Positions 1-64,000 of a stretch of 64,000 nt of DNA are shown here, one piece after another (the first letter of the stretch is position 1; each line of letters starts with the position of its first letter). The stretch spans positions 10,619-74,618 of the forward strand of contig DATCBU010000117.1 of NCBI GenBank assembly GCA_036511675.1, in the 5' to 3' direction. The position numbers and the translations under genes are program-made. The notes under the pieces were generated by a model that was not told the origin of the DNA, made no database searches, and saw only the letters and a list, made by a program, of their open reading frames with translations. The stretch comes from Acidimicrobiales bacterium. GTDB taxonomy: Bacteria > Actinomycetota > Acidimicrobiia > Acidimicrobiales > UBA8190.

Positions 1-113
1 AGCGCGCCCTGTGCGGGTACGGGCTGAGCGCGGTGCACCGACGGTCGTGGGCGTTCGTCGACTCCCTGCCCTGGGAGCTCACCACCTGGCCCGGTGACTA
101 CCGGAGGCGCGGC

Positions 114-1340
114 TCACGCCTTGACGGCGGGCTCCTTGGGCAGTCCGAGGACGCGCTCCCCGATGATGTTGTGGAGGACCTCGTCGGTACCGCCGGCGAT
201 GCGCATTCCGGGTAGCCCGAGGAAGAACTGGGACCAGGCGTACGTGCCCCACTCGCCGGAATCGGCGACGAGCTTGGGGCCCAACACCGACGACAGCAGT
301 TCGGTCATCCGACGCATGTTCATGGTCAGCGAGAGCTTGGCGATCGACATCTCCGGCCCCGGAGCCTGGCCGCCGGCGATCTTGGCCATGGCGCGCAGGT
401 TGGTGTAGCTCGCCACCCGCCCGTGGATGAAGATGTCGGCCAGCTGCTGGCGGACCAAGGGGTCGGCGGCTTTGCCCTGGTGCCTCACCAGCTCGATGAG
501 ACGAGGCGTGCTCAGGTTGCCGCTCCCCGACGACATGCTGCCCCCCCCGATGGCGGCCCGCTCGTTCATGAGCGTGGTGAGCGCCACCGACCATCCGCCG
601 TTGACGTCGCCGAGCCGGTGGCTGTCGGGCACGCGCACCTCGGTGAAGAACACCTCGTTGAACGACGCGCCGCCGGTCATCTGGCGCAGCGGCCGGATCT
701 CCACGCCAGGGGCGCGCATGTCGACCACGAAGCAGGTGAGGCCCTTGTGCTTGGGGGCGTCAGGATCGGTCCGGCAGATGATCTCCCCGATGTCCGAGAG
801 ATGGGCGCCCGAGGTCCATACCTTCTGGCCCGTCAGCAGCCACTCGTCCCCGTCGCGCACCGCCTTGGTCTGGACCCCGGCCAGGTCACTGCCGGCACCG
901 GGCTCGCTGAACAACTGACAAGCCACGATGTCGCCGCGCCACAGCGGCTTCAGGTACAGCTCCTTCACCTCGTCGATGGCGTGGGCCAGGATCGTGGGCG
1001 CCACCATGCCCAGGCCGATGCCGTAGGGGGTCATGGGCGGGGTCTCGAACCGGGCCTCGATCGACTCGTAGAGCCGCTGGTAGTCGCGGTTGAGGCCCCG
1101 GCCGCCGTAGGCGACGGGCCCCGTGATCCAGCTGAACCCGGCGTCGAAGCGCGTCTGGGCCCAGGCCCGGGCGGCGGTGAGCTCGGCCAGCTCCTCCTCG
1201 AGGGTGCGCTCGGGCAGGAGCGACACCTGGTCCGACCCCTCGCCCCACCCCTCGTCCGCCTGGACTCGGGGCTCGGCGTGGGCCTCGAGGAACGTGAGCG
1301 CCGCCCGCTCGAATTCCTCTTCGGAGATGGTGTCGGCCAT
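114..1340 (-). CDS. acyl-CoA dehydrogenase family protein
   Basis: The 446-aa track ORF is trimmed to the ATG at 1340 (MADTISEEEF). ACAD-like segments are present: SEPGAGSDLAGVQTKAVRDGDEWLLTGQKVWTSGA and the C-terminal GGTDEVLHNIIGERVLGLP. Wobble positions are strongly G/C. Confidence 0.85.
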   Translation of the reverse strand: MADTISEEEFERAALTFLEAHAEPRVQADEGWGEGSDQVSLLPERTLEEELAELTAARAWAQTRFDAGFSWITGPVAYGGRGLNRDYQRLYESIEARFETPPMTPYGIGLGMVAPTILAHAIDEVKELYLKPLWRGDIVACQLFSEPGAGSDLAGVQTKAVRDGDEWLLTGQKVWTSGAHLSDIGEIICRTDPDAPKHKGLTCFVVDMRAPGVEIRPLRQMTGGASFNEVFFTEVRVPDSHRLGDVNGGWSVALTTLMNERAAIGGGSMSSGSGNLSTPRLIELVRHQGKAADPLVRQQLADIFIHGRVASYTNLRAMAKIAGGQAPGPEMSIAKLSLTMNMRRMTELLSSVLGPKLVADSGEWGTYAWSQFFLGLPGMRIAGGTDEVLHNIIGERVLGLPKEPAVKA

Positions 1341-1504
1341 GGGGCTCTCTTTCACGTCGGTGCCCACCCTGCGGGGCCTGCGCCGGGCTCTCGGCTCGGG
1401 CGCAGCCTGGGTGTGGACCTCCCAGCGTACCGACGGGCCCGGAATGGCCGCCAAAGCAGGACAAACCGGACGAGTGGGGCATCTGTTGCGGTAGAACTGC
1501 CGTG

Positions 1505-2425
1505 ATGGCCTACGTGCTCGCCGTCATGGCGGCATTCGCCAATGCTCTGACCAGCGTCCTGCAACGGATGGGGGTGGAGTCCGCCCCGGCGGAGACCAAC
1601 CTGAAACTGAGCCTGATCGCCTACGCCGTGCGGCGCACAGTGTGGATCGCGGGCTTCTTGGTGCTGATCGCGGCGTTCCTCTTGCAGTTCCTGGCGCTGC
1701 ACTTCGGGCGTCTCACCACGGTGCAACCCATCCTGACGCTCGAGCTTCCGTTCCTGATCGCCATCTTGGGGATCTGGTTCCGCCTCCCGCTCACCTGGCG
1801 GGAGTGGGTCGGGGCCAGCGCCGCCGCGGGCGGCTTGGGCGCCTTCCTGGCCTTGTCGGCCCCGAGCGGCGGCAACGAGACGCCCAACCTCCAGGACTGG
1901 GGAATCGTGTCCTTCGCCGTGATCGCGGGGTGCTCGCTGTCGGTCCTGGCCACCCGGACGGGGTCCCCGGCGTGGCGCGCGGCCTGGTTCGGCACGGCGG
2001 GTGCCATTGCCTTCGCCTTCACCGCCGCGCTCATCAAGACCATGAACGACGAGATCACCCGGGGTTGGAGCCACGTCTTTCTCAGCTGGCCCCCCTACGC
2101 CCTGGCCGGCGCCGGCCTGGTCGGGGTGTTCCTGGCCCAGAACGCCTTTCACGCCGGCCCCGTGACGGCATCGCAGTCCGCCCTCGTCATCGTGGACCCG
2201 CTCGTGTCCATCGCCATCGGGATCGGCCTCTTCGGCGACCACGTGCAAACCGCGGGCGGGAGGCTGATCGGTGAGATCCTGGCCATGATGGTCTTGCTCG
2301 CCGGTGTCTTCTCGCTCACGAGGTCCCCCCTCGTGGTGCACGTGAAGAGTGAGGACGAAGAAGACACCCAGATCCTCAGCGCCCGCCGCCGCAACGGGCC
2401 CGGCCCGGCCCTGGAGCCGAGTTGA
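1505..2425 (+). CDS. polytopic integral membrane protein (DMT/NIPA-like)
   Basis: The ATG at 1505 directly follows a GTG at 1502. The 306-aa product has about 9 hydrophobic helices and an acidic C-terminal tail. The family assignment is by general resemblance only. Confidence 0.6.
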   Translation: MAYVLAVMAAFANALTSVLQRMGVESAPAETNLKLSLIAYAVRRTVWIAGFLVLIAAFLLQFLALHFGRLTTVQPILTLELPFLIAILGIWFRLPLTWREWVGASAAAGGLGAFLALSAPSGGNETPNLQDWGIVSFAVIAGCSLSVLATRTGSPAWRAAWFGTAGAIAFAFTAALIKTMNDEITRGWSHVFLSWPPYALAGAGLVGVFLAQNAFHAGPVTASQSALVIVDPLVSIAIGIGLFGDHVQTAGGRLIGEILAMMVLLAGVFSLTRSPLVVHVKSEDEEDTQILSARRRNGPGPALEPS

Positions 2426-3795
2426 GCACCGAGCCGGCACCGGGGACGGCGAAGGGGGCCCGCCGGCGGGCGAAGGGCGGGCCCGATGTGGAGCCGGTCC
2501 GGTCCGGTGCGCCGAGCGCCCCGCCCTCGGCCGCCACCCCGGCTGCGGAGGGTGCGTACGACCCCTGGGCGACGGTGCTCGAACGCATCGACGACGCCGC
2601 TGAGCTGGCCGGCCTCGACCCGGACGTCCATCGCCTGCTGCGACTGCCCGACCGGGTGCTCGAGGTGGCGGTGCCCATCCGGATGGACGACGGCCACGTC
2701 GAGGTGTTCCTGGGTTGGCGGATCCACCACAACACGGCCCGGGGCCCCGCCAAAGGGGGGATCCGCTTCCACCCGAACCTCCATGCTGCCGAGGTGGCGG
2801 CGCTGGCAGCGGACATGACGCTCAAGACCGCCGTGGTCGACATCCCGTTCGGAGGCGGCAAGGGTGGGGTGCGTTGTGATCCCCGCCAACTGTCGATCGG
2901 TGAGCTCGAGCGGCTCACCCGTCGCTACACGTTTGAGATCGCCCCGCTCTTGGGGCCCGACCGGGACATCCCCGCCCCCGACGTCAACACCGACGAGAGG
3001 GTCATGGCCTGGCTCCTCGACACGCTCGACATGCTCCAAGGCCGCTCCCTCCCCGAAGTCGTGACGGGCAAGCCGCTGGCGGTAGGGGGGATGCGGTTGC
3101 ACACGGGGGCCACGGCCTCGGGCGTCGTGCGCTGCGTGCGGGCCGTCTTCGCCGCCCTCGACATGCCGGTCGCCGGCGCCCGGGCCATCGTCCAGGGGTT
3201 CGGCAAAGTCGGGGGGCCGCTCGCCTTCCTCCTGTCGTCGGCGGGCATGCGGGTGGTGGCGGTCGCCGACGTGGGTGGGGCGGTGCACAATCCCGGCGGC
3301 CTCGACCTGAGCCTGTTGTCCGACCACGTCTCGCGCAGCGGCTCGGTGGCGGGTTTCGCCGGTGGCGAGGAGATCCGGTCCTCCGACCTCTGGGCGGTGG
3401 AGGCCGAATTGGCGGTCCCCGCCGCGCTGGAGGGAGCCATCGACGAGTCGGCCGCCCGGGACCTGCGTGTCCGAGTGCTGGTCGAGGCGGCCAACGGTCC
3501 GACCACCCCGGCCGGCGACCGCGTCCTGGCCGAACGGGGCATCGTCGTCGTCCCTGACATCCTGGCCAACGCCGGGGGTGTGACGGCGTCGTACTTCGAG
3601 TGGGCCCAGTCCCGCCAGGGGTATGCCTGGGACGAGGAGCTCGTGGCCACCCGCCTGGCCCGCACCATGGACGATGCCTTCGCCGACGTGTGGGCCCGGT
3701 CCCGGGACCTCGGGGTCACCATGCGACGCGCCGCCGGCGTGGTGGCGGTCGATCGCCTGGCGGCGGCGATCAAGGCCCGGGGACTGTTTCCCTGA
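2422..3795 (+). CDS. gdh: Glu/Leu/Phe/Val dehydrogenase (glutamate dehydrogenase-like)
   Basis: Contains GGIRFHP...LAADMTLKTAVVDIPFGGGKGGV and a Rossmann segment VQGFGKVGG. The TTG start overlaps the upstream stop. The real start may lie further 3' because the N-terminus is Ala/Pro-rich. Confidence 0.85.
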   Translation: MSTEPAPGTAKGARRRAKGGPDVEPVRSGAPSAPPSAATPAAEGAYDPWATVLERIDDAAELAGLDPDVHRLLRLPDRVLEVAVPIRMDDGHVEVFLGWRIHHNTARGPAKGGIRFHPNLHAAEVAALAADMTLKTAVVDIPFGGGKGGVRCDPRQLSIGELERLTRRYTFEIAPLLGPDRDIPAPDVNTDERVMAWLLDTLDMLQGRSLPEVVTGKPLAVGGMRLHTGATASGVVRCVRAVFAALDMPVAGARAIVQGFGKVGGPLAFLLSSAGMRVVAVADVGGAVHNPGGLDLSLLSDHVSRSGSVAGFAGGEEIRSSDLWAVEAELAVPAALEGAIDESAARDLRVRVLVEAANGPTTPAGDRVLAERGIVVVPDILANAGGVTASYFEWAQSRQGYAWDEELVATRLARTMDDAFADVWARSRDLGVTMRRAAGVVAVDRLAAAIKARGLFP

Positions 3796-3844
3796 GCGGT
3801 CTCATTCGCTGAGCCGTCTCATTCTCTCAGCGGTCTCACCGAAT
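3794..3844. repeat. 17-nt tandem repeat x3 in convergent intergenic spacer
   Basis: The units are gagcggtctcattcgct, gagccgtctcattctct and cagcggtctcaccgaat. The first unit overlaps the last two bases of the gdh stop codon (TGA 3793-3795). Confidence 0.9.
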
Positions 3845-3852
3845 GAGCAGCT

Positions 3853-4458
3853 TTACCAGCCCCGGTCGACCCATTCCTGGAGTCGGGGCCGCTCGGTTCC
3901 GATAGTGGTGTCGTCGCCGTGTCCGGGGAGCACGACGGTGTCGGGCCCGAAGGGGGAGAACAGCCGGCCCTCGATGGACGTGATGATGGTGGGGAAGTCT
4001 CCCCCGGGGAACTTGGTGTTCCCCGGGCCGCCCGGGAAGAGCGTGTCACCGCTGAAGAGAAGGGGTGTCCCCTCCACCGTGAAGCACATCGACCCCGGCG
4101 TGTGCCCGGGAGTGGCGATCGTCCGCAGCTGCATGTCCCCGACCTCGATGATGGTGTCGTCCTCGAGGATCAGGTCGTAGGACGGGAGCATCTCGGCGTC
4201 GGCGGCGGTGACCGACACCTCGTATCCCGCCTCGCGCACCGCCGGCACCGCCTGGATGTGGTCCCAGTGGCCGTGGGTCTCCAGGACCTTGCGGACCCCG
4301 AGGTCACGGCACATCTGGAGCAGCATCTCGTGTTCGTTGGCGGCATCGATGAGCACGGCGTCGCCCGTCGCCTTGCTGCGGATGACGTAGACGTTGTTGT
4401 CCATGGGGCCGACGACGACCTTGTGGACCTCGACCAGGCTGTCTTGGTAGTGGGGCAT
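3853..4458 (-). CDS. MBL-fold metallo-hydrolase (glyoxalase II-like)
   Basis: 201 aa with the THGHWDH metal motif, plus TPGHTPGS and a terminal GH..D. Confidence 0.85.
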   Translation of the reverse strand: MPHYQDSLVEVHKVVVGPMDNNVYVIRSKATGDAVLIDAANEHEMLLQMCRDLGVRKVLETHGHWDHIQAVPAVREAGYEVSVTAADAEMLPSYDLILEDDTIIEVGDMQLRTIATPGHTPGSMCFTVEGTPLLFSGDTLFPGGPGNTKFPGGDFPTIITSIEGRLFSPFGPDTVVLPGHGDDTTIGTERPRLQEWVDRGW

Positions 4459-4519
4459 GTCCGCACTCTAAGCCGGGTGTCGCGTGAACGGAACCGGGTC
4501 CCCCGACGTGGAATTGACG

Positions 4520-5782
4520 ATGCGTCGATCGATGTCCTGGCAGGGTCGGATGGCCGTGGTGGGTGCGGCTGCGTGCCTGGCCCTCACGGCCTGTACCCAC
4601 GCCGGTCAGGCCGTTCGCCAACCACCAGCGGCGACTGGCCCCCGGGCCGCCCCGGCCACGACGACCTCGCCGGCCACGACGACCCCGAACGCGGGGGTGG
4701 CGTCGTACGGCTGTGACCGGAACACGTCCGGCCCGACGTTGCCCGGCACCCCGATTACCACCATCCCGTTCGCCTCGTGGCCCGAGGTCACCGTTGTGGC
4801 GGGCATGTGCCCCCAGGTGCTGGATCTGGCGGCCGGTGCGGGCTTCGCCCTCGTCTCCCCGCCTCCCACTTCAGAGGGTCCGTGGGTGTTGCAGCGCATC
4901 GACCTCGCCCGGGCGACGACGGAGAGCGGCCCTACCTTCCCGGTGGGCGCCCTCGCCGTGGCCGCGGGGTACCTCTGGATCTCGTGCGGTCGTTCGTCCG
5001 GCGACGATGCCGTGGGCCCGCTGCTGTGCCAGGTCGATCTGCGCACGCTGGCCGTCGTGCGCCAGATCCAGCTGCCGCCACCGGGCCTGCCCGCATGGGG
5101 CATGGACATCCTGGTGGCGGCCGGACCTGACGACACGGTGTGGGTGGGATACGGGCGGACTCTGGTCCACATCGCCGTGACCGACGGGGCCGTGTCATCC
5201 ACCCTGTCGATCGCTTCGGGCACCGTCGCCAGCCTGTCGGTCGACGCCGCTGCGCAGTATCTCTACGTCGCGCTCGCGTATCCCACCGTTGCCGGGAAGG
5301 CCGTCGACGCCTCGGTCCTCGAGTACGACGCCCGCACCGGGCAGGCGTTGGCGGGGACGTCGTCCGACAGCAACGTGACCGATGCCGTGGCGGGCGGGGT
5401 TCTCACGGCCGTTCCCGGTGGCGTGTGGGACTCGTTTCGGACCGGGATGGCCGGCGCCACCATCCTCCTCCGGCAGTCCGACCTGGCCTTGGCCGGACCG
5501 CCGAGCTCGGAGCTGGGGGACCCGCAGCCCGACGGTGTCTTTGTCTGGATCATGGGCGCGTCCACGATCTACGGGGACGGGGCCCTGCTCCTGGTGAACC
5601 AGAACGGGATCATGGCCTGTGCCGATCCGCGCACCGGCGTCATCCGCGTCCAGGAGCACCTGGTCGATGCCCGAGGTGCCGACGTCGAGCTCCTGGCCGT
5701 CGACGCCACATCGGGTCGGGTGTTGGTCTCCGACGGGAACGGCGTGCAAGCCATCACCCCTCCCGCGGCCTGTTGGGGCTGA
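4520..5782 (+). CDS. putative lipoprotein, function unknown
   Basis: The signal peptide MRRSMSWQGRMAVVGAAACLALTAC carries a lipobox, followed by a Pro/Thr/Ala linker and about 350 aa of beta-rich sequence. The start at 4520 was chosen among several candidates. Confidence 0.6.
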   Translation: MRRSMSWQGRMAVVGAAACLALTACTHAGQAVRQPPAATGPRAAPATTTSPATTTPNAGVASYGCDRNTSGPTLPGTPITTIPFASWPEVTVVAGMCPQVLDLAAGAGFALVSPPPTSEGPWVLQRIDLARATTESGPTFPVGALAVAAGYLWISCGRSSGDDAVGPLLCQVDLRTLAVVRQIQLPPPGLPAWGMDILVAAGPDDTVWVGYGRTLVHIAVTDGAVSSTLSIASGTVASLSVDAAAQYLYVALAYPTVAGKAVDASVLEYDARTGQALAGTSSDSNVTDAVAGGVLTAVPGGVWDSFRTGMAGATILLRQSDLALAGPPSSELGDPQPDGVFVWIMGASTIYGDGALLLVNQNGIMACADPRTGVIRVQEHLVDARGADVELLAVDATSGRVLVSDGNGVQAITPPAACWG

Positions 5783-5858
5783 GGGGCCGGAAGGAGATGG
5801 CCCGGGCGGACCTCGGCCCCGGAGGTGGTGGCAGCTTCCCGTCAACCTCCCGGGGTCG

Positions 5859-6410
5859 ATGAACGTGAGAACTGGTAGACCCGTGCACCGGGCGAGGAGG
5901 CGGCGGGCCGTGGCCGAGGCGGGGCGATTCGAAGACGTCTTCCCCGATCTGTATCGCCTCGCCTACCGGGTGTCGTTCAAGGTGTTGGGAGACAGAGGAG
6001 ACGCCGAGGATGTCGCCCAGGAAGCGCTGGCCCGCACGCACGTGCGGTGGGCACGCCTGGCAGACCGCCCCGAGGGCTGGGTGGTGACCGTGGCCACCAA
6101 CCTGGCTATCGATCGTCTTCGGCGACGGAGCCGGTCGACCGAAACGGGGAGCGAGCCCGTGGTCCTCGTCGAGGTGCACCTGTCCGAGCGGATCGACCTG
6201 GCGCGGGCCCTGCGCCGGCTGTCGCGCCGCCAACGCGAGGTGGTGGTGCTGCGCTACCTGGCGGACTGGCCCGAGCTCGAGGTGGCCGACGCCCTGGGTT
6301 GCACGCCGGGCACGGTGAAGAGCCACGCGTCACGCGGGCTCGCCCAGCTGCGGCATCACCTCGAGGAACGAGGAGTCCGGGGAGGAGATGATGTTCGAGC
6401 ATCTGGATGA
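5859..6410 (+). CDS. ECF (sigma-70 family, SigE-type) RNA polymerase sigma factor
   Basis: The track ORF is trimmed to the ATG at 5859. Region 2 reads DAEDVAQEALARTHVRW. Region 4 reads LSRRQREVVVLRYLADWPELEVADALGCTPGTVKSHASRGL. Confidence 0.85.
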   Translation: MNVRTGRPVHRARRRRAVAEAGRFEDVFPDLYRLAYRVSFKVLGDRGDAEDVAQEALARTHVRWARLADRPEGWVVTVATNLAIDRLRRRSRSTETGSEPVVLVEVHLSERIDLARALRRLSRRQREVVVLRYLADWPELEVADALGCTPGTVKSHASRGLAQLRHHLEERGVRGGDDVRASG

Positions 6411-7725
6411 CCCGACGCCGCCCGACGCCAGCTCCCGGACCCTGGGGGCTGTGCTGGCGCGCGCCGCACGGCTGCGTCGGCGTCGCGCCTCGGCGGCCCT
6501 GGGCGCGGTCGTGGTGGGTGCACTGGCGCTCGGTGTGGTGGTCGGGGTGGTCGTCTCGGGCCCGACGCCCTCACAGACCTTTGCTGCCTTCGACTCCGAG
6601 ACCGGCCTGCTGGCGGCGGGGACACCGGTACCGTCGTCGGACCTGGCCTCGGTGGTCTTCGTGGGTGATCTGCACGGGTTCGCGTTGGTCGTACACGGCA
6701 CGCAGACGCTGCTGGCGGTCTCGGCCGACGGGGGTGACTCCTGGGTCGTCGCCGACCCCAACGTGCCAGTGAGCTTTCCCGCACAGTTCGAGTTCGCCGA
6801 CTCTTCGCACGGCTATCTGTGGGGAGGGCCTCCGTCGTCCTCGGGGACCGTGCCGTTGTGGGTCACCCGTGACGGCGGCCGGACCTGGACGCGAGCGGGG
6901 ATCGGGCCTGTGGTGTCCGACGTCAGTGCGATCGGGCCCGATGTGTGGGCCGTGGTAGGGACATGCCCCATCCGGCCGACGGCGGGACCGTCGTGCCCGG
7001 TGGTGCTCGAGGTGTCGACCGACAACGGACAGTCCTGGTTCCGTGCCGACGCCGCCCCACCGGCGTCGGAGAACTCCGAAGTGACGGTCAGTGACGAGAA
7101 CATCGAGCTGGCTCGGATCACCCGGGCCCGCGCCTACGTGCTCACCTTCGCGTCCCACGCCGGCTCACCGGACACGGCTGGGACCCTCACCTATACCGCC
7201 GACGGAGGACAGACGTGGGCCGCCCGTTCCGACCCGTGTCCGTCGTACTTCGACTTCGGAGAGCAGGTGGCGGCATCGGGAACGAGCGACTTGTGGGTGA
7301 TCTGTGCATCGCAAGCCAGCGCCGGAACACAGGCCAAGGCCCTGTACCGCTCGAGTGACGGCGGCATGAAGTGGGACCTCGCCGCCGCCGCCAACGCCCC
7401 GGTGTTGACCGGGGGCGCGGTCCTCCCCGGCGCGGGGGGACTGCCGACGGAGGGATACGTCACGCCGTACTCGCTGGGCCACGAGAACCTGGCCGTGTTG
7501 ACCGCCACCGACGCCTGGCTCTTTCCCGACCGGTCGGGCGTCTACCAGACGACCGACGGTGGGCGGACCTGGGGAGTGGTGACGGGGTTGTCCAAGGCCG
7601 GCCTGGTGGCGGGGGGGACGGGGAACGTCGTGTTCGCCGACGCCACGCACGGCTGGGTGTGTGAGACCGGGACCGGATTGTGGCGGACCACCGACGGAAG
7701 GAACTGGCAGCGCCTGGGTCCGTGA
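6388..7725 (+). CDS. membrane-anchored Asp-box (BNR) beta-propeller protein, putative cognate anti-sigma/sensor
   Basis: GGAGGAG lies directly 5' of the ATG, and the gene overlaps the sigma gene by 23 nt. It has a short cytoplasmic N-terminus, one TM helix (ALGAVVVGALALGVVVGVVV) and seven S/TxDxGxxW boxes: SADGGDSW, TRDGGRTW, STDNGQSW, TADGGQTW, SSDGGMKW, TTDGGRTW and TTDGRNW. Confidence 0.7.
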   Translation: MMFEHLDDPTPPDASSRTLGAVLARAARLRRRRASAALGAVVVGALALGVVVGVVVSGPTPSQTFAAFDSETGLLAAGTPVPSSDLASVVFVGDLHGFALVVHGTQTLLAVSADGGDSWVVADPNVPVSFPAQFEFADSSHGYLWGGPPSSSGTVPLWVTRDGGRTWTRAGIGPVVSDVSAIGPDVWAVVGTCPIRPTAGPSCPVVLEVSTDNGQSWFRADAAPPASENSEVTVSDENIELARITRARAYVLTFASHAGSPDTAGTLTYTADGGQTWAARSDPCPSYFDFGEQVAASGTSDLWVICASQASAGTQAKALYRSSDGGMKWDLAAAANAPVLTGGAVLPGAGGLPTEGYVTPYSLGHENLAVLTATDAWLFPDRSGVYQTTDGGRTWGVVTGLSKAGLVAGGTGNVVFADATHGWVCETGTGLWRTTDGRNWQRLGP

Positions 7726-7764
7726 CGGCGAGGCGCGCGCGGCCGCCCCGACGGCCGAACGGGC

Positions 7765-7786
7765 TTGTTGACAAGCTGGTCAACAA
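7765..7786. promoter_or_regulatory. inverted repeat TTGTTGAC-N6-GTCAACAA (candidate operator) overlapping a TTGACA hexamer
   Basis: Perfect 8-bp arms lie 91 nt upstream of the acyl-CoA dehydrogenase start at 7877. TTGACA is at 7768-7773. Confidence 0.4.
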
Positions 7787-7876
7787 CACTCGCCGTCTGG
7801 TAGACAACGGGCGTCAGCGACCGGCGGTGACGAGCCACGAGAGCCTTCCGAGGACCCGACAGGGGGACCCACAGTC

Positions 7877-8992
7877 ATGAACTTCGCCTTCAGCGAGGAG
7901 CAGGAGGAGCTGCGTCGATCTGTTCGGCGTTTTCTCGAGGACAAGTCGCCCTCCACCGAGGTCCGGCGCCTCATGGAGACGACCGAGGGATTCGACCGGG
8001 CGGTGTGGGACCAGATGGCCAACCAGCTCGGGTTGCAGGCACTGGCGATCCCCGAGGAGTACGGGGGTGTCGGGTTCGGCTACGTCGAGCTGACGGTGGT
8101 GTTCGAGGAGATGGGCGCGGCATTGCTGTGCGCCCCGTACTTCGCCACCGTGGCGCTGGGTGCCAACGCGCTGTTGTCGAGTGGGGACGAGACCGCCAAG
8201 AAGGACTTGCTGCCGGGGATCGCCTCGGGTGAGACCATCGCCACCCTGGCGCTGACCGAGGACAGTGGGCGCTGGGACACCGACGGGATCACCCTGGCCG
8301 CCACCCACAAAGAAGACGAGTGGAAGCTCGACGGCCACAAGATGTTCGTGGTCGACGGCCACAATGCCAACCTTGTCCTCGCCGCGGCCCGCACGGATAA
8401 GGGTGTGAGCCTGTTCGCCGTCGAAGGAGGCGCGGCGGGGATGACCGCCACCCCGTTGGCGACCATGGACCAGACGCGCAAGCAGGCGAGGATCGAATTC
8501 GCGTCGACGCCGGCGCGCTTGATCGGGACCGAGGGCGGAGCCGCTCCCGTGCTGTCTCGCACCCTCGACCTCGCCGCGGTGGCGCTGGCCGCCGAGCAGG
8601 TGGGTGGTGCCCAGCGCTGTCTGGACATGGCGGTCGAGTACGCCAAGACGCGCATTCAGTTCGGCCGGCCCATCGGTTCGTTCCAGGCGATCAAGCACAA
8701 GTGCGCCGACATGCTCCTCGAGGTCGAGTCGGCCAAGTCCGCCGCCTACTACGCCGGATGGGCCGCGGCCGAGGACTCCGAAGAGCTCCCCGTGGTCGCC
8801 AGCCTGGCCAAGTCGTACTGCTCGGAGGCGTACTTCCACGCCGCGGCGGAGAACATCCAGATTCACGGTGGCATCGGCTTCACATGGGAGCACGATGCCC
8901 ACCTCTACTTCAAGCGGGCCAAGTCCTCAGAGCTCATGCTGGGGGACCCCAGCTACCATCGCGAGCTCCTGGCCCAGCGGATCGGGATCTGA
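7877..8992 (+). CDS. acyl-CoA dehydrogenase family protein
   Basis: 371 aa starting MNFAFSEEQEELRRSVRRFLE. The C-terminal segment AAENIQIHGGIGFTWEHDAHLYFKRAK is ACAD-like. Confidence 0.85.
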   Translation: MNFAFSEEQEELRRSVRRFLEDKSPSTEVRRLMETTEGFDRAVWDQMANQLGLQALAIPEEYGGVGFGYVELTVVFEEMGAALLCAPYFATVALGANALLSSGDETAKKDLLPGIASGETIATLALTEDSGRWDTDGITLAATHKEDEWKLDGHKMFVVDGHNANLVLAAARTDKGVSLFAVEGGAAGMTATPLATMDQTRKQARIEFASTPARLIGTEGGAAPVLSRTLDLAAVALAAEQVGGAQRCLDMAVEYAKTRIQFGRPIGSFQAIKHKCADMLLEVESAKSAAYYAGWAAAEDSEELPVVASLAKSYCSEAYFHAAAENIQIHGGIGFTWEHDAHLYFKRAKSSELMLGDPSYHRELLAQRIGI

Positions 8993-9066
8993 CGCTCGGG
9001 CCCGTGGCATCCTGATCGGCCCCTGCGGAGAGTCCCTCCGGGGCCTTCCTGCGGGATACTGAGGTC

Positions 9067-9366
9067 GTGGAGGACGAACCGGAGCAGCGACCCGACGCCC
9101 CGGCCCCCGGTGCCGCCCCTGGTGCGGGCGGGCCACGCGCCTCGGACGCCGATCGCAATCGGTTCGCCACGCTGCTCGAGCGCCATTTCGCCGAAGGCCG
9201 TCTGAGCGAAGCGGAGTTCTCCGACAGGATGGACCGCGCTCTGGCTGCGCGCACCCTGGTCGAGCTGTATGCCTTGAGCGCGGATCTCCCTGATCCTCCC
9301 GCCGTCGACGTCCCGCACGCTCCTCTGGGTCAGAAGCGCCGCGCCTGGCGCTTCTGGCGGACCTGA
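9067..9366 (+). CDS. DUF1707-like small protein
   Basis: ASDADRNRFATLLERHFAEGRLSEAEFSDRMDRALAARTLVEL matches the pattern I know as DUF1707. GTG start. Confidence 0.55.
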   Translation: MEDEPEQRPDAPAPGAAPGAGGPRASDADRNRFATLLERHFAEGRLSEAEFSDRMDRALAARTLVELYALSADLPDPPAVDVPHAPLGQKRRAWRFWRT

Positions 9367-9399
9367 GCTGCGGCCAGCGGGCGGCGGGAGGGAACGGGT

Positions 9400-10161
9400 A
9401 TGGCGACGACGTGGGATGCCATCGACGGACCGTCTGGTGCGTTGGCCCTGCACGTCGCACCGGGGTCCTCGACACGAGGGACCCGGGCCAATGTCCTGGT
9501 GTTGTGCCACGGATTCCCCGTGGAGATGGACTCGGCCCAACGCGTCGCCGACACCCTCCCCACATTGGCCGATCGCATCGCCACCGACAACGGATACCCG
9601 GTCGTCGTGGGCTGCCTGCGGGGCGTGGGCGCCTCGGCCGGCGACTTCTCGCTCGGGGGTTGGTACGACGACCTCGGGGCCCTCGTCGACCATGCCGCGC
9701 AGATGGGCAACGGCGGTGGTGTGTGGATCGTCGGGTTCGGGACCGGCGGTGCGCTGGGTCTGTGCGTCGCGGGCGAGGACACCAGGGTTCGGGGTGTGGC
9801 CTGCTTCGGCTCGCCCGCCACCTTTGCCGACTGGGCCAACGACGGGGTGGGGATGATCGAGTACGCGCGTCGGGTGGGTGCCATCCGTTCGGCGGGGTTC
9901 CCGGCCGATCGGCGCCAGTGGGAGGCGGCCTTCGCCGCGCTGCGACCCGACGAATCGGCCCGCAAGTTGTCCCCGCGGCCCCTGCTGGTGGTGCACGGCG
10001 CCGACGACGAGGAAGTGCCCCTCGCCGACGGGCGCCGCCTGGCCGAACTCGCCGGCCCGCGTGCCGAGCTGCGGATCCTGGCCGGTGCGGGGCACCGGTT
10101 GCGTGCTGACCCGCGTGCCGTCGCCCTGCTGGCGGGGTGGCTCGAGCGACAGGGCCCCTGA
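9400..10161 (+). CDS. alpha/beta hydrolase
   Basis: A GGGAGGGA RBS precedes the ATG. A nucleophile-elbow-like GFGTGG is present, and the C-terminal LLVVHGADDEEVP...GAGHRL is typical of the fold. Confidence 0.7.
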   Translation: MATTWDAIDGPSGALALHVAPGSSTRGTRANVLVLCHGFPVEMDSAQRVADTLPTLADRIATDNGYPVVVGCLRGVGASAGDFSLGGWYDDLGALVDHAAQMGNGGGVWIVGFGTGGALGLCVAGEDTRVRGVACFGSPATFADWANDGVGMIEYARRVGAIRSAGFPADRRQWEAAFAALRPDESARKLSPRPLLVVHGADDEEVPLADGRRLAELAGPRAELRILAGAGHRLRADPRAVALLAGWLERQGP

Positions 10162-10185
10162 CCTCACGCAGGAAGGGTCGGGCCC

Positions 10186-10839
10186 TCAGGAAGAGTCGGC
10201 GTCCTCCAGGCTCTGTTCGATCGATGCCCGAAGCTGCGCGGCGGCGCGTGTCGGGTCGTCGGATTCGGTCAGGTACCGCACGACGACGAAATGGCGCGCT
10301 CCTGCGCTCACCAGTGCGGGCACGGTGTCGGGAGTCACGCCGCCGGTCACGAACACCGGTCGCGGCGCGTGGGTGGTGGCGAAGGTGATGTAGTCACGCC
10401 CCGTCCCGGGTCGTCCGGGCTTGGTCGGTGTCGGTACCACGGGGCCGGCCGAGACGTAGTCGACAGGCTCGTCGCGGCTCGCGTCGAGCTCTTCGGGAGC
10501 GTGGGTGGAGAGCCCGACGATGGCCGTCGGTCCCAGGACGCGCCGAGCCGTGGCCGGACAGACGTCGTGCTGGCCCACATGGACGCCGTCCGCTTCGATC
10601 TCCAAGGCCAGATCGGGCCGATCGTTGAGAAGGAAGGGGACGCCGTGGTCGGCGCACACCCGGGCAGCCAACCGGCCCCGTTGCACGAGGTGGCGCGCCT
10701 CGAGGTCCTTGTCCCGAAGCTGGACGATGTCCACGCCCCCGGTGATGCACGAGTCCAGGAATCCGGCGAGGTCGGGTCGATCGGCCGTGCAGAGGTAGAG
10801 CCGCCGGCCGCCGAGCTCGTCGGTGGGGCGAAGCCTCAA
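10186..10839 (-). CDS. thiE: thiamine-phosphate synthase
   Basis: Contains GGVDIVQLRDKD, FLLNDRPDLA, DGVHVGQ, YVSAGPVVPTPTKPG and FVTGGVT. Its start overlaps the upstream gene by 4 nt. Confidence 0.8.
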   Translation of the reverse strand: MRLRPTDELGGRRLYLCTADRPDLAGFLDSCITGGVDIVQLRDKDLEARHLVQRGRLAARVCADHGVPFLLNDRPDLALEIEADGVHVGQHDVCPATARRVLGPTAIVGLSTHAPEELDASRDEPVDYVSAGPVVPTPTKPGRPGTGRDYITFATTHAPRPVFVTGGVTPDTVPALVSAGARHFVVVRYLTESDDPTRAAAQLRASIEQSLEDADSS

Positions 10840-11477
10840 CGCTTTCCGGCTGTGGTCTTCTTGGTCCGTCGCGCCTTGGTGGTCGACGCTCCCGCCTTGT
10901 CGGGCTGAGTCTTCGCCTTGTTGGCAGCCTTCATGGCCTGCTTGAAAGCGCGCACGTTGTTGAGCGATTCGACGTCGGTGATGTCCGCCACCGATCGGAA
11001 GCTGCCCGGTTCGCTGAAGGGTGTGCTGACCGCGTCCCAGCCTTGGGGCCGAACGGCGAGCTGCTTGCCCAGCAGAGCGACGAAGATCTTGGCCTTCTGC
11101 TCGCCGAAGCCCGGGAGCTCTTTCACGCGCCGAAAGAGCTCGTCACCCGAGGTCGTTCCGGTCCAGATGTCCTCGGTGCGCCCCCGGTACCGCTCGACCA
11201 CGAGTTTGGCGAGCTCCTGGACGCGTGCCGCCATCGATCCCGGGTAGCGGTGCAGAGCCGGTCTCGCCGAAAAGGCGGCGGCCAGCGCCTCGGGGTCCAT
11301 CTGGGCGATGTGCTTGGCATCGAGCGTCTTCCCCAGTCGCCGCTGGAGCTCCAGCGGGCTGGCGAAGGCCCACTCCAACGGCACCTGCTGGTCGAGCACC
11401 ATCCCGACGACGAGAGCGAAGGGGCTCTTCGAGAGCAGCGCGTCGGCATCGGAGTTTTGGCTGAGATGAAGTTCCAC
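10836..11477 (-). CDS. HhH-GPD-type base-excision repair family protein with Lys-rich C-terminal tail
   Basis: Contains MVLDQQVPLEWAF...HRYPGSMA...LPGFGEQKAKIF. The last ~35 aa (KAANKAKTQPDKAGASTTKARRTKKTTAGKR) are strongly basic. Confidence 0.65.
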   Translation of the reverse strand: MELHLSQNSDADALLSKSPFALVVGMVLDQQVPLEWAFASPLELQRRLGKTLDAKHIAQMDPEALAAAFSARPALHRYPGSMAARVQELAKLVVERYRGRTEDIWTGTTSGDELFRRVKELPGFGEQKAKIFVALLGKQLAVRPQGWDAVSTPFSEPGSFRSVADITDVESLNNVRAFKQAMKAANKAKTQPDKAGASTTKARRTKKTTAGKR

Positions 11478-11546
11478 GCCACGCGAGCGTACTCAGGACT
11501 CCTGGCGCTCCGGCAGTCGGCGGGCTCGGTCGGGGCGAGCTGCGCC

Positions 11547-11888
11547 TCAGTCCTGCGAGCTGGGCTCCGAGTCGAGCATCTGGGACATGAGCACCTTGAT
11601 CGAGGCGATGGCGAACTTGCCGTCGCCCACCTCGGCCATCCAGGCCCCTTCTTCGAGCGCTTGGCACCCTTCGTAGAACCAGTAGTTGCGACGCTGGCTG
11701 GCCGACGACCTGGCTCGTCCCGGCGGGTCGGGGAGCTTGGCGATCGTGCCGGCGTCGTGTTTCATCCAGGCGTGCAGGATGTCGTCGAGGGAGAACGGTC
11801 CGAAGAATCGCTTGCGGTTGGCTTCCTTCACGATGGCCGCGAGGATGCTGTTGCGTACGAGTGTGACTTCGTCGGTCTCCGCTCGCAT
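11547..11888 (-). CDS. hypothetical protein
   Basis: 113 aa with good G/C wobble bias, divergent from the whiB-like gene. I recognise no family. Confidence 0.5.
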   Translation of the reverse strand: MRAETDEVTLVRNSILAAIVKEANRKRFFGPFSLDDILHAWMKHDAGTIAKLPDPPGRARSSASQRRNYWFYEGCQALEEGAWMAEVGDGKFAIASIKVLMSQMLDSEPSSQD

Positions 11889-11986
11889 ACTTCGAGGCTA
11901 ACCGCCGCCACCACGAATTCCGCGGTTCATTCTCCCGATGTCAAGGGGTGGAAACCCTAATTCTTCGCCCGCAACCGCACAACGTG

Positions 11987-12010
11987 GTCGAGCACGGATC
12001 CGTGCTCGAC
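11987..12010. promoter_or_regulatory. perfect 24-bp palindrome in whiB-like divergent promoter region
   Basis: GTCGAGCACGGATCCGTGCTCGAC is fully self-complementary. It lies 72 nt upstream of the ATG at 12082 and 99 nt from the divergent start at 11888. Confidence 0.45.
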
Positions 12011-12081
12011 GGTGCCCACGTAGGGTGGCCACTCGGTCCTGCCGATTAAAGGCCCTGCATGGGAGTGTCGAAAGTCTGGAC

Positions 12082-12414
12082 ATGACCAGCCTCGCAATGT
12101 CCGCAGAGTCCGGGTGTGAGAGCACGGACGAGACCGAATCCGAGAGTGTCTCGTCGGTCGTCGTCCAGCTCCTGCGTCGTCCGCGGTGGCAGACCGTGGG
12201 GGCATGTCGCGGAGAACGCGTGGAGATGTTCATTCCCGACCGCGGCGGCCCCTCGGCGCGTGCCAAGCAGTTGTGCGCGCGCTGCACGGTCCGGGCGGAG
12301 TGCCTTCGATATGCACTGGCCGTCCCCGATCTGGTGGGGTACTGGGCCGGGACCAACGAACGGGAGCGGCGCAAGCTCCGCGCTGTATCTCGTCGGGAGA
12401 AGGCGTCCGCCTGA
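12082..12414 (+). CDS. WhiB-family transcriptional regulator
   Basis: The track ORF is trimmed to the ATG at 12082. It carries the four-Cys Fe-S motif C-x24-C-x2-C-x5-C (GACRGE...LCARCTVRAEC), then GYWAG and a basic tail. Confidence 0.85.
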   Translation: MTSLAMSAESGCESTDETESESVSSVVVQLLRRPRWQTVGACRGERVEMFIPDRGGPSARAKQLCARCTVRAECLRYALAVPDLVGYWAGTNERERRKLRAVSRREKASA

Positions 12415-12477
12415 CCCGATCCACCTGAGCTGAGCTGACCCGGCCCTGGGGCGGCGCGCTCGGTACGCTCACCTCTC

Positions 12478-13341
12478 GTGCCCTCCGAACGCCGCGTCGC
12501 GCTGGTGACCGGCGCCAGCCGAGGTATCGGCCGGGCATCTGCCATCGCCCTGGCCGCTACCGGTCTCGACGTCGCCATCACGGCCCGCACCGTGAGAGAG
12601 GGCGAGGCGTTCGACGAGTCCGGCTCTGTTCGGGGCGAGCCCATACCGGGAAGCCTCGAGACTACGGCTCGAGAGATCGAGGATGCGGGCGGTCGCGCGC
12701 TGGCCATCAGAGCCGACCTCCTCGACCGCGCCTCACTGGTGGCCGCCACCGAGCAGGTGCTCGCGGAGTGGGGACGCGTGGACGTGCTCGTCAACAATGC
12801 CGTGCACACCGGCCCGGGGAGCATGGAGCGCTTTCTCGATCTCGATCTCGACATGGTGGCGGTCAAGCTCGAGGCGAACGTCGTGGCCCAGCTGGTCCTG
12901 ATCAAGGCCGTACTCCCCGGCATGTTGCAGCGCGGTGCGGGCACGATCATCGACATCACCTCGGCCGTGGCTACGAGTGATCCTCCGGCGCCCACCGGAG
13001 AGGGGGGGTGGGGACTCGGGTATGCCGTCACCAAGGGGGCGTTCCACCGGGTGGCGGGCATTCTCGCCGTCGAGCTCGGCCCCCGGGGCATCTTCGTGGT
13101 GAACGTCGAGCCCGGCTATGTCCTGACCGAGCGCATGGTGCTGGCCCAGGAGCGCCTGGGTCTCGCCGGGCGCTTTCTGGGGGCGCCCCCGTCGGTGCCG
13201 GGCTCGGTCGTCGCCTGGTTGGGTGGGGGCGCCGGGGGAATCACCGCTGACGAACGCACGGCCCTCAACGGCACGACGATCGCCGCGCCGCGCTTCGCCC
13301 GCGAACGCGCCCTGCACGCAGACTGGCGAAGGCTCCCCTAA
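12478..13341 (+). CDS. SDR-family oxidoreductase
   Basis: Contains VTGASRGIGRA, NNAV and YAVTKGA (the YxxxK motif). GTG start. Confidence 0.8.
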   Translation: MPSERRVALVTGASRGIGRASAIALAATGLDVAITARTVREGEAFDESGSVRGEPIPGSLETTAREIEDAGGRALAIRADLLDRASLVAATEQVLAEWGRVDVLVNNAVHTGPGSMERFLDLDLDMVAVKLEANVVAQLVLIKAVLPGMLQRGAGTIIDITSAVATSDPPAPTGEGGWGLGYAVTKGAFHRVAGILAVELGPRGIFVVNVEPGYVLTERMVLAQERLGLAGRFLGAPPSVPGSVVAWLGGGAGGITADERTALNGTTIAAPRFARERALHADWRRLP

Positions 13342-13718
13342 ACCGCCATTGGCGCCAAGCCGGGAGAACGACAGCCGGCCACGTGCCACCGGAGCGCACA
13401 GTATCGGCCGCCCACCGATGCGCCAGCACGGCAGTCCGCTCTGCCATGACGACACATCGGTCGTACGTCGTAATGACAGTGCACTGTGCCGTCGTGGCAG
13501 ACACCGATGTGTTCATGCGGCAATGCACTGCCGCACTGGCAGTCGCGACTGTGTCGGTGCGGCTGCGCGCTGTCATGACGACACAACGACATGCTCGTCA
13601 TTGTTGAGGATTGCCACTGGACATGAGACACGCGAACGTGACCCGTCAACGTCTTCGAGTCCCAGAAAGCACGACTTGTGTCTACGACGTCGGTCGCGCC
13701 CTGAGGAAGGAAAAGTCA
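13342..13718 (+). promoter_or_regulatory. long A/T-enriched, hairpin-rich non-coding leader/intergenic region
   Basis: No reading frame here shows the genome's G/C wobble bias. It contains multiple stems and direct repeats (detailed in findings) and lies directly 5' of the secreted-protein gene. Confidence 0.5.
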
Positions 13719-15005
13719 GTGCGAAAGATCCTTATGGCAATTGTGGCTCTATCCCTCCTCGCGTTGACGGTGGCGGTGACCTCGCCGATGGCGTCAGCAA
13801 AGGCGCACGTTGCCGCCGCGGGTCCCGCCACGCACAAGGCGCAAAAGGTCAAGCATCACAGAATCAGCAACCATGACCCCACCATTTACAACTCCACCGT
13901 GGAGCCCAATCCCGGCAACCTCGCCAGCGAGAGCTTCGAAGCTTCCGCCGCGGCGCAATTCGGGAATCAAATCAGCTTCGGCGGCACAGCCCGCACGTTG
14001 GAAGATGTCGTCGTGCAGATGAGTAGCTGGGGATGTCAATCAGGATCGTGGACAGGGTCACCGAGTCCCTGTGTGACCACGCCGGGAGCAACGTTCAGCG
14101 AACCGATCACGCTGAACATCTATAACGTCGGTCCGGCCACCGCCAATGGACCGTCGTCGGTGGGATCGCTGGTGGCCTCTGATACCCAGACGTTCAACAT
14201 CCCCTATCGCCCCTCGGCTGACGTCACAGACTGCTCCACTGCCCCGGACAACGGGACCCAGTGGTTCGATGCCGGGCTCAATACTTGCTTCAACGGGTAT
14301 CTCAACAACATCGAGTTCACCTTTGGGCACGTGAATCTTCCCAACAATGTCATCTACGGGGTGGCCTACAACACCAGTGACTGGGGTGCTGCGCCGTATG
14401 GCGATGCTACGGCCTGTCACAGTTCTTCGGGTGGCTGCGGCTATGACTCGTTGAACGTGGCCGTCTCTCAGCAGCCCAGCGCCCCCAGTGTGGGAAGCGA
14501 CACCTATCCGGGCACGGTGTACGAAGACATCGTGAACTCCGCCTACGCCGCCAATGACTACTGCGACGCCGGGGCAGCGGGGATCAACGTCTTCCGCATC
14601 GACGAGCCGGCCGGATTCCCCGCCAACAACGGGACCAACGACAACTGCTGGAGCGTCAACTACCCGACGGTGGGTGCCCCGTGGTACATCCCGGCGGTGG
14701 AATTCAACGCCTTGGTGAGCCCGTCTCCCACCATCACCAGCGCCGCCACGGTGTCGGTTGCGGCGGGGACACCGTTCTCGTTCCAGGTGACCACCACCGG
14801 CGTGCCCACACCGGTGGTCACCAAGCTGGCGGGGAAGCTGCCGATCGGTTTGGTGTTCCACTCCGGAGTGGGGACCGCCACCATCACGGGAACGGCTCCG
14901 CACACTGACCGGAACCGGTCCTACATGATTGCGGTGCAGGCCAAGAACGCTCGGAGGTCAATCGCCAGGCAACACCTGACTCTCGTTCTCACCGGCGGGA
15001 GGTAA
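13719..15005 (+). CDS. secreted protein with C-terminal Ig-like domain, function unknown
   Basis: The track ORF is trimmed to the GTG at 13719, preceded by GAGGAAGG (13703-13710). The signal peptide is VRKILMAIVALSLLALTVAVTSPMASA. The C-terminal ~90 aa (TITSAATVSVAAGTPFSFQVTTTGVPTP...TATITGTAP) resemble a bacterial Ig-like repeat. Confidence 0.65.
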   Translation: MRKILMAIVALSLLALTVAVTSPMASAKAHVAAAGPATHKAQKVKHHRISNHDPTIYNSTVEPNPGNLASESFEASAAAQFGNQISFGGTARTLEDVVVQMSSWGCQSGSWTGSPSPCVTTPGATFSEPITLNIYNVGPATANGPSSVGSLVASDTQTFNIPYRPSADVTDCSTAPDNGTQWFDAGLNTCFNGYLNNIEFTFGHVNLPNNVIYGVAYNTSDWGAAPYGDATACHSSSGGCGYDSLNVAVSQQPSAPSVGSDTYPGTVYEDIVNSAYAANDYCDAGAAGINVFRIDEPAGFPANNGTNDNCWSVNYPTVGAPWYIPAVEFNALVSPSPTITSAATVSVAAGTPFSFQVTTTGVPTPVVTKLAGKLPIGLVFHSGVGTATITGTAPHTDRNRSYMIAVQAKNARRSIARQHLTLVLTGGR

Positions 15006-15036
15006 GCGTCGGCGTCGAGCCCCACCAGAGCTTGGT

Positions 15037-15053
15037 CCCCGCGATGCGCGGGG
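15037..15053 (+). terminator. GC-rich hairpin after secreted-protein gene (weak terminator candidate)
   Basis: CCCCGCG-atg-CGCGGGG lies 32 nt after the stop at 15005. There is no real U-tract. Confidence 0.25.
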
Positions 15054-15136
15054 TGTCGCCCCTGCGATCTCTCCCCAGGAGGTCGTCGGGGCGACACCCC
15101 GTCGTGACGCGTCGGGTTCCTAGCGGTCTCACCTCC

Positions 15137-15322
15137 ATGGTCAAGGACGTGATCACGAGCGTGGTGTGGTACGAGCATGGTCACCGCATCGAGGTGAACT
15201 ACGTCGACACCGAGCCCGACTATCTCGAAGGCGAGGAACGGGTCGTCCGCGACATGGCGGAGGACGAGGGCATGTGGCTCGTGCCCAGCTCCGACGGCAT
15301 GCGGCGCTGGGTGCGCCCCTGA
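15137..15322 (+). CDS. small hypothetical protein
   Basis: 61 aa (MVKDVITSVVWYEHGHRIEVNYVD...). Nearly all codons end in G/C. There is no clear RBS and the start is uncertain. Confidence 0.4.
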   Translation: MVKDVITSVVWYEHGHRIEVNYVDTEPDYLEGEERVVRDMAEDEGMWLVPSSDGMRRWVRP

Positions 15323-15464
15323 TCGATGCCGGGGACGGGATTCCTGCAGGTCCTGACCGCTGTGCCGGTCCTGCCCGCTCTGCCGCCTGATCGCTGCGAC
15401 AATCCGCCGGACCGGTCGACGGGAGGCAGGTGAAAGTTTACGCTGCGCCCGGCAGGGGGTTCAC

Positions 15465-16412
15465 ATGGCAGAAGTGTCCCGATCCTTCCGTTGGCGCCAG
15501 CCGACGTGGCGTGGGGCCCGCCGTCGATCGGGCGTCATCGCCACCCTCGTGGTGATCTGTCTATGGTCGGTTTTGTCCGCTGCGCCCTCGGTTTCGCCAC
15601 GCAGCGCCCCGACGGCGGTGGCGGAGCGTTTGGGGTATGCGCTGGTCGGTGCCGACGGCGGAGTCTTCAGTTTTGGGACAGCGCAGTACCAGGGCGGCCT
15701 CGGCAACGACCCTCCCGCGAGCCCGGTGGTGGCGATCATGGGGTTCTGTTGCGCCTCGTACAGCCTGGTGACCGCGGCGGGAGCGGTCACCAGTTTCGGC
15801 GGCGCACCGTTCTACGGCGACCTGTCCACCATGCGACTCGCCGCGCCCATCGTCGGGGCCGACCCCGAAGGGAGTACGGGGTACTGGCTGGTCGGAGCCG
15901 ACGGCGGGGTGTTCAGCTTCGGCTCGGCCGGGTATTTCGGGAGCCTGGGAGGAAAGACGCTTCCCGCGCCCATCGTCGGGATCGCATCCTCGGGGCCCGG
16001 TGGCTACTGGCTGGTCGACAAGGCCGGTCGTGTGTACCGCTTCGGCGACGCCCCCGCTCTGGGGGACCTCAGCAGGGTCCGGCTCGACGGGCCCGTCGTC
16101 GCCATTGCGGATGAGGAATGCTCAATCGGCGACGGCTATGTCCTGGCTAGTGCCGACGGCGGGGTCTTCGCCTTCGGTTCGGCCTGCTATCTCGGTGCCA
16201 TGGCCGGCAAGCGGCTGACGGCACCGATCACCGGGATCACCACCGATGGCGACGGCTACTGGCTCGTGGCGAGCGATGGCGGGGTGTTCAGCTTCGGCAT
16301 CGCATCATTCTTCGGGTCAGAGGGTGGCCGACATCTCAATGCTCCGGTCGTCGGTCTGGCGAGCCTCTTCACACCGGCCCTTTGCAACGGGCTCCCACCC
16401 GGGCAGTGCTAG
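15465..16412 (+). CDS. secreted/membrane-anchored protein with six ~40-aa YWLV-x2-DGGVF-x-FG repeats (propeller-like)
   Basis: The N-terminus is basic with a hydrophobic anchor (RGARRRSGVIATLVVICLWSVLSA). Six repeats follow, for example GYWLVGADGGVFSFGSAGYFGSLGGKTLPAPIVGIAS. Confidence 0.7.
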   Translation: MAEVSRSFRWRQPTWRGARRRSGVIATLVVICLWSVLSAAPSVSPRSAPTAVAERLGYALVGADGGVFSFGTAQYQGGLGNDPPASPVVAIMGFCCASYSLVTAAGAVTSFGGAPFYGDLSTMRLAAPIVGADPEGSTGYWLVGADGGVFSFGSAGYFGSLGGKTLPAPIVGIASSGPGGYWLVDKAGRVYRFGDAPALGDLSRVRLDGPVVAIADEECSIGDGYVLASADGGVFAFGSACYLGAMAGKRLTAPITGITTDGDGYWLVASDGGVFSFGIASFFGSEGGRHLNAPVVGLASLFTPALCNGLPPGQC

Positions 16413-16449
16413 CCGGCCCGTCGCCCTCACTTCGTGGACGACGGGTTGG

Positions 16450-16839
16450 CTACGGCTGCTGGTACTCCTCGATGGTGGCACCCATCTGCGTCTCGATCTC
16501 CTTGAGGTCGAAGTAGTCGCGCCACCTCGTGACCTGCCCGTCGGCGTCGAGCTCGACCATGGTGCAGCCGTGCATCTCGATGCGGATCCCGCCCCCGAGG
16601 GTGCCACCCCCGATCCACTCGAAAGCGCCCCCGGTGCGGTCACCGTGAGAGGCGGTGACCTCTTGCTTCCAGTCGGGGAAGGAGGCATCGGTGATGTCCT
16701 CGACCGATTTGATGTCCGACGTGGGTGCGGTCACGGGGTCGCTGAACATGCCACCGGGTGCGAACAGCTCCCGCAAGCGCACGGTGGCGTCCGCGCCGAG
16801 CGCCAGCTTCAACCTCTTGGTCCAATCCTCCCAATCCAC
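16450..16839 (-). CDS. NTF2-like (SnoaL-type) small protein
   Basis: 129 aa. Size and the ...MVELDADGQVTRWRDYFD... pattern are typical of the NTF2 fold. Confidence 0.55.
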   Translation of the reverse strand: MDWEDWTKRLKLALGADATVRLRELFAPGGMFSDPVTAPTSDIKSVEDITDASFPDWKQEVTASHGDRTGGAFEWIGGGTLGGGIRIEMHGCTMVELDADGQVTRWRDYFDLKEIETQMGATIEEYQQP

Positions 16840-16881
16840 GACGACTCACTTCCTACCCGCGCTGGTGGCGGGTCTGGGGTC

Positions 16882-17625
16882 TCAGTCGACGGTCGACCAG
16901 AACGCCTCGAGGGCTTGTGCTCCTCGGGCGGGGTCCTGCAGCATCCACCAGTGCCCGATCCCCTCGAGCTTCTCCAACGACGCGCCGGCCCGCCGGGCGG
17001 AATTGGTCGCGCTGACGTCGGAGAGGAAGGGATCTTCGGTGGGGAGGAGCACGAGCCCCGGTTTGGGGATGTCTCGAAAGTCGGGTCCCCATTCGTGACC
17101 CACGTCCACCGCCGAGCGGTAGAGGGCGAGGATGGACTCGGCCATGAGGGGGTCCGCCCAGCTGGCCAGGGTCACGGCCCGCTCGGGCGGCACCCCGAAC
17201 ATCTCGAAGACCGAGCCGCGCTCTTCGGGCGCGATCGCCATCTGCTGTTCGAAGAACTCTTCGCCCTCACCCGGCGTCTGCCAGATCTTGGCGAAGTCGT
17301 GCCACTCGAAGTTGACGTCACCGATACCCGCAGCATCGGTCACCCATGACCGCACCAGGTCGGGTCGGGTGCTGACTACACGCACGACGAACCCTCCACC
17401 CCAGTCATGGCCGACCAGGTCGATGGGCCCCTGTGCCGCCAGCGTCTCGAGCTCGGAGACGAGCCCCTGCACGTACTCCTCCTTGGTGGAACCGAACCCG
17501 TCGGGTCGTGGGCACCCGAACCCGGGGAGTTGGGGAGTGACGATGTCGCTGCGGTGCAGCTCCGAACGCAGGTGCTCCCACACGGCAGGTGTCTCGGGGA
17601 CACCATGGACGAGGACCACAGGCAT
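16882..17625 (-). CDS. alpha/beta hydrolase
   Basis: Trimmed to MPVVLVHGVPETPAVW (start at 17625). It has an LVGHDWGG elbow and a C-terminal GHWWMLQDP. Confidence 0.75.
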   Translation of the reverse strand: MPVVLVHGVPETPAVWEHLRSELHRSDIVTPQLPGFGCPRPDGFGSTKEEYVQGLVSELETLAAQGPIDLVGHDWGGGFVVRVVSTRPDLVRSWVTDAAGIGDVNFEWHDFAKIWQTPGEGEEFFEQQMAIAPEERGSVFEMFGVPPERAVTLASWADPLMAESILALYRSAVDVGHEWGPDFRDIPKPGLVLLPTEDPFLSDVSATNSARRAGASLEKLEGIGHWWMLQDPARGAQALEAFWSTVD

Positions 17626-17699
17626 GGGGGCAGCTTGGCAGCCAGGTGGGGGCGCGCTCAAGCGGTCGTGGGCCGCCGGAAATGCCTAGGGTTCGTCCG

Positions 17700-18635
17700 A
17701 TGCGCTTCGGGGTCCTTCTCCTTCCGGAATTTCGATGGTCGCAGGCCCGGTCCTTGTGGCGCCGGGTGGAGGAGCTCGGCTTCGACCACGCCTGGACCTA
17801 CGACCATCTGGCCTGGCGGTCGCTGCGCGACGCCACGTGGTTCGGAGCCGTCCCGTTTCTTGCTGCGGGCGCGGTGGCAACCGAGCGGATACGGCTCGGC
17901 ACCCTGGTGGCGTCGCCCAATTTCCGGCACCCGGTACCCTTCGCTCGCGAGCTGGTGACCCTCGACGACATCTCCGACGGTAGACTGACCCTGGGGATCG
18001 GAGCCGGGGGGGAGGGTTGGGACGCGGTCATGCTCGGCCAGGACCCGTGGTCCCGGGCCGAGCGCGCCGATCGGTTCGCCGAGTTCCTCGACGTGCTCGA
18101 CCGCTTGCTCCGCCATCCCGAGGCGTCGTATCGAGGCAGGTTCTATGTGGCGGTGGACGCTCGCACCCATCCGGGATGCGTGCAGGAGCCCCGTATCCCG
18201 TTCGCGGTGGCGGCCACCGGGCCTCGCGGCATGGCGGTGGCCGCCGCCCACGGGGACACCTGGGTGACCACCGGTGATCTCGGCCCCGAGGGCACGTTGC
18301 TCGACGCCGAGGAGGGCGTGCGGGTGGTGCGCGCCCAGATGGCGCGCCTGGACGAGGCGTGCGCGGCCATCGGCCGTGACCCCGCCTCGATCGGCCGGCT
18401 GGTGCTCACCGGGCCCCGACTGGGGGCCGGGTTGCACTCGCCCGACGCCTTCGACGAGACCGCCGGGCGGTACGCGGAGGCGGGCGTCACGGACTTGGTG
18501 GTCCATTGGCCCCGTGCGGAGGACCCTTATGCGGGCGACCAGACCATGTTCGAGCAGATCTTCTCCGACCGAGCACACGAGCGCGCACATGGCGTGGAAC
18601 CAATCGGCGACGTGGGGGGTCAAGAACAGATGTGA
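17700..18635 (+). CDS. LLM-class (luciferase-like) flavin/F420-dependent oxidoreductase
   Basis: Trimmed to MRFGVLLLPEF (ATG at 17700). FDHAWTYDHL...RLGTLVASPNFRHP...DDISDGRLTLGIGAGG is the typical LLM pattern. Confidence 0.75.
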   Translation: MRFGVLLLPEFRWSQARSLWRRVEELGFDHAWTYDHLAWRSLRDATWFGAVPFLAAGAVATERIRLGTLVASPNFRHPVPFARELVTLDDISDGRLTLGIGAGGEGWDAVMLGQDPWSRAERADRFAEFLDVLDRLLRHPEASYRGRFYVAVDARTHPGCVQEPRIPFAVAATGPRGMAVAAAHGDTWVTTGDLGPEGTLLDAEEGVRVVRAQMARLDEACAAIGRDPASIGRLVLTGPRLGAGLHSPDAFDETAGRYAEAGVTDLVVHWPRAEDPYAGDQTMFEQIFSDRAHERAHGVEPIGDVGGQEQM

Positions 18636-18709
18636 GGGCAGTCGCGGTCCCGGCAGGGAGGGTCGAAGGGTTGCGAGCGAAATCGGAGGGCCCGGGTCCC
18701 CGGACGAGG

Positions 18710-19201
18710 GTGGATCAAGAGGACGCCTTCGAGGCGGCCATGCTCGAGCACGGGACCCGCCTGGCGCGGATGGCCTTCTATCTGTGCGGAGACCGGACCC
18801 GGGCCGAGGATCTCGTGGCTGAGGCGTTCGCCGGTGCGTGGCCCAAATGGTCGGCCGGACGGATCGAGGCCCTGGCCCCGTACCTCCGCCGGGCCGTGGT
18901 CAATCTGGCGGCCAAGGAGCATCGGCACCGGCTGGTGATGTTCCGCCACGACGAACGCGCCCCGTCGCCGGCCCCGGCACCGGGGGCCGACGAGAACCTG
19001 TGGGCCCGGGTCGACCTGGGTCGCGTGTTGGCCGCTCTGGCGCCCGCCCAACGGGTGGTCGTGGTCCTGCGCTACGTCGAGGACATGACCGAGTCGGACA
19101 TGGCCGCCTTCCTCGGGGTGTCTCCCGGCACGGTCAAGTCCCGGTTGGCCCGGGCCCTCGACGCCATGCGGGCGCGACTCGAAGGAGGCGACGATGCCTG
19201 A
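18710..19201 (+). CDS. ECF (SigE-type) sigma factor
   Basis: Region 2 reads RAEDLVAEAFAGAWPKW. Region 4 reads VVVLRYVEDMTESDMAAFLGVSPGTVKSRLARAL. The start is uncertain (GTG at 18710 or ATG at 18740). Confidence 0.8.
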   Translation: MDQEDAFEAAMLEHGTRLARMAFYLCGDRTRAEDLVAEAFAGAWPKWSAGRIEALAPYLRRAVVNLAAKEHRHRLVMFRHDERAPSPAPAPGADENLWARVDLGRVLAALAPAQRVVVVLRYVEDMTESDMAAFLGVSPGTVKSRLARALDAMRARLEGGDDA

Positions 19202-20378
19202 GCGCGACGACATCGAGGCGCAGCTCCGGCAGGAGCTGCTGCGTCAGGCGCCCGAATTCGAACTGGGGACGTCCCTGCCCGGCCGGGTGTCGGCGTTGGT
19301 GCGGCGGAGCCACCGTGTGCGGATGGCCGTGGTCATCGGGGCCGCGGCTGTCGTGGTGGCGGCGGTCGCCGTCCCACTCTCCTCACTGCGCTCCGAGCCC
19401 TTGGGTCGCAAGATCACTCCCGCCACCACACCCACCACGCCCACCACCTCGACGACCCCGTCCACGCCGACCTCGACGACGACGCCCCCGAACGTGGCGC
19501 TGGCGCCCTTCTCCTGTGCTTCGCTCGATCTCTGGACCACGCCGACAGGGACCCCGGTGTCCTCCACGGTCACCCTGGGCCTGGTGTCGGCCACCCTTAC
19601 CGGGACCAGGGCGACGACTCCGGGTGACGACCCGGCGTTATCGAATCCGGTGCTGTCGGTGGGTCAGGCGGTGCTGTCGGGGCCGGCCGTGACCCAACCC
19701 TTCCCGAGCGGCTTCGGCTTCCACATGTCGGTGGCCCCCCCCGCCCAGGCCGACGCCGTGATCCCCTGGTCCATCGCCCCGGCCTCGCCCCAGGGGTCGA
19801 CGTCGCCGCCCAACTCCGACGCGCTGTGCCTGGCCGAGTTCCCCGGCTTCAGTCTGCCCACGGTCCTTCTGGGTCTGGACACGGGCGGCGCGCACTGCTG
19901 CACCGTGGTCCGCGCCATCGCGATCTCGTCGTCCGGGCACGGTCCCGTCGTCGACGACGAGGTGGGCAACCCCGCTGCCTCGCTGGCGGCGGATGGCCAC
20001 AGCGCCGTGATCGTCAGCGCCGACAATGCCTTTGCCTATGCCTTCGGCTCCTATGCTGCCTCGGGCCTCCCCCTCAAGGTGCTGCAATTCGGGGCGGGAG
20101 GTTTCACCGATGTGACGCGCCAGCACCTCGACTTGGTGGCCAAGGACGCCGCCACATGGTGGACGACGTTCAATGCCGACCCGGGGAACGGGCTCGGCGT
20201 GTTGGCGGCCTGGGTGGCCGACGAATGCGTCGTCGGGCAGGCAACGAGCGCGTGGTCGACGGTGGGCCAGTTGCAGATGCAGGGAAAGCTCGGCGGTCCC
20301 GTCGGCTGGCCCACCGGCACCGCCTACGTGTCGGCGCTCAAGACTTTCCTCGCGCAGCACGGGTACTGCCCGGCGTGA
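19194..20378 (+). CDS. membrane-anchored protein, putative anti-sigma partner
   Basis: The start overlaps the sigma stop by 8 nt (ATGCCTGA). It has a ~40-aa cytoplasmic N-terminus, one TM helix (MAVVIGAAAVVVAAVAV), a Thr/Pro linker and a ~270-aa extracytoplasmic domain I do not recognise. Confidence 0.55.
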   Translation: MPERDDIEAQLRQELLRQAPEFELGTSLPGRVSALVRRSHRVRMAVVIGAAAVVVAAVAVPLSSLRSEPLGRKITPATTPTTPTTSTTPSTPTSTTTPPNVALAPFSCASLDLWTTPTGTPVSSTVTLGLVSATLTGTRATTPGDDPALSNPVLSVGQAVLSGPAVTQPFPSGFGFHMSVAPPAQADAVIPWSIAPASPQGSTSPPNSDALCLAEFPGFSLPTVLLGLDTGGAHCCTVVRAIAISSSGHGPVVDDEVGNPAASLAADGHSAVIVSADNAFAYAFGSYAASGLPLKVLQFGAGGFTDVTRQHLDLVAKDAATWWTTFNADPGNGLGVLAAWVADECVVGQATSAWSTVGQLQMQGKLGGPVGWPTGTAYVSALKTFLAQHGYCPA

Positions 20379-20501
20379 CCTGTTGCACCGCGCCACGGCC
20401 TGCGGGATCGGTTTCCAACAACATCTGGCGTCACTCGCCGGTTGGGCCCGGCGGCTGAGTCCGAAAACTGGGCTGGCACTCGGCCGGTATCGTGGCAAGC
20501 C

Positions 20502-21095
20502 GTGCCTGGTCCTACGGCCCGCAAGGCGACCGTCGCCGATGTCGACGCGCTCGCCACCACACTGGCTCGTGCTTTCGACGACGACCCCCTGACGACGTGG
20601 CTCTTTCCCGCGGCGGAAGCTCGGCGTCGCAAGCTCCCGACCTTCTTCCGCTCCCTGCTGCGGGCATCGCTTCCCTTCGGGGAGGTGTACACGAACGGAG
20701 AGGCGCAGTGTGCGGCCATCTGGAACCCTCCGGGAACGTTCCCGATGGGTTGGGTTACCGACACCCGGCTGGGCCTGGCCACCACGCGCTTGGTGGGGCT
20801 GCGGATCGCCGTGTGCGCCAAGGGCCTCATGTACTTCGCCAGTCATCACCCCAAGGAGCGTCACTGGTACCTCCAGATGCTCGGGACCGAGCCTGACGTG
20901 CAGAGCCGGGGCCTGGGCTCCGCCATCCTGGCGCCGGTGCTCGAACGCTGCGACCGCGAAGGCGAGCGCGTGTACCTGGAATCCTCCAAGGAGCGCAACA
21001 TCCCGTTCTACGCCCGGCACGGCTTCGCCGTCACCCAGGAGATCCAGGTGCCCCGGGGCCCGGTGGTGTGGGCCATGTGGCGCGACCCCCGCTGA
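20502..21095 (+). CDS. GNAT-family N-acetyltransferase
   Basis: LGTEPDVQSRGLGSAILAPVLERCDREGERVYLESSKERNIPFYARHGF is a typical acetyl-CoA binding core. The start is uncertain. Confidence 0.75.
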   Translation: MPGPTARKATVADVDALATTLARAFDDDPLTTWLFPAAEARRRKLPTFFRSLLRASLPFGEVYTNGEAQCAAIWNPPGTFPMGWVTDTRLGLATTRLVGLRIAVCAKGLMYFASHHPKERHWYLQMLGTEPDVQSRGLGSAILAPVLERCDREGERVYLESSKERNIPFYARHGFAVTQEIQVPRGPVVWAMWRDPR

Positions 21096-21287
21096 GCATC
21101 GCGCCAGATCGTTGTTCCCGGCCGCCGTCAGCCGGACCTCCTGGGTGCTGGCACCACAGCGCATCGACGGGTTGACCACCTTGGAACCGGCCCGGCCCTC
21201 CGCCACACTGCGATGGGACGGGTCTGGCCAGGTGACCGACGACGAGGGTGGGAGCGTGGGAACGCAACGGTCAGACAGCGCAGCGTC

Positions 21288-23873
21288 GTGACCGGACAGG
21301 CCCTCGCCGTCGCCTGGTACCGGTTCCGGGCCACCTTCGGTCACCGTCGGGGCGGGTACCTGGCCATCGTCCTACTGGTGGGGTTGGTGGGTGGCGTGGC
21401 TATGGGTGCGCTGGCTGCGGCCCGACGCACCCAGTCGTCCTTCGCCACCTACTTGGCCAGCACCAATCCGTCCAATTTCGACGTGTCGGTCTTCGGCGGA
21501 TTCAACAATTCCAGCGGCGCCGTGTACTCCGCCGCGGCCACGAAGGAGATCGCCGCGCTGCCCGGCGTCAGGCACGTCGAGGCGGGCATCGTGCTCACCG
21601 CCGCCCCCCTGCTCCGAAACGGCGCTCCCCGTCTCGACTCCGCCGTCCTGCAGAACACCTTCACCGTGGCCAGCGTCGACGGTCTCTATTTCGACCTCGA
21701 CCGCTTGGCGGTCACCGAAGGACGCATGGCGAACCCGGACCGGCCCGACGAGATCGTCATGACCGCGGTGGCCGCCCATCTGCTCGGGTTCCACGTCGGT
21801 GAGGTGATCCCCTACGGGTTCTACACCCAGCACCAGCAAGGTCTGCCGGCCTTCGGCACGCCCAAGGTCCCTCCTCACCGACGGATCGATGAAAAATTGG
21901 TGGGGCTGGTCCAGGTGAGCAATGCCCTCGTGCAGGACGACATCGACCGGCTCCCCACCTTCATCTTCTTCACGCCCGCGTTGGGCAAGGAGGTCGTGGC
22001 CGACGGAGGCCACGTCGAGGGCGGGGCCATCACCTACGGGTTGCAGATCGACGGCGGGAACGCCGGCGTGGCCAAGGTGGAGCGGGAATTCTCCACCCTT
22101 GTCCCGAGGCGCACGACGGCTGCCTTCCACGCCATCTCGCCGGTCGAGGCCAAGGTGGACCGGACCGTCAAGCCGCTCGCCATCGCCCTGGGCGTGTTCG
22201 GCATGGTGGCCGCTCTGGCCGCGTTGCTCATCGGTGTCCAGATCATCTCGCGCCAGCTGCGCGCCGCCGACGAGGACCTGGGCGTGCTGCGCGCTCTGGG
22301 GGCGACTCCCGGGACCACCATCGCCGACGGACTGCTCGGCATGGTGGGGGCCATCACGGTGGGAGCGCTGCTGGCGGTGCTGGTGGCCGTCGCCCTGTCA
22401 CCGCTGTCTCCGCTGGGCCCGGTTCGGTCCGTGTATCCGGGCTCGGCCATCGCCTTCGACTGGACTGTGCTCGGCAGCGGGCTCGCCGCGCTGATCGTCG
22501 GGCTCGGCGCCTTGGCGTTGGCGCTCGCCTATCGCAGCGCACCGCACCGGGTGGCGCAACGCCAGGGGGATCCGTCCCCACGTGGCTCGAGGGCCGTGCG
22601 CGTCGTGGCGTCGACTGGTCTTCCTCCGTCTGCGGCCGTGGGGGTGCGGTTCGCCCTCGAGTCCGGTCGGGGCCGCACCGCCGTCCCGGTGCGATCGGCC
22701 TTGCTGGGTGCGGTGCTGGCGGTGGCCCTCGTCGTGGCCACGCTGACCTTCGGGAGCGGTTTGCAGGCGCTTGTCTCGCATCCCTCGCTGTACGGATGGA
22801 ACTGGACCTACATGCTCAATCCGACCAACACCGTCCCCTCCCAGGCCGAGGCCCTGCTCGCCCACGACCACGACGTCGCGACGTGGGCCGGGTACGACTA
22901 CAACGATGCCGAGATCAACGGCCAGACCGTTCCCTTCCTCTTTCAGGACTCGCAGTCCGACACGAGCGATCCGATCGCCCCCCCGATCCTGAGCGGGCAC
23001 GGCGTCGAGGACAAGGACCAGATCGTGCTGGGCGCGGCGACGATGCAGCAGCTGCACACGCGTCTCGGCGGCACGGTGGTGGTGAGCTTCGGCCTCCCCA
23101 AAGATGCACCCTTCTACCTGCCACCCACCCCTGTCGTGGTGGTGGGGACGGCCACCATGCCCGCCGTGGGGTTCTCCAGCGTCATCTCCGACCACACCTC
23201 CATGGGGACCGGGGCGCTGGTCAGCAGGGGCGTCGAGCCCGCCGCCTTCCAGAAGGCCCAGCTCAGCGGCGACCCCACGCTCAACGGTCCGGACCTGATC
23301 TTCGTGCGGCTCCGGGGCGATGTTCCTCGTGCGGTGGGCCTGGCCGGTCTGCGACGCATCGCCGCCTCAGTCACCCGCGACCTCGCCGCGGTGCCCAACG
23401 GGGGTGGCCAGGGCAACAGTGTCACGGCGGTGGGGGTGCAGCGCCCGGCCGAGATCGTCAACTACCGCAGCACCGGCGCCACGCCCACACTGCTGGCCAC
23501 TGCACTCGCCGCCGGGGCGGTGATCGCGCTGGGTCTCACCCTGGCGGCCTCGGTGCGCCGCAGACGACGCGATCTGGCCTTGTTGAAGACACTGGGCTTC
23601 ACGCAGCGGCAGTTGGCGGCCGCCCTGGCCTGGCAGGCGTCGGTGGCGGCGGTCATCGGGGTCGTCGTGGGGGTGCCCGTCGGCATCGCGCTCGGGCGCT
23701 GGTTGTGGGATCTGTTCGCCCGCCAGATCTACGCCGTGCCCGACGCCACCGTGCCCGTCGTGTCGGTGGTCGTCGTGGCCCTCGGTGCCTTGGTGCTCGC
23801 CAACATCGTGGCTGCGTTGCCGGGGCGCAGTGCGGCCCGTACGCCCACGGCGGTGCTGTTGCGCTCCGAGTAA
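21288..23873 (+). CDS. ABC-transporter permease with two FtsX domains (MacB-like)
   Basis: About 860 aa with two 4-TM FtsX modules separated by large extracytoplasmic domains. The C-terminus reads RRRRRDLALLKTLGFTQRQL...LPGRSAARTPTAVLLRSE. It is a paralogue of 40344-42749. Confidence 0.8.
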   Translation: MTGQALAVAWYRFRATFGHRRGGYLAIVLLVGLVGGVAMGALAAARRTQSSFATYLASTNPSNFDVSVFGGFNNSSGAVYSAAATKEIAALPGVRHVEAGIVLTAAPLLRNGAPRLDSAVLQNTFTVASVDGLYFDLDRLAVTEGRMANPDRPDEIVMTAVAAHLLGFHVGEVIPYGFYTQHQQGLPAFGTPKVPPHRRIDEKLVGLVQVSNALVQDDIDRLPTFIFFTPALGKEVVADGGHVEGGAITYGLQIDGGNAGVAKVEREFSTLVPRRTTAAFHAISPVEAKVDRTVKPLAIALGVFGMVAALAALLIGVQIISRQLRAADEDLGVLRALGATPGTTIADGLLGMVGAITVGALLAVLVAVALSPLSPLGPVRSVYPGSAIAFDWTVLGSGLAALIVGLGALALALAYRSAPHRVAQRQGDPSPRGSRAVRVVASTGLPPSAAVGVRFALESGRGRTAVPVRSALLGAVLAVALVVATLTFGSGLQALVSHPSLYGWNWTYMLNPTNTVPSQAEALLAHDHDVATWAGYDYNDAEINGQTVPFLFQDSQSDTSDPIAPPILSGHGVEDKDQIVLGAATMQQLHTRLGGTVVVSFGLPKDAPFYLPPTPVVVVGTATMPAVGFSSVISDHTSMGTGALVSRGVEPAAFQKAQLSGDPTLNGPDLIFVRLRGDVPRAVGLAGLRRIAASVTRDLAAVPNGGGQGNSVTAVGVQRPAEIVNYRSTGATPTLLATALAAGAVIALGLTLAASVRRRRRDLALLKTLGFTQRQLAAALAWQASVAAVIGVVVGVPVGIALGRWLWDLFARQIYAVPDATVPVVSVVVVALGALVLANIVAALPGRSAARTPTAVLLRSE

Positions 23874-23898
23874 CGCCGGCGGGTTCAGGTGACGGGCG

Positions 23899-24540
23899 TC
23901 ACGCGACCCGGATCTCGCCCGAGGGTGAGGCCAGCAGGAGTGCGGTGGGCCCGGTGTCGCCACCGACGCGCACGTCGACGCCCTGGGGCGGATCTGCACC
24001 CAGCCAGCCCGACAGGGCCACGGGGTCGGGCACGTGCAGCTCGAGGCGGGCGAACCCGGTGGCTCCACAACGGTGGACGACGTCACCGAGGCGTGCCGGG
24101 TGGAGCTGGGCGTCGTCCCAGACCATGAAGGCGCACCGCCACGGCGCTTCCCATGACGCGTCCACCGCCACGCAGCGCCAGCGCACGGTGGTCCCATCGC
24201 CGAGGATGCGCTGGCGGTGCTCGACGGGGAGCCCGACACGCGCCGCGGTGGCGTCGATGTCCCCGGGCGTCACCTCCATCGACCAGCGGGCCACACCGGG
24301 GCCGCGCCTCGCCAAGGCGGCCAGGACCGGGCGTCCCTGGGGCGAGGACCGGGCCTCGCCCTCGTCGACGACGGCGAGAAGCTCGAGATACTGCGTGCCG
24401 AGGGGCACGATGAGATTGGCCGTGCCCCGCCCCGGATGCCGGCCGCCGTCGAGGACGGTGAGACCGAGCGCCTCGGTCCGCCGGCGGGCCGAGGCGAGGT
24501 CGGTGACGAGGACGATGGCCTGGACGAGCCGGTCAGCCAT
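23899..24540 (-). CDS. VOC/glyoxalase-like domain protein
   Basis: 213 aa. The N-terminus IVLVTDLASARRRTEALGLTVLDGGRHPGRGTANLIVPLGTQYLELL fits a glyoxalase-like fold. Confidence 0.6.
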   Translation of the reverse strand: MADRLVQAIVLVTDLASARRRTEALGLTVLDGGRHPGRGTANLIVPLGTQYLELLAVVDEGEARSSPQGRPVLAALARRGPGVARWSMEVTPGDIDATAARVGLPVEHRQRILGDGTTVRWRCVAVDASWEAPWRCAFMVWDDAQLHPARLGDVVHRCGATGFARLELHVPDPVALSGWLGADPPQGVDVRVGGDTGPTALLLASPSGEIRVA

Positions 24541-24593
24541 GACGGGGAGCGGTCCCGGGCCCGGCGCGCCGTGGGGTGCGAGATGATGGCGTC

Positions 24594-24917
24594 ATGACGC
24601 CGGCCAAGACGGCCAATTCCCGTTGGTCCTTGTGGTCGGAGGACTCGGTGCTGTCGATCGGGTCCAAGGGCTCGTTCATGTCTATCGGCTCCATCGGCTC
24701 GGCGTGCTCGATCGGGTCGATCGGCTCGTTCCTGTCGGCCTTCTCCATCGGTTCGGCCGGTTCACTGGGCTCGGTGCTCTCGGCGCGGTCGCGGTGGTCG
24801 GCGATGTCCTTCGGCGCCGCCAGGGCGATCCTCGCCGGAGGGCCCAACTCGGACCAGGATCGGTCGGAGCGGGGTCAGTCGGTCCAGGGATCGGCGGAGT
24901 CGGCGTCGATCTCGTAG
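24594..24917 (+). CDS. small Ser-triplet-repeat protein (22 consecutive X-X-Ser units), function unknown
   Basis: Every third codon across 24612-24809 is a TCN Ser codon, with g/c/t/a all seen at the wobble position. The start could be ATG 24594 or GTG 24576. The 3' end overlaps the convergent aceE tail by 43 nt. The mirror ORF on the minus strand is the alternative reading (see findings). Confidence 0.45.
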   Translation: MTPAKTANSRWSLWSEDSVLSIGSKGSFMSIGSIGSACSIGSIGSFLSAFSIGSAGSLGSVLSARSRWSAMSFGAARAILAGGPNSDQDRSERGQSVQGSAESASIS

Positions 24918-27577
24918 CGGCCGATGGCCTCGGCCACCTCGTCGCGCTTGGCGTCACCGGTGTCGGCCAGCTCGCTGAGCACGGCCACCACCAGGTGGGC
25001 GGCGTCGACCTCGAAAAAGCGGCGCAAGGCGGCCCGGGTGTCGGAGCGTCCGAAGCCGTCGGTCCCCAGTGAGACGAAGGGCCGGGGCACCCACCGGGCC
25101 ACTTGGTCGGGGACGGCCCGCAGGTAGTCGGTCACCGCCACCACCGGTCCGGTCCCGTCCGCCAGGGCACGGGTGACGTAGGGGACGGCGCGCTCGGCGT
25201 GGGGATGGAGGCGGTTGGCTCGTTCCACCGACAGGGCGTCCTCGCGCAGCTCGGTGTACGACGTCACCGACCAGGCATCGGCCGAGACACCCCAGTCCGC
25301 CGCCAGCATGGCGCGCGCCTCCATGGCGACCTGCCACATGGGCCCCGAGAAGAGCAGGGTGGCGCGCCGGTTGGTGCCGTCGGGCACCTCGGCGGGCTCG
25401 GCGAAGCGGTACATGCCGCGCAGGACTCCGGCCCGCACCACGTCGCCGGCGTCGCCGGTGGGGAGGGGGGGCATGGGGTAGTTCTCGTTGTAGAGGGTGA
25501 GGTACCAGAAGCGGTCCTCGGGCTCGGGCCCCATGATCCTGGTGACGGCGTCGTGCATGATGACGCCGATCTCATAGGCGAAGGCGGGGTCGTAGATGTG
25601 CGCCGCGGGGTTCACCGAGGCGAGCAGGGGCGAGTGGCCGTCGTCGTGCTGGAGGCCTTCTCCTTGCAAGGTGGTGCGGCCCGCCGTACACCCGGCCAGG
25701 ATGCCGCGGCCGCGGATGTCACCGAGGAGCCAGGCCAGGTCACCGATGCGCTGGAACCCGAACATGGAATAGAAGAGATAGATGGGCAGCATGGGCCGGC
25801 CCCAGGTGGCGTAGGACGTGGCCAGGGCGATGAACGTGGCCATGGCACCGGCCTCGGTGATGCCTTCTTGGAGGATCTGGCCCTTGCGGTCCTCGGCGTA
25901 GCGGAGGATGAGGTCGGAGTCGACGGGGGTGTAGCGCTGGCCCTCGGGGGCGTAGATCTTGGACTCGGCGATGAGGGGCTCGAGGCCGAAGGTGCGGGCC
26001 TCGTCGGGGACGATGGGGGCGACGTAGCGCCCCAGGGCGGGGTCGCGCGCCAGGTTGCGCAGCAGCCGGGCGAAGGCCATGGTCGTGGACGCGGCCTGGG
26101 CGCCCGACCCGGCGAACATGTCCGAGAAGGCCTTGTCGTCGGGGAGGGCATAGTGCGTGACGGCCCGCACCACACGCGACGGCAGGGGGCCGGCCAGGAC
26201 CTTGCGGCGCCCCGACAGGTACTCGTGGGCGGGGGACCCCTCGGGGGGGCGGTAGTAGGGGGGTTGTTCGGCGTCGAGGGCCTCGTCGGGGATCTCCTCT
26301 TGGAGATAGAGGCGGTCGCGCAGGGCGAGCAGCTGGGCCTTGGTCATCTTCTTGATCTGATGGGTGGCGTTGCGCGCTTCGATCTCGGGGCCCAGCGTCC
26401 AGCCCTTGACGGTCTTGGCCAGGATGACGGTGGGCTGGCCCACCTGTTCGGTGGCGAGCTTGTAGGCGGCGTAGAGCTTGCGGTAGTCGTGCCCGCCGCG
26501 CGGCAGGGCCTGGAGATCGGCGTCGGAGAGGTGCTCGACCAGCCGGCGCAGTCGGGGGTCGGGGCCGAAGAAGTGCTCCCGGATGTAGGCGCCGGACTCG
26601 GTGGCGTACTTCTGGAATTCGCCGTCGGGGGTGGTGTTCATCTTGTCGAGGAGCACGCCGTCGATGTCGCGCGCCAGCAGCTCGTCCCACTTGGATCCCC
26701 AGATGACCTTGATGACGTTCCAGCCCGCGCCCCGGAAGGTGGCCTCGGCCTCCTGGATGACCTTGCCGTTGCCGCGCACGGGGCCGTCGAGGCGTTGCAG
26801 GTTGCAGTTGACGACGAAGATCAGGTTGTCCAGGTGCTCGCGTCCCGCCACGCCCAGGGCACCGATGGACTCGACCTCGTCGAGCTCACCGTCGCCGAGG
26901 AAGGCCCAGATGCGACTGGCGGAGGTGTCGACGATCTCGCGCTGGAGGAGATAGCGCGCCGCGTGGGCCTGGTAGATGGCACACAGGCCACCGAGGCCCA
27001 TCGACACGGTGGGGTACTCCCAGAATTCGGGGAGGAGGCGGGGGTGGGGGTAGCTGGGCAGGCCCCGGCCCGAGACCTCCTGGCGGAAATGGTCGAGCTG
27101 GTCCTCGGTGAGACGGCCCTCGACGAAGGCGCGGGCGTAGATGCCGGGTGAGCCGTGGCCCTGGAAGTAGACGAGGTCCCCGAACCCGCCGTCGGACTTG
27201 CCCCGGAAGAAATGGTTGAACCCCACCTCGTAGAGCGAGGCGGAGCTGGCATAGGTGGCCAGATGGCCCCCGATGCCCTCGCTGCGGTAGTTGGCCCGGC
27301 TCACCATGGCCGCCGCGTTCCACCGGATGTAGGCGCGGATGCGCCTCTCGACGTACTCGTCGCCGGGGAACCAGGGCTCCTGGTCCTGGGGGATGGTGTT
27401 GACGTACGGGGTGGACACCGTGGCGGGGAAGTCGACCTGCATGGCGCGGGCCCGCTCGAGCAGCTTCATGAGCAGGAAGCGGGCCCGGGGGCGTCCCTCG
27501 GCGTCGACGACGGCGTCGAAGGAGTCGATCCACTCCGCCGTCTCCTGGGGGTCGATGTCGGGAAGTTGATGCGACAT
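24875..27577 (-). CDS. aceE: pyruvate dehydrogenase E1 component (homodimeric AceE type)
   Basis: About 900 aa starting [19 protein letters not shown]. It is collinear with AceE throughout, including the ThDP-binding segment [12 protein letters not shown]...[14 protein letters not shown]. Confidence 0.9.
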
Positions 27578-27785
27578 TCCGTCGAAGAGCACTGCCCCAT
27601 GCTACGGGCGGCCTCCTGGCAAGAGACCGACACTGCGAACCACGACGGGGGGCCTCGGTGTGATCGGGGGCGGATCGGTGAAGGTGCCCTCATCGGTGGA
27701 TCGCCGGCCTCGTCTGCCTCACCAGCCTCATGAAGCTCTGTGTCATCTCAGTGAGACTGATACACCCTCATGGCACACTGAATTC

Positions 27786-29031
27786 GTGCTCGTTTCGCTG
27801 AAGACCGTGCGCCAGGACATCGCCCGGGAGCTGGCGGGGGCCGATCCCGACCGGGTCACCGCCGCTCAGGCCGCCGAGCTCGTGACGCTGTTCGCCGACA
27901 TCGAGCGACTGGGCTCGGCGGGCAAGGTCCTCTTCTCCCACCGCGCCGCGCAGTCCACGAGATGGCGCGACGAGGGCCACCGGTCCGCGGCGTCGTGGAT
28001 GGCCGAGACCACTGGCACGGGAGTGGGTGAGGCTCTCAACGCGTTGGAGACGTCATCGGCGCTGGTGTCACTTCCCGAGACTTCTGACGCGCTGCGCAGA
28101 GGAGAGCTGTCGGGCACCCAGCTCAAGATCATCGCCGGTGCCGCGGCGCAGAACCCGGGGACCGAGGGCGCATTGCTGAAGGCGGCCGCCGATCACAGCA
28201 TCAAGGGGCTCAGAGATCGCGCCGCGCAGGTCCGGGCGCGGGCGAGCTCGGCCGCGCAGGAGAAGGCGCGGTATTCGGCGGTGCACGCCGCGAGGTACGT
28301 GCGCCACTGGGCCGACCCCGACGGGGCCTTCCGCCTCGATGCCAAGCTCACCCCCGACGCGGGGGCCACACTCCTCTCCGCGCTCGAGCAGGAGGCCGAC
28401 GTCCGGTTCAAGGCGGCGCGCCAGGCCGACGTGCACGAACCTCCCGGCGCCCATCTGGCCGACGCCCTGGTGGCACTGGTGGCGGGGGAGCCAGCAGCCC
28501 CGGTGTCGGGCCGCACCGGTTCATCGGCGACCGGCAATCCCCGGGCGACGGTGGTCATCCGCGTGGACGCCAAGGCACTGCGCCGGGGGTATGCCAAGGC
28601 GGGCGAGACGTGTGCCATCCGGGGTGGGCCCGGTCCCGGTGGCCGCGGTGCACCGGCAGCTCTCTGATGCATTCGTGAAGATCGTGGTCCTGGACGGCAC
28701 CGACGTCACTACGGTGTGCCACGTGGGGCGCAGTGTCTCCCGACACATCCAGACGGCCCTGGAAGAACGCGACCCGGTGTGTGTGGTCCCGAAGTGCGAG
28801 GTCGCCCACGGGCTCGAGGACCATCACTGGGACGTGCCCTATGCCGAGTGCGGGACGAGCACCCTGGCCGGCTTGGCCCGGATCTGCTCCTGGCACCACG
28901 GCCTGGCCACCTACGAAGGATTGGTGCTGGGCGGTGGGGCGGGGGCCTGGGAGTGGAGCGAACCCCCGGGCGGGGCGGCCTTCGAAACGGGCCCGCCGGG
29001 TTCCGGGACCGGGTTCCGGGATACGGGCTGA
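27786..29031 (+). pseudogene. DUF222/HNH endonuclease (13E12-repeat-like), frameshifted
   Basis: The N-terminal DUF222-like part is in frame 0 up to ...GETCAI (28619). The continuation GVGPVPVAAVHRQLSDAFVK...HHWDVPYAECGTSTLAGLARICSWHH (HNH) is in frame +1 from 28621. Frame 0 terminates at 28667. Confidence 0.7.
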
Positions 29032-29041
29032 AGTGTTTGGT

Positions 29042-29347
29042 TCAGTCCGAGGAACCGAAGCGGACGATGGAACTGGTCGCCTTCTGGCAGGCGGCGCGCC
29101 GGTCGTAGGGGGCTTCGCGCTCGGCATCATCGGCCCGGCGCATGTCGGCCGGCCCCGCCCAGGGGCTGGCTCCCGAGGCGGCCGGGACCAGGGATACGGG
29201 CATGGGGACGTCCGGGGGCGGGTCGAAGGACTCGAGGCCACCGTCGCGGACGAGTTTGGTGGGGTGGCCCTCGGAGAAGTACCGGAATTCGTGCACGAGG
29301 TAAGGGTCCCGGAACCAGCCCAATGTGTTGGTCGTCAGGGTGGTCAT
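29042..29347 (-). CDS. hypothetical protein (DUF2510-like N-terminal motif)
   Basis: 101 aa. GWFRDPYLVHEFRYFSEGHPTKLVRDGG resembles the GWY.DP...RYWDG motif. Confidence 0.5.
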   Translation of the reverse strand: MTTLTTNTLGWFRDPYLVHEFRYFSEGHPTKLVRDGGLESFDPPPDVPMPVSLVPAASGASPWAGPADMRRADDAEREAPYDRRAACQKATSSIVRFGSSD

Positions 29348-29354
29348 GGAGCCA

Positions 29355-29387
29355 GTTTACCTCTAGTTCACCTTTCGTTCACGTTTA
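29355..29387 (+). promoter_or_regulatory. three tandem 11-nt direct repeats with GTTCAC core (OmpR/PhoP-type box-like)
   Basis: The units GTTTACCTCTA, GTTCACCTTTC and GTTCACGTTTA are contiguous, in the A/T-rich divergent region between 29347 (-) and 29464 (+). Confidence 0.45.
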
Positions 29388-29463
29388 GATAACCTTCGAG
29401 GGCCGGCCGAACCCTCGTACCTGCCCGAACGGGCGTCCACCCACGGCACCGGGCGGGCCGTGC

Positions 29464-29946
29464 ATGCTGGGGCCGATGTCCGAGACAGCGGTGTTCGAAA
29501 CGACGGTGTTCACCGATGGGTCGTGCCTGGGGAACCCGGGGCCCGGAGGGTGGGCCTGGGCGGTGCCCGACGGGCCCTTCGCCAGCGGGGCCGAGCCACG
29601 GTCGACCAACCAGCGGATGGAGATCGTGGCGGTGATCCGGGCCCTCGAGGCGCTGGAGGGCCCGGTGCACGTGAACAGCGACTCGACCTACGTGGTCAAT
29701 TGCTTCCGCGACCGGTGGTGGGAGGGGTGGAAGCGCCGGGGCTGGCGCAACACGGCGGGCAAGCCGGTGGCGAACCGGGACCTGTGGGAGCCGCTGCTGT
29801 CGTTGGGGCTGGACTCCGACCGGGCCGTGCGGTTCAGCTGGGTCAAGGGGCATTCCGGCAACGTGATGAACGACGGGGTGGACCTCCTGGCCGTCGAGGC
29901 CGCCACCTCGCAGCACGGGGTATCGGGCGACCACTTCGTCCCCTGA
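29464..29946 (+). CDS. rnhA: ribonuclease HI
   Basis: Contains TDGSCLGNPGPGGWA, NQRMEI, SDSTYV and KGHSG...N..VD. An alternative ATG lies at 29476. Confidence 0.85.
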   Translation: MLGPMSETAVFETTVFTDGSCLGNPGPGGWAWAVPDGPFASGAEPRSTNQRMEIVAVIRALEALEGPVHVNSDSTYVVNCFRDRWWEGWKRRGWRNTAGKPVANRDLWEPLLSLGLDSDRAVRFSWVKGHSGNVMNDGVDLLAVEAATSQHGVSGDHFVP

Positions 29947-30003
29947 CACCGGGCTTCGTGGTATCCGGCCCGCCTTGGCGGTCGGCGGGGGCGCCCCCGT
30001 AGC

Positions 30004-30774
30004 ATGCGCCGCATGGACCTCAACAACATCTCCGCGGTCATCACGGGCGGCGCGTCCGGGCTGGGCGAGGGCACGGCACGCAAGCTGACGTCGATGGGCG
30101 TGCGGTGCACGATCTTCGACCGCAACGAGGACGGCGCCAAGAAGGTGGCGGGGGAGCTCGGCGCCAACTACGTGGCCGGCGACGTCACCGATCCCGACGA
30201 CTGCCAGCGGGCCGTGGACCAGGCGGCCGAGGGTGGCACGCTGCGCATCGCCGTGAACTGTGCCGGCACGGGCTGGGTGGGTCGGGTCATCAACCGGGAC
30301 AACTCGCCGCACGACCTGAGTGCGTTCAAGTTCATCCAGGACCTCAACGTGGTGGGGACGTTCAACGTCATGACGCGCGCCGCCTCGGCCATGGCGGTGA
30401 CCGAGCCGCTGGCCGACGGCGAACGGGGCGTCATCGTGAACACGGCGTCGGTGGCCGCCTTCGACGGCCAGGTGGGCCAGTTGGCGTACTCGGCGTCGAA
30501 GGGTGCCATCGTGGGGATGACGCTCCCCGCGGCGCGCGACCTGGCGTCGGTGGGGGTGCGCGTGGTGACCATCGCCCCAGGGTTGTTCGACACACCGTTG
30601 CTGGGGATGTTGCCCGAGGAGCAGCGCAACGCGCTGGGCCAGTCGGTGCTGTTCCCCAAGAAGCTGGGCCAGCCCATCCAGTACGGGGAGCTGGTGGCCC
30701 ACATCGCGCAGAACAGCTACCTCAACGGGGAAGTGATCCGCCTCGACGGGGGGATCCGTATGCCCCCCAAGTGA
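30004..30774 (+). CDS. SDR-family 3-hydroxyacyl-CoA dehydrogenase-like oxidoreductase
   Basis: Contains VITGGASGLGEG, NCAG and YSASKGAIVGMTLP. The overall pattern resembles type-2 hydroxyacyl-CoA dehydrogenases. Confidence 0.8.
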   Translation: MRRMDLNNISAVITGGASGLGEGTARKLTSMGVRCTIFDRNEDGAKKVAGELGANYVAGDVTDPDDCQRAVDQAAEGGTLRIAVNCAGTGWVGRVINRDNSPHDLSAFKFIQDLNVVGTFNVMTRAASAMAVTEPLADGERGVIVNTASVAAFDGQVGQLAYSASKGAIVGMTLPAARDLASVGVRVVTIAPGLFDTPLLGMLPEEQRNALGQSVLFPKKLGQPIQYGELVAHIAQNSYLNGEVIRLDGGIRMPPK

Positions 30775-30831
30775 TGCTCCCAAGTGATGCTCCCAAGTGA
30801 TGCTCCCAAGTGAAGCCCCCAGTGATGAAGG
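30768..30831. repeat. 13-nt tandem repeat, 3 perfect + ~2 degenerate copies, spanning a stop codon
   Basis: caagtgatgctcc x3, then caagtgaagcccc, then cagtgatgaagg. The first copy contains the SDR stop codon (TGA 30772-30774). Confidence 0.9.
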
Positions 30832-30843
30832 AATAGGGCACCC

Positions 30844-31860
30844 GTGAAGTACGTCGACATCGGCGGGGCCAGGCTGTCCGCCATCGGGCTCGGGACGTGG
30901 CAGTTCGGCTCGACGGAGTGGGGCTACGGGGCCGACTACTCCGACCGCGAGGCCGACGCCATCGTGCAACGGGCCCTCGACGTGGGCATCACCTTGTTCG
31001 ACACGGCAGAGATCTACGGCTTCGGGCGGTCAGAGCGGATCTTGGGCAAGGCCCTGGGGGACCGGCGTGACGAGGCCTTCATCGCCTCGAAGATCTTCCC
31101 GGTCCTGCCCATAGGGCCCGTGGTGCTGCAGCGGGCCCGGGGGAGCCTGCGGCGGCTGGGAGTGGACGCGCTGGACCTGTACCAGTTGCATCAGCCCAAT
31201 CCGGTGGTGCCGCTGTCGGCGACGATGCCGGCGTTGGGGCAGTTGCTGGACGAGGGGGTCGTGCGCCACGTGGGGGTCTCGAACTACTCGTTGGCACGGT
31301 GGGAGGCGGCCGAGGAGGCGTTGGGGCGGCCGGTGCTGTCGAACCAGGTGCGCTACAGCCTGGTGGACCGACGGCCCGAGAAGGACCTATTGCCGTGGGC
31401 CCAGGCCCATGACCGGGTGATCATCGCCTACAGCCCGCTGGCGCAGGGGTTGCTGTCGGCGCGCTATGACGAGCACCACCGGCCCGGCGGCATCGTGCGA
31501 TCGGCGTCACCGGGGTTTCATCCCGAGAACCTGCGCCGAGCCGAGCCCATGCTGGGCGTGCTGCGGGACGTGGCCGAGACCCATCACTCCACGGCGTCAC
31601 AGATCGCGCTGGCGTGGCTGATCCGGCGCCCCAACGTGGTGGTGATCCCGGGTGCGAGCTCGGCCGCGCAGGTGGAGGTCAACGCGGCGGCGGCCGACAT
31701 CGAGCTCACCGACGACGAGGACGCGGCGTTGGTGGCAGCGTCGGACGCGTTCGAGCCGCTGGCGGCGACGGCGGTGCTGCCCGATCTGATCCGGGAGCGC
31801 GTGTCTGGCTTCTTCGGTCGCATGACCGGTGGCACCGGCGGCGGCCCGGCATCCTCGTAG
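30844..31860 (+). CDS. aldo/keto reductase
   Basis: Contains GLGTWQFG, FDTAEIYG, LDLYQLHQP and VGVSNYS. The GTG start is preceded by GAAGGA. Confidence 0.85.
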   Translation: MKYVDIGGARLSAIGLGTWQFGSTEWGYGADYSDREADAIVQRALDVGITLFDTAEIYGFGRSERILGKALGDRRDEAFIASKIFPVLPIGPVVLQRARGSLRRLGVDALDLYQLHQPNPVVPLSATMPALGQLLDEGVVRHVGVSNYSLARWEAAEEALGRPVLSNQVRYSLVDRRPEKDLLPWAQAHDRVIIAYSPLAQGLLSARYDEHHRPGGIVRSASPGFHPENLRRAEPMLGVLRDVAETHHSTASQIALAWLIRRPNVVVIPGASSAAQVEVNAAAADIELTDDEDAALVAASDAFEPLAATAVLPDLIRERVSGFFGRMTGGTGGGPASS

Positions 31861-31876
31861 TCGTCGGGGTCGACCG

Positions 31877-32293
31877 GTGCGGTACTGGACGGTCGACGAG
31901 GCCCGGGAGTACCTGCCGCGGCTGCGTCTCTTGTTGGGGGTGATCCGCCGGGCCACCCACCTGGGGGTGTCGGCCCGGGGGAACGGCCACGCCGTGCTTC
32001 CCGGTGCGCCGCTGCCCGCCGGTCCGCCCGTCACCGAGCCAGCACCGTCTTCCGAGCCAGCACCGTCTTCGCCGGCGGTGGACTTCGACGTGAAGGATGC
32101 GCTGGCGGAGCTCGACCGCCAAGGGATTGTCCTTCGCGACCCAGACCGGGGGCTGATCGACTTCACCGCGCTCCACGGCGGCCGAGAGGTGCTGCTGTGT
32201 TGGCAGCTGGGTGAGGACGAGTTGGCGTGGTGGCACTTTCCCGAGGACGGGTTCGCCGGACGCCGCCCCCTGCCCTTGCCGCCCGAGCTCTGA
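31877..32293 (+). CDS. DUF2203-like protein
   Basis: Contains VRYWTVDEAREYLPRL...LIDFTALHGGREVLLCWQLGEDELAWWH. It carries an in-frame 18-nt duplication. Confidence 0.55.
   Translation: MRYWTVDEAREYLPRLRLLLGVIRRATHLGVSARGNGHAVLPGAPLPAGPPVTEPAPSSEPAPSSPAVDFDVKDALAELDRQGIVLRDPDRGLIDFTALHGGREVLLCWQLGEDELAWWHFPEDGFAGRRPLPLPPEL
32036..32071 (+). repeat. 18-nt in-frame tandem duplication
   Basis: gagccagcaccgtcttcc followed by gagccagcaccgtcttcg, encoding EPAPSS twice inside the DUF2203-like CDS. Confidence 0.9.
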
Positions 32294-32414
32294 CCCCTCC
32301 TCGCACGCCGTCGGGCCCTTTGTGCCAACTCCGAGCGGGGGGTGCTCCCCCGTTAGGCTGGAACACGGACCAGGCCCCGGGCGTTGCAGGGCACGGGAAC
32401 TTGAGGACGCGGAG

Positions 32415-33851
32415 GTGATCAGGACGGCCGAGACCACTGAATTCGATGTGGTGGTGATCGGCGGCGGGCCCGGTGGGTATGCCACCGCCCTGTACGGGGC
32501 TGCGGCGGGCCTGCGGGTCGCCGTGGTCGAACGGGACAAGGTCGGTGGGACGTGCCTGCACCGGGGATGTGTCCCGGCCAAGGAGTTCCTGGAGACCGCC
32601 AGTGTGGTGCGGACGGTGGCGAGTGCCAAGGAATTCGGTGTCCAGGCCGGCCAACCCGTGGTCGACTTCGCCGTGAGCCAGGGACGCAAGCAGAAGGTGG
32701 TCGACCAGCTTTTCAAGGGTCTGGCCGGGCTCATGAAGGGCCGGGGCATCGTGACCTTCAACGGCGTCGGCACACTCCTGCCCGGTCGGCGGGTGCGGAT
32801 CGATCCCGCTCCGGGGGCAGGCGAGGGTGCGACCCAGCCACTGGAGATCACGGGTCGCAACGTCGTGCTGGCCACCGGGTCGGTGCCGCGCACCATCCCC
32901 GGGTTCGATGTCGAAGGCCGGGTGGTCATGACCTCGGACGAGGTGCTGGCGCTCGACACGCTGCCGGCGTCGGTGGCCGTCATCGGGGGCGGGGCCATCG
33001 GGTGTGAGTTCGCATCGATGTTCTCCGACCTCGGGAGCCAGGTCACGGTGCTCGAGGCGTTGCCTTCTCTGTTGACGGGGTGTGACAACGACGTGGTGGG
33101 CGTGGTGGCGCGCTCGTTCCGCAAGCGGGGGATCAACGTCCACAACGGGGTGACGGTGCACGGTCACTCGCCCAACGGGGCGGGGACGACGGTCAGCTTC
33201 GGGGACGGGGAGTCGGTCACCGTCGACGCCGTCGTGGTGTCGGTCGGGCGGCGACCGCTGACCGAGGGTCTGCTGGCCGAGGGGACGAACGTGACCCTCG
33301 ACGAGCGGGGGTTCGTCATTGTCGACGAGTACCAGCGCAGCGCGGCCGAAGGTGTGTGGGCGGTGGGGGACGTGGTCAACACCCCGCAGCTGGCGCATGT
33401 GGGCTTCGCCGAAGGGATCCTCGCCATCAAGGCCATGTTGGGAGAGGCGGCACTGCCCGTGGACTACTCGCGGGTGCCGTGGGCCATCTACTGCCATCCC
33501 GAGGTGGCCTTCGCGGGGCTGACCGAGGCCCAGGCCAAGGAGGCGGGGCTGGACGTGGTGGTGAAGAAAGACCCCTTCGGGGGCAACAGCCGGGCCCGGA
33601 TCGTGGGTGAGACCGAGGGTCTGGTGAAGGTCATCGCCGAGCGGCTTCCCGACGGCCGGGCCGGGCGGATCGTAGGCGTGCACATGGTCGGTCCCTGGGT
33701 GACCGAGCAGTTGGGGCAGGGGTATATGGCGGTGAACTGGGAGGCCACGCCCGAGGAGATCGGGCAGTTCATCCAGCCGCATCCCACGCTGTCGGAGGCG
33801 TTCGGTGAGACAGTGTTGGCGCTCACCGGAAGGGGACTGCACGTTGGCTGA
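32415..33851 (+). CDS. lpdA: dihydrolipoyl dehydrogenase (E3)
   Basis: Contains VVVIGGGPGGY, the redox-active GGTCLHRGCVPAK and a C-terminal HPTLSE. The track ORF is trimmed to the GTG at 32415. Confidence 0.9.
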   Translation: MIRTAETTEFDVVVIGGGPGGYATALYGAAAGLRVAVVERDKVGGTCLHRGCVPAKEFLETASVVRTVASAKEFGVQAGQPVVDFAVSQGRKQKVVDQLFKGLAGLMKGRGIVTFNGVGTLLPGRRVRIDPAPGAGEGATQPLEITGRNVVLATGSVPRTIPGFDVEGRVVMTSDEVLALDTLPASVAVIGGGAIGCEFASMFSDLGSQVTVLEALPSLLTGCDNDVVGVVARSFRKRGINVHNGVTVHGHSPNGAGTTVSFGDGESVTVDAVVVSVGRRPLTEGLLAEGTNVTLDERGFVIVDEYQRSAAEGVWAVGDVVNTPQLAHVGFAEGILAIKAMLGEAALPVDYSRVPWAIYCHPEVAFAGLTEAQAKEAGLDVVVKKDPFGGNSRARIVGETEGLVKVIAERLPDGRAGRIVGVHMVGPWVTEQLGQGYMAVNWEATPEEIGQFIQPHPTLSEAFGETVLALTGRGLHVG

Positions 33852-33858
33852 CGTCACA

Positions 33859-35301
33859 ATGCCCCAGCTGGGGGAGACCGTCACCGAGGGGACGATCACC
33901 AAGTGGCTCAAGGCGGTGGGGGAGGCCGTCGCACGCGACGAGCCGCTCTTCGAGGTGTCGACGGACAAAGTCGATTCGGAGGTGCCCTCGCCCGCGGCGG
34001 GGACGTTGGCCGAGATCCGTGTCCAAGAGGGCGAGACCGTCGACGTGGGCACGGTGCTGGCTGTCGTGAGTGCCGATGGCGCCGTGGCCGCCCCCGAGGC
34101 TCCCGCCGCGCCCGTCACGGCACCTGCGGCCGAAGCAGCCCCACCGGCTGCTCCGACACCGGCTCCTGAAGCAGCCGCACCGCCGGCCCCCGCCCCCGCT
34201 CCGGCCCCCTCACCGCCTGCCGCACCTGCGCCGGCGGCCGCTGCTCCGGCTCCCGCTCCCGCTGCTCCGGCTCCCGCTCCCGCTGCGACTGCGCCTCCCG
34301 GGGGGGATGGACCCGGGAAATGGGGCGACCGGATCCTGTCGCCGGTGGTGCGCCGTCTGCTCGATGACAATGCGATCGACCCGGCCCAGATCACGGGGAC
34401 GGGCCTCGGTGGTCGGATCACGCGCGCGGACGTGCTCGGCTTCATCGACAGCCGCCGTGCCGGGGGTGCCCCCGCAGCCGCGTCACCGGCGGCGCCTGCC
34501 GCCGCGTCACCGGCCTCGCCTGCCGACGCGTCACCGGCCTCGCCTGCTGCGCCGCCGACTAGGACTCCCAGTGCCGAACCGACGGCGGGCACCGACGAGA
34601 TCATCCCCTTCACCAACATCCGGCGCCGGACCGCAGAGCACATGGTGCGGTCCAAGGCGACGAGCCCCCACACCCTGGTGGTGCTCGAAGCGGACTACGA
34701 GCAGGTGGAGCGGGTGCGGCGTTCCCACGGTGCGCAGTTCCGGGCCGAGGAGGGATTCGCGCTCACCTACCTTCCCTTCGTGGCCCGGGCCACGGTGGAG
34801 GCGTTGCACGAGTGGCCGCATCTCAACGCCTCGGTGGGAGACGATTCGCTCATCGTGCACCATCAGTTCAACATGGGCTTCGCCGTCGACCTCGACCACA
34901 ACGGGCTCATCGTGCCGGTCGTGAAACACGCCGAGGAGCTCACGCTGCGGGGCATGGCCCGTCGGATCCGCGAGTTGGCCGACCGGGCCAGGACGAAGAA
35001 GCTGAGCGCGGACGACATCTCGGGCGGGACGTTCTCGATCACCAACGCCGGTCCCTTCGGCACCTTCCTTACGGCCCCGATCATCAACCAGCCCCAGGTG
35101 GCCATCCTCTCCACCGACGGGGTGAAGCGACGGCCCACCGTGGTGGTCCAGAACGATGGCACCGAGGCCATCGCCATCCACTCCCTGGGGTTGCTGTGCC
35201 TGGCATGGGATCACCGGGCTGTGGACGGGGCCTATGCCGCAGCGTTCGTGGCGCGTGTGACCGAGATCCTCGCCACGCACGACTGGGCCGCCGAGCTCTA
35301 A
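33859..35301 (+). CDS. dihydrolipoamide acyltransferase (E2) of a 2-oxoacid dehydrogenase complex
   Basis: It has one lipoyl domain (FEVSTDKVDSEVPSP), long Ala/Pro linkers, a peripheral-subunit-binding domain (SPVVRRLLDDNAIDPAQITGTGLGGRITRADV) and a catalytic DHRAVDG. An alternative TTG start lies at 33844. Confidence 0.9.
   Translation: MPQLGETVTEGTITKWLKAVGEAVARDEPLFEVSTDKVDSEVPSPAAGTLAEIRVQEGETVDVGTVLAVVSADGAVAAPEAPAAPVTAPAAEAAPPAAPTPAPEAAAPPAPAPAPAPSPPAAPAPAAAAPAPAPAAPAPAPAATAPPGGDGPGKWGDRILSPVVRRLLDDNAIDPAQITGTGLGGRITRADVLGFIDSRRAGGAPAAASPAAPAAASPASPADASPASPAAPPTRTPSAEPTAGTDEIIPFTNIRRRTAEHMVRSKATSPHTLVVLEADYEQVERVRRSHGAQFRAEEGFALTYLPFVARATVEALHEWPHLNASVGDDSLIVHHQFNMGFAVDLDHNGLIVPVVKHAEELTLRGMARRIRELADRARTKKLSADDISGGTFSITNAGPFGTFLTAPIINQPQVAILSTDGVKRRPTVVVQNDGTEAIAIHSLGLLCLAWDHRAVDGAYAAAFVARVTEILATHDWAAEL
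34480..34551 (+). repeat. 24-nt in-frame tandem repeat x3 in E2 linker
   Basis: gcgtcaccggc(g/c)... x3, encoding ASPAAPAA, ASPASPAD and ASPASPAA. Confidence 0.85.
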
Positions 35302-35318
35302 GCGGGCCAGAGCCAGAC

Positions 35319-36998
35319 ATGTTCCGGGTTCGTTGGCTGGGCCGGGTCCCGTACGCGGAGGCGCACGCCGTGCAGCGCGCCCTGCACGACCGCGGCCACG
35401 ACGACCACCTCCTGATCCTCGAGCACCCCCACGTGTTCACGCTCGGCGTCCACGCCGATCGGTCCCACGTGCTGGTCGACCCGACCACGGTCGGGGCCGA
35501 TCTGGTGATGAGCGACCGGGGCGGCGACGTCACGTATCACGGGCCGGGTCAGCTCGTCGCCTATCCCGTGGTCAACGTCCCCACCGCGCCGCGCTCGGTG
35601 CCGGCGCACGTGCACGGGATCGAGCAGGTGGTGATCGACACCTTGGCCGAGCTCGGCCTCGACGCGGGCCGGCTGTCCGGCTACCCCGGGGTGTGGGTCG
35701 ACGCCCAGGGCCCCAGGCCGCGCAAGATCTGCGCCATCGGCGTCCGGGTGACCCGGGGACGGTCCATGCACGGGCTGGCCCTGAACGTGGACCCCGACAT
35801 GGCGTGGTTCGACCGCATCGTGCCGTGCGGCATCGGTGACGAGGACAAGGCGGTGACGTCACTGGCGGCCGAAGGGGTCCGAGTGTCGATGCGCGCCGTG
35901 GTGGACATCCTCGTGCGGCACGCCGTGCGACGGTGGGCTCCCGACGGGCTCTACGAACGCCAGGACGTGGCGTGGCCAGCGTCCTCGCCGACCGACACCG
36001 GGACGCGCACCGCATCCGGTGAGTCCACGCCGGGAACCGATGGGCTCGCCGACCGTGTCCCGGGCGAACGGCTCCGCATCCGGCTGCGGCAGGCCGGCGT
36101 CGACCCCGACGCGGGGTTGTCGAGCCACACCCGCAAGCCGCCCTGGCTGCGGGTCCCGGTCCGCATGGGCGACGAGTTCCTGGGCCTGCGTCGTACCGTG
36201 CGCGACCACGGTCTCGTCACGGTGTGCGAAGAGGCCGGGTGTCCGAACATCTTCGAGTGCTGGGCCGACGGCACGGCGACATTCATGATCAACGGCGAGC
36301 GGTGCACGCGCTCGTGTGGCTTCTGCCTCGTCGACACTCGACACCCCGAGCCTCCCGATGCCGACGAGCCCGACCGGGTGGCCGCCGCGGTCGAGCAGCT
36401 CGACCTGGCCTACGCGGTGGTCACGGCCGTGGCACGCGACGACCTCCCCGACGGCGGGGCGTCGGGGTACGCGGCGACCATCCACGCCGTCCGGGCTCGA
36501 CGTCCGTCGACGGCGGTGGAGGTGCTCATCCCGGACTGCAAGGGCGACACCGCCTCGCTGGAGACGATCTTCGCGGCGCGGCCCGACGTCCTCAACCACA
36601 ACCTCGAGACCGTGGCGCGCCTGCAGCGCGCCGTTCGCCCCTCGGCCGGCTACGCGCGCAGTCTCTCGGTGCTGGCCCGGGCCAAGGAGGCAGGGCTCGT
36701 CACCAAGTCGGGCATGATCCTCGGCATGGGCGAGCGAGCAGAGGAAGTGGTGGGCGCCTTGGCCGACCTCCGGGCGGTCGGCGTCGACATCGTCACGCTC
36801 GGCCAGTATCTGCGTCCCACGGCCGCTCACCTCCCCGTGGCGCGCTGGTGGGCGCCCGAGGAGTTTGATTCCCTGCGCGTCACGGGGGAGGCCATGGGCT
36901 TCGCCCACGTCGAGTCCTCACCCCTCACGCGTTCGAGCTACCACGCCCGCGGTGCGGCCACTGCAGCCGCGGCGAGCACGACGACGGCCGCCACGTGA
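35319..36998 (+). CDS. lipB/lipA: octanoyltransferase LipB fused in frame to lipoyl synthase LipA
   Basis: The N-terminal ~218 aa are LipB-like (HPHVFTLG, RGGDVTYHGPGQLV, KICAIGV). After a ~30-aa Ser/Thr/Pro/Gly linker comes LipA (KPPWLRV, CEEAGCPNIFECW, RCTRSCGFC). No stop codon lies between the two parts. Confidence 0.8.
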   Translation: MFRVRWLGRVPYAEAHAVQRALHDRGHDDHLLILEHPHVFTLGVHADRSHVLVDPTTVGADLVMSDRGGDVTYHGPGQLVAYPVVNVPTAPRSVPAHVHGIEQVVIDTLAELGLDAGRLSGYPGVWVDAQGPRPRKICAIGVRVTRGRSMHGLALNVDPDMAWFDRIVPCGIGDEDKAVTSLAAEGVRVSMRAVVDILVRHAVRRWAPDGLYERQDVAWPASSPTDTGTRTASGESTPGTDGLADRVPGERLRIRLRQAGVDPDAGLSSHTRKPPWLRVPVRMGDEFLGLRRTVRDHGLVTVCEEAGCPNIFECWADGTATFMINGERCTRSCGFCLVDTRHPEPPDADEPDRVAAAVEQLDLAYAVVTAVARDDLPDGGASGYAATIHAVRARRPSTAVEVLIPDCKGDTASLETIFAARPDVLNHNLETVARLQRAVRPSAGYARSLSVLARAKEAGLVTKSGMILGMGERAEEVVGALADLRAVGVDIVTLGQYLRPTAAHLPVARWWAPEEFDSLRVTGEAMGFAHVESSPLTRSSYHARGAATAAAASTTTAAT

Positions 36999-38122
36999 CC
37001 GACCATGACACGGCGCGCCGGGATCGGCTGGCCCGGGTGCGGGCCCGCATGGGCGAGCTGGGGGTCGACGCCCTGCTCCTGTCGCACGGCGCCGATCTGC
37101 CTTGGCTCACGGGGTACCGGGCCATGCCACTGGAACGACTCACCCTTCTGGTGTTGCCCCGCGAGGGCGAGGCCGTGCTCATCGTCCCCGCCCTCGAGGC
37201 CCCCCGGGTGCCCGACACCGCCGGCATGATCACGGTGCGGCCGTGGGCGGAGACCGAGGACCCCGTCGCCCTCGCCGCCGCCCTCCTGGCGCCGGCCCGG
37301 CACGCCACCTACGGGGTCTCGGACCGGGCATGGGCGCAGTCGCTCCTGGCGCTGCAGTCGAGCCTGCCCGGGGCCCACTGGCAGCCTGCCTCGAAGGTCA
37401 CGTCCCCGCTGCGCGCCGTGAAAGACGCGGGCGAGATCGCCGCCCTGCGTGCCGCCGCCCACGCCGCGGATCGCGTGGCGGCCGTGCTCCAAGAAGGTGA
37501 GATCCCTCTGGCCGGTCGGAGCGAGATCCAGGTGTCCGAAGCCCTGGGCGCCGGTCTGCTGGCCGCGGGGCACCGGCGCGTCAACTTCGCCATCGTGGGC
37601 AGCGGGCCCAACGGGGCGAGCCCCCATCACGACGCCGGGGCGCGGGTCATCGGGGAGGGCGACACGGTGGTGTGCGACTTCGGGGGCGAGTACGCGCTGC
37701 ACGACGACGTGGGGTACTGCTCCGACATCACCCGCACCGTGGCGGCGGGGGAGCCCGGGGCCGAGGTGCGCGACACCTACGCCGTGCTCCTTGCCGCGCA
37801 GCAGGCCGCCGTGGATGCGGTGCGGCCCGGGGTCACCGCCGCGCACGTGGATGCGGTGGCGCGCGCCGTGATCACCGAGGCCGGCCTGGGGCAGTACTTC
37901 ATCCACCGCACCGGGCACGGCATCGGGATCGAGGAACACGAGGACCCCTACCTGGTGGCGGGCAACGAGACGCCGCTGGTGGTCGGACATGCATTCTCCA
38001 TCGAGCCCGGCATCTACTTCCCGGGGCGCTTCGGCATGCGGCTCGAGGACATCGTCGTCGTGGGTGAACAGGGCGCCGTCCCGCTCAACACCGTCGACCA
38101 TTCGCTCGTGGTCGTGGCGTGA
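36995..38122 (+). CDS. M24-family Xaa-Pro peptidase
   Basis: Contains DFGG...GYCSDITRT, HRTGHGIGIEEHE, FSIEPG and GMRLEDIV. The GTG start overlaps the upstream stop (GTGA). Confidence 0.8.
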   Translation: MTDHDTARRDRLARVRARMGELGVDALLLSHGADLPWLTGYRAMPLERLTLLVLPREGEAVLIVPALEAPRVPDTAGMITVRPWAETEDPVALAAALLAPARHATYGVSDRAWAQSLLALQSSLPGAHWQPASKVTSPLRAVKDAGEIAALRAAAHAADRVAAVLQEGEIPLAGRSEIQVSEALGAGLLAAGHRRVNFAIVGSGPNGASPHHDAGARVIGEGDTVVCDFGGEYALHDDVGYCSDITRTVAAGEPGAEVRDTYAVLLAAQQAAVDAVRPGVTAAHVDAVARAVITEAGLGQYFIHRTGHGIGIEEHEDPYLVAGNETPLVVGHAFSIEPGIYFPGRFGMRLEDIVVVGEQGAVPLNTVDHSLVVVA

Positions 38123-38850
38123 ACCTCGGCATCGCCGGGAAGGTGGCGCTCGTGACCGCCGCCTCGCGGGGGTTGGGACGGGCCACCGCCGAGGCGCTGG
38201 CGGACGACGGGGTGCGGCTGGTGCTATGCGCGCGCCACGAGGACTCCCTGCGCCACACCGAGCAGGCGTTGGCGTCGCGCGGAGCAGACGTGCTCGGCTT
38301 GGTGGCGGACATGACCGATCCGGCCACCCCGGACCGTCTGGTCACCGCCGCGGTGGAGCGGTTCGGGCGGCTCGACATCGTGGTGGCCAACTCGGGGGGG
38401 CCACCGCCGGGGAACGCACTGGATCTCGACGACGACGCCATCCGAGCCGCCATCGAGGGCAACCTGCTGTCTGCGGTGCGGCTGGTGCGTGGGGCGCTGC
38501 CCCACATGCGGGCCGGGGGGTGGGGACGACTGTGCTGCATCACGTCGTACTCGGTCGTCCAACCCATTCCCGGGCTGGCGCTGTCCAACACGGCGCGCAG
38601 CGGCCTGCGGGCGTGGGCCAAGACCGCGGCGGCCGACCTCGCCGCCGAGGGCTCGGGCGTCACCCTCAATCTGGTGTGCCCGGGCCCGCATGCCACTGAG
38701 CGCATGCAGCAGCTGGGTGGTGGGGGCGGGGCACCCATGGGGGACCCCGCCGACTTCGGCCGGGTGGTGGCCTTCATGTGCTCGGCTCACGCCGGATTCG
38801 TGAACGGGGCCGCCATCGTGGTGGACGGCGGCGCCACCCTGACCCTGTGA
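38119..38850 (+). CDS. SDR-family oxidoreductase
   Basis: Contains VTAASRGLGRA, NSGG and a C-terminal GAAIVVDGGA. The start overlaps the upstream stop. Confidence 0.75.
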   Translation: MNLGIAGKVALVTAASRGLGRATAEALADDGVRLVLCARHEDSLRHTEQALASRGADVLGLVADMTDPATPDRLVTAAVERFGRLDIVVANSGGPPPGNALDLDDDAIRAAIEGNLLSAVRLVRGALPHMRAGGWGRLCCITSYSVVQPIPGLALSNTARSGLRAWAKTAAADLAAEGSGVTLNLVCPGPHATERMQQLGGGGGAPMGDPADFGRVVAFMCSAHAGFVNGAAIVVDGGATLTL

Positions 38851-38865
38851 AGGCTGCGCCCACCC

Positions 38866-38913
38866 GCTGACCCGGCGGACTGCTGACCTGGCGGACTGCT
38901 GACCGGGGCCGGA
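38866..38913. repeat. 16-nt tandem repeat x3 in convergent intergenic spacer
   Basis: The units are gctgacccggcggact, gctgacctggcggact and gctgaccggggccgga. They lie between the stops at 38850 and 38916. Confidence 0.9.
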
Positions 38914-38915
38914 GG

Positions 38916-39332
38916 CTACGCCGGCGTTGCGCCTGCTTGTGCTCCAGCTTCTGCTCGGGCGACAGCCTCGGCCCGGTCATCGAAACCGACGATGTCGACG
39001 ATGCGGCCGTCGCTGACGGTCAGCACCTGCCACCGTGGCGCCGCGCCGCCGTCCTCGTGCTCTTCTTGCCTGCCACGGACGGTCAAGCCGACGAGGAGAC
39101 GGTCACCGAGGACCACGACCTCGGTCACCGAGGCCCGGACTCCTGATTCCCGGCCGCGCTGGTACCAAGCCAGGACCTGGTCACGGTTCCGACACGACGG
39201 TCGTTTGGCGTCAGGCGCTCCCCACCGCACGTCGGGGTGGAGAAGCTCACGGTAGGCGGACAGGTCGGCTGCCTCGAGGGCCACACCGACCTGGTCGGCG
39301 ATGCGCTGCATGGCATCATGTTGCTCGGTCAA
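38916..39332 (-). CDS. NTF2-like (SnoaL/DUF4440-type) protein
   Basis: The 379-aa track ORF is trimmed to the TTG at 39332, 7 nt after GGAGG. The product LTEQHDAMQRIADQ...WQVLTVSDGRIVDIVGF has an NTF2-like pattern. Confidence 0.55.
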   Translation of the reverse strand: MTEQHDAMQRIADQVGVALEAADLSAYRELLHPDVRWGAPDAKRPSCRNRDQVLAWYQRGRESGVRASVTEVVVLGDRLLVGLTVRGRQEEHEDGGAAPRWQVLTVSDGRIVDIVGFDDRAEAVARAEAGAQAGATPA

Positions 39333-39343
39333 TGCGGGACCTC

Positions 39344-40273
39344 CTAGCCCGGGGCCGTCGGGACGGTCGACAGGCCGTCGTCTTCTCCCACATGCACCGG
39401 GGGCGAAGCCTCTTTCTGCCAGGGCCGGGTGTGGGCGAGCCAGATGACCGCCGCCACAAGAAGGACCGAGCACAGCACCCAGCCGAGCGTCGTGGTCCCT
39501 ACCCCGACGTACTTGAGCCCCGAGGCCAGGATCACGAAGGTGATGGCGGGCCGGACGTAGCGGTCCGGTGCTCTCGACGACAGGAACGAACCGACGAGGA
39601 CCGCAGGGACGCTCCCGACGATGAGCGAGGTCGTGACCGACAGCTCGACATGACCAAACGCGAGTGCGCCCAGCGCCGCCGCCGCGGTCAGGGGGACGGC
39701 CTGGGCGAGGTCGGTGCCCACCAGTTGGTTGGCTCCGATCATGGGATAGAGGAACAGCAAGAAGACGATCATGAGCGAGCCCGACCCGACGGAGGTGATC
39801 CCGACGATGATCCCCCCGATCATCCCGATGGCGATGGTGGGTAGGGGTCGGAGGGTGAGGTCGTGGACCACACCTCGGCGGATGTGACCGGCGCGACGGT
39901 CCAGCACGGCGCGCAGCACCATGCCTGCCGCGCCGACCAGCAGGGCGGCACCGAGGGCGATCTGCACGTTGTGCTCGGCCGCTTTGGCATTGCCGATGAG
40001 GTGGAGGAGATACGCACCCAGAAAGGCCATGGGGACCGATCCCGTCATCATCCATCCCACCAGGCGCAGATTCACGGTCCCCTTGCGCAAGTGGACGGCG
40101 GCGCCGATGGGACGCATGACCACGGCCGCCACCAGGTCGCTGGAGATGGCGATGGAGGGCTTCACCCCGAACAGCAAGATGAGCATGGGCGTCATGAGCG
40201 CCCCTCCGCCCGCGCCCGTCATCCCGACCAGGAAGCCGATGACGGCACTGCCCAGGACGATGTAGGGATCCAA
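39344..40273 (-). CDS. TauE/SafE-family anion exporter membrane protein
   Basis: 309 aa with about 8 TM helices. The N-terminus GFLVGMTGAGGGALMTPMLILLFG is typical of TauE/SafE. Confidence 0.75.
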   Translation of the reverse strand: MDPYIVLGSAVIGFLVGMTGAGGGALMTPMLILLFGVKPSIAISSDLVAAVVMRPIGAAVHLRKGTVNLRLVGWMMTGSVPMAFLGAYLLHLIGNAKAAEHNVQIALGAALLVGAAGMVLRAVLDRRAGHIRRGVVHDLTLRPLPTIAIGMIGGIIVGITSVGSGSLMIVFLLFLYPMIGANQLVGTDLAQAVPLTAAAALGALAFGHVELSVTTSLIVGSVPAVLVGSFLSSRAPDRYVRPAITFVILASGLKYVGVGTTTLGWVLCSVLLVAAVIWLAHTRPWQKEASPPVHVGEDDGLSTVPTAPG

Positions 40274-40343
40274 GGGAGATGCTCCTCCGGTCGTCCGGTA
40301 GCCGACCTCAACCCTACCCGGGGTGCGGTCTTCGGCTCTTGGC

Positions 40344-42749
40344 CTACTGCGTCCGCAGGAGCTGCCCGGCAGTTTTGGACCGCGCCGCCACGAGCGCGGG
40401 CACGACGGCCAACAGGTTGGAGACGACGACGACCCCGACGGCGAGGACGGCGATCAGCCATGCGGGCACCGTGGCCACGGGAACGGCGCCGAGGTTGGTG
40501 GCGAACGCCTTCCATACCAACTGTCCGAGGGCCACGCCGAGCGGGACTCCGCCGACGATCCCCACCAGCGCCACCGTGGTCGCCTGCCAGCACACTGCCG
40601 CGCCTACCTGCTTATTCACGAGCCCCAGGCTCTTGAGCAACCCGATCTCGCGCCGCCGGCGCGCCACGCTCACCACCAACAGGTGCAGGAGCGTGGCCGC
40701 GCCGAACAGGGCCAACATGAAGCCCAGGATGAGGGGGAAATTGACGGCCTCGCCGAAGTTGACCAGCGACGTCGGCACCCTGGGTCGCTTGGCGTCTTCG
40801 CCCGAGTACAGGCGGAGGAAGTGGGCGACGGCCGCCTGTCCCTTCGCTCCCGGCACCACACTGGCCAGCACGGCGACGGCCTGGCTCTTTTCGTAAGCGC
40901 GCCGGCACGTGCTGGCGTTGGGGCCGGTAGGACACGCGGCCTGGAGGTAGCCGTCGAGGGTGACCGCCGCGCCACCACCCAAGCCCCCCAGGCCGAACTG
41001 CCCGGAGGACGAGATCGTCCCCACCACGTGCATCGAGGCCGTGCGGATGCCGCCCGCCTGCGCCTGCACGGTCACTCGGACCACGGACCCCACATGCGCA
41101 TGCACCTGATGCAGCGTCGTGGAGCCCAGCGCGATCTCGTCGTCACGACCCGGCAGGCGTCCCGTGACCTTTGACAGCAGAAGCGGTCCACGCACGGCCT
41201 CGCCCGCCACGGTGAAAACGCTCATGCCGTTGATCGACACTTCGTTCCTAGTGCCGAGCATGATCCCCGTGACGGCGGGGTTGTGCTCGAGGCCCGTCAC
41301 CTCACCGGCGATGTTGCCCGATCCCTGCTGGTTGGAGATCAACAGTTGATAGGCGTCGCCGTACAGCTCAGGCGTGGCGGTGAGGTGCGACAGGCTGGCG
41401 CCGAACACCGCAGTGGCGCACAGGGCCATGACGGCCAGCACCGTGCCGAACAGGGCCGTGCCTACCGGAACGGTGGCGGCACCGCGCCCTTTTTCGAGGG
41501 CGTGGCGGACCCCGATCACGGCGCTGGGCGGGGCTCCGATGGCGGCCACCCGGCCGACGATGACCGAAGGCCGGGTGCTCCGGGCGCGGTCCTCGCCGAA
41601 TTGCGCCCGGGAGGCGCGCACCGCGGGCCAGATACCCAAGATCAGCACCAGCACGACGATCACCGCCGCGCCGGCGAGGAGGACGAGCGCGTCGAAGGAA
41701 AGTCCGGTGGAGGGCTCGGCCAGGCGCGCCTCGCCCACCGGGGTGAGGGGGGAGAGGGCGAAGGCGATCACGACGGCGCCGAGCCCCCCCACCAAGGCCA
41801 CGAGGGTGTTGCGGGCCGTCCCCAGGGCCACGAAATGGCGTCGTTCCACGCCCAGGGCGGCGAGGGTGGGGTACTCCTCGCTTTCGACCACGCTCTGGCG
41901 ACCGAGGGCCTGGCCGATGACGACCAGACCCGCCAACCCGGCCAGGAGGGCGAGCACCCACCACCCCACGGCCTGGGGATGGATCGACGTCGTCACGGCG
42001 GCGGCGATGGTGTCCTGGTTCTGGGTGAAGACCGGATGCAGCGCGGCGCCGGCGGCGGCGAAGCGGGGGAGGTCGGTCGCATTGTGGAGCCGAATGAGGT
42101 ACTGATAGGCGAAAGTCGGGTACGCGGGTAACGGGGGCGCGTACAGGTTGTAGGAGGGAGCTTCTCCGGTGGGGAATTCACTCTCGGCCTGCTCGATCCC
42201 CACGACGTGGAAGTCGACCGTGGGCCCCTTCGCCGGCGGATTGCCGCCGTTGAGCAGCGCCTGTTTCTGTGAGGCGGCGTAGAACGGGACACGCAGTACC
42301 GACCCCACGTGGATGCCGAAGTCCTGTTCCAGGTTGTACGACGCCAACAGCTCGTTCGTCGACGACGGATTGGGCATCCGCCCCGCCACCAACTTCACGG
42401 CCCGATGAAGCGAACGCGCCGACATCGCCTGCAAGGTCAGGTTCGAGGTGTTGATGTCGTGGGTGCAGGCACAGCTGATGTTGTCGTTGCCGAGGACCGC
42501 AGCGGGCGTGACCGACGCGACGCCGGGGAGCGTGGCCAGTTGCGGCAAGGGGTCGAAGTTGTAGATGAGGACGTCGTAGCCGTGGGCGTCGACGAAGCGG
42601 GGGAAGGCGCTGGCCGTGCGGCGCCCGGCCGCGGTGGCGGCGAGCGCCAATCCGCCCACGACGGCGATCAGGACAATCAGGATCAGCCATGCGCGCCACC
42701 GACGGCGAAGCTCCGCGCCAAAGATCAACCTGACCGCGCCCAAGACCAC
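40344..42749 (-). CDS. ABC-transporter permease with two FtsX domains (MacB-like)
   Basis: 801 aa with the same architecture as 21288-23873. The C-terminus reads RRRREIGLLKSLGLVNKQV...LVAARSKTAGQLLRTQ. Confidence 0.8.
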   Translation of the reverse strand: MVLGAVRLIFGAELRRRWRAWLILIVLIAVVGGLALAATAAGRRTASAFPRFVDAHGYDVLIYNFDPLPQLATLPGVASVTPAAVLGNDNISCACTHDINTSNLTLQAMSARSLHRAVKLVAGRMPNPSSTNELLASYNLEQDFGIHVGSVLRVPFYAASQKQALLNGGNPPAKGPTVDFHVVGIEQAESEFPTGEAPSYNLYAPPLPAYPTFAYQYLIRLHNATDLPRFAAAGAALHPVFTQNQDTIAAAVTTSIHPQAVGWWVLALLAGLAGLVVIGQALGRQSVVESEEYPTLAALGVERRHFVALGTARNTLVALVGGLGAVVIAFALSPLTPVGEARLAEPSTGLSFDALVLLAGAAVIVVLVLILGIWPAVRASRAQFGEDRARSTRPSVIVGRVAAIGAPPSAVIGVRHALEKGRGAATVPVGTALFGTVLAVMALCATAVFGASLSHLTATPELYGDAYQLLISNQQGSGNIAGEVTGLEHNPAVTGIMLGTRNEVSINGMSVFTVAGEAVRGPLLLSKVTGRLPGRDDEIALGSTTLHQVHAHVGSVVRVTVQAQAGGIRTASMHVVGTISSSGQFGLGGLGGGAAVTLDGYLQAACPTGPNASTCRRAYEKSQAVAVLASVVPGAKGQAAVAHFLRLYSGEDAKRPRVPTSLVNFGEAVNFPLILGFMLALFGAATLLHLLVVSVARRRREIGLLKSLGLVNKQVGAAVCWQATTVALVGIVGGVPLGVALGQLVWKAFATNLGAVPVATVPAWLIAVLAVGVVVVSNLLAVVPALVAARSKTAGQLLRTQ

Positions 42750-42854
42750 CTCCTGGTCCCAGTGTCGCCCACCTCGGAGCCGCGCCCAAGGTAGCCAGCC
42801 GGTCTAGCGGGTTGGTGGTAGCACCCAATCCGGGCCGCGCCGCCTACGAGCTGC

Positions 42855-43223
42855 CTACCAGCGTTCGACGAGGTGCTCTCGACCCGGGGGAGGCTCGCAG
42901 GGCTCTGGCCAGAAATCGGTGACCTTGGTGATGACGCCGCGGTCGAATTCGAAGAAGGCGACGGCGAGCGACGACTCGTCGGCGAGACTCCACCGGAAGA
43001 GCAGACTGCCGTTTCGCTCGTCGCCCAGGACCACGCGGGGCTCGAGATGCCAGTCCCCGGGAAACTCGGCGTTGAACGTCACGTAGCGGTCGCGACCCCG
43101 GATGCGCTCGCGGGTCTGGGGGATCTCGTAGACCACGTCGGGATGGAGGAGCTCGGCGAGGCCGGCCCAGTCCCGGCCCTCGAGTCGCTGCGCAAAGGCG
43201 GCTACGAGCTCCTTACCGGTCAC
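42855..43223 (-). CDS. NTF2-like (SnoaL-type) protein
   Basis: 122 aa. LLHPDVVYEIPQTRERIRGRDRYV...FFEFDRGVITKVTDFW fits the NTF2 pattern. Confidence 0.6.
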   Translation of the reverse strand: MTGKELVAAFAQRLEGRDWAGLAELLHPDVVYEIPQTRERIRGRDRYVTFNAEFPGDWHLEPRVVLGDERNGSLLFRWSLADESSLAVAFFEFDRGVITKVTDFWPEPCEPPPGREHLVERW

Positions 43224-43263
43224 GCCTCACACCATACGACCGGGAGGATGGGGGGCAACCCCG

Positions 43264-43833
43264 TCAGGAGGCCCGAGCCTCGCCGGTGACCCGCTTGCGG
43301 ATCTCGTTGACGCGCGGACGTGCCTTGATGACCTTCCTTCGCAACGCCACCGACCCTTGGGTGTCGTAGGCCCGACGAAGGTCGAGGATGTCGCGGACGT
43401 CGCGCCGGGGTGCGGCCGCCACCACCGCGGCACTCATTTCGTAGGCGCTCTCGGCGTCCAGGCAGGCGCCGATGAGGAAGTCGGTCTCGTCCCCGTCGTC
43501 GGTGGCGGCCAATGCCAGCATGGCGCTCACCATCACGTCGAGCGCAATGGTGGCAACTCCCGATCCCCCGATGGCCAGCGTCGACCCGATGGCATCGGGC
43601 GGGTCCAGTTGCTCGGCGGGCGGTTGTTCGGTACGCAACGCTTTGACGGCATACCCGATGGAGCCGACTGCTTCGTGGGCCGACCTCGCCATGTGCCGTG
43701 ACGAGGCGTCGTCACCCTTGTCCAGCGCAACACCAAGATCCTCCATGGTGGCGTGGGCACGTTCCAGCTCGAACGCCAGTTGCACGGTCTTCTGTCGCCA
43801 ATCGTAGGGACGTTGGTGCAGTTGGACTGCCAT
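43264..43833 (-). CDS. hypothetical helical protein
   Basis: Trimmed to the ATG at 43833, 6 nt after GGAGG. 189 aa, starting MAVQLHQRPYDWRQKTVQLAFELERAH. I recognise no family. Confidence 0.5.
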   Translation of the reverse strand: MAVQLHQRPYDWRQKTVQLAFELERAHATMEDLGVALDKGDDASSRHMARSAHEAVGSIGYAVKALRTEQPPAEQLDPPDAIGSTLAIGGSGVATIALDVMVSAMLALAATDDGDETDFLIGACLDAESAYEMSAAVVAAAPRRDVRDILDLRRAYDTQGSVALRRKVIKARPRVNEIRKRVTGEARAS

Positions 43834-44065
43834 GAGATGCCTCCGGTTCTGGGTGCCCCAGCGTCGGGCGCGCAGCATGAGCAACAACGGCTGCTGTTCG
43901 GACCGTACCCGTCCTCGGTGTGTTCTTCGCACGATGGACGCACAACTGTGCGCACCGGTAGATGCACTCTGGGCGCGTGGGCGCATCCTGGCCCAACCGT
44001 GGGACATCCGAGGCTGTTGCAACACGAGTGACGCCTCGATCCCAGCGTGAGAACGGTGTTGGTTT

Positions 44066-45169
44066 GTGAATACCCCCATTGACAGCTACTTTCGCAGGGT
44101 GCCTCGTGCCTGGTTCACAGCGACGGGGAGACGAGGCGGACAATGGCGGGCAGCGCGCATCGTCCCCGTCGCGCTCCTCTCTGCTCTCGTCGGAACGAGC
44201 TCATTGACGGTGCTCGTTCCGCAGCGCGCCGCAGCTGATCCTGTCGGCGCTCTCAAGGCCCAGGCGAAGGCGATCGCACAGAAGTTGGTGCAACAGCAGT
44301 TGGAGATCGACGCGTACCAGCAGCAGTACTCGGTGGCGTCGGCGAGAGTCGCCGCCGACGCGCAGGCCATCGCGCAGGTCGACCAACAGATTGCACAGGA
44401 CCAGCAGCAGTACAGCGCGGACACAGTCCAGGTGCGCCAGCTCGCCATCACGTCCTATATGAACGGTGGAGCGCTGACCGGGGCGGATGCGGCGCTGTTC
44501 GAGGGCAATGCGGAAGAGGTGCAGTCGGCGAACGAGTACGACGCCATCGCCACCGGCAACATCAACAACGCGCTGGACCAGCTCCAGAGCGCACAGGCCT
44601 CGTTGCAGGCTCAGCAGGCGGCGCTGCACCAACAACAGGCCAAGGACCAGTCGGATCAGACGGCCAAGGCCACCGCACTCGGCCAGGCCAACGACACCGA
44701 GCTCGCCATGCAGTCGGCGCAGAGCCTCGTCAGCGGCCGCCTCGCCGCCGCGGTAGCCGCGCAGACCGGCGCCGCCGACGCCGCCGCCGCGGCCGCGGTG
44801 GCTGCGGCACAGAGGGGTGGGTCAAAGCCGGGGCATGGTGGGACCAAGGCCGGGCCGGGCGGCGGGGGCACGACGGGCGGGGCACCGGGTCCCGCCATCG
44901 GGGACCCGACGCTTCCTCCGTTCCTGCAATGTGTCGTGCAGGCTGAGTCGCGCGGCAACTACGGCGCAGTGTCACCCAACGGGATGTACATGGGGGCCTT
45001 CCAGTTCAGCCAGTCGACGTGGAACTTCGCGGCCCGGGCCGCCGGCCTGCTGTATCTGATCGGCGTGCCCCCGAACCAAGCCTCGAAACCCGAACAGGAC
45101 ACCTTGGCCGTGGCGCTGTTCGCCCTCGACGGCCAGCAACCGTGGCTCGGGGACCGCTGTAGCGCGTAG
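44066..45169 (+). CDS. secreted coiled-coil protein with C-terminal transglycosylase-like (Rpf-type) domain
   Basis: It has an N-terminal signal/anchor and a ~190-aa Gln/Ala-rich coiled coil. The C-terminus CVVQAESRGNYGAVSPNGMYMGAFQFSQSTW resembles the transglycosylase-like domain. Confidence 0.65.
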   Translation: MNTPIDSYFRRVPRAWFTATGRRGGQWRAARIVPVALLSALVGTSSLTVLVPQRAAADPVGALKAQAKAIAQKLVQQQLEIDAYQQQYSVASARVAADAQAIAQVDQQIAQDQQQYSADTVQVRQLAITSYMNGGALTGADAALFEGNAEEVQSANEYDAIATGNINNALDQLQSAQASLQAQQAALHQQQAKDQSDQTAKATALGQANDTELAMQSAQSLVSGRLAAAVAAQTGAADAAAAAAVAAAQRGGSKPGHGGTKAGPGGGGTTGGAPGPAIGDPTLPPFLQCVVQAESRGNYGAVSPNGMYMGAFQFSQSTWNFAARAAGLLYLIGVPPNQASKPEQDTLAVALFALDGQQPWLGDRCSA

Positions 45170-45200
45170 CGCAGGCGCGGGGCGGCGCTGCGTGCTGCGC

Positions 45201-48764
<3,564 letters not shown>

Positions 48765-48905
48765 GATCCCGACAGTCTACGGCCAGTGGTCGAGTTCTCT
48801 CTCCTGGCGAGGCCGGGATGCGGTCGCCCGGGGAGTTCCGGGGAGAGGTGCAGAGGCGGGGGCCGTCGGTGGGTGGGGGGCAGCGGGTTACGATGCGGCG
48901 CCGTG

Positions 48906-49502
48906 GTGAAGATCTATACACGCAAGGGCGACGACGGCACCACCGGGCTCTACTACGGGGGTCGCGTCCGCAAGGACTCGCCGGCCATCGAGGTCAACGG
49001 GGATGTCGACGAGGCCCAAGCGGTGTTGGGCCTGGCCCGCGCCGAAGCCGAGCCGGGCTCGGAGCTCGATGACATCCTCCTGAGCCTCGAGCGCGACCTG
49101 TGGGTGCTCATGGCCGAGGTGGCCACAGCCCCGGACAACCGTCACAAGCTCGTGGAAGGGACGTCTCTCGTGACCGATGCCATGGTGGGCGCCCTCGAGG
49201 TCCACATCGACGCGCTCAACGAGCGCTTCGAGATGCCGGCCGAATTCGTGGTGCCGGGGCAGAACCGGGTTTCCGCCGCCCTGGACGTGGCCCGCACGGT
49301 CGTGCGTCGAGCCGAACGGGAATGTGGCGGCGCGTCGCTGGCATCGGGGTCGCACGTGGGGCCCTATCTGAACCGGCTGTCGGACCTGTTGTGGACGATG
49401 GCGCGCTGGCAAGAGGGTGAGCACGTCGCGGCGCGCTCGATCGGGCACGCCCCTGGCGCCGCTGGTGGCGGTGCGGCCGGTGCCGGCGCAGGTGAGGCGT
49501 GA
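48906..49502 (+). CDS. PduO-type ATP:cob(I)alamin adenosyltransferase
   Basis: The 511-aa track ORF is trimmed to the GTG at 48906. The product starts VKIYTRKGDDGTTGL and contains FVVPG. Confidence 0.8.
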   Translation: MKIYTRKGDDGTTGLYYGGRVRKDSPAIEVNGDVDEAQAVLGLARAEAEPGSELDDILLSLERDLWVLMAEVATAPDNRHKLVEGTSLVTDAMVGALEVHIDALNERFEMPAEFVVPGQNRVSAALDVARTVVRRAERECGGASLASGSHVGPYLNRLSDLLWTMARWQEGEHVAARSIGHAPGAAGGGAAGAGAGEA

Positions 49503-51136
49503 GCCCGGCCGGGCCGCCGACGCGCTCGGCACTGCTCGGGGTGGCGTGGGCCGCCGCCGAGGATCCCGCCGCCGTAGCCGAGGCGGCGGGCGTGGCCGTG
49601 GCCGTGGTGGGCATCCCCGTCCTCGAGACTCCCGATGGGCCAGTGGTGGCAACCGGGGTCCCCGCCACGGTGGTCGTGAGCACGGGAGGGGACGCGCTCT
49701 CCACCGCGCTCGACGCCGGGCGGGCCCGCCAGCGCGGGTTCAAGGGCAAGGTGGGTCAGACCCTGACCGTCGTGGGGGAGCAGAACCCCCAGGGGTCGTT
49801 GGGTGCCGAAGCGCCCGCCGTGGTGTTCGTGGGGTGTGGCACCTTCGACGGGGGTGCCGGGGGGCCGAGTGCGGCCAGCGCGTTGCGCCGGGGCGCGGCC
49901 GCCCTGGTCCGCGCCGGCGGGAAGTCGGGGGCCGCGGTGCTCATCCTTCCCGCCTCTCTCGCCGAGGGGGTCGGCTCGGGCCGCGCCGCGGTGCAGGCCG
50001 TCGTGGAAGGGGCGGTCCTCGCCGCCTACCGATTCGTCTCGCACAAAAGTGACGGCGAGGGAGGCGGGGTGGAGCGGTTCGTGGTGGCCGGTGCCGGCCT
50101 CGACGCCGCCGAGGCGGCCGAAGGGGCCCGGCGCGGTGGGGTCGTGGCCGATGCCGTGGGCCTGGCGCGCGACCTGGTGAACGAACCGCCGAGCTCGCTG
50201 ACGCCCACGCGTTTCGCCGAGGCGGCCGAGGATCACGCCGCTGGTCGTGCCGGAGTGACCGTCGAGATCTGGGACGAGCAGCGCATCGTCGACGAGCGCC
50301 TGGGGGGGCTGCTGGGCGTGGCGCGAGGCTCGGCCGAGCCGCCCCGTCTGCTCAAGATCTCCTACGAGCCCCGTGACCCTTTGACCGTAGACGGACGCGT
50401 CCCGCACGTGATCTTGGTGGGCAAGGGGATCACCTTCGACTCCGGAGGGCTGTCGCTCAAGACCCCGGACGGCATGACCACCATGAAGACCGACATGAGC
50501 GGGGCGGCGGCGGTCCTGGCGGCGGTATCGGCCTGCGGCGAGCTCGGGGTACGGGTACGGGTCACGGCCATCGCGCCGACGACCGAGAACATGCCCGGAG
50601 GTCGGGCCACCAAGCCCGGCGACGTGCTCACCATCCGCAACGGCAGGACCATCGAGGTGCTCAACACCGATGCCGAGGGACGTCTCGTCCTCGCCGACGG
50701 GCTGTCGCTGGCGGCGGAGCTCGAACCCGACGCCATCATCGACCTGGCCACGCTCACTGGTGCGTGCGTGGTGGCGCTGGGCATGTCCATCGCCGGGGTG
50801 TTCGGTTCCGATGACACCCTCATCGGTCGGGTCCGGGCTGCATCGGACCGGGCCGGCGAGGGGACGTGGACGCTGCCGCTGCCCGAGGAGTACAAGTCGC
50901 ACATCGACTCGGAGATCGCCGACATGAAGAACGTCGGCAAGGGAGGCCAGGCCGGTGCCATCTCGGCCGCCCTTCTGCTGGCCGAGTTCGTGGGCGACGT
51001 GCCCTGGGTGCATCTCGACATCGCCGGCCCGGCGCGCTCGGACGAGGACAATGGGATCCTCACCAAGGGCGGGACCGGCTTCGGGGTGCGCACGCTGTTG
51101 GAGCTCCTCGAGAACTACGCGGTCGCCCCGGACTGA
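49499..51136 (+). CDS. pepA: leucyl aminopeptidase (M17)
   Basis: Contains VGKGITFDSGG, MKTDMSGAA and NTDAEGRLVLAD. The GTG start overlaps the upstream stop. Confidence 0.85.
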   Translation: MSPAGPPTRSALLGVAWAAAEDPAAVAEAAGVAVAVVGIPVLETPDGPVVATGVPATVVVSTGGDALSTALDAGRARQRGFKGKVGQTLTVVGEQNPQGSLGAEAPAVVFVGCGTFDGGAGGPSAASALRRGAAALVRAGGKSGAAVLILPASLAEGVGSGRAAVQAVVEGAVLAAYRFVSHKSDGEGGGVERFVVAGAGLDAAEAAEGARRGGVVADAVGLARDLVNEPPSSLTPTRFAEAAEDHAAGRAGVTVEIWDEQRIVDERLGGLLGVARGSAEPPRLLKISYEPRDPLTVDGRVPHVILVGKGITFDSGGLSLKTPDGMTTMKTDMSGAAAVLAAVSACGELGVRVRVTAIAPTTENMPGGRATKPGDVLTIRNGRTIEVLNTDAEGRLVLADGLSLAAELEPDAIIDLATLTGACVVALGMSIAGVFGSDDTLIGRVRAASDRAGEGTWTLPLPEEYKSHIDSEIADMKNVGKGGQAGAISAALLLAEFVGDVPWVHLDIAGPARSDEDNGILTKGGTGFGVRTLLELLENYAVAPD

Positions 51137-51161
51137 CCGATGCCGACGCCGCCCCGCGGCG

Positions 51162-51914
51162 TCAGGAGGCGCGGCCGGGATGCGCCAGACCGGGATCGCG
51201 GTCGGTCATCTCCGCCCAGCGGGCGTCGGCGAGTTGGGCTAGGGCAGCCAGGTGGGCGCGCTCGCGTGTGCCGAAGCGCCAGCCCGGACGGCCCACGGCC
51301 AGGACCAGGTCCCAGGCCGTGAGGTCCACGAACCCGACGTCACCGCCTTCGGGCCCTATGGGACGAAAACCGGCGTCTCGGGATCCGTCGTCTTCGCCGC
51401 CGGTGCTGGCGTTGGCCGGCCCACGATCGGATTCGGGGCCGGCGGTGCGCGCCTCGGTGAGCGAGGAGGAGAGCCATTGCATCGCCGGCGGGCGACCCTG
51501 GGACGCGATGACCGAGAGCGCCTCGACATCGACGACCGCGCTCCACGTGGCATCGAGCTCGGCACAGACCCGTCGGACCAGAGCGCCCAGGACCCCGTGC
51601 GGGGTGCGTTCCTTCAGGATCATGAGCGCCGTGGTGTAGGCCTCGAGCCGTCGATCATGACGACGCCCCGACACGGGACGGACATCTTGGAGCGCCACAC
51701 CGTCGACCTCGGCGATCTCGCTGAGCAGGAGCGATAGGTGGTCTCCGTCGGCGAGTTCCACGACGAACTCGTCGACGGCCTTGCCGTCACGGTGCTCGAC
51801 GACTTCCACGGCCACCAGGTCGCCGCGCACCGCTCCAATCCGACTGGCGACGGCGCCGAGCGCGCCCGGCCTGTCGGGCAGCTCCACCCGGAGCAGGAAC
51901 GTCGCCACTGTCAC
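51162..51914 (-). CDS. ACT-domain protein with uncharacterised C-terminal domain
   Basis: The N-terminus LLRVELPDRPGALGAVASRIGAVRGDLVAVEV is ACT-like. I cannot assign the remaining ~170 aa. Confidence 0.5.
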   Translation of the reverse strand: MTVATFLLRVELPDRPGALGAVASRIGAVRGDLVAVEVVEHRDGKAVDEFVVELADGDHLSLLLSEIAEVDGVALQDVRPVSGRRHDRRLEAYTTALMILKERTPHGVLGALVRRVCAELDATWSAVVDVEALSVIASQGRPPAMQWLSSSLTEARTAGPESDRGPANASTGGEDDGSRDAGFRPIGPEGGDVGFVDLTAWDLVLAVGRPGWRFGTRERAHLAALAQLADARWAEMTDRDPGLAHPGRAS

Positions 51915-52044
51915 AGACTAGGGGTGCCACGTGAACGCTTCGTTTCCGACGTGCGACACGGCCGTGAACCGGAACCCGTAGGTACCGGGCTCGGGACCAC
52001 CGGGGGGTGCGAGCGGACCACGGGGAGTGCGCGAGGTGCCGTGT

Positions 52045-52779
52045 TCACGAGGGGCGAACCGATCGTCCGGCGTGGACGGCGCCACCAGTACGAGCCCTGT
52101 TGCTGGTGGTGGCGTTGGTCTCGTGCGCCCGGTATGCCCATGCCCACTGGGCGGCTTCGTGGGCGATGGCGGGATGGACCTGCCACCGGACCAGTTGGAG
52201 CTCGACCTCGGGTCGGTCGTGGCTCGACGCCAGGAGGGCGAGCGCCAGGCGCCGGGCCGTGCGGCGGGCTTCGTCGAGCACCGGGGAGGAGCGGGCCGGG
52301 ATCATCCAATGCGCATGGCGGTTCTGGAGCGATTCGGGCAGCCGCTGCAGATGGCGCTGCGGCATCGGCGGGATGCGGCGCCTGACCGCCAACGTGGTGG
52401 GCCCTTCGCGCCGAGCCATCTCGAAGGTCACACAGCGCGCCAGTGCCCGACGGAACGGGGACTGACGTCCGGCTCGGTCGCCGAGCCCCAGGGCGCGGGC
52501 TGTGTCGGCCAGGTCGAGGTCGAAGCCGGCGGGGTCGTCATCGAGCCCGGCCGCGAACCGCCGCATCAACCAAGTGCAGGTCGGCCCGATGATCCCGAGC
52601 CAGAAGGTCTCGACATAGAGCGACCGGGGGTCATAGCCCAGTCGATCGATGACCGGGTCGGGCCACCCCACGATCCGGATGCATTCCGGCACCGACTCGG
52701 GCTCGAGCTCCGACCCGGACTCGGCAACGGAACGCACGACGGGACGCACGACAGGGACGGGGACGGGAACGACGGACAT
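52045..52779 (-). CDS. conserved hypothetical protein (possible winged-helix)
   Basis: 244 aa. RSLYVETFWLGIIGPTCTWLMRRFA...TARALGLG...SPFRRALARCVTF suggests an HTH-like core, but this is inference only. Confidence 0.5.
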   Translation of the reverse strand: MSVVPVPVPVVRPVVRSVAESGSELEPESVPECIRIVGWPDPVIDRLGYDPRSLYVETFWLGIIGPTCTWLMRRFAAGLDDDPAGFDLDLADTARALGLGDRAGRQSPFRRALARCVTFEMARREGPTTLAVRRRIPPMPQRHLQRLPESLQNRHAHWMIPARSSPVLDEARRTARRLALALLASSHDRPEVELQLVRWQVHPAIAHEAAQWAWAYRAHETNATTSNRARTGGAVHAGRSVRPS

Positions 52780-52913
52780 GGCTGCTCCAGCTCACGGTGG
52801 ACGGGACAGGAGCACCCTCGCGCCCGCGCCTCGCCGTCAACCTCGCGGTCAACCTCGCCGTCGACCGCCCGATGTCCTGACCGCGGTATTGCACGAGCAC
52901 GCCCACGCCTCAC

Positions 52914-53903
52914 TCAGCGCGCCCCCGCTGCTTGGGACTGGGCCCAGGTATAGGTGTAGGTCGGGGTCCCGGTCATCAAGGCGAACAGGACGGCGTCGCT
53001 CGTCCACGGGCTGTCCGAAGCCACAGTGGCCTCGGCCGCCCCCATGACGAGGGTGCTGTGCGACGCCGCGATCACCGACGCGTTGAACCCCAGGATGTTG
53101 TCGCGATGTCCCCAGCACGACCCGGGATTTGCGGCGCTGCAGTCGATGTCTCCGGATCCGGGCCCGTCGTCGTACAGCCAGTTGTAGTTCGAGCCCAGCG
53201 GGCCCGCACCCTCGCCCCAGTTCGAGGCCCATCTCGTCACGGTGGTCCCGGGCGGCACCGACGCCGGGGTGGGGTCGGTGTTGGCGGCGGCCGCGTTCTG
53301 GGCATCGGTGTCGAGCTGCGCCACCATCCCGACCACGGGCGGCAGGCCCCGGTCGACACGCTCGATGTCGGTGAGGACGAAGAGTTGCTCGGCCGGAGAC
53401 AACGCCGTGTAGTCCGACGGGAGCACCATGGCGCCGAGGCCCTCGATGGCACGCGCCGCCGCGGTGGCCTGCTCGGTGGCGGCGATGCACGGCGCCGACT
53501 CGGTGCCGGTTTGTCGACAGGTCGCCGCGAAGTTGGGTGACTCGGCGATGTTGGCGGCGGGGCTGGTGGGCGGCAGGATCGGATGGGACTTCGCCGGTTT
53601 CACCGGCGGGGTCGTGGTCCGCGGTGTGGTCGGAGGGGGCGTGGCCCGGGTGGTGGGCGGCGCAGCCGCTTGTGGTGCAACGGTCGCGACCGGGGTCGTG
53701 GGGGCGACGAGCGCGGGAGCGGTGGTGGTGGGGGCGAGCGCCTGGGGGTGGAGGAAGCCGATCGAGGGCCGCGACGCAGCTGATCCCGCCGTCGGCGGGG
53801 TCGCGGATCGGGCCGGCGCAGGCTCGAACGCGGTCACGATCACCAGGGTCAGGGATACCAGCGTGACTGCCCCGACCAGGGCGGACGTGCCCGTCACGGG
53901 CAT
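52914..53903 (-). CDS. membrane-anchored/secreted protein with CAP (SCP/PR-1, YkwD)-like C-terminal domain
   Basis: Trimmed to MPVTGTSALVGAVTLVSLTLVIV (start at 53903). It has a Pro/Thr/Ala linker, and the C-terminus TDIERVDRGLPPV...CWGHRDNIL resembles CAP-domain signatures. Confidence 0.5.
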   Translation of the reverse strand: MPVTGTSALVGAVTLVSLTLVIVTAFEPAPARSATPPTAGSAASRPSIGFLHPQALAPTTTAPALVAPTTPVATVAPQAAAPPTTRATPPPTTPRTTTPPVKPAKSHPILPPTSPAANIAESPNFAATCRQTGTESAPCIAATEQATAAARAIEGLGAMVLPSDYTALSPAEQLFVLTDIERVDRGLPPVVGMVAQLDTDAQNAAAANTDPTPASVPPGTTVTRWASNWGEGAGPLGSNYNWLYDDGPGSGDIDCSAANPGSCWGHRDNILGFNASVIAASHSTLVMGAAEATVASDSPWTSDAVLFALMTGTPTYTYTWAQSQAAGAR

Positions 53904-54318
53904 GCGGCGGAGCAGGACGCGAGGGCGCGTCTCAGAGCTCGACACACCCTGGTTGTCGGCATCGCCCGCGACCCGCTTAAGACCCTCACCGAGTGTGGCA
54001 CCCGATATCCGTAGAAAACACAACGGAAAACGCGGGAATGGGGATCGCCGATCACCCTCAGCGGTGGCACATCAGCCGTCGTCTGTGCAAGTCGATGTCA
54101 TCCCCGACCGGGTCTGACTAGCACTGCCACCACGCCTAGGATCGTCAGTGGTGTGCGTGCGCAGTTGATGAAGGGGGTACGCCCATCGAGTGACTGCAGG
54201 TCAGCCTGCGGGAGGGCTGCACGTCGAGCGTGCGCCACACCCGGGTCGGCGAAGTCGTGACCGACCTGTGGGTGGAGCGGGGTCGCCGTGATCTCGCAGG
54301 GATCGGAGTACTGAGTTG

Positions 54319-56022
54319 ATGAACGACGTCACGGGGGGGCAGGACGAGCCGAAGCGGCCCGTCGTGTCTCGTCGGCGCGGTCTCGGCAAGGGACTCGGTG
54401 CCATCCTTCCCCCTCCCGCCGGTGCCGACGACGAGCGGGATCGACGTGACCAGCTCACCGGCCTCCCCAACCGCACCGAGCTCGACGAGCGGTTCGACGA
54501 GGCGATGGCCCGGTGCCGCCAGGACGGCGCGTCGTTGGCCGTGCTCGTGGTCGGCCTCGACGGCTTCGGCGACGTCAACGAGCTGCACGGACACAACGTG
54601 GGCGACGGGCTGTTGCACGACGCCGCGGCGCGCCTGTCGGCGGCACGCCGGAAGTCCGACACCGTGGCGCGTTTCGCCGGGGACGAGTTCGTCGTGGTGT
54701 GTCCCTATGTGGCCTCTGCCGACCTCGCCTGCCAGATGGCGGGGCGCATCCTCGAGGACCTGAGCCAGCCGGCCACGGTCGACGACGTGGAGCTGCAGCT
54801 GTCGGCGAGCATCGGTGTGGTCGTGACGACGTTGGGGGAGACGGGGGGAGACAGCACCGGTCATCCGCCCACACTCGAAACGCTGCTCGGAGACGCGTCG
54901 CTCGCCATGCGGCGCGCCAAGGACGAGGGTGGGGCGTCGTGGAAGCTGTTCGACCCTTCCATGCGCGAGCACGTCGTGGTGCGCTCCCAGAACCGCCAGG
55001 ACCTGCGCACCGCGCTCGACGAGGGCGGACTGGTCCTCGAGTACGAGGACATCGTGGACCTGGGCACGGGAGTGGCGATCGGGGAGTCGGCGATCCTGGG
55101 CTGGAGCCAACCTGGGCCCGATGCCGATCAACCCCAGGCACCTCTTGACCTCGTCGACGAGGCGGGCCTGGCCGTGCCGATCGGCCGATGGGTGTTGGAC
55201 CAGGCGCTCTCGGACCTCGGCGCCCGGCACGCGGCGGCGAGCTTGCCCCCCCACTTCCGGGTGTGGGTCAAGGTGGCACCGACCCTGGTGGCGGATCCCG
55301 CACTGGTCGAGCTCGTCGACGAGCTCACCGAGAAGCACGGCGTGTCGCCCTCGGTCCTGGGTCTCGACATCCGCGAGCCCTCAGCGGCGGCCCTGGCCTC
55401 CACCGAGACCACGTTGCGCGCCCTGTACGAGCGTGACGTCGTCGTGGGGCTCGACGACTTCGGGTCCGGGCAGACCAACCTGGCCCTGCTCCAGAAATTG
55501 CCCATCTCGGGCCTTAAGCTGGCGCCCGACCTCGTCGCCGCCCTCGGTGACGACCCCGGCATCCCGGAGCCTGGAATCCGAGAGCACAACCCATCGGCCC
55601 CCGGCGCGTCTGTCCCGACCCACCCCTCGGCCGTCGATCCCGGGACCGATCCTGATCCCGATCCCGATGGCAATGGCGGCACCGACGCGGAGGCCGATGT
55701 CGGTGACGTCGATGCCACCGAGGGCCACGCTCTCACGTTGAGCAGGGAAGCCGCCGCGTTGGTGCGGGGGTTGCTCCAGCTCGGCCAAGCCCTCGAGCTC
55801 ACGGTGGTGGCGCAAGGGGTCGAGTCCGAGGCTCAGGTGGCGGCACTGCGGGCCCTCGGATGTGCCTACGCCCAGGGACCGTTCCTGGTCGGCCGCCGTG
55901 CCGTGCCCGCCGCGACCGGCGTCGACCCACCCGCCGAGCTCCATGCCGTTGCTCCGACCGACTCCCGTGCGGACGAACCGGCCACCGAGTCCCTGTGGGC
56001 GCCGGGAACGCTGGCCACCTGA
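54319..56022 (+). CDS. GGDEF-EAL domain protein (EAL motifs degenerate)
   Basis: The GGDEF domain has RKSD (an I-site-like RxxD) five residues before AGDEF. The EAL domain has DDFGSGQTNL, but SAI replaces EAL and QGVE replaces EGVE, and there is a ~60-aa acidic/Pro insertion. Confidence 0.8.
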   Translation: MNDVTGGQDEPKRPVVSRRRGLGKGLGAILPPPAGADDERDRRDQLTGLPNRTELDERFDEAMARCRQDGASLAVLVVGLDGFGDVNELHGHNVGDGLLHDAAARLSAARRKSDTVARFAGDEFVVVCPYVASADLACQMAGRILEDLSQPATVDDVELQLSASIGVVVTTLGETGGDSTGHPPTLETLLGDASLAMRRAKDEGGASWKLFDPSMREHVVVRSQNRQDLRTALDEGGLVLEYEDIVDLGTGVAIGESAILGWSQPGPDADQPQAPLDLVDEAGLAVPIGRWVLDQALSDLGARHAAASLPPHFRVWVKVAPTLVADPALVELVDELTEKHGVSPSVLGLDIREPSAAALASTETTLRALYERDVVVGLDDFGSGQTNLALLQKLPISGLKLAPDLVAALGDDPGIPEPGIREHNPSAPGASVPTHPSAVDPGTDPDPDPDGNGGTDAEADVGDVDATEGHALTLSREAAALVRGLLQLGQALELTVVAQGVESEAQVAALRALGCAYAQGPFLVGRRAVPAATGVDPPAELHAVAPTDSRADEPATESLWAPGTLAT

Positions 56023-56115
56023 CCTCGGCATGCCGACGGCGAGCCCGGCACCGGGTCCCCTCGCCGCGGGTCGCACGCGCCTGCCGCACCCAAGGCTGAG
56101 GCAGAGTGAGAGCCC

Positions 56116-56799
56116 GTGCTCAACGTCCACTTCGTGCTCCTCGGCGCCGCCATCGGCACCATCGGGCAGGCGTTCTATGTGGCGGACACGATCCGGGGTC
56201 GCAACCAACCCAACCGCGTTACGTGGTTGTTGTGGGCCATCGCCCCGCTGTTGGCGTTCGCGGTGGAGACCAACGACCACGTGGGTCTGCAATCGCTGCT
56301 GACCTTCACCGTGGGCTTCGGCCCGTTGGTGGTGTTCGTGGCGTCGTTCGTAAACCGGAAGTCGGTGTGGAAGCTGGGACCACTCGACTACACCTGCGGT
56401 GCCCTGTCGGTCGGGGGCACCATCGGCTGGATCGTCACACGTCAAGGACTGGTGGCACTGGGTGCGGCGGTGGCCGCCGATGCGTTGGCGGGAGTGCCCA
56501 CACTCGTCAAGTCCTGGAAGCGGCCGGAGTCCGAGAGCGCCAGCGTCTACATCGGGTCGTTCCTCAACGCCGGGATCACCCTCCTCACGGTGAAGCACGT
56601 TTCGGCACCCGTCCTGGCCTTCCCGCTCTACATCGCGGTCATCGCACTGGCGGAGACCGTGCTGGTCGCCGGACGCCTGGGGCCCCGGGTGCGACGAGAG
56701 TCACAGCCGGCGAGGACTGCAGCCGCCCGGACTACAGCCGCAAGGACCACAGCCGAGGTGGCGGTGGAAGCCGCCGGTGATTCAGACGTCGAGCAGTGA
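56116..56799 (+). CDS. integral membrane protein, function unknown
   Basis: 227 aa with about 6 TM helices. The C-terminal tail contains the ART(A/T)A repeat. GTG start. Confidence 0.6.
   Translation: MLNVHFVLLGAAIGTIGQAFYVADTIRGRNQPNRVTWLLWAIAPLLAFAVETNDHVGLQSLLTFTVGFGPLVVFVASFVNRKSVWKLGPLDYTCGALSVGGTIGWIVTRQGLVALGAAVAADALAGVPTLVKSWKRPESESASVYIGSFLNAGITLLTVKHVSAPVLAFPLYIAVIALAETVLVAGRLGPRVRRESQPARTAAARTTAARTTAEVAVEAAGDSDVEQ
56710..56754 (+). repeat. 15-nt in-frame tandem repeat x3 near CDS 3' end
   Basis: The units are gcgaggactgcagcc, gcccggactacagcc and gcaaggaccacagcc, encoding ARTAA, ARTTA and ARTTA. Confidence 0.85.
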
Positions 56800-57264
56800 C
56801 GTCTCGTCGATCCCGAGGGAGCGCAGCATCCGGCCCAGCCCCAAGAAGGCGGCCAGGCAGATGGTCAGGTCCAGGATCTCGGCGTCGGCGAAGCACTGGG
56901 CCAGTCGGGCGAAGAAGGCGTCGTCGATGCCGAGGTGGTCCAGCGCAAAACGCTCGGCGTACTCGATGGCGATCTGTTCCTGTTGGCTGTACTCCTCGAG
57001 GAGTTCGTGGTCCCCGACATGGCGGTAGAAGTCCTCGGTGACTCCTTGCTCCTTGACCGACGTGGCCCGGAAGGCGAGGCACACCGGGCATTCGTTGAGC
57101 TGGGCGATGCGAATGCGGGCGGCTTCGCGCACACGGACAGGCAGGATGCTCTTGTTGTAAGCGGCGTCCACGAGCCGGTTCACGGCCCGACCCATCTCCG
57201 GGCGCAGGTTCCACACCTGCACGGCGTCGCCCCCTTCGCCGGCAGGGACAGCGATGCGGGCCAC
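56782..57264 (-). CDS. carboxymuconolactone decarboxylase (AhpD-like) family protein
   Basis: IAQLNECPVCLAFR provides a CxxC in the expected helix context. GTG start. The 3' end overlaps the convergent membrane-protein gene by 18 nt. Confidence 0.65.
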   Translation of the reverse strand: MARIAVPAGEGGDAVQVWNLRPEMGRAVNRLVDAAYNKSILPVRVREAARIRIAQLNECPVCLAFRATSVKEQGVTEDFYRHVGDHELLEEYSQQEQIAIEYAERFALDHLGIDDAFFARLAQCFADAEILDLTICLAAFLGLGRMLRSLGIDETSLLDV

Positions 57265-57288
57265 GGTGCCAGCCTACGACCGCACGAC

Positions 57289-57324
57289 GTTCACCACCGC
57301 GTTCACCACCGCGTTCACCACCGG
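57289..57324. repeat. 12-nt tandem repeat x3 spanning a stop codon
   Basis: gttcaccaccgc x2 plus gttcaccaccgg. The nitroreductase stop (tca, 57315-57317) lies in one unit. On the minus strand every unit carries an in-frame TGA. Confidence 0.9.
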
Positions 57325-57932
57325 CCCCGGTGGACGACGTCGGATGGCCGGCGACGTCCCCGTGCCAACGACGGTGACGGGGGGTCGGCTCCTCCCGGCT
57401 CTCCCATGAGCACCGCCCCGAGGTAGCGGCGGTCGGGGGGAACGCCCAGGGCCTGGCGCAGGGCCACCTCTCCCCGGAAATTGCCGAGGAAGCAGGCGCC
57501 GAGCCCGACGTCCTCGGCGGCCAGGAGCATGACCAGGACGGCGAAGCCGCCGTCGACGAACCAGTACGGCACCGGCCACGCGCCGTCCCCCTCGAATGCA
57601 CCGGCCCCGAGCCCGCTACCCGCTTTGTCGGGCTCGTCGTAGCGCGCCCGGTAGGCGTCTTGGTCAACGAAGATGGCGACGACGACCGGAGCTCGTCGCA
57701 GGCCGGGCCAGCGTCGGGACCGGGCGCGCCACTCGTCGGTGGTGGTGGCGTCCCAGAACGCCGAGGTCTGTTCGGGACCGGCCAGGACCACGGCGTCCCA
57801 CCCTCCCGTATTGCCTGCCGACGGAGCGCGACACGCCAGGTCGAGGGCCCGGTCGAGCACTTCGGCGGGGACGGGCCGGCCCGAGAAGCTGCGCACCATG
57901 CGACGCCGGCGCACGGCGTCGGACAGGTCCAT
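57315..57932 (-). CDS. nitroreductase-family protein
   Basis: Trimmed to MDLSDAVRRRRMVRSF (start at 57932). RAPSAGNTGGWD is the typical nitroreductase N-terminal pattern. Confidence 0.7.
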   Translation of the reverse strand: MDLSDAVRRRRMVRSFSGRPVPAEVLDRALDLACRAPSAGNTGGWDAVVLAGPEQTSAFWDATTTDEWRARSRRWPGLRRAPVVVAIFVDQDAYRARYDEPDKAGSGLGAGAFEGDGAWPVPYWFVDGGFAVLVMLLAAEDVGLGACFLGNFRGEVALRQALGVPPDRRYLGAVLMGEPGGADPPSPSLARGRRRPSDVVHRGRW

Positions 57933-58053
57933 GGACGAGAAAGCTACCGATCTCCGGTCACCTGGCCCGGCGCCCGTCCCGGCGCGCCGTCCCGTCACCC
58001 GGTGGAGGCGGGAATGTTGACCCCACTGGTAGGGTTTATCTCATCAGGCGGCG

Positions 58054-59289
58054 GTGCCGTCCCGCGCGGAACCCGCCCGAGAGCCGGAAGGTCGTGATGT
58101 CGTGGCCAGTGCACGAGAGCTGTTGACCCAGGCCAAGTCGGCCATCCGTGAGGCCCAGGCCGACGAGGTCCAGCCGCGCCTGGATGACGCCGACGTGGTG
58201 TGGCTCGACGTGCGCGAGCCCGACGAGTACGAGCAGGGGGCGATACCCGGGGCGCTGCACCTTCCCCGAGGACAGCTGGAGTTCCAGGTCGAGGGGAGGA
58301 TCCCCGACAAGGCGCGTCCGGTCGTCGTGTACTGCGCGGCGGGGGTGCGTTCGGCCTTCGCGGCCAAGACCATGACCGACCTGGGCTACACCGACGTGGT
58401 CTCGCTCATCGGCGGGTTCAACCGCTGGAAGGACGAGGGCCGTCCCTGGAAGACGCCGCGCACCTTGACCCCCGAACAGCGCAACCGGTACCAGCGGCAC
58501 CTGCTGGTGAACGAGGTGGGGGAGGAGGGCCAGCTCAAGCTGCTCGACTCGCGCGTGCTTCTGCTGGGCGCGGGAGGGCTGGGCTCGCCTGCCGCGCTGT
58601 ACCTGGCGGCCGCCGGAGTGGGCACCATCGGCATCATCGACATGGACGTCGTCGACGCCTCGAACCTCCAGCGCCAGATCCTGCATTCGATGGACCGCAT
58701 CGGCGAGCGCAAGGTGGACTCCGCCAAGAAGACCCTCACCGGGCTCAATCCCGACGTCGATGTGGTGACCTACGACGTGCGGCTCGGAGCCGACAACATC
58801 CTCGACATCATCGACGGCTACGACCTCATCGTGGACGGCACCGACAACTTCCCCACGCGCTACCTGGTGAACGACGCCTCACTGCTGAAGCGGATCCCGG
58901 TGGTCCACGGCTCGATCTTCCGCTTCGAGGGCCAGGCCACGGTCTTCGACCCCTACAACGGGCCCTGCTACCGGTGCATGATCCCCGAGCCCCCGCCCGC
59001 CGAGTTGGCACCCTCGTGTGCCGAGGCCGGCGTGCTGGGCGTGCTACCCGGCATCATCGGGTCGATCCAAGCCGTCGAAGCCATCAAGATGCTTCTCGGG
59101 ATCGGCGACCCCCTCGTGGGGCGCCTCCTCGCCTACGACGCCCTGGAGGAGTCGTTCCGCACGTTCAAGGTGCGGCGCGACCCGGAGTGCCCGGCATGTG
59201 GAGAGCACGCTGCGCCCATCGTGATCGCCGAGTACGACGACTTGTGCATGCCCCACGCGCTGGCGCCGACGGTGGCCACCTCGGACTGA
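58054..59289 (+). CDS. rhodanese-ThiF/MoeB-type adenylyltransferase/sulfurtransferase
   Basis: The N-terminal rhodanese domain has active-site CAAGVRS. The E1-like domain follows with LLLGAGGLGSPAALYLAAAGVG and NLQRQILH, plus two Cys pairs (CYRC, CPAC). An alternative GTG start lies at 58102. Confidence 0.8.
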   Translation: MPSRAEPAREPEGRDVVASARELLTQAKSAIREAQADEVQPRLDDADVVWLDVREPDEYEQGAIPGALHLPRGQLEFQVEGRIPDKARPVVVYCAAGVRSAFAAKTMTDLGYTDVVSLIGGFNRWKDEGRPWKTPRTLTPEQRNRYQRHLLVNEVGEEGQLKLLDSRVLLLGAGGLGSPAALYLAAAGVGTIGIIDMDVVDASNLQRQILHSMDRIGERKVDSAKKTLTGLNPDVDVVTYDVRLGADNILDIIDGYDLIVDGTDNFPTRYLVNDASLLKRIPVVHGSIFRFEGQATVFDPYNGPCYRCMIPEPPPAELAPSCAEAGVLGVLPGIIGSIQAVEAIKMLLGIGDPLVGRLLAYDALEESFRTFKVRRDPECPACGEHAAPIVIAEYDDLCMPHALAPTVATSD

Positions 59290-59346
59290 ACGGCGGCCGC
59301 ACAAATCGGGACGGGGACTGGGCGTTGGCGCTGTCCATTCCCTAAC

Positions 59347-60936
59347 GTGGGTGGCGTGAGCGACGAGTCAAGACGGACCGATTCGGGCATCGAGATCCGG
59401 CCCGTCTACGGCCCGGCCGACCTGGAGGGTTGGGATCCGGAGCGTCGCTTGGGCGAGCCCGGCCAGCCGCCCTACACGCGCGGCATCTACCCCTCGATGT
59501 ACCGGGGCCGGCTGTGGACCATGCGGCAGTACGCCGGGTTCGGGACCGCCGAGGACACCAACGAGCGGTTCAAGTTCCTTCTGGGGGCAGGGCAGACGGG
59601 TCTGTCGTGCGCCTTCGACCTCCCCACGCAGATGGGTCTCGACTCCGACCACGTGCGGGCCGAGGGCGAGGTGGGCAAGGTGGGCGTGGCCATCGACTCG
59701 CTGGCCGACATGCGGCTCCTGCTGGCGGGGCTCCCCCTCGACAAGGTCACCACGTCGATGACCATCAATGCCACCGCCGCCATCTTGTTGTTGTTCTACG
59801 AGCTCGTGGCCGACGAACAGGGTGTGGCGCCGGACATGCTGGGTGGCACCATCCAGAACGACATCCTGAAGGAGTACGTGGCGCGCGGCACCTACATCTA
59901 CCCACCGCGCTCGTCGATGCGGTTGATCACCGACACCTTCGCCTACTGCGCCGAGCGGATGCCCAACTGGAACAGCATCTCCATCTCGGGCTACCACATC
60001 CGCGAAGCCGGTTCCACGGCGGTGCAGGAGATCGCCTTCACCCTGGCCGACGGCATCGCCTACGTCGAGGCGGCCCTGGCGGCGGGGCTGAGCGTCGATG
60101 CGTTCGCACCGCGGCTGTCGTTCTTCTGGAACGCCCACAACAACCTCTTCGAAGAGGTGGCCAAGTACCGTGCCGCCCGCCGCATGTGGGCCAAGATCAT
60201 GAGCGAGCGCTTCGGGGCCCGGGACGAGCGGTCCAAGCTGCTGCGGTTTCACACCCAGACCGGCGGTTCCACCCTCACCGCCCAGCAGCCCGAGGTCAAC
60301 ATCGTCCGGGTCACGCTCCAGGCCCTGGCGGCGGTGATGGGGGGGACCCAGAGCCTGCACACCAACGGGTTCGACGAGGCCCTCGGGTTGCCCACGACCA
60401 ACGCGGCCAAGATCGCACTGCGCACCCAGCAGGTCATCGGCTACGAGTCCGGTGTGCCCGACACCGTCGACCCCTTGGCAGGGTCGTACTTCGTGGAGAA
60501 GCTCACCGACGAGGTCGAGGCCGCGGCGTGGGACTACCTCGAGCGCATCGACACCATGGGTGGGGCGGTGGCCGCCATCGAGGCCCGGTTCATGCAGGGT
60601 GAGATCGAGATGGCCGCCTACGAGTTCGCCAAGGCAGTCGACGACGGCGAGAAGATCGTGGTGGGTGTGAACCGCTTCACCGATGAAGCCGCCGAGCCCA
60701 CGGAGGTCTTTCCCATCGACCCCGCCCAGCAGCAGGCGCAGATCGACCGAACTCGGCGGGTGCGGGCCGAGCGTGACCAGGCCGCGGTGGACGCGGCGCT
60801 CGCCGATGTGGCCGCCGCGGCGCGGGGCACGCGGAACCTCCTCGTGCCCATGCGCGAGGCCCTGCACCGCATGGCGACCTTGGGCGAGGTCTCTGACGTC
60901 CTGCGCGAGGCATTCGGCGTCTACCAGCCCACCTGA
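59347..60936 (+). CDS. methylmalonyl-CoA mutase-family large (catalytic) subunit, no B12-binding domain
   Basis: Contains [37 protein letters not shown] and [14 protein letters not shown]. It ends before a cobalamin-binding module. Confidence 0.85.
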
Positions 60937-60947
60937 AGCGAAGGCCC

Positions 60948-62150
60948 TCAGCCCGTGCGGGCCAGCAAGTGGGCGCGCAACGTGTCGTCGGTGGCGGCGT
61001 CGATGGCCGTCCACGCCATGCCTAGCGCGCCGTCGAACACGGCCTGTTCGGCCGAGGGGCCGAGACAGGCGGCCGCGAACTCGGCCTGGTGGTTGACCGC
61101 CCCGTGGGACTCGATGCCGATCATGGGGTGGATGGACGGTACGGCCAGCGAGACGTTGGCCATGTCGGTGGAGATGGTGGGGCGGGCCTCGTGGCGCTCG
61201 TCGGCCCCGTAGTGCCGGCCCAGCTCCTCGGCGTTGTGCCGCCACGCCTCGAGGAGGAGGTCGTCGGAGACGAAGTGCGAGTACGTGGGGGCCAGGTCGC
61301 GGATCTCGAGGGTGCTGCCCGTGGCGAGCCCGCCCGCCTCGAAGCAGCGCTCGATGCGCGGTCGCAGGAGCGCCAGGTCCTCGAGGGTCCGCGCCCGCAC
61401 CATGAAGCGGCCACGGGTCTCCTGGGGGACGATGTTGGGGGCGTCTCCCCCCTTGGTCACGATGCCGTGCACCTGGTCGCCGCGGTGCAGGTGCTGGCGG
61501 ATGAGGCCGATGGCCACCTGCGCCACCACCATGGCGTCCGCGGCGTTGACTCCCTGGTCGGGTGAGGCCGAGGCGTGAGCGGCGCGGCCCGTGTAATGGA
61601 CCTCGATGTGGTCGACCGCCAGGCAGGTGGCCACGAGCCGGTCCTCGGGCCAGGGGTGGACCATCATGGCGGCGTGGGCGCCCTCGAAGGCGCCGCGCTC
61701 GAGGAGCAGAACCTTGCCGCCGCCGCCCTCTTCGGCCGGCGTGCCGAGCACGGTGATCGACAGGCCCAGGTCGTCGGCCATGCCCGCCAGGGCGATTCCC
61801 GCTCCCAGCGACGCCGCCGCGATGAGGTTGTGCCCACAGGCGTGGCCCACGGCCGGGAGGGCGTCGTACTCGGCGCAGATCACGATCGACAATGGCCCCG
61901 ATCCCACGCGACCCCGCACCGCCGTGGCCAGGTCGTGGGGACCGCGTTCCACCTCGAAGCCGGCCTCGTCGAGCATGTCCCCGACGCGCTGGACGGCCCG
62001 CACCTCTTCGAAACAGAGCTCCGGCTCGTCGTGGATGGCGCGGCTGAGCCCGACCAGGGCGGGCTGGAGATCCTCGGTGGCCCGACGCGCCGCCCGCTTG
62101 GCTGCCCCGACATCGTGAGCAGCACCGCCACCCATGTCGGTCCCGCTCAC
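60948..62150 (-). CDS. M20-family amidohydrolase/peptidase
   Basis: Contains [28 protein letters not shown] and MVHP. The start overlaps the upstream stop by 4 nt. Confidence 0.8.
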
Positions 62151-63901
62151 TCGATCACGGCGATCACGTCACCGGGGCCCACCGAGTCGCCGGCCGCCAC
62201 CTTGACCTCTTTGACCGTGCCGGCCTTTTCGGCGTTGATGGCGTTCTCCATCTTCATGGCCTCGAGCAGGCAGACCGTCTCACCCACCTCGACGGCGTCG
62301 CCGGGGGCCACGAGGATCTTGACGATGGTGCCCTGCATGGGAGCCGTGACCGATCCCGACCCCGATCCCGCCAGGGTCGTCCTCGGCTTGTGGGGCCGGG
62401 TGCCGCCCCTGCCGCCCGCGCCGGTGGACACGTCGGGGACCCACAGCCGTACCTGGTAGCGCCGACCGTCGACCTCGGCCGTGACCTCGCGCAACACCCG
62501 GGGGGCGCTGTCGTCGGGGCCCGGTGCGGCCGAGTCGGCGGGTACCGGTGTCAGCGAGGTGAGGTCGAGGCGGTCCTCCACCCACCGCGTGGAATGGCGG
62601 GCCTCGATGAAGTCGGGGTGCGACAGAATGGCGACGTCGGCGGGGATGGTGGTGGCGATGCCTGTGATCACGGTCTCGTCGAGAGCCCGCAGCATGCGCC
62701 GCCGAGCGGACTCGCGGTCGGGCCCCCACACGATCAGCTTGGCCACGAGGTTGTCGTAGTACTGGCTCACGGTGTCGCCCGCTTCGTAGCCGGCGTCGAG
62801 GCGCACCCCGGGTCCGCCCGGCGCCCGGAAGGTGGCGATGGTGCCGGGGGAGGGGAGGAACCGGCCACCGGCGGGGTCCTCGGCGTTGATGCGGACCTCG
62901 ATGGCGTGCCCGTTGCGCTGCACCTCGTCCTGGGTGAAGCCCAGCGCCTCGCCCGAGGCCACGCGCAACTGCCACTCGACGAGGTCGAGCCCGGTCACCA
63001 TCTCGGTGACGGGGTGTTCCACTTGCAGGCGCGTGTTCATCTCCAAGAAGAAGAACTCGCCACCCTCGTAGAGGAACTCCACCGTGCCGGCGTTGACGTA
63101 GCCGCACGCCTTGGCCACAGTCACCGCCGCCTCACCCATGGCGCGGCGGACCTCGTCGGGGAACTCCGCCGCGGGGCTCTCCTCGACGAGCTTCTGGTGA
63201 CGGCGCTGCGGCGAGCAGTCCCGCTCGCCCAGCCACAGGGTGTTGCCGTGGGTGTCGCCGATGACCTGCATCTCGATGTGGCGCGGCCACTCGAGGTACC
63301 GCTCCACATAGATCTCGGGCCGGCCGAAATACGACTGGGCCTCTCTTTGGGCGGACTCCACGGCGTCGGCCACCTCGTCGGCCGACGACACCACCTTCAT
63401 GCCGCGGCCACCGCCGCCGTAGGCGGCCTTGATGGCGACGGGCCATCCCACCGCCGCACCGAACTCGGCCACCTGGGCGGCGTCGGTGATGGGCTCGGTC
63501 CGGCCCGGGACCCCTGACACGCCCACCGCTTCGGCCGCCCGGCGGGAGCTGATCTTGTCCCCCATGATCTCGATGGCCTCGGGCGGGGGCCCGATGAAGG
63601 TCACACCGGCCGCCGTGATGGCCCGGGCGAAGTCCGTGTTCTCCGAGAAGAAGCCGTAGCCGGGGTGCACGGCGTCGGCACCGCTGCGGGAGATGGCGTC
63701 GAGGATGGCCTCGGTGTTGAGGTAGCTCTCGGCCGCCGTCTGGCCGCCGAGGGGATAGGCCTCGTCGGCCATGCGCACGTGCAGGGCGTCACGGTCCAAC
63801 TCGGAGTACACCGCCACCGTGGCGATGCCCAGCTCGCGGCAGGTGCGGATGACGCGCACGGCGATCTCGGCGCGGTTGGCGATCAGGACCTTGTGGAACA
63901 C
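62147..63901 (-). CDS. acyl-CoA (acetyl/propionyl-CoA) carboxylase alpha subunit: biotin carboxylase + BCCP
   Basis: Starts [25 protein letters not shown], with an ATP-grasp core and a C-terminal biotinyl motif LEAMKMEN. Confidence 0.9.
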
Positions 63902-64000
63902 GCCATACCTTTCATGAGCGGGGGCCGTTCACCGTCGGGGCCCTCCACGATCGGGCCCGTCCGGATGAGGGACCACCACACTGGCACGGCCCGTAGGGTG

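Follow-up and report, generated by a model that had tools for sequence, protein, structure and literature searches.

Strict three-residue repeats are familiar from collagen, with its Gly-X-Y triplets, from the snow-flea antifreeze protein, and from the GGX motifs of spider silk, and a strict 3-residue period also resembles the Omega-X-X motifs of radical-SAM cyclophane precursors. HXS antiphage systems contain HxsA, in which Ser recurs with a period of three. These systems show the gene order hxsD-B-C-A in 99.6% of cases, and both a signal peptide and a peptidoglycan-binding domain are found in HxsA (PMC13128918). Leaderless small actinobacterial proteins, expressed without a Shine-Dalgarno sequence (Shell et al. 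2015, PMC4633059), offer a precedent of another kind, a class defined by expression architecture, which is not a protein family and is silent on function.

The locus compared here with these systems lies in a 64,000-nucleotide stretch of an Acidimicrobiales genome, referred to as the window. On its plus strand, 22 X-X-Ser triplets follow one another in unbroken succession at 24612-24809, reading ANS RWS LWS EDS VLS IGS KGS FMS IGS IGS ACS IGS IGS FLS AFS IGS AGS LGS VLS ARS RWS AMS, and all 22 Ser codons are of the TCN type (TCG 14, TCC 6, TCT 1, TCA 1). The same triplets and codon type had been reported by an earlier sequence-only reading, which was also accurate about the flanking genes and the mirror open reading frame on the minus strand (24533-24847). 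Upstream lies a divergent Glyoxalase_3 (VOC) gene (23899-24540, minus strand; Pfam PF13468, E 2.4e-29), outside the feature itself, and downstream the convergent pyruvate dehydrogenase E1 gene aceE (24875-27592, minus strand; Pfam PDH_E1_M, E 3e-78). Across six frames of the 64-kb window and ten common residues, the runner-up period-3 run has a length of 8, composed of Arg in off-frames. The 66 residues of the array comprise 33% Ser and 15% Gly with no His; Asn, Gln, His, Thr, and Pro are all missing from the nonapeptide stretch, and between Lys24 and Arg63 only I/V/L/F/A/M/C/G/S occur, leaving about 38 residues without charge.

The proposed product, encoded at 24594-24917 on the plus strand, has 107 aa plus a stop and consists of an 8-residue N-terminus, the array of about 66 residues with Ser at every third position, and a short basic tail. 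The array opens with a WSxWS-like N-cap, continues through about five nonapeptides of the form [VFA]LS-IGS-xGS, and closes with an Arg/Trp C-cap (SARSRWSxMS). The N-cap SRWSLWSEDS (24618-24647, plus strand) contains the literal WSxWS motif, and its columns in the profile of 83 homologues are W 63/83, S 83/83, L 72/83, W 71/83, S 83/83, E 57/83, and D 64/83. The five nonapeptides VLSIGSKGS, FMSIGSIGS, ACSIGSIGS, FLSAFSIGS, and AGSLGSVLS (24648-24782, plus strand) are delineated by tandem repeats of 27 and 54 nt, by the column profile, and by DCA. They are followed by the C-cap ARS RWS AMS (24783-24809, plus strand), where profile positions 55 and 57 are most often R and the consensus reads ...SARSRWSxMSxRS. 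Most members contain 20-23 triplets, length variants differ by entire 9-residue units, and many columns are at least 90% conserved, including L at 10 and 19, I at 12 and 21, and G at 22, 25, and 34.

Immediately after the array, FGAARAILAGG (24810-24842, plus strand) represents the family motif x-R-x-x-[AG]-[VI]-[LM], which emerges from the tails of 86 loci and from the alignment consensus. The rest of the C-terminal tail (24843-24917, plus strand) is not conserved, and its final 43 nt (24875-24917) run into the 3' end of aceE, which lies on the opposite strand. The tail sequence ...GQSxQGSAESxSIS is confined to the aceE-syntenic loci L007, L008, L014, L021, and L037, and the best explanation for it is that the conserved C-terminus of aceE is being read in antisense. 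Several further features were considered and discarded. Fused domains in long members (up to 384 aa) are not real and look like mis-called starts or frame errors, while apparent second array copies at L014 and L040 are extra X-X-Ser runs belonging to unrelated SRS and ASPLSG repeats. A hairpin joining the N- and C-caps through a Trp/Arg ladder was likewise dropped, since the Trp residues of the two caps tend only slightly to occur together (odds ratio 1.7; p 0.03, with no correction for phylogeny).

Two strands could in principle encode a protein here, and the sequence-only reading had considered that the minus-strand frame suited the gene packing better. That frame, with its acidic D/E-P-x reading, is open over 104 codons, lies on the same strand as both neighbours, and has a GC3 of 0.86, the last because its wobble positions are shared with the plus frame. 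Alignment of homologues, suggested earlier as a way to choose the frame, favours the plus strand: pN/pS is 0.40 in the plus frame and 0.74 in the antisense frame, and amino-acid identity is 73% against 51%, figures in which plus-frame conservation is inflated, the loci having been collected by plus-frame peptide patterns. In-frame stops occur in 0/83 homologues on the plus strand and in 5/83 on the antisense strand. By the genetic code, the conservative I/V/L/F exchanges of the plus frame become I/T/S/N exchanges on the minus strand, and plus-strand AGY Ser codons, which account for 45 of 1530 periodic Ser codons across homologues, would read Leu there instead of Asp/Glu. When periodic Ser residues are substituted, the replacement is nearly always Cys or Ala. 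The homologues conserve the plus reading, where the earlier reading had allowed that they might keep the acidic one or none. The minus frame is judged non-coding, an antisense shadow of the kind that shared wobble positions ordinarily produce opposite a high-GC gene.

A non-coding DNA repeat was the other way of dispensing with a plus-strand gene. Column entropy at codon positions 1, 2, and 3 of the plus frame is 0.72, 0.49, and 1.25, and because the third position is the most variable, the region is not a purely DNA-level repeat. TRF detects only diverged repeats in the array DNA, with periods of 27 nt (73% matches) and 54 nt (80% matches); repeats only 73-80% alike argue against repetition at the DNA level, and on these grounds a recent microsatellite origin was ruled out. 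Homologues retain both the plus-frame reading and the periodicity, whose loss in relatives would have pointed to a microsatellite artefact, and Rfam has no match at 23800-25300. The inference drawn from wobble variety alone, that selection acts on the amino acids of the plus frame, is borne out by codon-position entropy, pN/pS, Ser codon usage, and start layout. Judged by sequence comparison, 24594-24917 is a real gene that encodes a protein and evolves under purifying selection, and it is very improbable that the real gene is the minus-strand frame or that the region is a non-coding repeat; the conserved promoter and start layout also sits on the plus strand.

This layout bears on the start codon. 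The sequence-only reading had placed the frame at 24576-24917; frame and end hold, and the likely start, from the upstream sequence, is ATG 24594 (107 aa), not GTG 24576 (113 aa). A -10-like hexamer, GATGAT (24582-24587, plus strand; -12 to -7), ends 7 nt before the A of this ATG. The pattern nAnnnT ending at -6 to -8 before an in-frame start is present at 63 of 83 homologous loci, against 10.4 +/- 2.7 for random start codons, and positions outside the selection criterion are conserved as well: of 50 loci, 38 carry A at -8 and 34 carry G at -14. At the sequence level, the locus has the features of a leaderless mRNA, namely a start codon placed where the TSS would be expected, a -10 ending about 7 nt upstream, and no Shine-Dalgarno sequence, which is the layout of the leaderless actinobacterial class; the product size of about 85-110 aa is shared with that class too. 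Transcription would then proceed from a housekeeping-type -10 box and give a leaderless message, usually monocistronic, with the ATG at its 5' end. A simple promoter and terminator scan found nothing, because its E. coli-type -35/-10 rule is unfit for this organism.

Homologues of the protein are numerous. Searches returned 257 of them, all names shown among the 120 matches listed being "hypothetical protein", the genome scan found at least 586 loci, and the profile search yielded 1262 clusters at 50% identity. The 80 loci that were retained all belong to Actinomycetota, as does every taxonomically identified locus, and the spread covers Acidimicrobiia, Thermoleophilia, and Actinomycetes, including Streptomyces, Kitasatospora, Cellulomonas, and Sinomonas, with 60-70% identity kept across classes within the phylum. 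Among 2.9 million viral contigs only two weak matches were detected, and tblastn against plasmids and phages gave no match, in a search whose low-complexity filter may mask the query. The exact proteins of the window frame and of eight Streptomyces, Kitasatospora, Cellulomonas, and Sinomonas orthologues are absent from a 15-billion-protein collection, and these copies may be unannotated.

Scans of the products of both strands against Pfam, PADLOC, and PHROGs gave no match above threshold, and the sole NCBIfam match was sub-threshold, to HxsA4. A profile search of the PDB returned only artificial (TGS)n linkers and low-complexity segments, including a nucleoporin region. These results agree with the earlier statement that the protein contains no known domain. 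Literature searches by characteristic sequence strings and by concept found nothing relevant to the family, which is uncatalogued, with more than 1000 clusters at 50% identity lying outside Pfam, NCBIfam, PADLOC, PHROGs, and solved structures.

The HxsA4 match raises the prospect that the periodic Ser residues are substrates for post-translational modification, as the sequence-only reading had also suggested; the enzymes would be encoded at other genomic sites. Candidate reactions would be dehydration, cyclodehydration, glycosylation, and crosslinking of the RiPP type (HxsA- or triceptide-like). The weak match to the His-Xaa-Ser repeat protein (E 9e-5), the resemblance of the 3-residue periodicity to cyclophane precursors, and the failure of AlphaFold2 to find a fold are consistent with such a precursor. 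However, the HxsA4 score is 23 bits against a cut-off of 55, the array lacks His, and the fixed gene order and HxsA domain content of HXS systems do not fit, while fixed length, caps, and compensatory covariation point to a folded unit.

Gene neighbourhoods lend the modification proposal no contextual support. The neighbours in the window are GNAT, FtsX/MacB, VOC, and aceE genes. When all frames within +/-5 kb were clustered, the most widespread neighbour cluster reached at most 13 of 86 loci, the commonest Pfam family at most 9 of 84 nearest neighbours, and only lineage-specific synteny was seen, such as aceE in Acidimicrobiales (86 loci, nearest upstream and downstream genes scanned against Pfam). 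No radical-SAM, YcaO, Lan, glycosyltransferase, or other maturase-type family recurs among the 166 nearest neighbours or within +/-5 kb at the 86 loci, Radical_SAM is missing from the 25 most frequent Pfam families of those 166 neighbours, and the clustering with maturases expected of a RiPP precursor was not found at the examined loci. Maturases may be encoded at a distance from the array; overall, a modified precursor is rated improbable. On this genomic evidence, the gene appears to stand alone, without a conserved neighbour.

Structure prediction for the 107-residue product, a check proposed with the earlier reading, gave no confident monomer fold. AlphaFold2 reached a pLDDT of 54.8 for the full protein with 114 sequences and 49.8 for the in-register core with 54 sequences. 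The program usually recognizes solenoids; here it draws a low-confidence helix at residues 48-86 (pLDDT <60), not a solenoid. Covariation gives a periodic signal. In DCA, separation 9 holds 16 of the 66 top couplings, corresponding to 28% of such pairs against a 3% baseline, separation 18 ranks second, and signal at i+4 and i+7 is absent. Side-chain size is anticorrelated at i/i+9, with opposite- versus same-direction double changes of 898:94, 748:108, and 655:120, and correlated at i/i+18 (628 to 229), these counts coming from sequence pairs that are not independent. In repeat proteins, couplings at the repeat period can reflect duplication, gene conversion, alignment register, or ancestry instead of contact. 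With respect to the solenoid class, the alignment shows couplings enriched at 9 and 18, size compensation, and conserved caps, and the AlphaFold2 model is not confident. Covariation and size compensation in the alignment point to a stacked, solenoid-like repeat; the solenoid or "ladder" idea of the sequence-only reading is compatible with the i+9 and i+18 covariation and is not predicted by AlphaFold2.

The long uncharged stretch invites a second interpretation, in which the protein is a small integral membrane protein and about 38 Ser/Gly-striped residues form one long TM alpha-helix or a helical hairpin, with helices packing through small residues and Trp/Arg caps at the membrane interface. 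The solely uncharged composition between Lys24 and Arg63, the W/R-rich caps flanking the array, the tolerance of Ser positions for Cys, and the fact that the residue 48-86 helix is the only element drawn by AlphaFold2 would suit it. So would a further, clear TM-like helix, located about 16 residues past the array and followed by basic residues, in 81 of 213 members (38%). The window copy has no such C-terminal hydrophobic helix and does not qualify as tail-anchored (maximum Kyte-Doolittle 1.45, 19-residue window). In the array itself, hydrophobicity stays under the usual thresholds, with a Kyte-Doolittle maximum of 1.45 over 19 residues and Hessa energies that add up to +3.8 to +5.1 kcal/mol for segments of 19-21 residues, and the array is not a classical transmembrane helix. 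Dominance of i+9 covariation without a helical i+4/i+7 signal, tolerance of 9-residue length changes (2.5 helical turns), and the pLDDT below 60 of the drawn helix also speak against an intramembrane array, which is considered unlikely.

Low pLDDT throughout, PDB matches confined to artificial (TGS)n linkers and a low-complexity part of a nucleoporin, and the Ser and Gly content of the array would also be expected of an intrinsically disordered, cohesive low-complexity region, acting as a flexible tether or a self-associating "sticker-spacer" sequence. Such a region would have to account for position-specific conservation, with many columns at or above 90%, for fixed length and conserved caps, and for unit-to-unit compensation of side-chain size. 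Identity of 60-70% across the classes of a phylum is rarely kept by disordered regions, and disorder is regarded as rather improbable.

The best explanation overall is a real plus-strand gene with a leaderless mRNA that encodes a stacked-repeat structural protein, an account held tentatively and at somewhat less than an even chance. Its structural component, that the array folds or assembles as a stacked repeat, solenoid- or beta-roll-like, with an 18-residue period, is given similarly guarded preference. The array would then act not as a linear peptide but as a stack with two nonapeptides per 18-residue turn, in which the aliphatic and aromatic residues of successive units would pack against one another in the interior, Gly would occupy the turns, Ser hydroxyls would form continuous ladders, and polar, aromatic caps would close the ends. 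Members with a C-terminal transmembrane helix might display this Ser-laddered rod at the membrane, the window copy being without an anchor. In this model, the role would most likely be structural or scaffolding, possibly at the membrane, instead of enzymatic. As a separate observation on the solenoid, a surface of Ser and Gly only, with 38 uncharged positions, would be unusual for a soluble protein and counts against it.

A Ser at every third position over about 66 residues, combined with 9- and 18-residue units that show size compensation, is an unusual sequence rule, and AlphaFold2 does not fold the array, which makes it a candidate for either a new repeat fold or an obligate oligomer. A bolder proposal, possible but doubtful, is that the family has an undescribed architecture: a self-contained "serine-ladder" solenoid with caps, in which about seven nonapeptides wind in turns of 18 residues, restricted to Actinomycetota, expressed from leaderless mRNAs, and often membrane-tethered. 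If it were true, the protein would work through its rows of hydroxyls, which might bind a polymer, lipid head groups, or further copies in a filament. Several carriers are named strains, apparently cultured, among them Kitasatospora indigofera JCM 4646, Streptomyces fuscichromogenes CGMCC 4.7110, Cellulomonas cellasea, and Sinomonas mesophila, which makes tests of expression, localization, and knockout feasible. The locus also illustrates a difficulty of gene calling at high GC: a short leaderless gene has to compete with its antisense shadow frame and may be overlooked or assigned to the opposite strand.

Compared with the described systems, HxsA shares the Ser period of three, and its model is the only curated one that scores at all. 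NF038313 reaches 23.3 bits against its cut-off of 55, there are 0 His in the 66 array residues, and His is uncommon at triplet first positions in the family profile. HxsB/HxsC radical-SAM and HxsD neighbours were not found, and HxsA has 5 repeats where the window protein has 22. Only 8 residues precede the array (typically about 3-17 in homologues), so there is no room for a signal peptide, and no Pfam domain, and hence no peptidoglycan-binding one, is recognized.

Collagen-like, polyglycine-II, and PPII proteins have in common with the array a strict 3-residue period and a small residue at a fixed position. They differ in that the invariant residue here is Ser rather than Gly, Pro is absent where collagen is rich in it, each triplet has one aliphatic position, Gly stands mid-triplet in about half of the triplets, and a 9/18-residue superperiod is superimposed; the collagen-like fold once suggested for this protein finds no support. 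A left-handed beta-helix, with its hexapeptide [LIV]-[GAED]-X2-[STAV]-X, is not indicated either, Pfam Hexapep giving no match (E<=1) and AlphaFold2 building none. The N-cap holds a literal W-S-L-W-S, reminiscent of WSXWS in class I cytokine receptors and WxxW in thrombospondin repeats. Both N-cap Trp residues are present in 71/83 homologues, and Arg and Trp recur at 3-residue spacing in the C-cap, a resemblance of motif only, with no fibronectin-III or TSR domain.

The RTX nonapeptide beta-roll (GGxGxDxUx) differs in several points: the units here contain no Asp calcium ligand, no HemolysinCabind match appears at Pfam E<=1, Ser stands where RTX units bury a hydrophobic residue and is itself flanked by hydrophobics, there is no secretion signal, and AlphaFold2 produces no beta-roll. 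What the two share is tandem nonapeptides, fixed Gly residues, and variation by whole units; two units would give one 18-residue turn, as in RTX, and the i+9/i+18 covariation fits this geometry.

The plus-strand frame open from 24576 reads MRDDGVMTPAKTANSRWSLWSEDSVLSIGSKGSFMSIGSIGSACSIGSIGSFLSAFSIGSAGSLGSVLSARSRWSAMSFGAARAILAGG..., in which every third residue from 24612 to 24809 is serine, giving 22 consecutive triplets with serine codons TCG (14), TCC (6), TCT (1) and TCA (1). The frame reading and codon count bear out the sequence-only reading, which had described 22 X-X-Ser triplets with TCN codons. Across six frames of the 64-kb window (G+C 70%), the next-longest period-3 run among ten common residues is eight, of Arg in the off-frames, and the serine run is far beyond chance. 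A local DNA microsatellite had been raised as a possible artefact; however, the only repeats reported by Tandem Repeats Finder are diverged ones, with periods of 27 nt (73% matches) and 54 nt (80% matches), so the array is no fresh microsatellite, and the triplet run is confirmed as no artefact. The small gene is flanked by two minus-strand neighbours, a VOC gene (Glyoxalase_3, 23899-24540) and aceE for pyruvate dehydrogenase E1 (PDH E1, 24875-27592).

A protein search with the plus-strand product, a check proposed from the sequence alone, returned 257 homologues sharing the consensus SRWSLWSEDS-xLSIGSKGS-xLSIGSVGS-xLSIGSIGS-FxSAFSIGS-...-SARSRWSxMSxRS, and among the 120 listed all source names were 'hypothetical protein'. 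When one genome per species was scanned, at least 600 stretches matched, and at least 586 of them were confirmed as relatives. All 80 retained loci are from Actinomycetota, covering Acidimicrobiia, Thermoleophilia (Solirubrobacterales), Streptomyces, Kitasatospora, Cellulomonas, Sinomonas, Streptosporangiaceae, Nocardioidaceae and one Mycobacterium MAG. Profile searching against 1.84 billion representative proteins gave 1262 clusters at E<=1e-3, of which 631 reach E<=1e-10; almost all are 84-230 aa long, and no real fused domains were found in longer family members. The family is thus conserved over several Actinomycetota classes, and its sequence rule is unusual. In agreement with the earlier remark that no known domain was recognised, Pfam, PADLOC and PHROGs returned no match and NCBIfam only a sub-threshold one to HxsA4 (23 bits; cut-off 55), which places the family outside every curated family searched. 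No relative was found in the PDB and no mention in literature searched by sequence string and by concept, while 2.9 million viral contigs yielded only two weak matches. Exact look-up in a 15-billion-protein collection found neither the 107-aa nor the 113-aa form of the window ORF, and likewise none of the orthologues predicted in eight named Streptomyces, Kitasatospora, Cellulomonas and Sinomonas genomes; annotation may often miss the gene or place its start elsewhere.

The coding strand had been left uncertain between the plus frame and a mirror antisense ORF (24533-24847, minus). GC3 (0.89 for the plus frame, 0.86 for the antisense ORF) is of no use for this choice because the two have third codon positions in common, and homologues were therefore used. 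In 83 cores aligned in register (82 genomic loci and the window's own), column entropy is 0.72, 0.49 and 1.25 bits at codon positions 1, 2 and 3. In the same cores, pN/pS is 0.40 for the plus frame against 0.74 for the wobble-sharing antisense frame, in-frame stops occur in 0/83 against 5/83, and amino-acid identity is 73% against 51%, the plus-frame identity being inflated by retrieval of the loci with plus-frame peptide patterns. Stop codons, AGY codons and promoter evidence are independent of that bias. The periodic serines are replaced almost solely by Cys (23) or Ala (19), and 45 of 1530 codons at these positions are AGC or AGT. Going from TCN to AGY or back requires two or more nucleotide changes, and on the opposite strand it would replace Asp/Glu with Leu, yet AGY occurs; selection therefore acts on serine, as the varied wobble bases had suggested. 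The small gene is, with high confidence, real and encoded on the plus strand, and it is very improbable that the region is instead truly the antisense ORF or a non-coding repeat.

Most homologues carry an ATG or GTG about 3-17 codons ahead of the first Trp, most commonly 10, with a -10-like hexamer directly in front of it. At 63 of 83 loci an in-frame start follows an nAnnnT that ends at -6 to -8 (exactly -7 in 49 of these), against a chance level of 10.4 +/- 2.7 (maximum 17) in 200 resamplings of random start codons from the same loci. Among 50 such sites tabulated by position, conservation extends to A at -8 (38/50) and to G at -14 (34/50), neither having been a selection criterion; this pattern fits an extended -10 box of the housekeeping type. 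Such an arrangement is the layout of a leaderless mRNA, from which we infer transcription and translation. Leaderless transcripts make up almost one quarter of the total in mycobacteria, where a 5'-terminal ATG or GTG is both required and enough for translation (PMC4633059). The window's own hexamer, GATGAT (24582-24587, plus), precedes the ATG at 24594 (plus), which opens a 107-aa product. A longer upstream motif, GTGCGAGATGATGG(N4-5)ATG (24570-24596), extends past the hexamer, is near-identical in the closest Acidimicrobiales relatives (loci L001, L007, L008, L009, L011 and L021) and might include a regulator site. The VOC start (24540, minus) diverges from the small-gene start with just 53 bp between them, so either the VOC gene is leaderless too or its promoter lies within or very near the small gene. 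The downstream neighbour is convergent at 56 of 84 loci, which suggests that the gene is usually monocistronic.

Clustering of all ORFs within 5 kb on either side of 86 loci placed the commonest neighbour cluster at no more than 13 of them. The nearest genes share a Pfam family in at most 5/82 loci upstream (FtsX) and 9/84 downstream (PDH E1, an Acidimicrobiales synteny block that includes the window and L001), and on this evidence the small gene appears to stand alone. The suggestion that the serine array is a modification substrate gained nothing here, as no radical-SAM, YcaO, lanthipeptide or glycosyltransferase family recurred in the 86 neighbourhoods or among the nearest genes scanned with Pfam. 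It is quite unlikely that enzymes encoded at another place in the genome modify the array. At two loci, L003 (4616-6040) and L005 (5126-6004), the upstream gene runs 4-40 nt into the family gene, a hint that the latter is occasionally coupled in an operon; the partners, an Rce1-like CPBP protease and a GHMP kinase respectively, are unlike each other and so were not treated as functional links.

Other genes in these neighbourhoods include a 335-aa ORF adjoining aceE (27660-28667, plus), at whose equivalent place the syntenic L001 carries DUF222 genes, and a 394-aa ORF (19194-20378, plus), which has a hydrophobic segment at its N-terminus and a linker rich in Pro and Thr (TTPTTPTTSTTPSTPTSTTTPP), both lacking a Pfam match at E<=0.001. 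At locus L014, 1.3 kb upstream of the family gene, a membrane-anchored protein (2794-4026, plus) terminates in a long Ser/Arg repeat (SRSSRSGRSSRSSRSSRS...) and is unrelated to the X-X-Ser family. At L040, ASPLSG is repeated five times in tandem at about 1481 (plus), sharing its frame with the ABC-type ATPase domain directly downstream.

Array length is tight, mostly 20-23 triplets; longer members are rarer, and their extra length comes in complete nonapeptides such as SIGSIGSAC. The repeating unit is [V/F/A]-L-S-I-G-S-x-G-S. Between Lys24 and Arg63 the window protein runs for 38 residues without charge, Asn, Gln, His, Thr or Pro, as does the family profile. With a maximum Kyte-Doolittle 19-residue window of 1.45 and a summed Hessa scale of +3.8 to +5.1 kcal/mol, the array falls short of the hydrophobicity of a classical transmembrane helix. 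The array is followed by a basic motif, x-R-x-x-[AG]-[VI]-[LM], and 81 of 213 family proteins carry a clearly hydrophobic helix about 16 residues past the array, then basic residues; the window copy lacks this helix. The last 43 nt of the small ORF (24875-24917) overlap the 3' end of convergent aceE, and the tail ...GQSxQGSAESxSIS is kept only in aceE-syntenic relatives (L007, L008, L014, L021, L037), so its conservation looks like a by-product of the conserved aceE C-terminus, of which it is the antisense reflection.

In a mean-field DCA of 238 unique in-register cores (Neff 123; separations of at least 3), 16 of the 66 strongest couplings fell at separation 9, or 28% of possible such pairs against about 3% overall, with separation 18 second, although repeat duplication can mimic contacts. 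Mean excess identity between neighbouring units is 0.008, so the separation-9 couplings are not due to identical residues in adjacent units. In sequence pairs with 70% or more identity at other positions, which are phylogenetically non-independent, double changes of opposite size direction outnumber those of like direction by 898:94 (positions 27/36), 748:108 (36/45) and 655:120 (39/48), whereas at positions 27/45, 18 apart, like-direction changes prevail by 628:229. Side-chain size thus alternates from unit to unit; together with the couplings, this would be expected if successive nonapeptides stack on one another with a structural period of 18 residues, in the manner of a beta-roll or flattened solenoid. 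The beta-solenoid 'ladder' proposed in the sequence-only reading is compatible with these i+9 and i+18 couplings but gains no support from AlphaFold2, whose monomer runs with two alignments (pLDDT 54.8, pTM 0.20; pLDDT 49.8, pTM 0.25) gave no confident model, the one element drawn being a low-confidence helix. A membrane helix or hairpin of the Ser/Gly-zipper kind is rather unlikely, the DCA couplings of the 238 cores holding no i+4 or i+7 signal, and a disordered cohesive segment is unlikely. Our tentative preference is for a capped stacked-repeat rod, with an aliphatic core, glycines at the turns and serine ladders on the surface, which in many members would be tethered to the membrane and may play a structural role.

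Among known systems, HxsA, the His-Xaa-Ser repeat protein of the HXS antiphage system, was rejected as an identity: the array contains no His, the score is 23 bits against 55, and there is no hxsB/C/D operon. HxsA also has a peptidoglycan-binding domain, none being detected in the small protein, and a signal peptide, for which the latter's 8-residue N-terminus is too short. A collagen-like protein, another early suggestion, was set aside because Ser takes the invariant position in place of Gly, and because Pro is absent. The N-terminal cap matches WSxWS as a motif resemblance only. RTX beta-roll repeats share the nonapeptide period, whereas the small protein is without their calcium-binding Asp. 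The protein is best described as a new family in the broad class of tandem-repeat small proteins.
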